From: Octopus vulgaris
Taxonomy: Eukaryota
Direction of reading: 5' to 3'
NCBI GenBank assembly: GCA_951406725.2
Contig: OX597823.1
Location: forward strand, 13,268,001-13,332,000
DNA: 64,000 nucleotides
Shown here: positions 1 to 64,000 of the stretch, piece by piece
Layout of the letters: each line of letters starts with the position of its first letter
Position numbering within the stretch: the stretch's first letter is position 1
Notes under the pieces: model-generated
Told to the model about the DNA's origin: nothing
Database searches by the model: none
What the model saw: only the letters and a program-made list of their open reading frames with translations
Position numbers and translations under genes: made by a program

Positions 1-827
1 CCTTCTGGAAGAAAATTCACGGGCATTCAGTACACTTCCTTCGTTGCCGGAATCCATATCATGACAGCACTGTTAAATATGAATTTATAAGATCTGCCGT
101 ATTCAATCAACAAATTTGATTTCAGGCCCCCTGAATTGATGCTCATGTTAATAAATATCTATTATAAATAACATCGGCACGAACACAAGACAATACCACA
201 CACATATGCACACGCACACACACACGCGTGCTTGCACACACACACGCGTGCTCGCACACACATACACACACATCACAAAATGACACTATATATAATTTCT
301 AGTATTACTAATGGTGATTTACTTTTTAATACAATCGAGATGTATTACTTAATAACAGCTCCCAATTTCTCTTTAAAAGAAATCCCACTCCACTATACAC
401 GAAGTATTATTGTTCATACGATTACTAAAAGTGAGGGAATCTCCATTCATCTATTAATGCGAAATCACTACATCAATCTTTATTTTCGAGCGAATGGTAT
501 CTCTGTCTAACGTTCCTCAGTGATTATGATAATAATATTTTCATATCTGATGTCGCCTGTAATTTCCGAACTCAGATTCAATAATTATTAGTCATAAGTA
601 TTATTGATTAGATTAGGATTCCAACTACATTAAGTATTGTGGCACTGACTTGACTGCTAATAGAAGGGTGACAGAATATTAATTCTCTGAGACAACAACA
701 CCTGGTCACCATTAGAATATATAGCTCAAGCTGGATATTCAACTTTAACTAGATAAATATGCGAATGTAAAAGAAATAGGTTTTCACTTACTGAGCTTAC
801 CCTGGAGACAGGAAATTGAGACATGCA

Positions 828-829
828 TA

Positions 830-900
<71 letters not shown>

Positions 901-908
901 TGATGATG

Positions 909-947
<39 letters not shown>
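828..947. repeat. (AAT)n microsatellite
   Basis: Directly visible AAT run with a few GAT units; further AAT runs at 1300-1362 and 1915-2031. Confidence 0.97.
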
Positions 948-949
<2 letters not shown>

Positions 950-1296
950 GGCTGATGACAACGTGTCTCTAAAAGAAATGGAGAAACTCTCAAAATACAA
1001 AGACCTGGAAATAGAGGTAACTAGAATGTGGAATCTGAAAACAGAAACAATTCCTATCATAGTAGGTGCATTAGGCATGATCAAAAAATATTCAGACAAA
1101 TACATAACAAAAACACCAGGACTTACAAACACATATAACATACAGAAAATTGCACTACTAGGCACTGCACACATCCTACGCAGAACACTTTCCATACAAT
1201 AACCATCAGAGCATCACAACAAATCACAGCACATACCCAAGGCACACAGAGCTGTGCTCGGTAGTGAAGTGAAAGCACGCTATAAAAATAAAACTA

Positions 1297-1299
<3 letters not shown>
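948..1299 (+). mobile_element. 5'-truncated R4/Dong-like non-LTR retrotransposon 3' end (restriction-like endonuclease C-terminus plus 3' UTR) inserted in (AAT)n
   Basis: Reads KEMEKLSKYKDLEIEVTRMWNLKTETIPIIVGALG...IQKIALLGTAHILRR*, typical RLE C-terminus of R4/Dong elements; AAT repeats on both sides, the known Dong target type. Confidence 0.85.
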
Positions 1300-1362
<63 letters not shown>

Positions 1363-1363
<1 letters not shown>

Positions 1364-1914
1364 TGCCCTGATGCAGTACCAGGCAGTGGCTCTCATGGCT
1401 TCTGATCTTAACTGACTGGAAGTGTTATCATGTACATTGTTTTGTCTTGGTATAAAAGATGGGCTACAGCAAATATTCTGCTCAATACCACAGATTTGCT
1501 TGTCAGTTGTTTGACCTTAACCAGTTGAGCATGTCCCCTAGTGGCTGACGATATGTGCATCTCTGATCACACGAAGTAGTGGGGGAGCATCATAGCCATG
1601 TGTTGAGAGGGATTCTTTGGAGTTTGAATAATTCACGTCTGGAAACATGGGTGGTTCGTTCTACATCCTTAAACAATCCTTATTCAGGGACCTTTTGAGC
1701 GGGATGGGTTACTCAACCTAAAGCAAATTCTAACTGGGCCCCACCTGCAAGGTCATGTGCTTTTATCTTGATATGAGATCACCATGTCGCGCACATATGA
1801 TTGTGATGCATGTGCCTGGTGTACCCTTATCAGACGGGTAGTCATGCTGGGTATATTGGGCTTCGTATATTTTACCCCAGTGTCACTTTGATGGCATGAA
1901 CTGCTCTCTCACTC
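1363..1914. mobile_element. Unclassified ~550-bp non-coding interspersed-repeat-like insert in (AAT)n
   Basis: Complex, higher-GC sequence sharply bounded by AAT arrays; no ORF in the track. Confidence 0.5.
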
Positions 1915-2031
1915 AATAATAATAATAATAATAACAATAATAATGATAATAATAATAATAATAATGATAATAATAATAATAATAATGATAATAATAATAA
2001 TAATAATAATAATGATAATAATAATAATAAT

Positions 2032-2300
2032 GAAATGATTGTATACAGTGCTGAGGTGCACTAAAACTTGTTAAAAGTGCGTATAAAGCATATGCAGCAA
2101 TGTAGAAATATCTGGAAAGTGAAAGTGTATGAGTCAGATACATGCTTGCGTGTGTATGGAAGGGAGAGAATCAGGTGTAGTGTTGGCGAATCTCAGGAGG
2201 CATGGAAGCTTTGAAGGAGGCAGTACTCCGACAACTAACAACTGATGCCAGCAGTTTGTTCCTTACTTCAGCAAATCTTAGCGTGAAAAAATGTTTCCGA
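2032..2300 (-). mobile_element. CR1-like LINE 3' end
   Basis: Minus strand reads RKHFFTLRFAEVRNKLLASVVSCRSTASFK, resembling the CR1 C-terminal FF.LRV..WN.LP..VV....SFK motif, then a short UTR and (ATT)n tail; related copy at 44922-45092. Confidence 0.75.
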
Positions 2301-5300
2301 GGTGGTATTATTATTATACATTATCAAACCTATGCTGATACTAAGAGAGAATATTAACCACATCGTGAGAGAACGTATGACATGAAAAGCTCTTTCTAGT
2401 TTAGACAAGAATTTAGAAAATTAAGGAGAGAAAAGGTTTGGGGGTTATCATTGACTCCCGTACATAACTTGAAGTGCATGTGATCGACATTGGAATGATG
2501 AAAGAAAAAAGTGCCTCGTTTATTTTCCGTGCAGTCTGGGTGAAAACACCAATTTCCTCCATTTCTCAAAACTCATAAGATTAGACTCGACATACATTAA
2601 AGAAAATAAACAACCGAAATTTAATCTTCTTCTTTGACTGATTTATGTCAACATATACGGTCATCGCTATTTTTCTCGGATTTCCGATTGTTCTCCACCA
2701 CACGAAAGCTGATGTTGACAAGCCGTGCTTACAATTCAAATTAAAAACTATTATAAGTAAACAGCAATGTACTTTGAAGAAAACAAATGTTGTCTTTTTT
2801 TTTATTAATAATGCTACATTAAAGAGCAAACACGTCAATTCTCTTTGTATAGACAAACGATAAAGTAGTGTAAGCTAAATAGCTAAATATATATACCAGA
2901 ATATATATATATGTTGTTTTTCAAAGAAAAAGAACAGATGCCTAGGACACACCAACTCTAATCAAACACAAAACACCTTACTACCGCGAAGCAACAAAGG
3001 AACCTCGAAGTTGCCATTTGATTTACTAGAAATAACAGCAAAATATCATTCAAAATTACATGTCGATTTCTTAATGTATTATCGGAAGAGTCTTATAAAA
3101 TAACGAATTTCAAGATGCACGATGACGCAGAGAATAATTTGAGCATCATGAGTAGAATGACCTTGATCATAAGTCTGCTAATTCAGAGCAGATCTCGGGA
3201 TAAGCTGCAACAACAACATTAAAGAGTAGATAACATTGTACGGAGGGGTAAAGCAACAGAACATTCTTATCTAACATGAAAATATAAAACGATCACACAA
3301 GTGGTGGTTATCACAATAACAGTTCATTGTTACACTGGTATATATGCCGAGCATATCACTGGTATTTATTATTATAAGGACACGGGATTGGTAAAAGCAT
3401 ATTCAACACTTGGTTAATGAAATAAAGTTGAATATACCAGCGGTCTAAAAGCAGGCGGCTGATGTTTAGTATTCTTCATTATCGATAGAATTACACAAAG
3501 TAGGATGTTAGTTATATTTTCAAAAAACAAAGATGTCAGTAAGTTTAAGATATTACGGCCAATCGGCATACTCGTTTGACTATCGGATAGATTGCTTTGT
3601 GGTAACAGTTCTGGGTTTTTCTATCACGAGTTGAAACCTTACCAGATTCATCTTTCCCTTTCATCGTTTTGGTGTCTATCGATAAAATACCAGTCCTATG
3701 CTGAGATCGATCCCCCAGTTTCTCTCATCTTTTTTTCTATCTTTTTCTCTCTTTCTGGAAGAGACTGGACGTGTCCAAACTTGGAGATGGACCGGTTTCA
3801 ACCAGATCGAAAGTGCGCAAGACTCACTGCATGTCATGACGGCGCTCCAACGACTGCAGCAAGTAACAATAGGCCAATATTATGGCATAGCGTGGCGTAT
3901 TTGAGGTGGAGGATGGAAATTATTCATAGCAACAGGAGTGTGTCTAGGTTTGGGATAATACTATGCGAGTGAAATAAAAATTTATCGATCTTACTTTTTT
4001 ATGTTATATTTACTTAATTGTTATCAAGTGTGTGTCTGATTTCTTAAGTGTGCGAAGAAATTCTTCAAATAAAGATTTGAATTATGGTGGAACAGAAATA
4101 TATGAAAAGTCGATACTGTATAAAATATCTCATTGTACGATACAAGATGGAATTTAATAAGGCAAAAAATGAAAAACAATAATCTATAAGATATCTACTT
4201 GGACTAAGAAAAGATAGGGAAAAAAGACAAACTTAATGCAGTAAGAGAAAATATATGAAGTTATGACAAGTGTAGGTGCTATAGGGAAGAACGGCATATA
4301 AATTAAAATATAAAAGAACTTTAAGATAAAATTAGAATTGTTTTAGCTTAGTGATAATTAATAAATTGGTGGAACGGAATTTATATTGCTTTTAAAAGTT
4401 CCTGCAACAAAACTGATACATAAACTGTCTGTGGATTGAAGAGTAATGCTTTGTATTGTTGTTAGCAGATCTATTGTAAACTGCAGGAAAGTGGAGGAAT
4501 GTAATAGGTTTTTAGATATAAAATTAATGTGAGTGATATTAATATTAACAAAATATAATCAAATACTCTATGATTGGGAACATACATTATTATTAAAAAT
4601 AAGTATGTTATTAATATGCAGGAAAAACTGAAAATTGATCTCTGATAGAAACAGATTATTGAAAACTGCAAATTTTAATCACATGCTGCGACATATGAAT
4701 CCTGATTTAATATTATAAATATACACGTTACTAACTTGTAAAATGTTGGGGTTTTTTTTTCTAGAATAATAGAATGATAATGACACGCAATCTTTTTAGA
4801 CGAAAAAGTACATTGCTACAAGTATTATAATTGTAACTTAATGATATGTTTCTGGTTTTCTGATATAAAAAATATGGTAGCAAGTATATTTTTCAGGAGG
4901 GGAATTATTATTAGCTTTTGGAAAGGAAAACGCGTCTCTTTTAGTACTTTCTTTTAAAACTAGTTGTTTACAACGTGGTTTGGTATTCATTGCGCAGCTA
5001 CAAAATCATGAGTTCGATTCCTGAACCAGGTAGCACGTTGGAACAATGAGAAACATCGTTTTATGCCGATTCATTCTACCCAGCGGTAGATGAACACTGG
5101 TACTGCTACATATCTTGTTTTATCTTTTAGATCTGGAATGTGTAGCTGGATACAGAGTAGCTGGATACGAGATGGTATCTATGTCTTCTGACGATGATAT
5201 AGGTGTTTTAAATTATTACAAAACAATGGTATATGTTATTAAACCATATTTACTCGCAAATCTCGGCTGGCTATAGTATTCTATACAGATTTTGGATCAT

Positions 5301-5450
5301 CGTTGGTTTCAGAAACTGAAGTGAGCTAAGAATGAATGGACATGGCTAAAATGATTAATAACTGTAAAAACGTAATGAATCTGTATCTTCCCTTAAAGCC
5401 CATTATAAGTATATATAGTATTGCATTACATTTTAAAAATACAATGGTAG

Positions 5451-6432
5451 GGAACTTTACCTTTTGACCGGCAGATTTAGAAAATAATTTTTTGTAACTA
5501 AACACTTTCAAACTTCGTATACTGGTAGAACGTGTCATATAAAACATGTTTTACTCTTAGCGTTTTTTGTGGAAAGTTTATGTTTACGAAGTTATTTCGT
5601 GCTAAAGTTCTCGTATTTCGGTAATTTCAACTAATTAATAACGTGTATTCAGCTGAATAAAATTATTGCTATTGTTTGTCAACAACAACTTCCGGCGGTG
5701 TATATTTCGTTTGTCACTGTTATTTATGGCATATTTCATCTTAGTTATGTTTGTATGAATAAACGAGTGTATCTGAAGCACGTTTACTTCATGGCATCAC
5801 CATAATCGTTTGTGCATTTCTATTGCTTTTAGCTATTTTTCTTGTTTTTCAGCTACTATTTTCGGAAAGACTTTTTGGACCTACCTACCCCTACCCCTCC
5901 AATTTCTTCATTTTTCATTTTTACCGTAACTCTAACCCTAAAACCCCCAAGTTTAACCCTTACCCTAAAGCCTTAACCCTAACCCTAACCCTAAAACCCT
6001 AATCCTAACACTAAAACTCTAACCCTAACCCTAACCCTAACTCTAAAACCCTAACCCTAACCCTAAAACCCTAACCCTAAAACCCTAAACCTAACCCTAA
6101 CCGTAACCCTAGAACCCCAACCTTAAAGATAAAACCAGTACAAACGCACGAACGATGTCATAAATAACAATGACAAATGAAGAATACACCGCCGATAGTT
6201 GTCGACAAACAACGACAGTAATTTTATTCAGCTGAATACACGTCATTGATTGGTTGAAATTACCGAAATACGAGAACTTTAACATGAAATAACTTCTTAA
6301 ACATAAACTTTTCTCAAAAACGCTAAGAGTAAAATATGTTTATATGACACATTCTACCAGTGTCCGAAGTTTGAAAGTGTTTAGTTACAAAAAAATTATT
6401 TTCTAAATCTGCCGGTCAAAAGGTAAAGAACC
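5451..6432. mobile_element. Non-autonomous MULE/foldback-like DNA transposon with ~300-bp TIRs and 9-bp TSD
   Basis: About 5451-5755 and 6138-6432 are inverted repeats (ggaactttaccttttgaccggcagatttag / ctaaatctgccggtcaaaaggtaaagaacc); caatggtag is duplicated at 5442-5450 and 6433-6441. Confidence 0.88.
5925..6125. repeat. Interstitial telomere-like (CCCTAA)n array with CCCTAAAA variants
   Basis: accctaaccctaaaaccctaa... repeats lying between the two TIRs. Confidence 0.92.
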
Positions 6433-6552
6433 CAATGGTAGATATACCAAAATGACTTGGGCACGGGGAGAAGAGGAACGAATAAGGAAAGAATTAAGAG
6501 AAAATTAAGTTTTAAATTTAATGTTACGGGTAAATGTAGAGACTAACAAAAG

Positions 6553-6617
<65 letters not shown>

Positions 6618-7324
6618 CTGTGTGTGCGTGCGTGTGTGCGTGCGTTTGTGTAAAGTGTGATGAGAATCTTTTAAGAGATTAAGAGGTACATTGCTATTAT
6701 GATGGGTGGATATAATGTAAATGAGATATTTTCTTATAATGAACACATCATAACGTACACGATTCTTTTAAAGGGTTTTAGAGTTTTGATTATTCTCTCT
6801 AGATAGTTGCTAATGCACACAGAACAGCGGTTGCTTGCTAGCACTTTTTGTGAATCTATTTTCGTATATTCTGATTGTATATGGAAACTGTTATCGGTTG
6901 TAACATAAATCTGAGCTGAGGAACTATCTTCCCTTTTCAGCTATAATTAATGTTACTTTTAAAATTCCATATGAATATTGTTAACGCAGTTTTATTTCTT
7001 CTCATTGCAAAATGAATTCGTTAATTGTATGTTAACTGAACCTATATGGATAAGCAGTGCTATTTCTGTTTATTGTTGCTTGATATATAGAATGCCTTAA
7101 ACTTGATATTTATTAACTGCAGGTAAAATAAACATCAGTGATGCTTTATACCATCCAGAAACACAAAAGTCTTGTAAACTATTTTAATATATACATCGCG
7201 ATTATAAGGAATACCACCCGTATCAACAGTATTTGTCTGAGGGCAACACGTGTTTCGTCCCCGAGCGTATTTGTTTCATCCGAGTGGGAGAGCAAGAACC
7301 GTATAAAACTTCACCTGCAAAAGG

Positions 7325-7500
7325 GTTCCATCTGCGCGGTCTCTTATTCACCGCAACCACTTTGAGCTGGTTTCAGCTGTCTTGTATATCTCCTTTGTGG
7401 CTTTCTTCAACAGTTTTTGTACCAGACCAATCTTCTTCCGGACATAGCGCGCCAATCCAGCTGGAAAACTGCGACAGCTGACTTCAGTATGGAATGAGGG
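7325..7500 (-). mobile_element. Degraded Hero-like RLE LINE 3' end
   Basis: EVSCRSFPA...KKATKEIYKTAETSSKWLR resembles the EVGCRGF...AE..S.WLW C-terminus and the 61537-61800 fragment in this window. Confidence 0.55.
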
Positions 7501-8763
7501 TGTGTGCTGTCCCTTGATTAGTGTCTCGTCGACCAAAATCTGAAGTTTAATGTTCTTTAGCTGGTGAAAACTGTTGAGTCTGTTGTCTCAGAACACTAAG
7601 TTCAATCACGATGACGGTTTTGTACTATTGAAAAGCAAGAATGATGATCAGCTGGATTCTGTTCGAAAGAAATTGTAGCTATGTAAGAGATTATAAATAA
7701 TTTTATTGGTTTTTTTTTTTTTTGGTGGGGAGGTGGAATTCAGATTAATAACATACGTATTCTTAACTTGAACGAAGAACGCAACTATATAGCTTCTGAT
7801 TATAATTTAGAACACTTGCTTATAAGACAGTATTTCTTTAGAGATACGATACAACACATCTGCTAACTACAACATTGAAAGAGATAAGAGAGACAGAGAA
7901 ATAGATCATCTAACAGTTTTCTTGCAGATGGCTTCTAATATAAATATCATAAACTCATCAGCCATCATTGACATTATCTATAGACATTTTACTTTATCTT
8001 AATTAATACATACTATTGTGCTTGTAAAACCTGCGCAGCATAGTCTCTCATATTTCATCTTTCTATTTCATTAAGTCCCTTCCTTACATGACACCTAAAT
8101 TGGTCTCTTATAAAATATTGATTTTGTTATACTTATATTCTCTCGCAGTTCCAACAATTACATACCTTACATAGTATCGACTATTCTTATTAATTTGTCT
8201 TTCATGATAATTTTAACAATCGTCTTCGTACGCACAGCAATACACGTAAACAGCAACTGAGCAAAACTTTATAAAACAATATGAATTGCTATTGAGATAT
8301 ATATTTAGTTGCCTGGTTTAAAATTGCAACAAACTTAGACACTCTACCTATATGCTGCCCCTATTTTCATTATATTTATTTTCAATATACCACTAGCTTT
8401 CAATATTTTGAAGATTTAGAAATTTCCGTCTACAACGAGAAATATAAAACACATACCCTCGCTACTAATTTTCGATATCTGCTTGTAATATAAAGAGCAG
8501 TTGATTGATAGTATAGCGCATTGAAGAAATTATGTCTCGTATTTCTTCTTGAACTTTCCGTTCTGAGATCAAATCCTGCGAAGATCAATATCCGCTTTTT
8601 ATCTTTTATTGAGAATTGAAATAAAGAACCAGTCAAGTACTGAGATTGATATCATGACATAGCTTCAATTTTGCTGGCATTGAGCCTAATTTAGAAGTTA
8701 TTAGTTATGCTTATGTTATCGACTTTTCGTTGATAGTTATTTCGAAAATAATAATTATATATA

Positions 8764-8995
8764 TATTTCTTTATTGCCCACAAGGGGCTAAACATAGAGG
8801 GGACAAACAAGGACAGACAAAGGGATTAAGTCGATTACATCGACCCCAGTGCGCAACTGGTACTTTATTTATCGACCCCGAAAGGATGAAAGGCAAAGTC
8901 GACCTCGGCGGAATTTGAACTCACAACGTAACGACAGACGAAATACGGCTACGCATTTCGCCTGGCGTGCTAACGTTTCTGCCAGCTCGCCGCCT
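8764..8995 (-). mobile_element. tRNA-derived SINE family B
   Basis: Minus head ggcggcgagctggcagaaacgttagc, B box gagttcaaattcc, core gcctttcatcctttcggggtcgataaa; second copy at 51627-51848. Confidence 0.85.
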
Positions 8996-9016
8996 TTTAC
9001 AATTATATATATATGC

Positions 9017-9309
9017 TGAGACTCCCTTCGGTCATGACTGACCATAGGATTGCACCTAGAATGTTACCTTCCCAGGCACAAGTCTGGGCAATATTTTTTA
9101 TGGAAGACCAGCAGTCGCCCATGCATACCGGCCTCCCCTCTCCACGCCACTAGTGTTATCCAAGGAAAGGCAACAGCAGATACAGGTGAGTGAACTGGAG
9201 CAGCTTGTTGTGTTCTTGAGCAAGAACACAACAAGCAGCCTGTTCCGGGATTCGAACTCACAACCTCACGATCGTAAGATCGACACTCTAACCACTGAGC
9301 CATGCGCCT
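9017..9309 (-). mobile_element. tRNA-derived SINE family C
   Basis: Head ggcgcatggctcagtggttagag with B box gagttcgaatccc; homologous to 20451-20790. Confidence 0.85.
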
Positions 9310-9521
9310 TCACTACATATATGTATGTATATATATGTACGTATGTATATATATATATATATATAATGTTTATTTGCCCTGTTCATTTGCGCTTTTAGTA
9401 GTGCTAACTTTCAACGGAAACAATTTATTTTGTGGCTGAAACCTTGCGGATCTATTTTTAGTGCTAGAGTAGACCACATGGCGGTCACTCTCTCATATTT
9501 ATATATATATATATATATATA

Positions 9522-9552
<31 letters not shown>

Positions 9553-9634
9553 GTATGTATATATGTATATATATATGCATATTTATATATGTATATATAT
9601 ATACATATGCATATGTATGTATATATATATAATC

Positions 9635-9845
9635 TTTACTCTTTTACTCTTTTACTTGTTTCAGTCATTTGACTGCGGCCATGCTGGAGCACCGCCTTTA
9701 GTCGAGCAAATCGACCCCGGGACTTATTCTTTGTAAGCCCAGTACTTATTCTATCTGTCTCTTTTGTCGAACCGCTAGATGACGGGGACGTAAACACACA
9801 CCAGCATCGGTTGTCAAGCAATGCTAGGAGGACATAGACACACAA

Positions 9846-9888
<43 letters not shown>

Positions 9889-10003
9889 CGACAGGCTTCT
9901 TTCAGTTTCCGTCTACCAAATCCACTCACAAGGCATTGGTCGGCCCGGAGTTATAGCAGAAGATGCCACGCAAGCTACTTACCACACAGCCACTCCTGCG
10001 CCT
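9635..10003 (-). mobile_element. SINE family A (internal CA/TA microsatellite, (AAGAGTA)n-like tail)
   Basis: Six related copies in the window sharing gtttcagtcatttgactgcggccatgctggagcaccgcc and/or cagtttccgtctaccaaatccactcacaagg blocks. Confidence 0.9.
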
Positions 10004-10005
10004 AC

Positions 10006-10064
<59 letters not shown>

Positions 10065-10704
10065 TATATCTATGTATATATATAGTTTGCTTTTATTTCT
10101 CTTTAATTCAAATATTAAAAAATAAACCGGTTGTTCTTCCATAAGTTAGCTTTCAACTAACATAAAAAACATTTACATATCTGACTCTACGTCATTATAA
10201 ATTGATAATATAGTCTTTTTTAACTAATTATTTGTTCTAACGAACTACCTCTCGTTAATATATAACGCTCCCTTTGTGTCAACCCCTTTATTCACTCCGA
10301 ACAATATGATGAAATACAAATAGACCGTTGTACAAAATCTGTGTTCTCTTCAAAGATAAATTACTCGAAGTACTTTATGTAGAAGACCATCTATTGCATC
10401 ACCAGGTGGAGACTGAGAATTTCTACGATAAACTATGTGAAATAAACAATAATCTCATACAAAGATTTAAGTCTTATTAAGCCTACTTCTAACTAACCTT
10501 CCTTTGAATTATATGGTATGTTAATGAATATATGATATGTTAATGATATGTTAATATGATATGAATATATATGTTAATGATATGTTAATGAATACTGTAA
10601 AGTTCAGAAGATTCATCATGGAATTTCGAGAGAAATAAAATGCCTAATTACAACACGTGATATCATAAAATATATGATCATTCGATACTCCTAAAAAAAT
10701 CCTT

Positions 10705-10957
10705 AGGACTGCGTGGTAAGTAGCTTGCTTACCAACCACATGGGTCTGGGTTCAGTCCCACAGCATGGCACTTTGGGTAAGTGTCTTCTACTATAGCCTC
10801 GGGCCGACCAAAGCCTTGTAAGTGGATTTGGTAGACGGAAACTTAAAAGAAGCCGGTCGTATATGTTTGTGTGTGTGTGTGTGTTTGTGTCTATGTTTGT
10901 CTCCCCACCATCACTTGACAACCGATGTTGGTGTGTTTACGTTGGTGTGTTTACACA

Positions 10958-10997
<40 letters not shown>

Positions 10998-11228
10998 GTA
11001 TGTATGCATATATGTATGTGTGTGTATATAATTTTGTGTGTCTGATTGACCCCACCATCGCTTGACAACCGATGTTGATGTGTTTACGTCCCCGTAACTT
11101 AGTTATTCGGCAAAAGAGACCGATACGATAAGTATGAAGCTTACAAAAAATAAGTTCTGGGGTCGATTTGTTCGACTAAAGGCGGTGCTCCAGCCTGGCC
11201 GCAGTCAAATAAAAAAGAAAAAAGAATA
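10705..11228 (+). mobile_element. SINE family A
   Basis: gtggtaagtagcttgcttaccaaccacatgg head; internal duplication of cttgacaaccgatgttg; tail ggcggtgctccagc. Confidence 0.88.
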
Positions 11229-13197
11229 CACGAAAAAAAATAACAAACTAAACGGTTTCACAAAAGTATACATGCTGTTTTTTAGGGCATATTTTAAAAG
11301 GCAAAACAAATAGACACTAAATAAGTCTTTATCCCTCCTTAGAAATAATAGATGAAACAGTACTGTAAATGCACAAATATCATTTTTTAAAAAAAGAGAG
11401 GAATATTATCAGGATTATACTTAAGTATATTTTCCGATGTAATACAAGTTGTTTACAATTAAACAGATTTATAAAAAATACTACGATTTACTGCAATGGT
11501 GCCCACTCCGGGGTAGGTGCGGAGGTAAAGTTATGGTTCTCACTAGAAAAACAAAAAGGAAATATTACGTAATCAGATGAACTAGTCTAAACTTTGATGT
11601 AGTAAAACTGCTTCTAAAAATATTTTTGCTCTCTGGAAAAAACGTCACTAATAAAATATTCATTACAAAATTATTTAGAAAATTTATAATAAAATTTCCT
11701 ACATACTCCACATGATTTAGTAGAAAGTAGTCTATGTTGCAATGCCATGTGTACAATTCGAGGATAATATACCCCCGCTGACCACTCTCCAGATCCTTTC
11801 AAATGGTAATGAACTTTGCCCTTCCGACTTGATTAAAAGACAAAATCATTTTACATATTACGCTTGAAGAAGAGACGCCTATTTAATTTGTCAGTAAAAT
11901 CCACACAAATAGACAAACAATTATATATAATGCAGCTCATGTGACTTTAATCTACTTTCGACGTCCCTTTCATCTTTTTTATTTCTTCATAATTTTGATA
12001 CTGATCTGAAAATCCGGCTTCAATATATTCATTTTAGGTACCATACACGCGTAGATAAGTACATTGAAATCGCAATGCTTAGCTGTGCTCCATTTTCTTC
12101 GAAACCCAAAGATATGCTTTGCTATGGTCTCAGTATAAAAACCTGTTTGTAAACTGCACTTATAATTACTAACTTTACTTTCGTAAGCACCCATTTTATA
12201 ATAACAACCGTTTATCATAACGCTATGATGCGTATACATGTAATAACGAATTCGATTTTCTGTTACACACCTTATTAATACAAAATACAATTTATTTTAA
12301 TGTTCTGACGCTACGAAAAGCCATTAGATATTTTTGCAAAATAATAATGTATATAATTCAAATTTTAAACCAATTTCGTAAGAAGATACGGTTTCATTTG
12401 AAATTAGGTAATATTGATAAAACTTGTGTCTAAATTCCTAATAATTCTTCAACCATAAGAACCGTAACAGCTTTCTTACGGCACTACTTCTAATCACCAC
12501 GTACGGCATAACTCAAAATTGTAAAGAGATACACATAATGCCTGCCAATTACCTTGGAAGAAGCTACTAAAAGAAATATTAATACCAGTAATCTATAAAT
12601 CACTTAAATTAAATTATTCTAATTTTGTTCTTTTTTTAATTATATTTAATTGATGAGATATTTTACATATAAATCCTACACTTAACCTATATTATAGACT
12701 TCCAATTACTACTTCATTAACTGTATCTTATATTGTTTAACTCGGTAAATCATGAACCTATTTCTATTCAAATTCTTCCTTGCGTCCTTCAATTAGATAT
12801 ATTATGAAATATCATCATATATTTATAATTTTCTATCTCATCATAAATTAAATACTTATTTTCAGAATTTATATCAGTACAGTTAACAACTCACACACAA
12901 ACAATGTAGCAAAATTTTATTATGAAATTAAAAAAAAAACTATGTTTATGTGAAACTGACTCAATAGAAATTACCACAAATCTATGAATTCTTCTTTAAT
13001 GGCGAACTGTATGACAGTTACATTTGAATTCTATTCATTTTAAAACTAATGACATTTTCAATTCTTCAAGGAATAAAGTCAACATACGTCATAATTAACA
13101 CATTTCAATCAATAATCAGACGTACATTACCCACCCTATTTTTCTAGCTAATACATAAACACCTCTAAAAATTATTTTTATTGTGTTTCTTTCTCTC

Positions 13198-13430
13198 GAC
13201 ATGCCAGGCTCACGAGGGCCGGTTTCGAGATTTCAGAGGCGCATATATTCCCCACCTGGACGGGACGCCGGAACATTGTAGGATTACTCATTTTTGCTAG
13301 CTGAATAGCCTGGAACAACGTGAAATTAAGTGTTTTGCTCGAGAACAAAACGCGTTGTCCGGGCCAGGAATCGAAACCACAATGTTAAGATCATGCGTCT
13401 AACACCTTAATGACTAAGCCACACGCCCTC
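13198..13430 (-). mobile_element. tRNA-derived SINE family E (diverged)
   Basis: Minus head gagggcgtgtggcttagtcattaagg with B box ggtttcgattcc. Confidence 0.7.
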
Positions 13431-13450
13431 ATCCACTAAATATAAAATTA

Positions 13451-14679
13451 TCAGGCTATCCCATATGTTCTGTCCGATTTTACCTTTTTTAAAATTGAAT
13501 GAAATTTAATTGTATTTTAGAATGTCTAATGGGATAAAAAATATTTTTCTGCATTTGTTTACATTTAAACTAATTAAATATTATTTTACAGATTAATAGA
13601 ATTAAAATTAAATTTCTAATATGGATGTATCCAAAGACCATTTGAGGCACATAATGCTTTAAGAGTACAAAAAAGGAAACTCTGCAGCTGAAGCGACTCG
13701 ACACACACTCAGTTTATGGGAAAGAATGATTGAATGAAAGAACTTGCAGAATATGGTTTGCAAAATTCAGAAGTGGAGATTTCAGCCTTGAAGATGAAAA
13801 ATGAACAGGACGTCCAGCTGAGTATGATGATAAGCTCCTTGAGGCATTACTTGAAGAAAATCCTGCATGATCAGTTGAAGAATTGTCAATAAAGCTTAGT
13901 TCAAATCATACAACTGTTCATCGTTATTTTCAATAACTTGGAAAGGTTTCTAAACTTGGAAAATGGGTACCTCATGAACTGTCCGAAAGCAACCGCAAAT
14001 CCCGAATTGACATCTACTCTTCTCTCCATTCTCGCGAACTCATTTCAGCCTTTTTGGATAGACTTGTAGCTGGTGACGAGAAATGGATCTTCTATCGAAA
14101 TGTTAAACGTCGTAAACAGTGGCTTGGTAAAAAGGAAAAAGCTCAACCACAACCGAGAAGAGAAAAAGTTTCTTCTCTCTATCTGATGGGATTGCAAAGA
14201 AGTAATTAACCTCGAATTGTTACCCTTAATACAACAATCAATGCTGAAGTCTATTAGAGCGTTTGAACTAAGCTTTGAAGAAAAAAAGACCCGCTTTAGT
14301 GAATCGGAAAGGAGTGATGTTTCATCAGGACAATGCGCGTCCCAACACTGCAATATCCAATATCACATCACAGAAGATCGAAGAGCTTGGCTGGGAAAAA
14401 CTTCCTCATCCCCTTTATTCTTCCGACCTTGCTCCTTCAGACTACTATTTGCTTCGTAGTTTACAGAATCATTTGGGGGGCATATATTTCGCAAACCAGG
14501 CGGTCGAAACTGACATTTCAGAGTTCTTCGCTTTGAAACCAAAAGAGTTTTACATTGATGGGATTAAAAAGCTAGTAAATAGATGGAAGGAAACCATAGG
14601 TAATCAGGGAAAGTACATTAACATTTGATCACTTGTTTTCTTTATTCAAAATCCGGACAGATCTTATCAGATGGCCTGA
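13451..14679 (+). mobile_element. mariner (DD34D-type) DNA transposon, full length, inactive
   Basis: TA-flanked imperfect TIRs tcaggctatcccatatgttctgtccgatttt / aaaatccggacagatcttatcagatggcctga. Confidence 0.92.
13621..14628 (+). pseudogene. mariner transposase pseudogene
   Basis: MDVSKDHLRHIML start; WVPHEL, GDEKW, HQDNARP and YSSDLAPSDY motifs; stops and frameshifts. Confidence 0.92.
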
Positions 14680-15199
14680 TATAATTCTACTATAAGGCTA
14701 CAAACCACTGACTGGGAACGCTGCTACTGCTTAGACGTGAGAATCAGTGGCTACAGATTGCAACTAACAGAGAGGACATTGAGTATTGTTTGCTGAAACG
14801 GATTAATTTTTTCCGTTACAATTTCAGGTATTAAGATTTCTGTAAACTCCATATCAGTATAAGTAAATTTTATGGAGGTCTCAGAAAAGTATACGAACTA
14901 ATGGAGTATTAACTACTAGTGTGCTACAATGAGGCCTGCTGGTGCTAATAAACTAATGGTTCAGTTTTCCTATTTGATTTTGATTTTGATTTTTCCAGTT
15001 TCAGCTTATGAGCTGTGGTCTGGAAACCAGTGTCTATTGGTATGTGTGGGGTAATATTCATAGAAATTTGTCAAGAATTGTTCAAAATTATAAAATAACG
15101 TGCCTCATTTCTGGCAGTAGAAAAACAACAGGATTTTTTATTATAGACAATACAGCCGGCTTTTGCAATACGTGCCGTTCTGTCACAGCAAAAACAATA

Positions 15200-17215
15200 T
15201 TTCTGCAGTAGTTATGTAGGGAATGATCCAGAATATTTTGAGTGAAATCATTCTACGCTCCCGGGATCTCGGTATAAAACTTGATACGGAAGCAAGATTC
15301 TCAGTACCCGTAACTAGAAGGAATGTAATTGTTCAGTAAAAGTTTATTTAAGTCCTATGTAGCTCCTTGAGAGTTTTTCCGGTGAAATGAGAGTCGCTCT
15401 ATAGAGCACTTTGGAAACACAGATTCCTCTCAATAGCAAGGTGATTTAACAGGCAGATCCTGGAGTTAAAGATGGTGCAGGTCTATGACTATCTCTGTTA
15501 AAACGTGCAATATTGAAAATTATAATGCCTTGGCAAGAATAACTCACATTAACCTTATGCACTTTACGAAGCTTTTAATAATTGTAGGTGATTAGGATAT
15601 GTTGAACAATTACGGGTTGAAAGTTTCCATTAATGTTCCTCGTGATATCTAAATTCAATTTTTTTCTAGTATTAGTATCTGAACATCAAATGCTTGGACA
15701 TGCTGTATTACGTCATTCACTAAATATAATGGATAATAGCACTTGATGTGTGCATCTTTATATCTTTCAAGTTGCGTATCACCGGCATTTATATCGAACA
15801 CAATTGTGCATATGCTATTGACTAAATTTAATGATACATACGTAGCCGTGTGCATCGGGTGACATGAGGTAAAAACTGGGTATTATTTATAATTTGCAGA
15901 TTTGTATTATATGTCTATCTCAATTTGGTTGTTTAAAATTCATTCTTAAAATGGTAAATTTGTTTTACTATATTCATTTTTTAATTGAGTATTATTATTT
16001 CATTAGCTATTATAAATTAATAGAATTCCTTTATGGTCTCAATCTAAAGAATTAAATATTTTTTTAGAAATGTTCCCAGTTTTCTCTTATATATCAATAG
16101 AAACATTTTCCATATCTTTATAAAGATTTCTGTTGCATTTCTGTAATTGTATAAACTTGGACTATGTCCATCACCAACGACATTTCAGGTTTTTGTCAGT
16201 CGTAGTTGACATCTCACCTAAAATAGTTATTTTGGGAGTAAATCTTAATTCTTCAAATATGAAATTTTTTACAGGCTCTTGCAATTTTGCTTCACTCTCC
16301 AAGAGCAATTCTGTTGCATTTCTTACATGTTCCTATCCAAGTTCACTACATTAGACGATTCAACAATTTTCTTTTCAGTGATAATTCTTAGAATGTGGTC
16401 CAACATATCTACATCGCCTTCTTAAAACATTAAATACCTTTTGGAAACGGTTTCTTTAAAATGTCTAAATATGTGGGTTCGCACATATTGAACCAGAGTT
16501 TATAGGTTTTAATTTCATAGCGTTTTGCGATAGAATATAAATGCATATAGATATCAATTTCTTAAATATGTCAACTTACTTTGATTATTTCTATTTTTTC
16601 TAAGACAAAGAACTCTAGAATTACATATAAATTTAGTTAGGCAACCATATTCTTTAGTTGTCAATCCTTTCGGTATATACCTATCAAACTTATACGATTT
16701 TTCAACGTCCTGTTGGTTATAGATTTACGTATTTTGTAGTCTATATTGACTTAAGATTTTTATAGGATTCAACAACCAAAAGATTAGCTGCACCTCCTTT
16801 AACAGGTTTTTTAACTGCCAATTCGCCAACAATTTTGAATTCAATTATATTTTCCCATAAAGTTTAACACAGTTCTTTATTTATATATATCATATTGATA
16901 ATACAAAATATGTTCACAAAATTTATTAAGTACTTTATTTCTACCTTTCGGTGAGGAATAATTGTCTTTGTTTCCAACAAGTAATTCATCTTCGTTATTC
17001 TTCGAAAATAATTCTCCTCTGAGTCGTAATTTTCTAAAAAAAATTCTGAAACTTATCTTTAATTTAATTTTAATTTGATCTCCCGGGTTTCAGGTAAATT
17101 TTTTATCTTTTTAGTAATATATTGATTTATGATATCATAACTATCTTTCTTTCTCTTATGTTTTTTGCTACATTTGTTATATTTTCTATATTTTGTTCGA
17201 ACACGTGTCACTGTT
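15200..17215 (-). mobile_element. Heavily degraded Penelope-like element related to the 57344-59497 ORF
   Basis: HTATYVSLNLVNSICTIVFDINAGDTQL..YYPLYLVNDVIQ aligns with HTRMNIPFNLAKRICTIVSNANTRDTRL..NYPPSLIDKCIQ; remnants of the RKLRL..NEDE (~17000) and KGGAA (~16790) motifs lie in colinear order. Confidence 0.75.
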
Positions 17216-17851
17216 CCCCTGGACAGGGCCTAAAAAGTGGTTATTTAAATTACAATTTCAATTGTTAGTTTTGTGACTCCATTTATGTATTTTGGAATGC
17301 TATTTTGGGATATAATATTAAGTGTACTCAAGGTTTCCATGATTTTTGGACAAGATTCTAATCGTTTTCTTTGATAATTTCTTATTATTGGAGAAACACC
17401 GATGTTTCTGTCTTAAAAACAATTTCTTCTTGATGTAATTATAATTTCACAGCTTCTATGCCTGTTTTGTAAACAAACATTTTACTTTGAAATAGCCTTG
17501 TGTTATATTCTTCTCAAAGACTATGTATTTTAACATTATAGGATGGTTAGCGGTTTGTACATAGATTTTCAGATTTGTTATTTTTTCTTGCTTTTTTGAA
17601 ATAGGTTCTTAGAATTATGTTTCTGCCCGTATTTGGTTTCTCAATTATGGAACGTGTTATCATTTTTGGTTCTTCGAGGTTGAATGGAGTTCAGGTTTCC
17701 GGTTCCACAATTTGTTCCATAGTTTTGAAATAACCTCTAGAATTTCTCCATTTGCATATTTTCTGAGTTTAATATGCTATTTGTTCGCTTATGGTTTTAA
17801 ATTCCTCTCACGATCCCCGATGCTTTTATCTACTCTGGTCTACCCGTCTAA

Positions 17852-17882
<31 letters not shown>

Positions 17883-18473
17883 CATACATGCATACATACA
17901 CATATATATATACACATATAAATATACATATATATATATACGTACACAATATATATATATACATATACATACACACATATTTAAATACATGCATATGTAT
18001 ATGCACAAGAATATATATATATGTGCCCATGTACATATATTCATAAATACGTAGTCATAATTTCATAAATGAATACGTACCCTACCTGCATCTCTATGTA
18101 AGCATCAAATTATTTATACTTATAAAACCGTTCATAAATATATACTGGTAGCTAAACAAGCAAATCTGTATATTTTACAAAGCAAAATCATAGCAACGGT
18201 CAATACATCTATCATGACCAGAAAGTCCACTGTTACTCAAGGGGAATAGATAGAGTTATAGAAACGTTCAATGGAGTCCCTAAATTGATGTACTGAAGGT
18301 ATCTTGATGCATGGAATTTTGATGCCCGCAAGTGAACCATCTCAACCGACAGAACATGAACACAATACATTATTTATAACTTAGGCGCATTATCAAACTT
18401 TTCTCGATTTTCTGGTTGCCCCAATTTTAGATGTTAAGGACATACATAGGTATGATTGATGTTTACCTGTTAT

Positions 18474-18864
18474 TTTGGAAGCACTCCGTCGGTTACGACG
18501 ACGAGGGTTCCGGTTGATCCGAATCAACGGAACAGCCTGCTCGTGAAATTAACGTGTAAGTGGCTGAGCACTCCACAGACACGTGCACCCTTAACGTAGT
18601 TCTCGGGGATATTCAGCGTGACACAGAGAGTGACAAGGCCGGCCCTTTGAAATACAGGTACAACAGAAACAGGAAGTAAGAGAGAGAGAGAAAAAGTTGT
18701 GGTGAAAGAGTACAGCAGGGATCACCACCATCCCTGCCGGAGCCTCGTGGAGCTTTTAGGTGTTTTCGCTCAATAAACACTCACAACGCCCGGTCTGGGA
18801 ATCGAAACCGCGATCCTATGACCGCGAGTCCGCTGCCCTAACTACTGGGCCATTGCGCCTCCCC
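18474..18864 (-). mobile_element. tRNA-derived SINE family D, full length with TSD
   Basis: Head ggaggcgcaatggcccagtagttaggg, B box ggtttcgattccc; 11-bp TSD ttacctgttat at 18463-18473 and 18865-18875. Confidence 0.9.
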
Positions 18865-19104
18865 TTACCTGTTATACATCTGTATGTAGAGCTAAATGTA
18901 GAGATATGACTGAGCAATCTACTAAACACTGACCGTCATCCGATCTATTGTAACCTTCCTAATTTGTGATGTCAAATAAACATCTTCTGCATTTTCGTTC
19001 TAATTCTCTTTCTTTTCGATTCTTTTTTCAACTCCATCATCATACTTTTACAGATGATCTTACTTTCTCCAAACTTTTCCCCGTCTGCCTTTAAAACTTT
19101 ACTG

Positions 19105-19300
19105 TGAGTCGTTTTTCTAAAATAATTTCTGAAACTTATCTTTAATTTAATTTTAATTTGATCTCCCGAGTTTCAGGTTAATATTTTGTCTTTTTAGTAG
19201 TATATTGATTTATGATATCATTGATGTGTTGTTTTTTTTGGGAGGGGGGGGGGCATTTGTTATATTTTCTATATTTTGTTCGAACGCATGTCGCTGTTCC
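19105..19300 (-). repeat. Diverged direct duplicate of 17020-17215
   Basis: Shared ttctgaaacttatctttaatttaattttaatttgatctccc and tatattttctatattttgttcgaac. Confidence 0.85.
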
Positions 19301-19439
19301 ACATATTCTTGGTTTTTGCCATAGTCTCGTTGACAACGACTAAGAGAATAGTACCCTGCAAGAAGGAACTCCATCAAAACATATAAGACTATTTTCACAA
19401 AGTCAAAGGTTACGTAGGACGTCATATATATAATCGCTA

Positions 19440-19610
19440 TATATATATATATAAAGCTGAAGTTGTCTGTGTATGGCAGGTTTGGTAGCCTTCAACTAAC
19501 ACTATCTCCTCCGAGACCCTGCGGCAAAAGTTGAGCAAAATTGAGAGTATGATAGAAGAAGGCTTGCAGTTCCATCCGTAGAAGACAAATTCAAATCAGA
19601 CCATGTTAAC
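19440..19610 (+). mobile_element. Possible Helitron 5' fragment
   Basis: tatatatataaagctgaagttgtctgt start resembles the 5' end of the 51073-51470 element; no 3' end seen. Confidence 0.4.
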
Positions 19611-19825
19611 ATCTTGTTTCTTGTTAACACAACGTTTCGACTGATATACCCTCAAGCCTTCATCGGGTGTCTTGGGTTATTTTTCGATGCTATGATTATT
19701 ATTATTATTATTATTATCATTATTATTATTATTATTTATTATTATTCAGATCACTGCCTGGAATTGAACTCGGAATCTTGGGGTTAGTAGCCTGAGCACT
19801 TAACCACTACGCCATATGCCCGTGG
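19610..19825 (-). mobile_element. tRNA-head SINE-like element with (AAT)n spacer and 3' hammerhead motif
   Basis: Head gggcatatggcgtagtggttaag with B box gagttcaattcc (19747-19825), then AAT run, then HHR-like fold. Confidence 0.7.
19626..19671 (-). ncRNA. Minimal type I hammerhead motif (U4C variant in this copy)
   Basis: gacac CCGATGA aggcttga..tcagtc GAAA cgtt gtgtt; stem I gacac/gtgtt, palindromic aacgtt stem III. Confidence 0.65.
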
Positions 19826-19898
19826 CACTTAAAACGGATTCCTACAGGTAACATGTAAGAGACTTTAAATGAACCTACACATACGCTTGCACACACAC

Positions 19899-20037
<139 letters not shown>

Positions 20038-20450
20038 TATATATATATATGCATGTATAAAAGCTTAAATCCAAGAGGTATGAGAAGTAAATATAAATTT
20101 CTTTAACTATTTCGCTTCCGTGGTAGTCAATGCTCAGGCTTGGACTGCTTCCTAATCCGCCAGCTTGGAAGCACCAAGAGAAAGGAATAAGAAACCCGCA
20201 CAGATATAGAACAAGTAAGAGCTAGTAGGATGGTGGAACTCAGCCAACAAAGAGCCGGAACAAGATAGTCCCATATATAGCTGCGGTAAATTAGCTGGTC
20301 GGACTTCTAATGGACCAAGGTACAGCGTATCAGATTTCTAAATACAGGCTGCCTACCTCTCTTTCCCATGTGGACACTTATGGGACAGGAGTTAAACACC
20401 GTCTTGTCCCTGGCCCCTTCCCCATCTTCTCAACATACATACATATATAT

Positions 20451-20790
20451 GGCGCATGGCTCAGTGGTTAGAGCGTTGAGCTTACGATCGTGAGGTTGTG
20501 AGCTCGAATCCCGGACCGGGCTGCGTGTTGTGTTCTTGAGCAAAGCACTTTATTTCACGTTGCTCCAGTTCACTCAGCTGTAGAAATGAGTTTCGACGTC
20601 ACAGGTGCCAAGCTGTATCGACCTTTGTCTTTCCCTTGGATAACACTGGTGGTGTGGAGAGGGGAGGCTGGTATGCATGGGCGACTGCTGGTCTTCCATA
20701 AACAACCTTGCCCGGACTTGTGTCTAGGAGGGTAACTTTCTAGGTGCAATCCCATGTTCATTCAGGACCGAAGGGGGTCTTTACCCTTAC
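20451..20790 (+). mobile_element. tRNA-derived SINE family C
   Basis: ggcgcatggctcagtggttagagcg head; homologous to 9017-9309. Confidence 0.88.
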
Positions 20791-21069
20791 ATATATATAA
20801 AATTTAAACACATGACGAATCCACTCGTTCGATTCAACACGCTAGAAAGAACATGGTAAAATGTTTTTATTTTTTCATTTGGTTCCTGTCGTATTTTATC
20901 CCTAATTTTGTGGTTGTAGAACCTAGCTGTTCTTTCTAGCGCGTTGAATCCACGAGTGGGTTCCTTATGTGTTTAAATGTACACTGTATTTTGTGATTAA
21001 ATTTTTACACTTTAGGCCACTGGAAATGAAAATTTAAATTAATTTCCATTTCCCTTTGATACGATTAAG

Positions 21070-21158
<89 letters not shown>

Positions 21159-22009
21159 ATATATAAGTACTCGACTTAACAATACTAATTATCAATGTGT
21201 CGCCTTGTGTATGAAATGTGTGAGAGATGCATCAGATCCGAGAGTAAACAATGTAGATTCAGATATTTGCAAAACGTGAAGAGTTCCCCGCTGGTTCTGT
21301 GTATAAATGCAACGAAAAATTTGATTTTATACGTCGGTGGTTTCCGGAATCTAAATCGCTGGTACAGTGGTTTGATAACGAATATATCTAAAGAGAGAAT
21401 GGTTACATACACTGTAAAGGGAGTACTACACCGGATATATTCTGAATGCCACGTTACTTTACAACAAGAGACGATGCTAAAACGCACACACTGACAGACA
21501 GACAGACCCACACAATCCACACACATATATATGTATATAACGCACGACTTGAGCGAGTGCTTTTTAACGTTTATTGTTGATCTTTATGGTCTTCCCATTC
21601 TTTCGATTACACTGAGCTGATTTAATGTGCTTCAAACAATAACACCATGCAGCTAATAAGGTAACTGTGCCAGTACATAATAAAATATATCAATAAAGCT
21701 TTTCTGTGATTCAATATTTATTGATTATGGAGAGAAACATTACAAAGTCTCAAATATTACATGGTTACTGATGTAAATGAAATGATAGAAATTTGTTGCT
21801 GTCTAACTTCATCACGAAAGAGATACAACACACACACACACACACACACACACACGTACGTTTCGTCTATCTATCCACATGTGTGTTTATGTGTGCATAT
21901 ATATATATATATATATATAATTTTAATCCAAACGGGAAACAAAAAAACAACAACAAGGGAACAATTACAGTATTATTATTAATAGGCGCTCAGGAAATGG
22001 AAGCAGGGA

Positions 22010-22046
22010 GGTATGACGTTTCGAGCGGAGCTCTTCGTCGGAAACA
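22010..22046 (-). ncRNA. Minimal PLE hammerhead motif (degenerate core)
   Basis: CCGACGA a gagc-tcc-gctc GAAA cgtc; stem I weak. Confidence 0.6.
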
Positions 22047-22214
22047 TAAAGAAGGAAGAGAGAGGAAAGAAAGATCCCGGAGCGGGCAACGGAGATAGAG
22101 AAAAAAACGGCTGGTGTTAGCAGAAGCACATGGTGAAAGGCGGATGTTTACGATAACAAGAGCAAAGTGGGTTTTTAAAGGCAAAAGAGTGGAGACAAGG
22201 TTGGTAACGCAACA

Positions 22215-24910
22215 GATGTGTGTGTATGTGTGAGTGTGTGCGTGTGCGTGTGTGTATGTGTGTGTGTGAGGCGAGGTAAAAAAAACAAAAAATATATGTA
22301 TGTGTTAGTGTGTGCGTCTGTGTGTAGGCGTGTGAGGTAGGGCGAGACGGTGGTCAGCATAGCAGCAGCATAGCAGACAAAGGTCAGTAGTGAGAAAAGG
22401 GAGGAAGGAGGAAGGGAGGGAGGGGAAGGGGTGGGGGCGTATGTAGCGTGCCAGCGTGTGTTGAGTAGTAGTGTGTGTGTGTGTCCAGTGTCGTGGTAGT
22501 ATTAGTGGCGAGTAGATTGAATGTGTGTAAGAGTGATGTATATGTTTAAGCAATGTGTGTATATGTGTGCGCGTGTGTGTAACGAAAAAAAAGGGGGGGG
22601 GTTTAGGAAAAGGACTCCAGCGGAGGGGAAGATGGAGGAGTGGTCCCGCGGAGACGGGCGTGGGAAAACCCAACGACAAGCGACATCCCAGGAACGGGCG
22701 GGAGGTCTCGTCGGATCCAAGGGCGAGGTGCATGCGGGCGCATGCGTGCGCGAACCGGCGCAAACGCGTGTGTGCGCGAGCCTGCGAGTGTGCGCGTACG
22801 TATGTGTGCGTGTGGATGTGTGAGTGTGTCTGTGTGTATGTCTGGGTGGCAGTGTGTCCGATGAATGTATGTGAGTATGTGTGTATATATGTGTGTGCAT
22901 AGATGTATGTCCGTGTGTGTGTGTGTGTGTGTATGTGTGTATGAGTGTGTATGTATGTACGTGTGGGTGTGGGGAAGTGTGTGTATGTGCATGTGTGTGC
23001 GCGAACATACAGGTGTGTGAGTGAGTGCGTGTGTGTGTATGTATGTGTGAGTGTGTATGTATGTGTGTGTAGGATGCATGTATGTGTATGGGTGTATGTA
23101 TGCGTGTGTGTATGTATGTATGTGTACGTGCGTGTGTGTGTGTGTATGCGTGTAGGTGTGCGCGTGTGCATGCGTGCATGTATGTGCGTATGTGTGTGTG
23201 TGTGCATGTGTGTGGGTATATATGTGTGTGCGTATATGTGTGTGTATGTGCGTACATGTGTGTGTGTGTGCATGTGTGTGTGTAGGTGTGTAGGCGTGTG
23301 TGTATAGGTGTATGTATGTAAGTATGTATGGGTGTGTCCGTGTATGTGTGTATGTATGTGTGTGTATGTAGCTGTGTGGGCGTGTGTATATGTGTGTGTA
23401 TGTAGGTGTGTAGGCGTGTGTATATAGGTGTATGTATGTATGTCTGGGTGTGTCCGTGCATGTTTGTGTGTGTGTGTGTGTGCATGTGTATGTAGGTGTG
23501 TGTGTACGTGTGTAATGTATGTGTGTATGCGTGTGTATGCGTGCGTGTGTGTATGTAGGTGCGTGTGTATGTGTGTGGGAGTGTAGGTGTGTGTGTGCGT
23601 GTGCGTGTTTATGTTGGTGTGTGCGTATGTGAGTGTGAGTGTATGAGTGTTTGTCATGCATGTGTGTGCGCGTGCAGGTGAGTGTGTGTGTAAGTATGTG
23701 TGTGTGTATGTTTGTGTGAGTGTGTATGTGTGTATGTCTGTGTGTATGTATGTGCGTATAGGAGTATGTAGGTATGTGTGTGTGTATGTATATGGGTGTA
23801 TGTATGTGTGTGTGTGTGCATGTGTATAAGTATATGCGTGTGTGCGTATGTGTGTGTATGTGTATGTGTGTGTGTTTATGTATGTGTGTATGTATGTGTG
23901 TAGGCGTGAGTGTGTAGATGTATCTATGTATGGGTGTGTGTCAGTGTGTGTTTGTGTGTGTGTAGGTAGATGTGTGTGTCTGAGTGAGGGTATGGCTGTG
24001 TAGGTGTGTGTGTGTATGAATGTAAGTGTGTGCGTATACAAGTGTAATGTATGTATGTGGGTGTGTGTGTGTGTGTATGTGTACGTGTGCGTGTGTATGT
24101 GTGTGTGTGTATGCGTGTGAGTGTGGGTGTATGGGTGTATGTCTGTGTGTGTGTATGTCTGAAGTGGGTATGTGTGTGTATGTATGTATGTGTGTGTGTG
24201 TGCGGGTATGTGTGTGTGTGTATGTGTGTGTGTGAGTAGGTGTGCGTGTATGTATGTGGGTAGGGATGCATGCGAGTGTGTGGGTATGTATGCAAACTTA
24301 CGCAAGCGCACATCCGAAGCAAGCCCACACACACGAAGCGCGCTCACGCACACAACGCACAAGCAGTGCAACGCAAGCCCAAAGGGGCCGACCGAGCCCC
24401 AGCGCGCGCCAAGGCGCGCGAGCGCAAAGGCCCTCGAACGCCCCGCTACGCGGGAACCGAGGATCCATCAGCCAAAACCGGAAAGCAGAAAAGAGGGGGG
24501 CTGCCTGGATGCAAAAAGGTGTATGTGTGTGTGCATTCAGTGTACGGGTGTGCATGTGTGGGTATGTATGTATGTATGTGCCTACATGTATGTGTGCATG
24601 TGTGTGTGTGTGAGGTATGTACGTGCGGTGTGTGTGTGTGAGTGTGTGTGTATGTATGTGCGTATGTATGTGTGTGTGTATGTGTGTATGTATGTGTGTG
24701 TGTGTGTGTGTGTAAGTATGTATGCGTGTGTGTATGTATGTGTGTGTGTATGTGCATGTGTGTCTGTAAGTGTGTGTGATTAAATGTGTGAATGTATGTA
24801 CGTAGATGGGTCTACGTATGTGTGTGTGTGAACAGGCGTGTGGGAGGTAGGTAGGTGGGTGGGAGGTAGGTGGGTGGGAGGTAGGTGGGTGGGTGTGTGT
24901 GGGTGGTGTG
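22215..24910. repeat. ~2.7-kb cryptic (TG/TATG)n low-complexity tract
   Basis: Directly visible; interrupted by two T-depleted islands. Confidence 0.92.
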
Positions 24911-24948
24911 TCCGGAAAAAAAAAAAAAAAAAAAAAAAAAAAACGGTC

Positions 24949-26430
24949 TCAAGAGGAGGGGGCTGTGTTAAGTCCGTGTGGGGTGGTAGTTTGTAGGGTG
25001 AAGATGTAGCGTTGCTCCAAGTGGAGTCTGGAAAGTGGGCGACCATTGTGGGGGGCGAGACCAAACACTGAGATGTCATCTCGGGAATGGCCGGCCGAGC
25101 GGAAGTGGCGTGCGACGGGAGAAAAAGAGTGTAGGCGAACGTCCCTCAAGTGTTCAGTGAAACGGTCGGACAACCGGCGTCCCGTCTGACCTACATACAG
25201 CATCCCGCATAGGTTGCATTTAATGCAGTAAATAAGGACAGACGAGGTGCACGTAAAAGAGTGCCTAATGCGTACAGTATGCAGGTTGGAGCCGGTGACA
25301 GCGGTGGTGTTGGTGATGAAGGGGCAAGTGTTGCAGCGGGATCTAGAGCAAGGGAATGATCCGTGTGGGGCTGAGGGGGAAGGGGAGAGGGTGCTGTGGA
25401 CCAGGAGGTCACGCAGATTGCGGGCTCGTTTGAAAGAGGACAGGGGTGGGTTAGGGAAAATGGGGCGGGTGGTGGGATCAAGCTGGAGGCGACGGAAGGC
25501 ACGTAGTATCTTGCGACGAAGGGGTAGGGTAGAGGGGTGGAAAAGGAGGGGGAAGGGGGTGCGGTTGGGGGGTGGGCGGGGGGAAGGAGACAAGGCGGTA
25601 GTGCGGTCGATGCGACGGGCGCGGGTGAGGGCATCAGAGAGGAGTGTGGGTGGGTAACCTCGGAGTCTGAACATGCGGGCCAGGTATTGAGATTGGGTCT
25701 CGAAATCCTGGTCGCGGCTGCACAAACGTCGGAGGCGGAGGAACTGGGAGTAGGGGATGGCTCGTTTGGTGTGGAAGGGGTGGGAGGAAGAGAAGTTGAG
25801 ATAGAGGTGGGAATCCGTAGGTTTAAAGAAGGCGGTGGTGGTGAGAGAGCTGGAGGGGTGATCGATGCGGAGAGAGATGTCAAGGAAGTTGACAGAGGTG
25901 TTGGAGATGGTGGAGGTGAATTGAAGAGAGGGGTGAAAGTTGGAAAGGAAAGAGATGAATTGGCCGAGACGTTCCCGGGAAAGGGAGGTGGCACCTACAC
26001 AGTCGTCGATATAGCGACCGTATAGTTCGGGGGTCGGCCCAGAGAACTGGGAGAACACTTGGGCCTCAATGTAGCCAAGAAAGAGATTGGCGAAATTGGG
26101 GCCCATCCTAGTTCCCATCGCGACCCCGGACACCTGTTGGTACGTTTCCCCGGCGAACGTGAAGCAATTGAGGGTGAGGACGAGCTCAGCCAAACGGAGA
26201 AGGGTGGGGGTGCTGGGGGTGGGGTCGGGACGACGGTCGAGGAAGTGTTGGAGGGCTAGGAGACCGTCATTGTGGGGAATCACTGTGTACAGGGATTTTA
26301 CATCTAAGGTGAAGAGGAGGTGTGAGGGGCTGGAAGGGAAGGAAAAGGAATTGAAGAGACGGAGGGCGTGGTTGGTGTCGTGTATGTGGGATGGGAGGGC
26401 TGCGACTAGGGGGGACAGGATGCGGTCGAG
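24949..26430 (-). CDS. Penelope-like RT (C-terminal part) + GIY-YIG endonuclease, 5'-truncated
   Basis: GVAMGTRMGP, YGRYIDD, FLDI, SSSHP, CSRSRCNTC Neptune-type linker, LIYCIKC..LYVGQT, HLRDV; frame extends upstream of the called Met (LDVKSLYTVIP). Confidence 0.92.
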   Translation of the reverse strand, partial: LDRILSPLVAALPSHIHDTNHALRLFNSFSFPSSPSHLLFTLDVKSLYTVIPHNDGLLALQHFLDRRPDPTPSTPTLLRLAELVLTLNCFTFAGETYQQVSGVAMGTRMGPNFANLFLGYIEAQVFSQFSGPTPELYGRYIDDCVGATSLSRERLGQFISFLSNFHPSLQFTSTISNTSVNFLDISLRIDHPSSSLTTTAFFKPTDSHLYLNFSSSHPFHTKRAIPYSQFLRLRRLCSRDQDFETQSQYLARMFRLRGYPPTLLSDALTRARRIDRTTALSPSPRPPPNRTPFPLLFHPSTLPLRRKILRAFRRLQLDPTTRPIFPNPPLSSFKRARNLRDLLVHSTLSPSPSAPHGSFPCSRSRCNTCPFITNTTAVTGSNLHTVRIRHSFTCTSSVLIYCIKCNLCGMLYVGQTGRRLSDRFTEHLRDVRLHSFSPVARHFRSAGHSRDDISVFGLAPHNGRPLSRLHLEQRYIFTLQTTTPHGLNTAPSS

Positions 26431-26673
26431 ATATATATATATATAATAGAAATATTAAAATTACTAAGTCTCTCTAAAAGAGAACACGGCAGCGTTCCTG
26501 GAAATTAATAGTTATCGCCATACTAATATGGCATTCTTATAAAAATAAGAATAAAGCTGTCCGCTTATTAGCTCCATGAGGCCATCGCCTTAAGTTAGCT
26601 ATTTGATACATTAACAGTATCCATATAACCTTCGAACAAGGGAGGTCAGTCGCTCCACACTACTTGATCGACA

Positions 26674-26715
26674 GCTACAGACGCGTTTCGGGGTATTGCC
26701 CCTTGTCAATGTAGC
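26674..26715 (-). ncRNA. Type I hammerhead, U3-A8 core
   Basis: gctaca TTGACAA gggg-caata-cccc GAAA cgcGTC tgtagc; 6-bp stem I, 4-bp stem II, palindromic acgcgt stem III. Confidence 0.82.
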
Positions 26716-27035
26716 GTAGTCAGACCAGTAGGTGTCGCTTCCGACTATCTCTGTTCGAAGGTTTTATTTACCTAGTTTCGGTGGAATACATCCACTTGTT
26801 TTCAATAATAGAAATATTAAAATTACTAAGTCTCTCTAAAAGAGAACACGGCAGCGTTCCTGGAAATTAATAGTTATCGCCATACTAATATGGCATTCTT
26901 ATAAAAATAAGAATAAAGCTGTCCGCTTATTAGCTCCATGAGGCCATCGCCTTAAGTTAGCTATTTGATACACAAACTGTATCCATATAACCTTCGAACA
27001 AGGGAGGTCAATCGCTCCACACTACTTGATCGACA

Positions 27036-27077
27036 GCTACAGACGCGTTTCGGGGTATTGCCTCTTGTCAATGTAGC
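27036..27077 (-). ncRNA. Second copy of the U3-A8 hammerhead
   Basis: Same fold 362 nt away; one stem II mismatch (gagg/cccc). Confidence 0.78.
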
Positions 27078-27203
27078 GTAATTCGAAGGTTATATGGATA
27101 CAGTTTGTGTATCAAATAGCTAACTTAAGGCGATGGCCTCATGGAGCTAATAAGCGGACAGCTTTATTCTTATTTTTATAAGAATGCCATATTAGTGTGG
27201 CGA

Positions 27204-27247
<44 letters not shown>

Positions 27248-28747
27248 CATATATATGCATGCATGGGCATGTGTATGTTTGTATGTATGTATGTGCGTGT
27301 GTGTGTCTGTGTTATGTGTTTTTTTGTTCTTTTCTTCTGGCGCTAAGTTGTTCTTCTTAAGAGAGTTCGAGCCGGTCGCTAACAAAGCGACAAGGCTTCT
27401 TGAGTTAAGAGAGTTTCGTGGTGTTAGTAACTATGTGGTAGAATTGGTGTTACTTGAGTTGTCGATTCATCTATTCATATAAAGAATCTCAGGTAGAAAA
27501 TCTTGGAGATATATTAAAATTTCCACTATGCAGCTAATAGTTTCGATTTGGAAATCCACGTACGTTTCTTTTGCTCTTTTGCTCTTCTTTGAAAAACCTA
27601 GTATTTCTAGGTATTTGTGTCAATGCACTAATGCACCAAGGATGGTAGTTACAAATAAGAATTTATAAACAGTGTACAAGATCTGTAATTCCCGCCTTAA
27701 TTCCCCGTAAATGTTCTCTTTTTCATGAACTTTAATGGTACATTCACATTTGCTGAGTGGTGGATCTCTACAGAGGGCATGTCTTTTGTTCCCTGTCCAA
27801 CAGAACAATATCAGTTCTGTCACGTTTGAACAAATTGCTGTTTCATTGGCGTGTTCGAACAGTAATACTTGCTTTTAAAGGGTTTTTTTTTGTTTGTTTA
27901 TCAGGTATTTAGTTGCTACCTCCTGCATAGAGAAGGTATAAGCTTCAAATGGGTTGTAATGCATCTATCATAGGTCCAAAAGAGGCTTCTCTTCGTCTCA
28001 ATGATATTGTTCTCCTCTAGCTGCTCTTCCTGTCAATATTATAGTTTCCCTGTCACTTGCAGATATGTACACATTGCTTTTTGCTGGTATGAATCCTGCT
28101 TTGCCTCCAAGCTTCAGTTCAGGTAGGCCAGTTCGCTCTCCTTTGTATCGCATGAGATAGATGTGTTCTATAAGCACCTGCTCAGTACTTCTTCTCCAGC
28201 TGTGAAGAAGTTGTTACTCTTGCTTTCGAGTACGCATGTAACACGCTTATTTCTTTCTTTACTGTTCCGCAGGTGTTGTCTGAGTGACACAATGAGACAT
28301 TCAAAGTCTGTTTGGACTAACCTTATGTTTCTACCACCATCACATCGTCTCACATAGATTCTATCAGTGTCGCTGTTGATGTGGAAGTTGCCAGCGGTGA
28401 TCAGTACCTCTCCGCTTTTGATGTCAAGGTTGCCTATCTCATCAAGTGTCCAGTCCAATATTGCAAATGCCAATACTAACACTGACACTGCAAAAGCATT
28501 GTCAGATGTGGTCTTCGTCAATTTAAACGGCTCCGAGTTCCATATTTTCCCGGGTCTACGGTAGTAGAAGTGTTATTCTGGTTTTAGTCACTGCACCAAC
28601 ATATGCAACACTCGCAACGATTCCGAGATACTTCTAGTTTTCATCATTAGATGTAGGGAAGATAGACAAGCCATTGATGTAAATAGTCAATGTCTGGTCG
28701 ACAATTTTTCCTCGGTTGACCATCGTGTATAATTCTTTAATCTTTCA

Positions 28748-29149
28748 ATCTTTTACATGTTTCAGTCATTTGACTGTGGCCATGCTGGAGCACCGCCTTT
28801 AATCGAGCAACTCGACCCCGGGACTTATTCTTTTTGTAAGCCCAGTACTTATTCTATCGGTCTCTTTTGCCGAACCGCTAAGTAACGGGGACGTAAACAC
28901 ACCAGCATCGGTTGTCAAGCAATGCTAGGGGGACAAACACAGACACACAAACAAACACACATACATATATATATATACATATATACGACGGGTTTCTTTC
29001 AGTTTCCGTCTACCAAATCCACTCACAAGGCATTGGTCGGCCCGGGGCTATAGCAGAAGACACTTGCCCAAGATGCCACGCAGTGGGACTGAACCCGTAA
29101 GCATGTGGTTGGTTAGCAAGCTACTTACCACACAGCCACTCCTGCGCCT
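28748..29149 (-). mobile_element. SINE family A, near full length
   Basis: Head ggcgcaggagtggctgtgtggtaag on the minus strand; homologous to other copies. Confidence 0.92.
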
Positions 29150-29277
29150 ATGAGCAGTTATCTTGCTCAAACTCCATTCCTGTGTCTCGTGCGCGTCTTG
29201 CGACTAGTTCTAATTGTCTCTTGATGTTTGTGTAACGTTAATTTTATTACTTTCTGTATATCTCAGCATGGAGATAT

Positions 29278-29699
29278 AGGCGTAGGAGTGGCTGTGTGGT
29301 AAGTAGCTTGCTTACGAACAGCATTGTTCCGGGTTCAGTCCCACTGCGTGACACCTTGGGCAAGTGTCTTCTGCTATAGCCTCGGGCTGACCCAAGCCTT
29401 GTGAATGGATTTGGTAGACGGAAACTGAAAGAAGCCTGTCGTATATATGTATATATATATATATATGTTTGTGTGTGTGTGTGTGTGTGTCTGCGTTTGT
29501 CCCCCGCAACATCGCTTGACAACCGATGCTGGTGTGTTTACGTCACCGTAACTTAACGGTTCGGCATAAGAGACCGATAGAATAAGTACTAGGCTTGGCT
29601 TACAAAGAATAAGTCCTGGGGTCGATTTGGTCGACTAAAGGTGGTGCTCCAGCATGGCCGCAGTCAAATGACTGAAACAAGTAAAAGAGAGTAAAGAGT
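29278..29699 (+). mobile_element. SINE family A, full length
   Basis: ggcgtaggagtggctgtgtggtaagtagc...gtaaaagagagtaaagag tail. Confidence 0.92.
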
Positions 29700-31685
29700 A
29701 TGCAGGCTTGGAACTTTTTAAAGAGAGTTTACAATGAGTTCACTACCGGTACAAACAACATTATAGATGAACTGACACCATTGAATACGCCTGTGAATTG
29801 CTTAACCACGTGTGTAACAATAGATGTTACTTTAGTCGTTGTCGATGATAACTGTTTGGACCATCAGATTTTCAATGACATCCGCTATAGTAGATGGTGC
29901 CTAGATAAGGTCTAGTGATTCTATAATCCATGAGTGAACGAAAGAGTCGAGCGTATTCTTATAGTTTAGTCGTATTATTAAGAGATTACAGCGATGCTGC
30001 TTGGCTTCATTAAGCTGATTGGCTTCGTTGACGAGAATCTGTTCAGTACAGGCCCAGACCCCTTCTTTCCACCAACTTGTTCATCAGTTATCGCATCGTT
30101 TGTTTGGCGGTCGTCTTGGAGAATTATATTCAAACAAACTCTGTACAGATTGTACGCAACATTTAAGCGTGCGATGGACCTAAAGCTTTTGCCCGAATGG
30201 ATCTCTTTGTTTTGGGAGATAAGAATAGTCCGCACAATCATTAGCCAACGTATGTATGTCAGTATTCAGTTTTATTTCAAGATTTCTTGCCAATAGAGAA
30301 AGAGTAGGTTTCTAACCTAGATTCTAGATTCTTTCATTGGAATTTCAACATCAATAACAATGTATGTATGTATGTATTATGTATGTATGTATGAATGTAT
30401 GTATTTTTGTGTGTATGTATATATGTATGTAGACCCGCTGGATCTAAACACTCATATAACTACTTTAAAATTTCCCAAAGATTAAATGCATTTTTGAAGG
30501 ATTACATCGCAGATAATTTAGTGTGGTGTATTCAATAATGCTTTATTTCCTTTACTTTTTTTTACATTCCCATTTTTCTATTTACTTATTTTTGCAACTC
30601 TTTTACAACTCCTATTTTCCCAAACTCACCTCCTTTCTTTCTTGCTCTATTTCTTTCTATTTTTCGCACATTTTAATTTTGCCCCGTTAAAATTATATTA
30701 AAACCCAATTTGGGCATTGAGCAGTAAGTATTATTGAAGATGAAAGTAAAACATTATGCCGAAGAGCAAACTCGTAATTATGCGGGCTTCGTCATCACTC
30801 AGGAGTAATATAATATTTTAGTAAATTTTCACCTGTGACGTCAAAACTAGAACGGCCTTTTACGCGTGCTGTTAATTACTACATCTCTATTTTAAACAGA
30901 AGCACTATTTAAACCTGAATACCCATCATGATGCAAGCAACAACAACAAAAAAAATATTTCCCTGGGTCCCTGGGATTTTACCTACTAAATGTTCAAAAT
31001 TTAGGAAACTTGGTTGGTCTTCTTCTGTTTCATATAATGGTTGCATAGTTTTATTTTAATTTTACTTAAAATCGTTCACAAGATTTTAAATTTTTCTTTG
31101 ACTTTGTTACTAATCATTGTTATATAACGACGCTTGTAATACGATGAATGCACTCGTACAGTTTATTGTCAGTGCCTCAGAACATGTCGTGATCTCATTT
31201 ATTCTTTAGCATAAAAGTCTCTAAGGTCTTTGAACATTTGCTTAAAATCACACAATCAATAAATGAGTCTGATTAAAAAATGTAAAAATTACATTTAGTG
31301 CCAAAAGGCATTCACAGGAAGTTTACTACGGGAAATCAATCAAATTGTTTTCTCATTATCTAAAACATAGATTTGAGTTGGTAGCGCATAATCAAATGCA
31401 TTTTTAAATCATTAAGTATATAGGAAAATTATGATCTGTTAGTTCAATTTTTAGATAGAAAAATCGGAAAACTACGTTGCCTGTATTATCACTATTGTCT
31501 TTATCATTAATTATATGCTTCTAATTCTCTCTCGCATGTACGACACAACAATAGATAGAAAATTCTCCTCGTGAGAGATTTCTAATAAATTGATTTTTAT
31601 TTGAAGAATTACAAACAGGTATCATTTTTTCTTTGTAATTTATTTATATCTAATTCCTGATACACTTAAAAGATAACTGAATATA

Positions 31686-31711
31686 ACTACTACTACTATT
31701 ACTCCTCCTCC

Positions 31712-31785
<74 letters not shown>

Positions 31786-31808
31786 TTACTACTACTACCG
31801 CTGCCACC
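31686..31808. repeat. Compound triplet microsatellite (TAC/CTC/CTG)
   Basis: Directly visible. Confidence 0.93.
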
Positions 31809-34206
31809 AAAGAAGTACTTAGTTCCTATTACGAACAATAAACCTTTTAGATACCACTCTTGTTGCATAATTCGTTTTAACGCGGAGCTTTTCCTATAAA
31901 TGCTATAATGTCAGTTTTATACAGATTATCCTAGCTTTATTCTATATATTCATTTGCATTAAATGTGTTTTCATGGTATTATGCATTGATGATTTAGTGG
32001 TTGGTATTTACATACAGTGTTATTCAGAATTCCAGTTGGAATTTTGTGAGAATGTACAGCTATTTCAATCATGCATTCGTTATTGGAAACAATAGCAGAC
32101 ATTATCCTACATATATTGATAATCGTTATCTGAGTACATATAATCAGTATGGATATATTTAAAAGGTGTTTTTAAATGTATTTTTGCTGAGGACTTACAG
32201 ATAAAAAAAAATAATAAATAATATCATTTGAAATAGGTAAACGTGTTCGTGTGACCTGCTACAAATACGAGCCGAATTCCCCTCACATCATATCCTTCGA
32301 AATAGGAATTTAGCACTGGAGAATGTAACCTTTGAATACCACTAAAACGCGAGGTATTCGTGTAGATCTCTTGCGGTTAAATTGGCCCGGGGCCACAGAA
32401 AAATAACAACAACTAGGAAAATTTGATAAGTATAAAGTAGAAGATTCACCAAGAATTTATGAGAGAATATAATAATTTCTCCTAAAAAGTGAACTTAGCA
32501 GATAACTTGAGTATGTCCATATCTTCTATCTCACCGTGTGTACAGCCTTGTCCAAGAAACTTTCTGATTGTATTGGAGCATCTGCGTTAGACAAACTTAT
32601 TCTTCAAAAAGAACAAATTTATCAGGCATTAAATATGTTATCATAATTAGTGGAGAACCACTTTCTTGCACTATGTAAAAAGAACGGCGATTCTGATCCG
32701 TATTTAATAGTAGTATCTCATATCATCACTTGAGTTATTTTTCACAATGTTCACATACTGAGTTATAACCTGATTCTGACACACTGAATCCCACCCTTCA
32801 CGGTTCATATTTTTGATATTTCCCTTGATATTTTACTGCTAAGCAGTGGTCATCCATCTATTTTGTAATAGATATATTTAAAATGTTCAGTCATTTAGTA
32901 TCAGTTTTATTAAGGCCATTTGTGCGTGCCATCATTGGTTTTGCTGGAAACTGTTATTAACGAAATATGATGTATCATTCAATATTCTTCAGTCATCTAA
33001 ATGAAATATGTTTCTATAAGAATACAAAACCATAGTTATTATGTCATTCGAATTGCCGGAGTACGTGTCGAATATATCGGAAAAAATCCAAGTTTGATTT
33101 TTGTTAGCCACTTTGCGATGATTTCCAGCAGAAAATAGTCTCTTGGAGAGAATTGTGCTCTTCGAGGTGGGTATTATAAATGGCTGCCAAAACTTACTTT
33201 GTGATTGAACGAATTTCAACACGTTATAATGTTAAAAAGAAAAGGAAAGCGTATTTTTCTCTTGCTTTCATTGATACTTCAAAGGCACTAAGTGATATTT
33301 CTATCAATTTCCATTTTTCAGTCAATATGCTTCAAGAAGACTCAGTTTAAAATCTTTGTTATACTGTTTACACATTGAACTTTGGAAAGGCAATCAACCG
33401 TTCATTTATTTTTTCTGTCTGACCTGAATATATAAACCGCTGAAAGAGGAGAGTTTACAGCAGCTAGTGTACATAGATACAACAAATTTCCATATCCATT
33501 TGGAGGTCGGTGACCGGTAATTCTGCGGAATGGAACATAAAGGAAGTCATTTTGAGAAACAACGATTGCTGGCTTAAACATTTATTGGAGAAGTAAGTGA
33601 AATAGATTGCTAAGTACATAATTGAATGTCTAAATAGAAATATAAAATAAAGTATGCTAGAAACGAATTTGAAACAGAAATATAAAATTGTACACACTCA
33701 GTTCTGCAGACGTAAATCCAGGAAGCACACATGGAAATAAATACACACGCATAGATCTACAAAAATTCAACAACGCACATGTACATGCGCAGACGCACTC
33801 GTACAATACAAATCACATGACATCGATGCACCCTGTATGATTTGAATATTTTGTTACAGATGCTTTTAAAATGATAAACTACCCTACCAACACGTGCTGT
33901 GTAGTTAAATTGAATTTCCAGGGTAACAGTGATGGTTGGATTTAGAATTCTTACTTTAAAGTCTTGTAAATTACCGATATATCAGCAGGGTTTGTTTCTC
34001 ATTCTAAAGATTCCTATGGGATAAATGAGTAGACTTTAGCCGTCACATTCACATATGTCTAACATGGCTAATAAATCCAGTTTATTTTTAAATGCAGTAC
34101 CGACTAAAATCTATGGACCATTCCTATTGTAAAATTCAGTGTAAAAATATAGCTTTCCTGAATTAACTATAAGAAATTACTTGTAGTGTGATTTATTTCT
34201 GAATAT

Positions 34207-34264
<58 letters not shown>

Positions 34265-34333
34265 ACACACACACGCCACATATAAATTGGTAGAAGTAAA
34301 TAGATGCGCCTGTAAATATACACATATATATAT

Positions 34334-34489
34334 AGGCGTAGGTGAGGATTATGGTAAGAACCTAGCTTCCCAACCACATGGTTTTTGGTTCAGTCCCACT
34401 GCACCTTCGACAGATACCTTCTACTACAGCCTCGCACCGACTGAATTCCGTGAGTGGATTTGGTAGACGGAAGCTGAAACACGTCGCAT

Positions 34490-34490
<1 letters not shown>
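34334..34490 (+). mobile_element. SINE family A, diverged 5' half
   Basis: ggttcagtcccactgc...gagtggatttggtagacggaagctgaaa. Confidence 0.8.
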
Positions 34491-34563
<73 letters not shown>

Positions 34564-34765
34564 TATAATTATATATATATATGTATTTATATATTCTATA
34601 ATTATAAACATAATTATAATTAGGGGTCAGCTAATTGCTTCACCACATACCAAATTTAGAAATAGGAGTTAAAAATTCTTTTTCTACTACTGTAAGAATC
34701 TCCACAGCAGTAACACACTTTTTACCCTTTTTACCCTTTTATTATTAATTTGAAATCACACACAC

Positions 34766-34801
<36 letters not shown>

Positions 34802-35789
34802 ATACATATATATGTATATCGACGTGTATTCACCTAAAGGAAATCTTAACTCTATACATGTCTTACGTTTCTTACCAATAAATATTGAGTCGGTTTCTCA
34901 AGGTAACTTTCGTTTGTCCTGTGGAATATCTGAAACAACCGTTATATTTTATAGCATAAATGAATTTTTGAAAAGCACATAAAGCGGGCTGTATTTGCAG
35001 TGAAAATTTCATTTAAATTTATAATGGTCTTCTATAAGATCGATGCAGGTTCAGCCATTAGGAAGATAATATTTTTTGAGATTTGGTGGTGCTTCTGTCT
35101 GAATGGTCTTAATGGCTTCAGGACCTGATTGATAACATAAACAACAACATGAGTTTACAATTAAGTAGAATCAAAATCAATGACACTTCTTGAATATTTT
35201 AGGAATCAACATAGCCGCAAATGTTGAAAATTACGGTACAAAATTGACAGACACGAAAAAATACATACTATTTACTTCTTGCCACTCAACAAATACTAAA
35301 ATAAGTATAACGTTTAATATAGTGCTAAGAGTGCTTAGAATCTCAAAATAAAAAGAGACTCCAAGAATTGAAACAAATAATACTAGAAAGACCATATCTT
35401 TCAAAATTAATTGATAACGGAACTGAACGTGCCAAAACAGGAGATATTAAAGAAATAGAGATAAAAGTAACAACAAAAAAGTTCAAATAAAATAAATACA
35501 CTGAATTACATCACAACAGACTACAGAAAAAACGATTATCTATTGAAACCATCCATTGTTGAAACAAGACCAGAGAATGACAAAAAAAGTAAAGCAGATA
35601 TAAGAGATTCTCAAAAGTGGAAGACAACCAAAGTGTCTACAAAAAATTACTGACCAACGCCAAATTAACCATTCAAATCACAAAACAAATACTTAAAAAA
35701 TATAGATGGCCTCGCTGATTAAACTGCATCAGTTACATATAAAACAGATCTTATGAGTAGATAACATACTTTCAGTGTAATACGTAGCA

Positions 35790-36230
35790 AATTCAATAAA
35801 TGAATTTAAATATGACCCGGAAGAAGGAGTCACTTTTGAGACATATTACCAAAGATTTGAACAAAATTTAGAAGAATGCCAACAATGGACGGACGAAATG
35901 AAAACGCGTCTAATTCTGAGTAAGCTGGCGACGACTGAGCACGAAAAATGCTGTAACTTTAATTTGGCTAAAAAAATTCTGACATAAATTCCACAGACAC
36001 AATTGATATTTCAGGTAAGGTGTTCAGTGAAAAAATACGTTAGACGAAGACTTTACCACAAAAGAGGGTAGAGTGAACAGAGAGTGCGAGATATTTAAAC
36101 TGCATAAACTAACTCCAGACTCGTTGAAATGCCTGATTTTTGCTCAGGGACTTACTTCTAAAAACGAGGCAGAAGTCAGAATGAAAATTCTCGCAAAGCT
36201 GGAAATGAACCAGGATATAACTCTCCTAGG
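35790..36230 (+). pseudogene. Ty3/Gypsy (Mag-like) gag fragment
   Basis: EFKYDPEEGVTFETYYQRFE..DEMKTRLILSKL..EHEK and VNRECEIFKLHKLTPDSLKCLIFAQGL..KILAKLE; disrupted. No LTR or pol recognised. Confidence 0.78.
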
Positions 36231-38800
36231 ATATCAGGAGCACCAACAGTTATGTCAGATATGGTTAGTTGAGGGTTTACATCACTGATACTAGCCAGAT
36301 CAACCGCATTAAGGTTACTGAAGACACAGCAGTATTGTTTCTAAAGTATCTCGCACCTGGATTTTGTATCACCATGTAAAGTGTTGTTCCCGTCTACCAG
36401 AGGACCAACAGTGGAAACAGTATCGTTATGTTTTTTTTGCAAATGAATAGAACATTTTGGGATTGAGTTTTATTTTCTCAATGGCCCAACTCTTCTCATC
36501 TGCTCTTGGACTGTTAATGATGGTGATCATGCTTTTTTGGAGGTCGTATTTTTTCGATTCGTGTGACGCAATGGTAGCCGAATGGGTGCGTTGCTGCTGG
36601 CAGTATTTAAGTTGGTTGATTTTCTTGTTGATTATTTTCATTTATCTGATAACTGATCTTCTATTTCTAGGGATTGTGCACTTAGATTTTTATTCCGATC
36701 TTAATGGAGTATGTTTTGCGCATATATGTGTTACAGTATCTACAAACGTCTGCTATGATGTGTTTATGTTGGAGGGGGGTGCGTGAAGGCCCAATCAACT
36801 TGTGAAAGATCATGATTGATTGCATTCCAGTCTGCGTTATGAAGATTCATAGTGTCATATGGATGGACTGGAGAGATATCACTGGGTTTGATCTTTGGGT
36901 AGTAGAATCTCAGATCGCAGAGAACCATGTCATAGTCTGAGAGCAGTGGTGTTTTTTCCACTGCAATATTAAGGATAGTATCTGTGTGGTTACTGAACAC
37001 TAGGTCCAAGGGGATTTTTTGTGAAACCTTGTTGGTTCGAGAACAAGTTCGGTCAGGAAAAACTCACCCATGAAATCAAAAATCAATTCGATTGCTTCCT
37101 AATCAGGGGTTGAGGTGGAAAAACTGGTTTCAAGCTGTTTTTGGACCAATCAACACTGGGAAGGTTGAAGTCACCTATCATTAATATGTTGTCAGCATGA
37201 CACTGATGGGATGCGGGCATTTAATACTGTTGAGGCATTCCATGAAGCATAGAAAAGGAGTTAGGAGTAGCCTATAGAGCCCAGCTAATGTCAAATTGTT
37301 GGTTTTACTAAACACAGAAGCTGCTTCATAGTAGCCACGAAAATGGAGATCCCATCCTTTCTTCTGCCGACACGATCTCGACGGATGGCTGTAAAATTAT
37401 TCTCTCTCACCTCAGATTCTAAGTGGAGGTTATTGAGATGGGTCTCTGTGAGGACGAAAAAAGGGATAAGGTGCGGATGGTCAATAAATTGGATCTTCCG
37501 TTTCTGAACATTGGTAGAAATGTTGAGGCGATATTGGTGGCAGATTTTGACTGTTTTGGTGATTTGCTTGTAATGGAGGTTGTGTGATAAGGTGGTGGTG
37601 GTGTTGCATTGTGTGATGGCTAGAATGTTCTTTTGTAGCCCTTTTGCCAGATTCATTATGGCTGAAAAAAGTATTGTTTAGAGAACTGGTAATGTTTGTG
37701 GCTGTGCATTTTGTATTGGTTAGGGGTCTCGTTTATATTTTTATTTGTACGACGAGTCCCCGCGAGATGGGTAAATGGACAATAACGCTGTAGACATAAT
37801 CTCTTACGCTGAGAATAGCGGCAGACTCTAGGGTTCCGTGTAACATGAGTGGGTTTTTTTCAAATGTAATTTAGTATTTGGTGAGAGTGATAGCAGTGGT
37901 GGTAGTGGCGTTGTTTTAGATTGTGCGCTTTGATGGTAGCGGCTGTTGTGAGTAGTAATTGAACGTCTAGTCCCTGGTAAATGAGTGGATTTGCAATCAG
38001 TGTCAGTGCACAGCCTCTTGCGTAGTGAATAACGGCATATTTTGGGGTTTCGCGTGTAGGCAGTGAGAGGCATAGATTTTAATTTCTGTACATTTGTGTT
38101 TGGCAAATTCATTAAGGGGTCTTTAAGTTAGCAGTTAGTTGGTTGATCACAAATCGGAATGGTGGTAGGTTGGAGCTGTGTCTGTTGCTGTTTTTGAGGT
38201 GGTTGTTGTAGTTGTAGATTTTGATGTTGTTGTTGTGATTCTTGTTGATGAAATCGTTTTTGCTGTTGAAGATTTGATGGGTGGATAACAATGCCTGGTT
38301 GTATGGGCTATCAACAGCTGGAATCTGAGAAGTTGACCGATTCATTAAGTAGGTCATCACTTGTAGTCGTATTAGGGAGTGTTAAAGGTTGAGTCTGGGT
38401 CAGTTGTTCCTGCTTTGGTTGTTGCTGTTCTTGTTTTTGCTGAGATGGTTGTTGTTTTTGCTGTGGTGATTGTTGTTTTTGCTGAGGTGGTTATTGTTTT
38501 TGCTGAAGTGGTTGTTGTTGCTGTTGTTGTTGTTACTGAGGTGGTTGTTGTTGTTGTTGCTGTGGTGGCTGTTGTTGTTGCCGAGGCTACCGTGGTTTTT
38601 GTTCTTGTCGTTCCCTTGGCGGTGCTTGTTGTTGTTGGTGTTGACCAGTATTTGAAGAGAAAACACGTTGGAGTTTTACAAAATGTCTATTAATTAATTT
38701 ATATGACATTTTAGTTTTGAATCTGCTTCTCGGAGCCATGTCTGAAAAGTTGACTTGTAAGTCTGGCCGTTATGTCGCGGCATAAAGTGTCTATGTTTTC
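36230..38800 (-). mobile_element. Degraded CR1-like LINE 5' part (ORF1 + APE endonuclease)
   Basis: ORF1-type PKICRYSL..CTDTDCKSTHLPGT zinc motif; APE motifs LTETHL..RRDR, GDFNLP, LDLVFSN, SDYD; IKLNPKMFYSFAK. RT absent. Confidence 0.8.
38400..38640. repeat. Degenerate ~21-bp minisatellite / (GTT)-rich tract in the LINE ORF1 region
   Basis: Repeated gtggttgttgtttttgctgag-like units. Confidence 0.8.
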
Positions 38801-38935
38801 TGTCAGGGCAAGACAGTACCACGAATTAATCAGAAGGTCTATTTCATTCTCAGACCAATTATTGTAAATTTTTGTTGTTCAGTAGTCATCTTAGAGTTTG
38901 TCTGAGATATATATTTACAGATGCTTGAAGCTGAA

Positions 38936-39000
<65 letters not shown>

Positions 39001-39301
39001 TGTATGTATGTATGTATGTATGTATGTGTGTGTGTGTGTGTGTGTGTATGTGAGTGTGTATGTGTGTGTGTATGATAATGCAGTACTTTTTGCTTTCATG
39101 AATATATATGTATGTACATATACATTCAAAATAAGAAAGAACATTCTCTTCCCGATTCAATCACATATATATATAATTCATGAATTTTTCTTCAAAAATC
39201 AGCTGAAAGCGCTAAATAAATAATCATCCAAAATTTTATCTACATCGTTTCTATCTTTCTTTCTTCCTCCCCCTCTCTCTCTTCTTTCTCTCTTTCTAAC
39301 T

Positions 39302-39374
<73 letters not shown>

Positions 39375-39421
39375 GTGAATTGAAGAAATGGAGCTGAACG
39401 AAGATTGAACAGAAATCGTTT

Positions 39422-39514
39422 TATTTCATTCTACACGTGTTTCGAAAGGCACAATTTACCAAAATCCGATTGAATAATGAGACCATATTGTGTCTTTCTC
39501 TTCAGGAAGAAATA
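39422..39514 (-). ncRNA. Type I hammerhead with extended stem II
   Basis: Reverse complement of 41702-41794. Confidence 0.8.
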
Positions 39515-40137
39515 GGAAATCCGTTGGAAAAAACAAAAACAGAACAGAGGCGGAGCAAAACAAATCGAACTAGGCTCCTAAGAGCCCATGGCAAAACTGT
39601 TTATCAGTGCATGTTGAGAACCGGTGGTTGAAGATTTTAACGGGTCAGGCAGCGGTCATTCCCGTGGGTGAGGGTGTGTAGATGTTCTTTGTGACCGAGA
39701 ATAAAGTTCTGACTATTTAAGGAATATTGGATATATTATAAGGGGCGAGAAAAAATCTACTTAGAGACATGTGTGTGTTTACTGTTCTATATATGTGTGC
39801 TGGCGCAGGTTGGCAAGAACTCCGTCAAGGGGTAGAAAACATTTTTTGTGTACGTGTGTGCGTTTGATCGCTCGGCTGTCAGTTGTTAAGCAGCTCTACA
39901 CAATGGCTACTGCAGTAAAAACCGTTGGGTGGCAGAAAAATATTTTATGTTTTATGTGTGCGGGTGTTCGTCTAATCATGCCTCGTCAAAGAAACCCCCC
40001 GTCGTCAAAAACAAAGCCCCGTTTATCTTACAGGAGTAATTCCCCTTGCAGTGGTTAATCGTAATTATCTTAAAGGCTATTTCAGAATTTATTACCAAGG
40101 GCTATGGGTGCAGGTATTATTTATAAGCCAGATAAGT

Positions 40138-41070
40138 TTAACGCCGCCAATGGGGGCATCGAAAAGCCGACTGTAAAAGTCCGTTTACCATCCGGTCTCT
40201 GGCGAACAATATATGGAAGAGTTCAGAGACACAAAGGTTGCACTTCCTTCTGCCCCTATCAAATGGGAGGGCCACCGACAAAATTGACCATTCCAGCCTG
40301 TAGCTTGAGTTCGTATCCTTCAATCGCCATATTAGCTTGCTGAGTCCCGTGGTCTGGCGTTTATTCATGTCTCGAAAAGTTGCGTAATGATTGGAGATTC
40401 GCAAAGCCAATCTTGACGATGAGGCCCCTACATAAGCGTAGACATCTGAGTCCGTATAAACCTTGCATTGGTAGACGGCGTTTCTGATCTTGGAGTTCGC
40501 CGACGTGAATCTTATTCTGCTAGGATTAGTTTCTGAAATTAGAACTGCGTTACTGTCACTATATTTGTTACGAGAACTGCAGCCGCTTACTACTTTATTT
40601 TCCACTACGTCACTATTAACTAACGGAATAACCCCTGATTCTCCACTATCTATCAGAGTGCTGTCATTGCTAGTGCCCGTGGTGCTGCTATTGCAGGAAA
40701 TGATGCTGGGGTTGCTATTGGGACTCTCTACCCTACTCCCATTGTTACCGTCAACTACAACACCCCTATTTATAACTATACCCCCAGTGTGTAATCCCTG
40801 GCTGGAGCTGAGATTATGAGTCACTGTACTGGCTCTCATATCATTATTACTACTATAATTATTCCTACTGAGCATTAAACCGGGAGCGGAAGAGGCTGTG
40901 CCTCCGGAAAACGGTGATAGGGTCTTAGTAAGCAGCCTATTATTATGGGAGGCGATTAACTGGGTGAGGTTTTTAGTGTTGGAGAAAGCTATCCTAACTT
41001 TATGCGAGTTAACCGTGGAGTAATATTTGGAATTTCTGGGGAAGTTATTGGCGATGGCTTGTCTAAACAT
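40138..41070 (-). CDS. PLE linker + GIY-YIG endonuclease (Hydra-type), no RT in this copy
   Basis: NNFP..KVRIAFSNTKNL..SHNN linker; AVY..AYVG, RISNH..F, TGLSKLIWRLK, WSIL, CNLC..E. Confidence 0.82.
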   Translation of the reverse strand: MFRQAIANNFPRNSKYYSTVNSHKVRIAFSNTKNLTQLIASHNNRLLTKTLSPFSGGTASSAPGLMLSRNNYSSNNDMRASTVTHNLSSSQGLHTGGIVINRGVVVDGNNGSRVESPNSNPSIISCNSSTTGTSNDSTLIDSGESGVIPLVNSDVVENKVVSGCSSRNKYSDSNAVLISETNPSRIRFTSANSKIRNAVYQCKVYTDSDVYAYVGASSSRLALRISNHYATFRDMNKRQTTGLSKLIWRLKDTNSSYRLEWSILSVALPFDRGRRKCNLCVSELFHILFARDRMVNGLLQSAFRCPHWRR

Positions 41071-41701
41071 GAGGGGGAGGTTAGTTCTAATCTGCTTACC
41101 AAAGGGAATTACAAACCATATATGCTTATTCCTATCTGTGTGATGGGTCGGGACGCCAGCTCTCGCATTCGGGTGGGTGATTCTCGGATGAATAAGGGTT
41201 TTGGGTTAGTGTGAGATCTCCCGGACCGATAATTATCCTTGTTCGCTAAATTAAATGCGGGAGCGATTTATTTAGCGCTTTCAGCTGATTTTTGAAGAAA
41301 AATTCATGAATTATATATATATGTGATTGAATCGGGAAGAGAATGTTCTTTCTTATTTTGAATGTATATGCAAATGTTTTCTACCCCTTGACGGAGTTCT
41401 TGCCAACCTGCGCCAGCACACATATATAGAACAGTAAACACACACATGTCTCTAAGTAGATTTTTTCTCGCCCCTTATAATACATCCAATATTCCTTAAA
41501 TAGTCAGAACTTTATTCTCGGTCATAAAGAACATCTACACACCCTCACCCACAGGAATGACCGCTGCCTGACCCGTTAAAATCTTCAACCACCGGTTCTC
41601 AACATACACTGATAAACAGTTTTGCCATGGGCTCTTAGGAGCCTAGTTCGATTTGTTTTGCTCCGCCTCTGTTCTGTTTTTGTTTTTTCCAACGGATTTC
41701 C

Positions 41702-41794
41702 TATTTCTTCCTGAAGAGAAAGACACAATATGGTCTCATTATTCAATCGGATTTTGGTAAATTGTGCCTTTCGAAACACGTGTAGAATGAAATA
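41702..41794 (+). ncRNA. Type I hammerhead with extended stem II
   Basis: tatttcttc CTGAAGA gaaagacacaat..attgtgcctttc GAAA cacgtGTA gaatgaaata. Confidence 0.82.
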
Positions 41795-41996
41795 AAACGA
41801 TTTCTGTTCAATCTTCGTTCAGCTCCATTTCTTCAATTCACCAATAATATTAAAATTCAATTATCCGCACCAACGCACGGTTGCAACACCATATGGTTGT
41901 ACCTCCAACCGTGCTGTCTTCTGCTGTGATTTTTGCTACCAAGGTATCGGTTAAACTTTTGATTAATCTGCTACAAGATTATTCATCTTTCTATTT

Positions 41997-42053
<57 letters not shown>

Positions 42054-42121
42054 CATAATATATAGATATATGTGCATATATACATACGTATATGTATATA
42101 CTTACATCTGTACGTATATAA

Positions 42122-42167
<46 letters not shown>

Positions 42168-42170
<3 letters not shown>

Positions 42171-42800
42171 TCGGTTGGCACAGGACGTCATGAAACATGT
42201 ACAACAAAAATGTATGAAGCACGAGTACATGAAACATAAACAATTCTTTCGAACAACGAATGACACATATGGAAAACAAAATAAACAGCATATAGAACAA
42301 CCCTTCATCAGTCATAAGCTGTTTTTCTAGTCTCGTATTTCGAGTATTTAACAACAATATACGTTTTCGATAAAACAATTGCTCCCGCAAAGCAAATTAA
42401 ATAAAATTTGGGATTTTGTGGAGGGTCAAAATAGGTAACACAAACAGGAAACTGAAAAGAAACAGGAAAACAGGAAGGGTTGCTAAGCCTAAACGAGGTT
42501 GTAGTAGCGAACGCATTAATCAAGTTAGGACAGCAAACAAACAAGAAAACGTCTTCCTTATTCCAGCTACAACGGAGGGAAAGAAAGATAGCCGATGGTC
42601 ACGTGGGAGCCATGCGAGCAAGGGAGGAGGAGTGACGGAGAGAGAGTGACAGAGTAATAGAATAGAATAGTGAGAGAAGTGGAGGTAAAATAATAAGAGA
42701 GAGAAAAAGACAGGAAAACAAAAGAGTAGAAAGATCTTATTGAATACGCACAGGATTATTAAGATAAAACTTACTTGAAAGAGGATGCGTGGCGATCAAT
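42168..42800 (-). repeat. Unclassified repeat in (TA)n (possible PLE 3' region); 42168-42365 recurs at 43335-43530
   Basis: Shared gttggcacaggacgtcatgaaac...cccttcatcag...ctagtctcgta. Confidence 0.65.
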
Positions 42801-42801
42801 C

Positions 42802-42843
<42 letters not shown>

Positions 42844-42844
<1 letters not shown>

Positions 42845-43058
42845 TCTTACTCTTTACTCTTTTACTCTTTTACTTGCTTCAGTCATTTGATTGCGGCCAT
42901 GCTGGAGCACCGCCTTTAGTCGAGCAAATCGACCCCGGGACTTATTCTTTGTCAGCCCAGTACTTATTCTATCAGTCTCTTTTGCCGAACCGCTAAGTGA
43001 CGGCGACGTAAACACACCAGCATCGGTTGTCAAGCAATGCTAGGGGGACAAACAAACA

Positions 43059-43096
<38 letters not shown>

Positions 43097-43267
43097 AATA
43101 TACATATACATATATACGACAGGCTTCTTTCAGTTTCCGCCTACCAAATCCACTCACAAGGCATTGGTCGGCCCGGGGCTATAGCAGAAGACACTTGCCC
43201 AAGATGCCACGCAGTGGGACTGAACCCGGAACCATGTGGTTGGTTAGCAAGCTACTTACCACACAGC

Positions 43268-43270
<3 letters not shown>
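42844..43270 (-). mobile_element. SINE family A
   Basis: Homologous to 28748-29149. Confidence 0.92.
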
Positions 43271-43336
<66 letters not shown>

Positions 43337-43562
43337 ATGTTGGCACAGGACGTCATGAAACGTTTACAACAAAAATGTACGAAGCACGAGTACATGAAAC
43401 ATGAGCTTTTCTTTCGAACAACGAAAGACACAAATGGAAGACAAAAGAAACAACATAAAGAACAACCCTTCATCAGTTCGTGGCTGTTTTTCTAGTCTCG
43501 TATATCGAGCATTTAAAAACAACATACGCACACATATATAATCTCTCTGTTTATTTCCTCGT

Positions 43563-43604
43563 GTTTCTTTCTGTTGAAGAGCCTAGGCTCGAAACGTAAG
43601 AGAC
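43563..43604 (+). ncRNA. Degenerate minimal hammerhead in a solo PLE-tail remnant (43540-43690)
   Basis: CTGTTGA a gagcc-ta-ggctc GAAA cgta; same layout as 22010-22046; A6U core change suggests it is inactive. Confidence 0.55.
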
Positions 43605-43882
43605 TTTCTCACTTTCCCGAGCGTCAAATTAATACACCTGCTTGTTGTTTATACACCTGTCTTCGTCTTTTGTTTCTCTGTAAATTTCAACTATATATAT
43701 ATGTGTGTGTGAGTGTGTATGTATGTACATGTATATATATATATGTATATATATATATATGTGTGTGTGTATACATATGTATATGTGTATATATATATAT
43801 ATATATACACATGAATATGTATATAGATATACATGTATATATATATGTGTATATGTATATATATATATGTATATATATATAG

Positions 43883-43938
<56 letters not shown>

Positions 43939-44466
43939 ATATATAAATGTATATATGGTGTATATATACAGAGAGAGGGAGTGAGCGGGAGAGACGGAGT
44001 GAGAGAGGGGGAGACAGGGGGAGGAGAGGGGAGATAGGGGGAGGAGAGTGAGAGAGAGAGAGAGTGAAAGAGAGATCGAAAGCGTGAGAGAGAGATTATG
44101 AATATATATCTACGTGTGTGTGTGTGTGTGTGTGTGAAGTATGTAATTTCATAGATTGTTATCTGTAATCTCGTTGTTCGAGATTTTGCTTAGCGTTTCG
44201 AACGAAGTATTTCTATGAGTAATGAGAGAAATTTATCGTTAATTGTTTAAACGAAACAACGTACCAAATCCTTTGTGATGCAATCTTAAGAAATTTTACT
44301 AATTTAACTTTTATAGCAGTTAACATAGCTTCTTTTTTTCAAGCAAACCATCGACAGTCCGACAGTCCGATTAGACTCGTAATGGTTTCGATGTAAGCAT
44401 ATACGTGTACGCCTGGTTTCGTGTATGATTTGTACATTTATGTACCTTAGAAATATTTATAGATAT

Positions 44467-44516
<50 letters not shown>

Positions 44517-44870
44517 CTACTTATGACGTTATATCATATAACGTTTTTTTAAACAATATTAATAGCGTTCTGTCTATCGCTATACAAATCCATCATTTTT
44601 TACTAAAATGTCTTATTGACGAGTTTCGTTTTTTTCACTTACCTGAGGAGAAGATTGCATTGTTTATACCATTTATTCTTTTGAATAGTATCAGTGGAAT
44701 TTTCAAAACATGTCTCGAAAGTAAAAATATTTGATTACACCTGCGTTAACTCCATTTTTTATTCATATTATTCAAAATATTCAACGTAAACACGAAGTTT
44801 CTACCTTTATAAACAAGGAGTTTCAACACCTTTACTTGTGAGATTTTTGCTGCCCTGGTAACTATTTATT

Positions 44871-44921
<51 letters not shown>

Positions 44922-44924
<3 letters not shown>

Positions 44925-45092
44925 TGTGTACAGTGCTCATGTGCACTACAACTCATCTAAAGTGTATATATAATCAGGTGTAGTTTCGGCGGATTTCGGA
45001 AAGCATGAGGGCCTTAAAGGATGCAGTGTCATGGCAGTCAACAACTGACGCAGGCAGTTTATTCCATGCTTCAGCAACTCTGAGCGTTTTTC
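44922..45092 (-). mobile_element. CR1-like LINE 3' end with (ATT)n tail (44872-44924)
   Basis: RVAEAWNKLPASVVDCHDTASFK..IRRNYT*; related to 2032-2300. Confidence 0.78.
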
Positions 45093-47079
45093 CGTGTTAA
45101 TTGTTAACAAGGTAAAAATACACTCATCTATTTATATATATATATATATATATATCCTTCGTTTCATATTTCGGATTAATCGTCTGCATTTTGTTGCATT
45201 TCACGTTAATTTACTTCATTCCCTGTGAAGTTTACTTTTGAAAGGTCAACGTTTCTAGTTAATAGATCTTAATAATGGCCTTGGTTTTATGCATTATGCA
45301 TCCAATATTCCATTATATCTCCCAATAAGTGTTAATCTATAGTTGGGAACCAAACTATATAAGTTCTTATGCCTCTGTCTTGTAATACACTTGAACGTGG
45401 CAAATTTCTTAGAATTCAAAATGTCAAGTATTTCTAAGAAGTTCCTTGCATCTCTTTTGCATTCGTGAAGTAGAATAAGTTGCATTTGCAAAATTAGGTT
45501 TTACAAAATGTAGTCTGGTGTAAAACTTGAGAACTACTCAGCTTTGGTGGCAACCTCCTATGCTCGAAATTGTGTCAAATATGTTGTATGAGAAATACAT
45601 GTGCAGTGTTTTCAACGATTCACTAAAGGCAATCATTTTCACGTAATGGAACTTCTTGGAAAACACACTGTGGGAAAATGCCATGAGAAGACTGAGAATA
45701 GTAAAACATTCTGGGTTAACCAACTGAATATATGTATTTGAAAACCTGCACGTAATTGTCTAAGGGTATTGGTTGCTTCTTACCCATAATTGGAAATGGA
45801 GAGATTCTTAAGCGACCGAATGACGGCCTGCTTTTACCAGGTATAGTACTAATGACTTGTTAATTATAAAGATGATTTTAAAAAATGCACAGGATTTAGA
45901 ATTAAAGACAGAGAAATCTGCATTAATACACTTGGCTTCTGTGAAATATGATAGCGATCTACTTATATAAGAGATGGGTTAGGAGCGAATCTATAGTTCA
46001 GAAGTTTCGATACAAGATTCTCATGCAAGGAACGGTCAAAATGTTCGCGGACGTGGAATTAGACAATACTACTTTCATCGAATTTATGCAAGGACCCATT
46101 GGTGAAAGACGAAAGATAGTAAGTCACAGCAGGTGGTAGCTTTAAAGAAACTGTACAGGTAATAATTATGGAGAGAAAAAAGAGCGAAAGATGAAAGAAA
46201 AAGAGATGTAAATTGTTGTAAATCGTACTTCTTACCAGTCTTTAAAGACTGAAGAATATATATGTAATCTTACCTTGTAGCAATTCATTTCTCAGATAAG
46301 TGACTCTCTTCTAAATTTGGTCTACAATATCTTTACCTGAAGCAGCATCTCCACCATCCCAGATGTATCAGAAATACTCCATTATTTACCTCATCTGACC
46401 ATTGCTCGTCATGAATAATTGTTAGCCAGTGAGATACCTTCTAACTCAGAAGAGAGAGGTCACTTTTTGGGATAATCTTAGTGGTGTTATGGGTGTGTTG
46501 TCATTAATGTTTTGGTTGGGGGTGGTTAAGTCCATACACCTTAAAAAGTAACTAACGCTCAACAACAGTGGAGACCTGAACCCTAGGTTCAGACAAAGCA
46601 ATATATGATTTGATCCCAAACCTTCTATATATGACAATTCATCGACCAGGCTTCATATGAACATCAATCAATAAGATAAAACTTCCATTAACAACTCATT
46701 TTTCAGTTTCTATTTCTCCCGCCCTCTCTCTCTCACTTCCTCTCCCTCTCTCTTTGCTCCCTCTTCTTATTAGTTTTCGTCTTTCTTTCTGATTTACATT
46801 AGTCTCTCTCTCCATCTGTCTTTATATTTTTATTCACTCTTTGCCTTTACCTTCTCCTTCTGCCTTTCTCTCATTCTCTCATTTTACTTTCTTCTCTTCT
46901 GTATCTTCTCTTTCTTTTAAGTCTTCCATTCTGTTACTGTTTTCTCTGACATTTATTCTGCTACTTTAACCCACTATCTTTGAACTGAAAGCAAAATATT
47001 TACCAATATGTTCTTACATGCTTCAATCTTGCACTTCCTTTCCCTTTCCCGGAAAATCCCCTCCTGTACCAATATTCTC

Positions 47080-47396
47080 TATATCTTTATTCTGTGAGAA
47101 GGCTCAATGATATTTCTACGTTGTGATTATTCCAGTTTTAATATAAGTCTTCAGATCCTGCTATTTCCCAAAGTGTCATCTCCGAAATGTTCAACAATAA
47201 ATTTTCATATATTTTGCATTCAGATCACAGTTTTAATGAATCGCGTCACAAGAGACGGAACTTGAAAGCGCAATGAATCCGAAATATACTCTAATACAAA
47301 ATGCGGTAATGTAATACAATGCAATAGGTATAGATTTAAATAAACAGATAGTTCACTCTCTCTATGTATGTCAGTATACATACATACATATATATA

Positions 47397-47446
<50 letters not shown>

Positions 47447-47745
47447 TATATATATATATATATACATATATACATATATACATACATAACTGCCACTACA
47501 TGACAAAAGTGCAAAATATATAATTAGCACAATAAATAAAATACACAATAAATAAAATACCTGACATTTGAAAATGGACTGTTCTCTGGTTTAATCTCCA
47601 CATCATACATATTTCCATACGAATTGCCAAATTATTTTTCAAAATAATGTAAAAATACGTATACCTGAACAACAACCACTACAAACTAATAAGCAAACAT
47701 AATATAAAATTATCATACTCCACAACTAACAACTTTGAAAAAATC
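47080..47745 (+). repeat. Left arm of an old inverted duplication containing a Hydra-type PLE linker remnant
   Basis: 47080-47335 is inverted at 53065-53315 and 47487-47745 at 52160-52420; KHNIKLSYSTTNN motif. Confidence 0.75.
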
Positions 47746-47871
47746 TACAGCCGATTTTACCCACTCAAAAATTGTCTAAAAGTGAAAACCTAAATCACAC
47801 ACGTAATAACAATTTCAATTGTCGAAAAAATTATCCTGTCCTCTAAAGGAAACTCTTTCTCTCTCTCTCTG

Positions 47872-47910
<39 letters not shown>

Positions 47911-48457
47911 CTCTCTCACAATACCGTATATAGCGCAACGATGATCACGAACACGACTCATACCTACCTACGTCTTTTTGTGAACCACTGAATCCCATGA
48001 CCTAAAGAGGATACATCTAAATACACACACCGACTTACAAAGTTCAACGTACACGAATAATTCTAAAAAATAACACAATCCCAATTTTAATCAATAAAAA
48101 TTTCTCCCAAACTCCTATCTATCGCAACCCACACTTCAACCTAATTACCACTCCACTCACACATACATACTCAACAGAGAATTTAACTCAACTGACACTA
48201 TATAAAACCAAGATTAACACCACTACAATGCAGTCCATGGCCGAATGTTCGAAGTCACTCTCAAAAATATTTCTGTTTCAGAATAATAAATTTGTACTCA
48301 ACAGATATATTAATAACACTTCAGATTAAGGTAAAATTGTTTTTATTATAACTGAACATAAAAACAAACAATAGTATATATATTTATATATGTAAACATA
48401 TATTGTATAAAAGATCGTTGCTAAGGCCAAAACAATGCAAGGTAAATATATACATAC

Positions 48458-48521
<64 letters not shown>

Positions 48522-48546
48522 ATATATATTTATATATACGTACATG

Positions 48547-48594
<48 letters not shown>

Positions 48595-48786
48595 CATATA
48601 TTAAGACACGGGTCAAATGAACAAATTCAAGGAAAACGTCCAAGATATAAATCACACGTCCACAAATTAAAATAATCAACGCCTAAGTCGTTATCTGCAT
48701 TTGCATGATATAGTAACATATTTATTAGAGGTATGTGACCATGATGTGAAACTAGCTATGCACGAAATCCAGTTGATGACCACTGT

Positions 48787-50080
48787 ATACATGCTTGAAT
48801 AAAATTTGTTTTCGTATTATAAGATTTAATTAACAGGTGATAGAATTTACATACGAAAAGCGTTTATTCATGAAAATACACCGCACCATATTCAGGTGAC
48901 TGTTGCCATCGTTGTACCCGATGCTTAGTTACCCGCTTGCACCATTTGGCTGAACTAGAGGACAGAAAGCAACCTACTCCAGGTTTCATCTTTAGCCACA
49001 CTATTTAAACCTAATTCAGGAACTAAACCAAGTCTCGGAAGATATGGTAATCTGGTGATGTAAATCTTGGTTGTAGGGAGGGTGGGGCTACACTTCAGGC
49101 CCCTCAAGTTCCTCAAGTTGCCCCAGCATACACATTGACTGTGTGTGTGTGTTGGGGTCTTGTCATGCTGTAGGGGTGCAAGTCTCTGAATGTCGAATGC
49201 TGCGTAGAAGACTTTCAAAGCATCATATTCTCGCTGCAGTTGTGAAGCATTTAAGGTTAGTCTTTGCAGCATAACCATCTTGGAAAAGTTCAAAATCCAA
49301 AACCCCCTCGAAATCCCACCAAATACACAACAGAACATTCTATTCAAATCGTTCTCGTCTGACAACAGGTTCTACAGCCTGCTTGGAATGAAGCCACTGG
49401 TTGTTTTTTAATATTAGGATTACGAAAATATATCTAATTTTCATCCTCAGTTACAATACGACGCCAAAAAGAGGCATCACGAGACGTTGACAGCAATTGT
49501 TTGCAAATGTTCCGACGTCGTCGGGCCTCGTCATTCACGAGGAACTTTTCATGAGGAACTTTTCGAAAGCATCTGTTCACAAGGCCAAGCTAATGGAGGT
49601 GTCAAGTGATGGTGCTTTCCTAAGGAGCAAGTTCTGTCAACTATACTTGTGCTAGCACTTTTCTGTTGTTTAGCCATATCAAGCAAGACCTCATCTTCCA
49701 CAATCGAAGGTCTCCCTGACCTTGGTTTGTCTTCGAGGCTGGTGTCACCTTCCTTGAATGGTCTGAATCAGTTTTATGTTGCGCATTATTTGATAGTTCC
49801 AGCGCCTTCTAAATAATAATAATTTTTTGTTTTTATTTTTCACTGTCTTTTTTTCCCACAAGTAGCATAAAATTATTCTAATTGCAATTTTTTCACCAAT
49901 GATTATCAAAGCTGTAAAATAAAGATAAAGGATTTATGTTCATATGTTATGCAGAAAAATAAAGGATAAACAATTCAGTAACGATTGGACAAATATAAAA
50001 TTTAATATATAACATGGAAACACAAGTTGCCAAAACATTCTCACAAAAAATCTGGAAATAAACTTGTCGCAACTTGATAT
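48787..50080 (-). mobile_element. Degraded mariner element
   Basis: Minus-strand FKEGDTSLEDKPRSGRPS, RIVTEDEN, VWWDF and LQHDKTPTH motifs; TIRs poorly preserved, so ends are approximate. Confidence 0.8.
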
Positions 50081-50667
50081 GTATGCGTGTATGTGTACAA
50101 ACCACAAGTCTGCGTGTATCTGCGTAGGTATACGTGCGTTGTTTGCTGCTTTAGTCACATAGTTTAACGCCACATATAATTTGTCACAAAGCAAAGCTAA
50201 AAAAATACATATAACCTGTCTGCCGTTATGGCAACAAATCTTTTATCCATTCAAATTTCCTGTGTCTATGAGCATGTGAAACACTTCAGGAAGAATTGTA
50301 GTGGCATTTCCAAGGGAATAACTTCAGGCCACATTATTTCAAGCAGTCTGATATAAACCGCATAGAATCCGTACGATGATCACTTGAAAATTTACTTAAA
50401 GCGACAAAGCACTTACCTCTGATATACTTATTTAAAATATTACTAGCTCTGATCCTAGAAAGTGATAATCATAATACTGCCGATAGCTAACATGTATAGA
50501 GACTGCCTGACACAATATAATAAGTCTGACATAAATGGACAATAATGTATGAATAATTGACAGAGCAACAGTGAAGTATGCGAACTGAAAAGTTCAGGAG
50601 TTAGACAGACGTAGTAAATGAATTGAATATAATTTGGAATTTCCACATGTGCCAATCAACCTTCCTC

Positions 50668-50705
<38 letters not shown>

Positions 50706-50779
50706 ATAAACAATATATATATATATATATAGGATAAACAATATATATATATATATATATAGGATATATATATAGGATA

Positions 50780-50854
<75 letters not shown>

Positions 50855-51072
50855 GGGAATAGTCGTATCTGTAAATATGGTTAGGCAAGTTTCATACTGC
50901 ATATTCTAAAAGTGTACATCTGTATAGCTTTGCTTGCTTGTGTATTGTTATCTAGTCAGTCAATTGTTGGTGCGTAGTTTTATTTTGTTAACTAATTTTC
51001 CTATTTAAGAGGTTTTCAGTCGAAATATTATGTACGATTCTTATATCAGTGATGTTGTCTTTATATCAGTTT

Positions 51073-51470
51073 CTAGCAGTACTGCACAGCGTTGCTCGGG
51101 TTTGTAAGGGAAATAACTATATAAGCATTTTTAGAGATGTAAAGTATAATAGCCATCTCAATATGGTTAAACACAAAGGGGGCGGGTGTTACTGTAGCTT
51201 TTTACGTTCTGAGATTTAATAATAAATTTTTAGAGAGTTGCTTCCCTTATATATGCCAAAAATGCATTAAAAATGGGAAAAAATTGATAGTAATTTTTTT
51301 TTAAATCGTAGACTCATCGAAGACGCGCGCTAATACCCAGAAGGGCTCGATATGAATCACGACTATAAGATACCCGGTTTTGGTTACACTGCACCGCAAA
51401 ATGTGGGAGTAGTTAGGAATCTAAATCGTAGGAGACAGACAGCACACAACCTCACTTTTATATATAAAGA
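51073..51470 (-). mobile_element. Non-autonomous Helitron-like element
   Basis: Minus strand begins TCtttatatataaaagtg after an A and ends ...ccgagcaacgctgtgcagtactgCTAG with a decayed subterminal hairpin. Confidence 0.7.
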
Positions 51471-51626
51471 TATCAGTGATGTTTGTCCTTATGCAAGCAA
51501 ATGCCTTGTAAATTTCGGTAATCTTTTCTAGCCAGAGTGTAATATTTTACAACGTTTCAATACTCCTATGGCTACTTTGATCTAGCTGAAGTTTAACTTG
51601 ATATTATTAGAGCTATATATTATTAG

Positions 51627-51848
51627 AGGCGGCGAGCTGGCAGAATCGTTAGCACGCCGTGCGAAATGCTTAGAGGTATTTCGTCTGTCTTTACATTCTG
51701 AGTTCAAATTCCACCGAGGTCGACTTTGCCTTATGTCCTTTCGGAGTCGATAAATTAAGTACCATTTGTGTACTGGGGTCAATCTAATCGACTGGACCCA
51801 TCCCACAAAATTTCAGGCCTTGTGCATATAGTAGAAAGGATTATTAGA
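51627..51848 (+). mobile_element. tRNA-derived SINE family B
   Basis: ggcggcgagctggcagaatcgttagc head, gagttcaaattcc B box. Confidence 0.88.
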
Positions 51849-51849
51849 G

Positions 51850-52150
51850 TCATTTATGAACGGCGGTTTCGTATTAACCTGCAACAAAAATAGCCACCGA
51901 TTCGAAAGATTTAGAAACGATTCAATAAATAGTTTTAGAAATTCGGATCTGAAAGTTACTATGACTCCTAAACATAACATAGTCAATTGTTTAGACATTC
52001 CCCTGAATCTAACATTAAAAGCTCACATACCTTATTGAAAATCTATTCCTAAACAGATTACATATTGCATCCACAAGTGTTCTAACCACACGTTGCATAT
52101 TCTGAAAAGATTGTCCCACAACATCATTTGAAGATCATCAAAGCTATCTA
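51850..52150 (+). pseudogene. Hydra-type PLE RT C-terminal fragment
   Basis: LKVTM..IVNCLDIPLNL..PY*K..IHKCSNH, a decayed VNFLDV.LNL..PY.KP..SNHP motif. Confidence 0.65.
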
Positions 52151-52486
52151 TCATCTAGGGATTTTTTTCAAAGTTGTTAGTTGTGGAGTATGATAATTTT
52201 ATGTTATATTTGCTTATTAGTTTGTAGTGGTTGTTTTTGAGGTACACGTATTTTTGCAGTATTTTGAAAAATAATTCGGCAATAGGTATGGAAGTATGTA
52301 TGAAGTGGAGGTTAAACCAGAGAACAGTCCATTTTCAATTATTAGGTATATTATTTATTGTGTATTTAATTTATTTTGTTAATTATATATTTTGCAATTT
52401 TGTCTTGTAGTGGCAGTTATTGAGAGCTTCATCATACAAAGATACTATTTCGCTTTGAAGTATATATATATGTATGTATCTATGTA

Positions 52487-52633
<147 letters not shown>

Positions 52634-52638
52634 CTATG

Positions 52639-52688
<50 letters not shown>

Positions 52689-52918
52689 CGATTACGTTTT
52701 GCTTGTTTTGCTAAATTTTTCTTGAGAACATTTCTTAGTGGTAAGACCATAGCGGATCTATTTCTAGCATAAGTGTGTCCACATATTAGTTTTCCTCTAA
52801 TATGCATATAATACAATTTTACTGAACCTTCACTTTTTTATATGCTAGACCACTGGTGTGAAATCGATGTTAATTAAATTAATATCTAATTTCTCACCCT
52901 CATTTTAAATGTAAATAC

Positions 52919-52975
<57 letters not shown>

Positions 52976-53904
52976 TGTGTGTGTGCGTGTGTGTATGTAT
53001 GTGTGTATGTATGTATACACACATACATAGAGAGAGAGTGAGCTATCTGTTTATTTAAATCTATACCTATTGCATTGTATTACATTATCATTCTTTGTAT
53101 TCGAATATATTTCGGATTCATTGCGCTTTCAAGTTCCGTCTCTTGTGATTCGATTCATTAAAACTGTGATCTGAATGCAAAATATGTGAATATTTATTCT
53201 TGAAAATTTCGGAGATCACACTTTGGGAAAAAGCATGATCTGAAGGCTTTTGTTAAAACTGGAATAATCACAACGTAGAAATATCATTGAACCTTCTCAC
53301 AGAATAAAAGTATAGTGAATTTTTGCATGTTTTTAGGTACGCTATATTTTATGATGAGGTTTTACCCAGCAGTACCTTCTAAAACAGGATCGAATACGTC
53401 CTGCTACAAGAATTCTGTAATGCTAGAAATACCAGGAATATGTAGCATGATGGGAGAACCAGTGAATGTTACAGTGAAACCAGAAATTCGTACAAAGCGC
53501 CGCGGTCTATAACCAAACTAAATACTATTGTTGCACAACAATACACGCTCACAGACGGCCACCCACACCGTTGAAACCAATGACGAATTGGGTTTAAGTT
53601 TGCTGGGACACATCGCATAGCGTCCAGATCTCATCCGAAGCGACTATCACATCTTTGGATTGCTCAAATTTAATATACAAGATCGAAGAATTATTACGAA
53701 CGAATAGTGCAGGAGGCGGTACATAAATAGGTGCATGATGAGCCGAAAACCTTTTCCAATAGGTTAAGGAAGTATGTTGATGGACGAAGAAGTGCAGCAA
53801 AAAGCAATGAGTCTATGTCGAAAAATGATGTATTTGTTCAACTCCTATTTCTGTTTTAATAAATCACAGAAACATGGGTGGGTATAATTTTTGACTTACA
53901 TTAG

Positions 53905-53948
<44 letters not shown>

Positions 53949-53980
53949 GATCGATCGATCGATCGATATATCTATCTCCA

Positions 53981-54013
<33 letters not shown>

Positions 54014-54203
54014 ATATATATATATATATAGTTACATACATACATATATAATTTCAGTAAAAACAATTAAGATTCAAGTGGGTTCCAATGAATTCACATG
54101 AATGCGGTATTTAATTTAGATGCACCAGAAATCTTTATGGTCTTAACCATAAAATAATGTGGGGTGATTATAAACAAGAAAAAATCAACAAGAATGGATT
54201 AGT

Positions 54204-54297
54204 TGTTCAGTACAATTGTTTCATACGAAGAACAGATTTATTAAAAGCTGCGAATATTGCAGCAAATACAAGTGTCCCGTATTCATCAGCCAAAACA
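54204..54297 (-). ncRNA. Type I hammerhead with extended stem II and canonical core
   Basis: tgttttgg CTGATGA atacg..cgtat GAAA caattGTA ctgaaca. Confidence 0.8.
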
Positions 54298-54538
54298 CAT
54301 ATGAGTTTTCCAAACATCCTAGGGGATGAGGCTACACTCATGAAGTATCGAAGAGAGTTCTATGAAAAGCAAAGTTAGATTGTAAGCAGACTTAAAATGT
54401 TCTCTAATGATGCACAGTTTTATAAAATGTTTTTAAAAAAGTTTGTTAGCTACACAGAAAAGGTAAATCCATCCATGATAATGTAGGTGTAATAATAATA
54501 ATAATATTAATATCAATAGGAATAATAATGATAACAAT

Positions 54539-55245
54539 ATGAGCAATGCAAATAGAGAAAATATCGGGAATGAAGACAACATTGATATCTATAGAAGCAA
54601 TATGCATTCGGATATAAATACAAGCAATAATAGTAGCAATACCAATAATGTGAGTAATTATGATATGGCTATACAGCTAAATGATAGTGTAAGCGGATCG
54701 ATAAATGATAACACTGCTTTAGATAACAACATTACCTATAATAACGATAATTATACTCATAATAATCTGAATAGCAGCAATATGGGATATCTATCCTTAA
54801 ATAATTCTAAATCTGAAGATGATCCCCCTAGGTGTAACTGTAGGATTAAGTCAAAATGCCCGGCACCTGGTCTGCGTGGGGTCCATAACGTAATCTATAA
54901 ATAACTACCGAGAATAGCAATTTTTTTTATTTGGGTTGTACTATAAAATTTAAACAAAGAGTTAGCAACCATATCTCCTCATTTAAGTTACGCCATAAAG
55001 CTGGTTGCACCACACTTTCAAGTAAGATCTGGGAACTCAAAAATAATAATATTAAATATAACCTTAATTGGGAAATAGTTAGAAGAGCGATGCCTTACAG
55101 AAATAACAGGGTAGGTTGCCAACTCTGCTCCATGGAGACATATGAAATTTTAAGGCATAGAAAAAATAAAAATTTGTTAAATAACCGTATCGAATTAGGT
55201 TAATCATGTATTCAGTCAAAAATCAAGACTCTTAAATATTTTAAA
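54539..55245 (+). pseudogene. Asn-rich linker + GIY-YIG endonuclease, frameshifted
   Basis: CNCRIKSKC (CxCx5C), VIY..YLG, FKQRVSNH..F, TTLSSKIWELK, CQLC..E, split over two ORFs. Confidence 0.85.
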
Positions 55246-56417
55246 TAAAAATCGTATAGAATAATCGTATAGAGCTAGGTCTATCTTGTTTTTACTAAAA
55301 AAGCAAAAATATATAATTTAAATAGATATCTGTGAGCTCTTCTACTGGTGTTCTTTCTTTCTAACTGTACCTGTTTTAGAACACAAAGAAACAAATAGTA
55401 TTTGTACGTTGCCAAAATTTTAATTGACTATATAGTTAATTTAATTTAATCTAATTCAATTTAACCCAACTTAAATCAAATAAATTGCTAATACTTCCTA
55501 ATTCTATTCTAAGTTTAATAAGTAATGCTATTCCCATAATAATACAAAGAGTTTTCACTATAATTTTCACTATATTTTGAATAAGCAATACTCTCACACC
55601 TTTTACTATAGACATTAATTGACCTCTAGGTATAGACCTAAAGTCTGTCTTACAATGTATTAACATTAGTATAAATAGAAACAATAATAAATAAATAACC
55701 TCCTGTTCTAGTGTTGCACTTAACTTTCTTAATGTATTTTCCTCTACTGATAGCATTTGACCCCTTTGATACTTCCTTTTGATGCTTTCTTTTGTTCTCT
55801 TTATATTCTTTAACCCGCCATTAACTCTGTAGGAGTGGCAGTTAATAGCTGTATGATGGTCAAAAAGAATGTTCTCTTATAAATTATAAATCTTAGATTC
55901 CTGCAACACTGACCTAGATTTTCTGTCACCACAGAAATAAACTAAACTTTGTAGGTTGTGTACTTAAACCCCCTTCCTCACACAATACCCTTATTTGGGC
56001 GGTTTCTGCTTCACTGATTTCTTTTGCGACTTCTTTTAGCTAATATAGCCAATCTCTTCTTCCAACATAGTAGTTTTGTGAAACGAATAGAAGTGTGATC
56101 AACGTCTTCTCCCCATATATCGGGAAATTACATCTACATTATTATGGATACATTCATCTTCTCTGAGAATAAAATCTCTTCTCATATCTCCGGAAATTAC
56201 ACCTACATTATTATGGATGGATTTACCTTTTCTGTGAAGCTAACAAACTTTTTAAAAACCTTTTATATAACTGTGCATCATTAGAGAACATTTTAAGTTT
56301 GCTTACAATCTAACTTTGCTTTTCATAGAACTCTCTTCGATACTTCATGAGTGTAGCCTCACCCCCTAGGATGTTTGGAAAACTCATATGTGTGTTGGCT
56401 GATGTGTACATACATAC

Positions 56418-56483
<66 letters not shown>

Positions 56484-56567
56484 AAGGGTGAAAAGGAACA
56501 CACGAGTTGATATATATGAAAAAACAAGTAAAAAATAGAAAATGCTAAAATAATTTTATAGTGAACA

Positions 56568-56611
56568 TTTCAGTACCGGTTTCGGTCATTTTGAGACCTT
56601 TTCAACTGTAA
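56568..56611 (-). ncRNA. Minimal type I hammerhead, U3-A8 core
   Basis: Reverse complement of 60066-60109. Confidence 0.75.
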
Positions 56612-56937
56612 CGATTAAATAATTAAATTTAGAAAAATTAGAAGAAAAGTTTTTTTAAAAGAATATTTCTATAGTAGTGTTCAGATTTAAGTGGCATTCT
56701 GCCTTTCTCTGACTCCCTTGTTTGCACTTGTGTGTTCGAGGTAGTTGTGAGTTCTTGGTAGGGTAGTAGAGGGAAGGCTGGTGAGGAAAGGGGGTGGGAG
56801 AATCTGGGAGTGCCCTGATGGTCGTATTTTGAATGGTCAGTGGCGGCTGGCAGTCTCAGTTCAATTCAGGATTGTTTATAGAATTAGCGTAGGTGTTATA
56901 CTAAAAAACATTAGTGACAAACTTAAGGGGTAGGGGG

Positions 56938-57215
56938 TGGAGAAGAAGAAGAAGAAGAAGAAGAAGAAGAAGAAGAAGAAGAAGAAGGAGAAGGAGAAGA
57001 TGATGGTGATGGTGGTGATGATTATGACGACGATGATGATGATAACGATGATGATGAAGAAGAAGAAGAAGAAGAAGAAGAAGAAGAAGAAGAAGAAGAA
57101 GAAGAAGAAGAAGAAGAAGAAGGAGAAGGAGAAGATGGTGGTGATGATGGTGGTGATGATGATGACGCCGATGATGATGATAACGATGATGATGAAGAAG
57201 AAGAAGAAGAAAAAA
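56938..57215. repeat. Compound (AAG)n/(ATG)n microsatellite in the PLE 3' UTR
   Basis: Directly visible alternating blocks. Confidence 0.93.
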
Positions 57216-57343
57216 ACAGAGAAGGGAGAATATGAATGGGTGTAAATATAGCTATGAAGGGGCTGATTAGTAATGGATTCTATGGAGTGTAGTATTTGTG
57301 TGTGTATATATATTTTTTTCTTTTATTGTAAAGTTGAGGTATA

Positions 57344-59497
57344 TTAATTGTTTGTCGTAGACCCGTTAAGAAGTGGCTTGTATTTTGTAATAAAGAGATT
57401 TTCTTTACTTATTCTTTGTCTCGAGGTTGTATCGTCCCTAAATTGGTAGAGGGGGAAAATTCTGAAGTTTGGTGTTTTTTTGTTGGCGCAAGTATCTATG
57501 TGTTGGCTAAAAGCTATTTTTCTGTTTTGGGGAATTTTTATCTGGGATCTGTGCAGGGCCATTCGTTTACGCAAACCATTTTTTGTTTGGCCTATGTACT
57601 GCTCTTGACACCCGGAGCAGGTTAGTGAGTATATTAGGTTCTCCGAAGCACATGTGAAGTTGCTTTTCACTGTAAACCGTTGTCCCTGTTTGAAGGAGAA
57701 CTCCGAACCCTCGATTAGATAGTCGCATATCCCGCAATTGGGTCTTCCACATTTTTTTACTGTCGGCTTCTGTGTTGAAGAGTGAATTCGGGCTTGTGTA
57801 AGGAGACTTTTCATGGATCTAGGCTGTCTTTTGCTTTTTATGATCGTGTGTGTTTGGAGGATTGTGTTCATTCTGTGGTCTTTTTTTAGGAGGGGTATGT
57901 TGTGGAGGATGGTGTCGAAGGCTTCGTTATTGAGAGGGTTGTGTGTGGAGATGTATGGTAAGGCTTTTGGTTGTAAGTTTTTCTTTGATTTGGGATGTCT
58001 CAGTTCCTTGATGTTAAGTTGAAGGGCACGTTGAATGCACTTGTCAATAAGTGAAGGTGGATAGTTCCTGGTGATTAGGGTATCTTTTAGTTCTTGTAGT
58101 CGTGTGTCTCTGGTGTTTGCGTTAGAGACTATAGTGCATATCCTTTTTGCTAGATTGAAGGGGATATTCATCCTGGTGTGTCTGGGGTGGCATGAATTGA
58201 ATGGAAGATATTGCTTAGAGTCTGTAGGCTTATAGTATATGTCTGTTTCTATTATATTATTAGCTTTCTTAATGAGGATATCGAGGAAGGGGAGTTGTTG
58301 TTGGCTATATTCCATCGTGAATTGGATGTTTACGTCCAGTCCGTTTAAAATTTTCTGGAATTCTATGAGTTTTTCTATATTTTTATGCCAAAGGATGAAA
58401 CAGTCATCTAGATATCTCTTCCAGTTGTTTTCTATGTAGATGGAGAAAGGGCTGCCATATCTTTCTAGAACCTTACGATACAGACTGATCTCTAGGTATC
58501 CTATGACTAGGTTGGCAAAGGAGGGGGCCATTCGTGTACCCATCGCAGTCCCCGATTTTTGTCGGTAGAAGTTGTCATTGAAGGCGAAGAAGTTATTTTC
58601 CAGGATGAATTTAACCCCTTCTATCACAAATTCTTTTTTGATGCGGTGTGGTAGTTCGTTGGCGTGATTCTCTAGCCAGAATTGGATTGCCTCTAGTCCT
58701 AGGTTGTGGGGGATATTGGAGTAGAGGTTGACTACATCGAAGGATACCAGTATTGTGTTTTTGTTTATAGTATTCGGTAGGTGATTGAGCATATCTAAGT
58801 CGTCCCTTATATAGCTTTTGACATGTTTGAGGAGTGGTTTTAACAGGGTGTCTAAAAAGTTACTGAGGCGGTGGGTTTCGCATGCGGGACCTGCTATTAT
58901 GGGTCTCAATTTGAGGTCATTAGGATTAGGGACTTTAATTATTTTGTCTGTAGCTATCTTGCATGCGTTGCTTATTTTTTCACTTTTGTGGATCTTAGGT
59001 ATACCGTAGAATTGGCTAGTTTTACTTGTGAAATTGGTCATATAATCATATTCTTTGTCGGTGAGCCCTGCTTTGTATGGGTTTAATATGGATTTTAGTT
59101 CCCTCATTATTTTTTGTTGACTGTAGTTTTGTGCCTTTTCATAGTATGTTGTGTCTTCCAGCATAGAAAGTACCAAAGTTATGTAAAATGTCGTATCCAT
59201 TAAGACAACAGCACTCCCTTTATCGGCCTCTTTGATTGTTATTGTTTTATCTAGTTTTAATTTGTTCAACTCAGCCCATTCTTTTTTGCTGAAGTTTGGT
59301 TTGTGTTTTTGTTTGTGCATATGTTGATATGGGTAATTTGATATGTGGTCACAGAAATCATCAAGTGTTTTATTCTTACCTTTCGAGGGGGTGTAGTTAC
59401 TCCTATTTCTGGCTAACGATTCGTCCTCGTTGTATTTATCGTATAGCTCCTCAGTAAGTCTTAATTTTCTGCAGAATTCTGCGATGTCTTCTTTCAT
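57344..59497 (-). CDS. Penelope-like reverse transcriptase + GIY-YIG endonuclease (frame open upstream to ~59698)
   Basis: EADKG, PKIHK, RPII, FDVVNLY, GTAMG, RYLDD, FLDI, SCHP, CGRPNCGIC linker, LIY..YIGQT; uninterrupted 717 aa. Confidence 0.96.
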   Translation of the reverse strand: MKEDIAEFCRKLRLTEELYDKYNEDESLARNRSNYTPSKGKNKTLDDFCDHISNYPYQHMHKQKHKPNFSKKEWAELNKLKLDKTITIKEADKGSAVVLMDTTFYITLVLSMLEDTTYYEKAQNYSQQKIMRELKSILNPYKAGLTDKEYDYMTNFTSKTSQFYGIPKIHKSEKISNACKIATDKIIKVPNPNDLKLRPIIAGPACETHRLSNFLDTLLKPLLKHVKSYIRDDLDMLNHLPNTINKNTILVSFDVVNLYSNIPHNLGLEAIQFWLENHANELPHRIKKEFVIEGVKFILENNFFAFNDNFYRQKSGTAMGTRMAPSFANLVIGYLEISLYRKVLERYGSPFSIYIENNWKRYLDDCFILWHKNIEKLIEFQKILNGLDVNIQFTMEYSQQQLPFLDILIKKANNIIETDIYYKPTDSKQYLPFNSCHPRHTRMNIPFNLAKRICTIVSNANTRDTRLQELKDTLITRNYPPSLIDKCIQRALQLNIKELRHPKSKKNLQPKALPYISTHNPLNNEAFDTILHNIPLLKKDHRMNTILQTHTIIKSKRQPRSMKSLLTQARIHSSTQKPTVKKCGRPNCGICDYLIEGSEFSFKQGQRFTVKSNFTCASENLIYSLTCSGCQEQYIGQTKNGLRKRMALHRSQIKIPQNRKIAFSQHIDTCANKKTPNFRIFPLYQFRDDTTSRQRISKENLFITKYKPLLNGSTTNN

Positions 59498-59634
59498 TTC
59501 ATTGTAGTTGGGGTGTTGTGGGGTGGGTGTAAACTTGAGTCCTTTGGAAAGTATGTTTATTTGGTTTGCTGTTAGTTCCTTGTGAGTTAGATTAATAATT
59601 TTTATTACTTTTGGTTCCTCCTGCTTGTTTGGTG

Positions 59635-59940
59635 CTATCTTGTGTCTCTGTGTTTGCGTATTGGGTCTAAAAAATGAATGCGGTGGTTGGGACGGTAGCT
59701 AGTATATAGTTGTTCTTTGTTGATTAGGGGTCTCCTGTTGTGATTTGTGGTGTGTGTTCTTGGAGCAGTATTGAGGAGAGCATCCCGATATCCCATATTC
59801 GGGTGTGGTGTTCTAGGAGGCCTTCGTTGGTAATCATTGCAAGTGGTGTGGGTTTGTTGTGCATGGTTGTTTAACCGGTTAATGGGACGAAGATTTCGTT
59901 GGTAACTCCTTTGGGTGGGGATGAGGTTGCAGTGTCTATG
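59635..59940 (-). CDS. 3' end of an upstream basic ORF/N-terminal region of the PLE, 5'-truncated
   Basis: Open R/H/N/P-rich frame ending HFLDPIRKHRDTR*, overlapping the RT frame in -1. Confidence 0.55.
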   Translation of the reverse strand, partial: HRHCNLIPTQRSYQRNLRPINRLNNHAQQTHTTCNDYQRRPPRTPHPNMGYRDALLNTAPRTHTTNHNRRPLINKEQLYTSYRPNHRIHFLDPIRKHRDTR

Positions 59941-60065
59941 CTGTGGGTGTTGATGCCACTTAAATGCTGTGGGTGTTGAATGCCACTTAAATCTGAACAC
60001 TACTATAGAAATATTCTTTTAAAAAAACTTTTCTTCTAATTTTTCTAAATTTAATTATTTAATCG

Positions 60066-60109
60066 TTACAGTTGAAAAGGTCTCAAAATGACCGAAACCG
60101 GTACTGAAA
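60066..60109 (+). ncRNA. Minimal type I hammerhead, U3-A8 core
   Basis: ttacag TTGAAAA ggtc-tcaaaat-gacc GAAA ccgGTA ctgaaa; palindromic accggt stem III. Confidence 0.75.
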
Positions 60110-60155
60110 TGTTCACTATAAAATTATTTTAGCATTTTCTATTTTTTACTTGTTT

Positions 60156-60216
<61 letters not shown>

Positions 60217-60268
60217 GTGAAGGAAAGACATGGAGCCGAACGAAGATTCTACAAAATTCCTTTTTATT

Positions 60269-60354
60269 ATTTTCTACACATGTTTCAAAGGCTGCAAATT
60301 CCCAAATTCGGATTGAATAAGGAGACCATTCTGCAGATTTCTCTTCAGGAAAAT
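60269..60354 (-). ncRNA. Type I hammerhead with extended stem II
   Basis: Near-identical reverse complement of 61005-61090. Confidence 0.78.
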
Positions 60355-61004
60355 CCAGGAATTTAAAATCTCAAAACAAATGCGCAGCAAGCTTTTCGAA
60401 CAAAACGCTCCCTAGGAGCCCATGGTAAAAATGGCACAAAACTGTCTCTCAATATGCGCTGACGTCAGAGTGGGTGAAGGCCGACGAAAAAATCGTTGGA
60501 ATAAACCTAGGTCAAACCACGGTCAAATCAGGTAGGGGAAGAATCACAGAAAACCCAAAGAGTGTGAATATATTCTGTATAACTAGTGTTAATTTTCAAA
60601 TTGTCTTAAGAATGACAATTATCTTATTTGGGTGTGAGGAACTACCTACATGTATGTGTGTGTGTATGCGCCTATGTATGTGTGGCAGTATGTTAGGAAG
60701 CAGCTAGAGAGAAAATATATTGTATTGTAGGCATTGCTGGTCAAGCGGCTGATAAAATTCTGTGTCTGTGTGTTCGTCTATGACCAGTTTATATACAGAT
60801 GACTTCTCAAAAAACAGGGGAGTATAATCCCTGATATTGTTTCTAAAAAAAGTAGCAGAACATACGCTAAAAGGGGAGTAATTTCTCCTTTCAATTTTAA
60901 TTCAAAATTTTTTCCAAATTTGTGCCATTCTTACCATGGGCTCCTAGGGAGCGTTTTGTTCGAAAAGCTTGCTGCGCATTTGTTTTGAGATTTTAAATTC
61001 CTGG

Positions 61005-61090
61005 ATTTTCCTGAAGAGAAAGCTGCAGAATGGTCTCCTTATTCAATCCGAATTTGGGAATTTGCAGCCTTTGAAACATGTGTAGAAAAT
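61005..61090 (+). ncRNA. Type I hammerhead with extended stem II
   Basis: attttc CTGAAGA gaaagctgcagaat..atttgcagccttt GAAA catgtGTA gaaaat. Confidence 0.8.
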
Positions 61091-61303
61091 AATAAAAAGG
61101 AATTTTGTAGAATCTTCGTTCGGCTCCATTTCTTCCCTTCACTAAATATATAAAACTTCAATTATCCGCGCTAAAGCACGGGGGCGAAACCCCATGGTCG
61201 TAACCTCAACCGTGTCTTTTCTGGTGTGATTTTTGCTACACAGGTATCGGTTAAATTTTGAATAATCCGTAACAAGATAATTCATTTATCCATTTCATTA
61301 AAC

Positions 61304-61379
<76 letters not shown>

Positions 61380-61381
<2 letters not shown>

Positions 61382-63925
61382 AAGCTCCGCATACCGTAGG
61401 CCAGCAAGTGTATGGAGTCATCAGGAGAGAATTCTCGTCGTTACGAGGCCTACCTCTCAATAGCATCATTGCGCACCGGCCCCACCTCACTGAAATGAGG
61501 ACCCGCATGCTAGATCAACTGTTCATCAAATATAGCTCAATACTCTTCTAGCCATCGCTCGTCTCTTTTTAACCAAATCCAGTGGTTTGCCTTTTTTATT
61601 GTAGTTCGGATATCACTCATGGTGGTACTTGCTTCATGAAGAGTTAGGCCTAACAATAACAACAGTCGCCTTACACTGTGTCCAACTAATCTTCTACGTC
61701 CGACTTCGATTGGAAAATGCTCCGCCTTCCAGCCTGCGTCTTTACATTCCTCGAAGAGGTTTACATTGCGGTCAATCTTTCGAGCCCGAACGGCGTCCAT
61801 GTTATCTTCATGAAGAACGGTTAACAGACTAGATTCACCAATTTCTTTCTTTCATACCATATTATGATATGCAGTTTCTCCGTAACTGGGACAGGAAACA
61901 ATCCTCGGCCCCCCTGGTAAATCTGCTTCCACCTCCCAATAACTGTTCCACTTTTCATCGCTCAAAGGAAGTATCTTCTTTTTGAAACGGATTTGCTGTC
62001 CAGAGCGCACGAAGGTAATGGAATCTTTGATTGGCTCTTTCAATGTTTTTTTTTGCCACTGTTGAGAAAACTTTGGTTCTTTTATTGCATTGAAGATAAC
62101 CTTAAGGACCAGATTGTGTCTTCATGTATATCTATTCAATACCAGTGAACAGTTGTACAGAATATGTTTCAATGATCCGATGTTTCTGCATCTGCATACG
62201 TCATTTTCTGAGACGTTCTATCTTACTAGATTTGTAGGCGATGACAAGACATCGTAGGATAAACGAGTAGTCCACTTACATATCTCATTCCAACTTATTT
62301 TTCCCTCAACAACATGTTCCTCCCATTTCGTTATCTGTCCTTCTTGAGCCCATTGGATAAAATGAAGCTCTCTTCTCTCTCTTTGACGCTGTTGCTAACA
62401 AGAGATCTGCGTTCGTTCTGCATCATATATGCAAACGGTCTGAACCGATCTGCACCAAATTCCAGTCCCTTCCGATGAATTGCGTTGCACCTACCTTGTC
62501 TCGGTGCATAAGTGAAGGCAGGATGTCATCAGTCTCTGCTTCTGCTTTCCACTTTCTGAATGTTTTTACATCTGGTGGATTACGCCTGATTTCTATATCC
62601 ATCGACTCTCGCAGTATCATCACCGTTCGTACATTCCCTAGTTTATAAATGTCGACTATTGTCCAGTAATAACTGCAACAAGCCTTTTTTATGATAGAGA
62701 GCTGAACTGTTCAATATCTGAGGTAGGTGTAGCCACTTTCTGATGAACACATTATAGTTTTTGTTCAGTGGTTTGAACTCGCGACAGTGTCACCACGTAT
62801 ATTAGAATTGGCCATGAAGGTGCGGATACAAGCGGAACTGTAATCCCTAGCTTTTCTATTTACCTGGTAGCTTTGAGATATCAATTGCTGTGAACTCATC
62901 CCCGGCTTGTTTCATAATTTGCATCCCACAACTCCTATCTAACAATGTTCTAGCGTATACACGCTCCAAGCCCATAACGGGTTCTTCCTTGACTGTTGGA
63001 ATGATTTCTTCAGCTATTTTAAACTTAACTTCTTTTTCCACTCCCTAGATAAATGTCAGATTACGCGACTGTTTTGCCCTGAATCGCATCCTTGACTATC
63101 TCACAATCTCGTCCAGCTTCAAGAGGGCACTCTACATGATTTGTTTCTCTGTCGACAGAAGTGTTACGTCATCCATGAAGGCCTTCTTAGGTGATTGTAC
63201 ATGGGCGATTTGCTCCGAAATGTCTGCTAATTTTAAATCATCTCCAAAACTAGGATTAACCACGGGACACATATTGGGCAGCCAACAGCAATGGCAATCT
63301 TTATTCGGTGCCAATCTGTTGTAAAATATCCTGCTGTAAACCTCATCTCGAAACTGTCGATTAATTTTGTTACTTTCTCTGGAATTTGGAAATTGTCTAT
63401 GGCTCTCATCATTAATTCGGTTGGCACTGAGCCATATACAGTATCTAGATCAAGCCATACCACGTCCAGATATGTCCTGTTCTTTTTGGCATCCTGGATT
63501 ACTTTTCAAATCGAAAAACCATGCTCAACAAATCCGGGGATTCCAGGGATTCGGGCCTGTTGAACGGATTCATCAAGATATCCATTACTGTTCTCCTTCA
63601 GAGAATTCCCATAAAGATCCCACCTTTTACGTTCAATAAGGATATCGGCCTAAACTTTTTTAGTCTCCCCATTGGTCTCCTTCGACAGGTATGCGCCTTC
63701 TGACTTACACCAATTCTCTACAAGAGTTTCTTCGCACCACAGCTGCCGCAGCAGGACAAAAAGCTTCTTTTGTAGATGATTGCAATATTTATATATTTTA
63801 TACGAGACACCATCACCTCCTGGGGTACTCTTTGCTCTAGCTTTTCTTACAAAATCATTCACCTCTTTCTCCCTAATGACCTCAGTTTGTCATTCGATAT
63901 CACGTTCTAGGACATGCTTTAGCCC
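61380..63925 (-). mobile_element. Degraded Hero-like RLE non-LTR retrotransposon, 5'-truncated
   Basis: STPGGDGVSYKIYK, VWLDLDTVYGSVP, AFMDDVT, HILYNC zinc knuckle region, CKDAGWKAEHFPIEVG..WIWLKR; many frameshifts. Confidence 0.87.
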
Positions 63926-63929
63926 ATCT

Positions 63930-63998
<69 letters not shown>

Positions 63999-64000
63999 AA

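Follow-up and report, generated by a model that had tools for sequence, protein, structure and literature searches.

Within the window, a 64,000-nucleotide stretch of the Octopus vulgaris contig OX597823.1, the T-depleted island at 22621-22796 raises the question whether its composition records adenosine editing of an RNA template and, if so, of which molecule. From the letters alone, the preliminary description counted 19 T in the island, all followed by G or C, and proposed a hyper-edited segment of the template of a minus-strand element. The recount bore out the 19 T (next base G in 13, C in 6, A or T in 0) and the absence of TA and TT. The longest TA/TT-free run of the 64 kb is 22605-22797 (193 nt); the second, 24300-24447, lies inside the other island (arm 1, below). 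In the GT-repeat flank 156 of 610 T precede A or T, and at this comparison rate P = 0.0037 was obtained for 19 of 19 T without a following A or T; mononucleotide shuffles gave P = 0.00077 for the T context of the island; both values are inflated because the island borders were set where TA ends. Inside the element the run amounts to 20 consecutive T not standing before A or T, compared with 14 in the next longest.

The island is part of a 5'-truncated copy of a young Penelope-like element (minus strand; its two ends lie at 21897 and 26435, and other copies are 98.7–99.6% identical to it over ~4.5 kb), the full unit of which is ~6.2 kb long and is found in tandem elsewhere in the genome (2.8 Gb in 227 contigs searched). 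The copy holds the 3' half of a single ORF (24949-26435, minus strand) with RT, a CX4CxxC linker and a GIY-YIG endonuclease; the full copy encodes 949 aa and was matched by Pfam RVT_1 (E 0.001) and GIY-YIG (E 0.011), both below cut-off; relatives of the element carry PF00078, PF26215 and, in some, PF01541. Judged from its sequence, with a single ORF in which RT is followed by a C-terminal GIY-YIG domain and with weak Pfam scores, the element is assigned to the EN+ Penelope-like elements (PLEs). Both 5' truncation and tandem arrangement, as in EN+ PLEs, are present (truncated copies; 6.2-kb tandems), and by its motif the linker would be compatible with the CX2-5CxxC of the Neptune/Nematis type. 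The 3' UTR (~3 kb) contains arm 1 (24292-24512, minus strand), an inverted copy of arm 2 that is G-rich and A-poor (12 A in 221 nt); the still A-rich (CA/CATA)n repeats between the arms (22810-24291, minus strand; ~1.5 kb); and arm 2 (22614-22809, minus strand), which includes the island and would be an original UTR segment with inherited A>G changes. Near the 3' end of the element (22014-22047, minus strand) there is a minimal motif with C in place of a core U, which we take to be hammerhead-like by its match to the hammerhead consensus; the same pattern was found in 14 of 24 copies of sister subfamily O (below), and its fold was not significant (z −1.4). An Rfam search gave no match to a hammerhead family and no known RNA family for the island, the matches being sub-threshold and repeat-driven.

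Other features of the window were recorded along with the element. Adjoining its truncated 5' end, 26449-27210 consists of a direct repeat (~26449-26800 and 26809-27080) and an inverted piece, each repeat having on the minus strand a motif that we presume, by its pattern, to be hammerhead-like; the region is probably the end of another Penelope-like element. A second Penelope-like ORF (57344-59698, minus strand; 784 aa; RVT_1 and GIY-YIG) is 29% identical to the first; an open frame of 355 aa at 40138-41205 (minus strand) had no Pfam match; and a degenerate interstitial (TAACCC)n array occupies 5923-6127.

The island was found to be common to the family. All 40 scored matches to 22560-22830 (of 890 candidates) were 98–100% identical; since such a sample favors copies like that of the window, 40 copies were chosen by ORF alone instead, and 38 of these carried the island with 0–9 differences per 176 nt. 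Matches to the ORF end mark the family as young (98–100% identity in all 150 that were scored). Its consensus carries the same C-rich sequence, the outcome that the preliminary description had named as refuting, and alignment to this consensus gave no A>G cluster setting the copy in the window apart; the copy itself was thus not edited. An assembly artefact, likewise named there, is ruled out by the identity of the 40 genome matches and by contigs from 4 of 4 public runs, which span the island (all 29 bins covered). In these contigs, which drop rare variants, no T>C variant at 3% was listed over arm 2; over arm 1, of three runs that are possibly RNA, two gave no contig and one gave a single contig. 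Private A>G changes in the arms of young copies were not in excess (2/406 and 1/942 A-copies, 3/1348 in total, vs 5/6248 at the 3' end). One contig of run X12 starts at 24496, at a G run, behind adapter-like sequence that presumably is a cDNA template-switch adapter; antisense transcription beginning there, or an artefact of strand invasion, may account for it. Of the hyper-edited template, the direction (A>G on the sense strand) holds and the agent remains most likely ADAR; the edited molecule would have been an ancestor, from which, on comparison with the sister subfamilies below, the family consensus most likely descends.

On the sense strand arm 1 is predicted to pair with arm 2 in 148 pairs (102 G-C, 28 A-U, 18 G·U). 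The duplex was computed at −213 kcal/mol vs −140 ± 7 kcal/mol for 200 dinucleotide shuffles (z −10), and its non-repeat half by itself gave z −5.3; of its 31 symmetric mismatches, 25 set two pyrimidines opposite each other. Folding of 2 kb put the colinear duplex (−282.2) level with an alternative (−283.7) retaining part of the arm-arm pairing (outer helices). For all 25 two-arm copies examined, which come from subfamilies 88–99% identical in the ORF where measured, a duplex of −205 to −326 kcal/mol was predicted. The G·U share of pairs was 12% in the copy of the window vs 20–26% in the oldest sets, with A·C mismatches mostly few. Arm 1 by itself (24395-24480, minus strand) is predicted to fold locally into a long hairpin (−105 kcal/mol, z −1.6), a competitor of the long-range duplex. 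A side branch, L046:2500-4270 (G000:C15) and the set L081-L086, has a longer duplex (219 pairs, 53 G·U): upstream of arm 1 lies a G-enriched stretch, whose pairing partner is a GT-repeat stretch on the downstream side of arm 2. A second round of extension and editing may lie behind it. When 24 UTRs were scanned for long-range repeats, most matches were local or outside the element, and the scan served as a lead only. In one copy, L057, of an island-less sister subfamily, a near-perfect 225-bp inversion of CA-rich UTR was found (offsets 391-619 and 1487-1719) with G·U in 6 of 225 pairs; inversions of the UTR of the element thus arise and begin unedited.

The ancestral state of the arms was read from sister subfamily O, in which arm 2 is present and A-rich and arm 1 is missing in 24 of 24 copies (best inverted match 41–51 vs 205–270 forward, n = 24); the entire span back to the ORF end is included in 14 of the 24, and further sister subfamilies have neither island. 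Over the 137-nt core of O, this subfamily was compared with the oldest two-arm set, in which 13 copies represent arm 2 and 4 represent arm 1. In arm 2, A>G was found at 13 of 31 As and made up 13 of 26 changes; arm 1, scored along its own RNA strand, gave 23 of 46 As and 23 of 34 changes; pooled, 36 of 60 changes were A>G, at 36 of 77 As. C>U, the other route to a G·U pair, was observed in the arms at 0/52. In control regions of the same subfamilies A>G was found at 4 of 187 As in total (0/26 over the 70 nt adjoining arm 2 downstream; 2/51 at the UTR end; 2/110 in the ORF, one copy), giving Fisher P = 1.5e-18 for arms vs controls. The changes are thereby confined to the arms, on the RNA strands of both, which are predicted to pair, and the loop between them is A-rich. 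With the closest sister copy, L136, as reference, A>G was counted at 14/35 As (arm 2) and 22/42 As (arm 1). A further 7 of the 34 changes in arm 1 are A>U, most of them within a run of A, and ADAR does not account for these.

A mirror test was made over 127 positions, of which 76 are identical in O and both arms and 45 are changed in one arm only; at 33 of the 45 the change is A>G on the RNA strand of the changed arm, the other arm keeping the base of O. The polarity is fixed by this result (A ancestral), and CpG decay in O is excluded. When O was aligned directly to the middle or young subfamilies, misalignment resulted, and these subfamilies were linked to it via intermediate ones; G/A-tolerant alignment of the present-day non-repeat arm halves to the island-less sisters was no better than that of shuffles. 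Apparent A>G clusters in the loops of L144 (27) and L156 (8) were rejected as misalignments over repeat deletions. Among the early copies examined (arm 2 n = 34, arm 1 n = 13) there was no unedited or half-edited two-arm copy, so that the inverted duplication and the editing were not caught as separate steps; in a search with the oldest arm 1 only itself matched at >84% over most of the query, and no unedited two-arm copy was recognized.

The changes belong to a short branch. A tree of the ORF was built from 45 copies, with a family of 66% protein identity as the root (L055, L124, L126 and L137 were left out for short cover; the oldest two-arm set is the single copy L088 both in the tree and in the ORF control). 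In it the two-arm copies are monophyletic (support 100), nested in O and sister to L136 (98); the stem of this clade, which includes the present-day family, measures 0.019 substitutions per site. Over 86 As the early copies are bimodal: 43 As are changed in ≥60% of copies, 38 in ≤20%, and 5 are intermediate. By parsimony 46 of 66 changes at the origin step are A>G; over all later steps A>G makes up 14 of 156 and U>C leads with 54 of 156.

The extent of change (36/77 and 43/86 As) lies at ~40–50%, and ADAR on perfect dsRNA of >50 bp stops at ~50% of As according to the available text of PMC11019741, in which the preferences of human ADAR1 are given as 5' U>A>C>G and 3' G>C~A>U. Founding edits by 5' neighbor were U 8/20, A 12/24, C 21/34 and G 2/7, the order U>A>C being absent; 5' G was lowest (1/6; 2/7) without significance (P = 0.09 and 0.27 in two counts). 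Before a 3' U editing was reduced (9/31 vs 34/54, P = 0.003; P = 0.13 after the outer 12 nt were dropped), and As before 3' G were not edited more than those before 3' C. Low 3' U and low 5' G run in the direction of the ADAR1 preferences; neighbor preference overall is weak.

The preliminary description had taken the context of the surviving As as a sign of ADAR; the pattern as counted stands, and as an argument it is weak, the founding edits being without the 5' U>A>C order. Only 9 of the 19 surviving sense As of the island align to an ancestral A, so the pattern is mostly a later product. Of the 45 sense Gs in the island, 35 could be aligned to a base of O and 17 of these 35 are A there; 12 of the 17 fall in 22731-22767, the example stretch of the preliminary description, where repeats leave the alignment ambiguous. 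By the parsimony counts above, much of the present-day composition arose after the origin, U>C leading the later changes.

ADAR hyper-editing of an ancestral dsRNA, fixed in the master lineage, very probably explains the G-for-A composition of the arms, as far as sequence comparison can tell. The course proposed would begin with arm 2 alone and A-rich, as in the sister subfamily; an inverted duplication would have put arm 1 ~0.7–1.5 kb upstream and given the transcript a near-perfect duplex of at least 200 bp; along a short branch ADAR would have deaminated about half of the As on both arms, whether at once or over a few rounds; the RT of the element would have read inosine as G, and the product would have been integrated in the germline or early embryo. 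Such a founder would account for every two-arm subfamily, the present-day family included, standing in one clade. Afterwards the duplex stayed above random expectation in computed stability as its G·U share fell, presumably by selection. Profile matches to A_deamin were obtained at four loci of the genome.

Two other explanations are about equally improbable. In the first, strongly disfavored, no editing took place, and gradual RT or DNA mutation with selection for a G·U-tolerant sense-strand duplex shaped the arms. Selection appears to act, the duplex having been kept beyond chance after its origin; the arms evolve faster than the ORF, and the context bias is weak, all of which fit this course. 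Selection for pairing, however, permits C>U too, yet in the arms 36 A>G stand against 0 C>U, and in the UTR-end and ORF controls C>T exceeds A>G; moreover, with a threefold rate allowed, P is still 1e-23 for 36 of 77 As changing along the stem of 0.019, and A>G drops to the later share given above once the origin is past. The second supposes A>G hypermutation by an agent other than ADAR (an RT error burst or another deaminase) of the structured region during one reverse transcription, with which the absent canonical 5' order and the A>U changes accompanying the burst agree. Against it, the changes end at the arm limits (none of the 26 As in the 70 nt downstream of arm 2, and a loop that is A-rich), and ~50% of As are changed on the RNA strand of both arms, as for ADAR on perfect dsRNA in the available part of PMC11019741 and for a retroviral inverted repeat in that of PMC12925331.

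Reversed polarity, in which the G-rich state is old and O, having dropped arm 1, changed G>A through CpG decay or an APOBEC-like process, is contradicted and less probable still: the O copies are old and many sites read CAC vs CGC, i.e., in CpG context, but loss of one arm with decay cannot make O equal to the unchanged arm at 45 positions, many changes are AA>GG or UA>UG, old two-arm copies have G·U far above A·C mismatches, and the two-arm clade sits inside O. That the copy in the window alone derived from freshly hyper-edited RNA, for which the T depletion and its context as observed would speak, is refuted by the 40 of 40 top matches at 98–100% identity and the island shared by 38 of 40 ORF-chosen copies.

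After the proposed ADAR event the duplex was remodeled. The G·U share fell from 49/180 (27%) to 19/150 (13%) of pairs. When the observed substitutions were placed at random, −162 ± 9 kcal/mol was obtained, and the real −221.6 was reached in 0 of 300 runs; in three other subfamily pairs the real duplex energy was likewise reached in 0 of 300; the starting point was a sister consensus, not the true ancestor, and the model was without conserved blocks. With the real duplex beyond all 300 random placements, it looks maintained. Of the edited founding pairs, 9 of 30 are now G-C; specific compensation was not found in the comparison of U>C opposite edited Gs (14/30) with U>C opposite unedited As (10/27; P = 0.59). 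Founding pairs are now mismatched at 55 of 137, and 20 of 27 unedited founding As have since been lost, mostly to C or U. The present role is likely that of a stable, A-poor, mismatch-broken helix that would close the CA-repeat loop and be a poor substrate for ADAR. The wider reading, that one ADAR event written to the germline by the RT of the element founded the present-day intact high-copy family and that selection kept the edited duplex as a new functional RNA element, is one on which we consider the evidence evenly balanced; if it is true, host editing made a heritable cis-element rather than disabling the transposon.

At the sequence level these data are evidence that A-to-I editing may be heritable via retrotransposition and may shape transposon subfamilies, with ancestor-like copies, intermediates and controls all within one genome; ADAR activity on the element RNA in the germline or early embryo and an RT reading inosine as G would be implied. 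A test of copy vs consensus overlooks edits inherited by a whole family; a screen for inverted repeats in transposon consensuses with an excess of sense-strand G·U pairs and a single-arm sister is suggested. A full-text literature search, judged on titles and abstract openings and covering few subscription papers, returned no report of an ADAR burst fixed in a master transposon lineage. A 2016 review, in its available text, called a role of ADAR in Alu subfamily evolution logical but undetermined (PMC4982230).

The closest parallel is avian retroviral DNA with fixed ADAR hyper-editing, namely the U3 of Rous-associated virus and an inverted repeat of avian leukosis virus (Hajjar and Linial 1995; Felder 1994; both as cited in the available part of PMC12925331): there, too, an inverted repeat in a reverse-transcribed RNA shows nearly 50% A→G, visible in DNA. 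In contrast to these viruses, the Octopus element is a non-viral retrotransposon in an animal genome and the change is inherited; the edited molecule would have given rise to a line of at least six subfamilies in succession, ending in the one that is intact at present, along which the repeat was kept and remodeled. With inverted Alu pairs, as described in the accessible portions of PMC4982230 and PMC11019741, the element shares a long intramolecular 3' UTR duplex (predicted), probable editing of both arms and the ~50% ceiling, whereas Alu edits, on the same sources, remain in RNA. As with APOBEC3 G-to-A editing (PMC2873906, in part), a host deaminase would have marked retroelement DNA with clustered substitutions of a single type; the direction is opposite, and APOBEC3 is described there as acting on cDNA after reverse transcription, an RNA duplex being unneeded. 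With the EN+ PLEs of Neptune/Nematis type, as far as the available text of PMC8557442 describes them, the element has in common the ORF of RT and C-terminal GIY-YIG, the CX2-5CxxC linker, 5' truncation, tandem copies and microsatellite insertion. In the PLEs of that source inverted 5'-truncated copies flank the insertion, whereas the duplex of the Octopus element is an inherited part of its UTR; unlike the EN+ PLEs described, this element has a 3-kb CA-repeat 3' UTR with an internal inverted repeat that was, very probably, edited.
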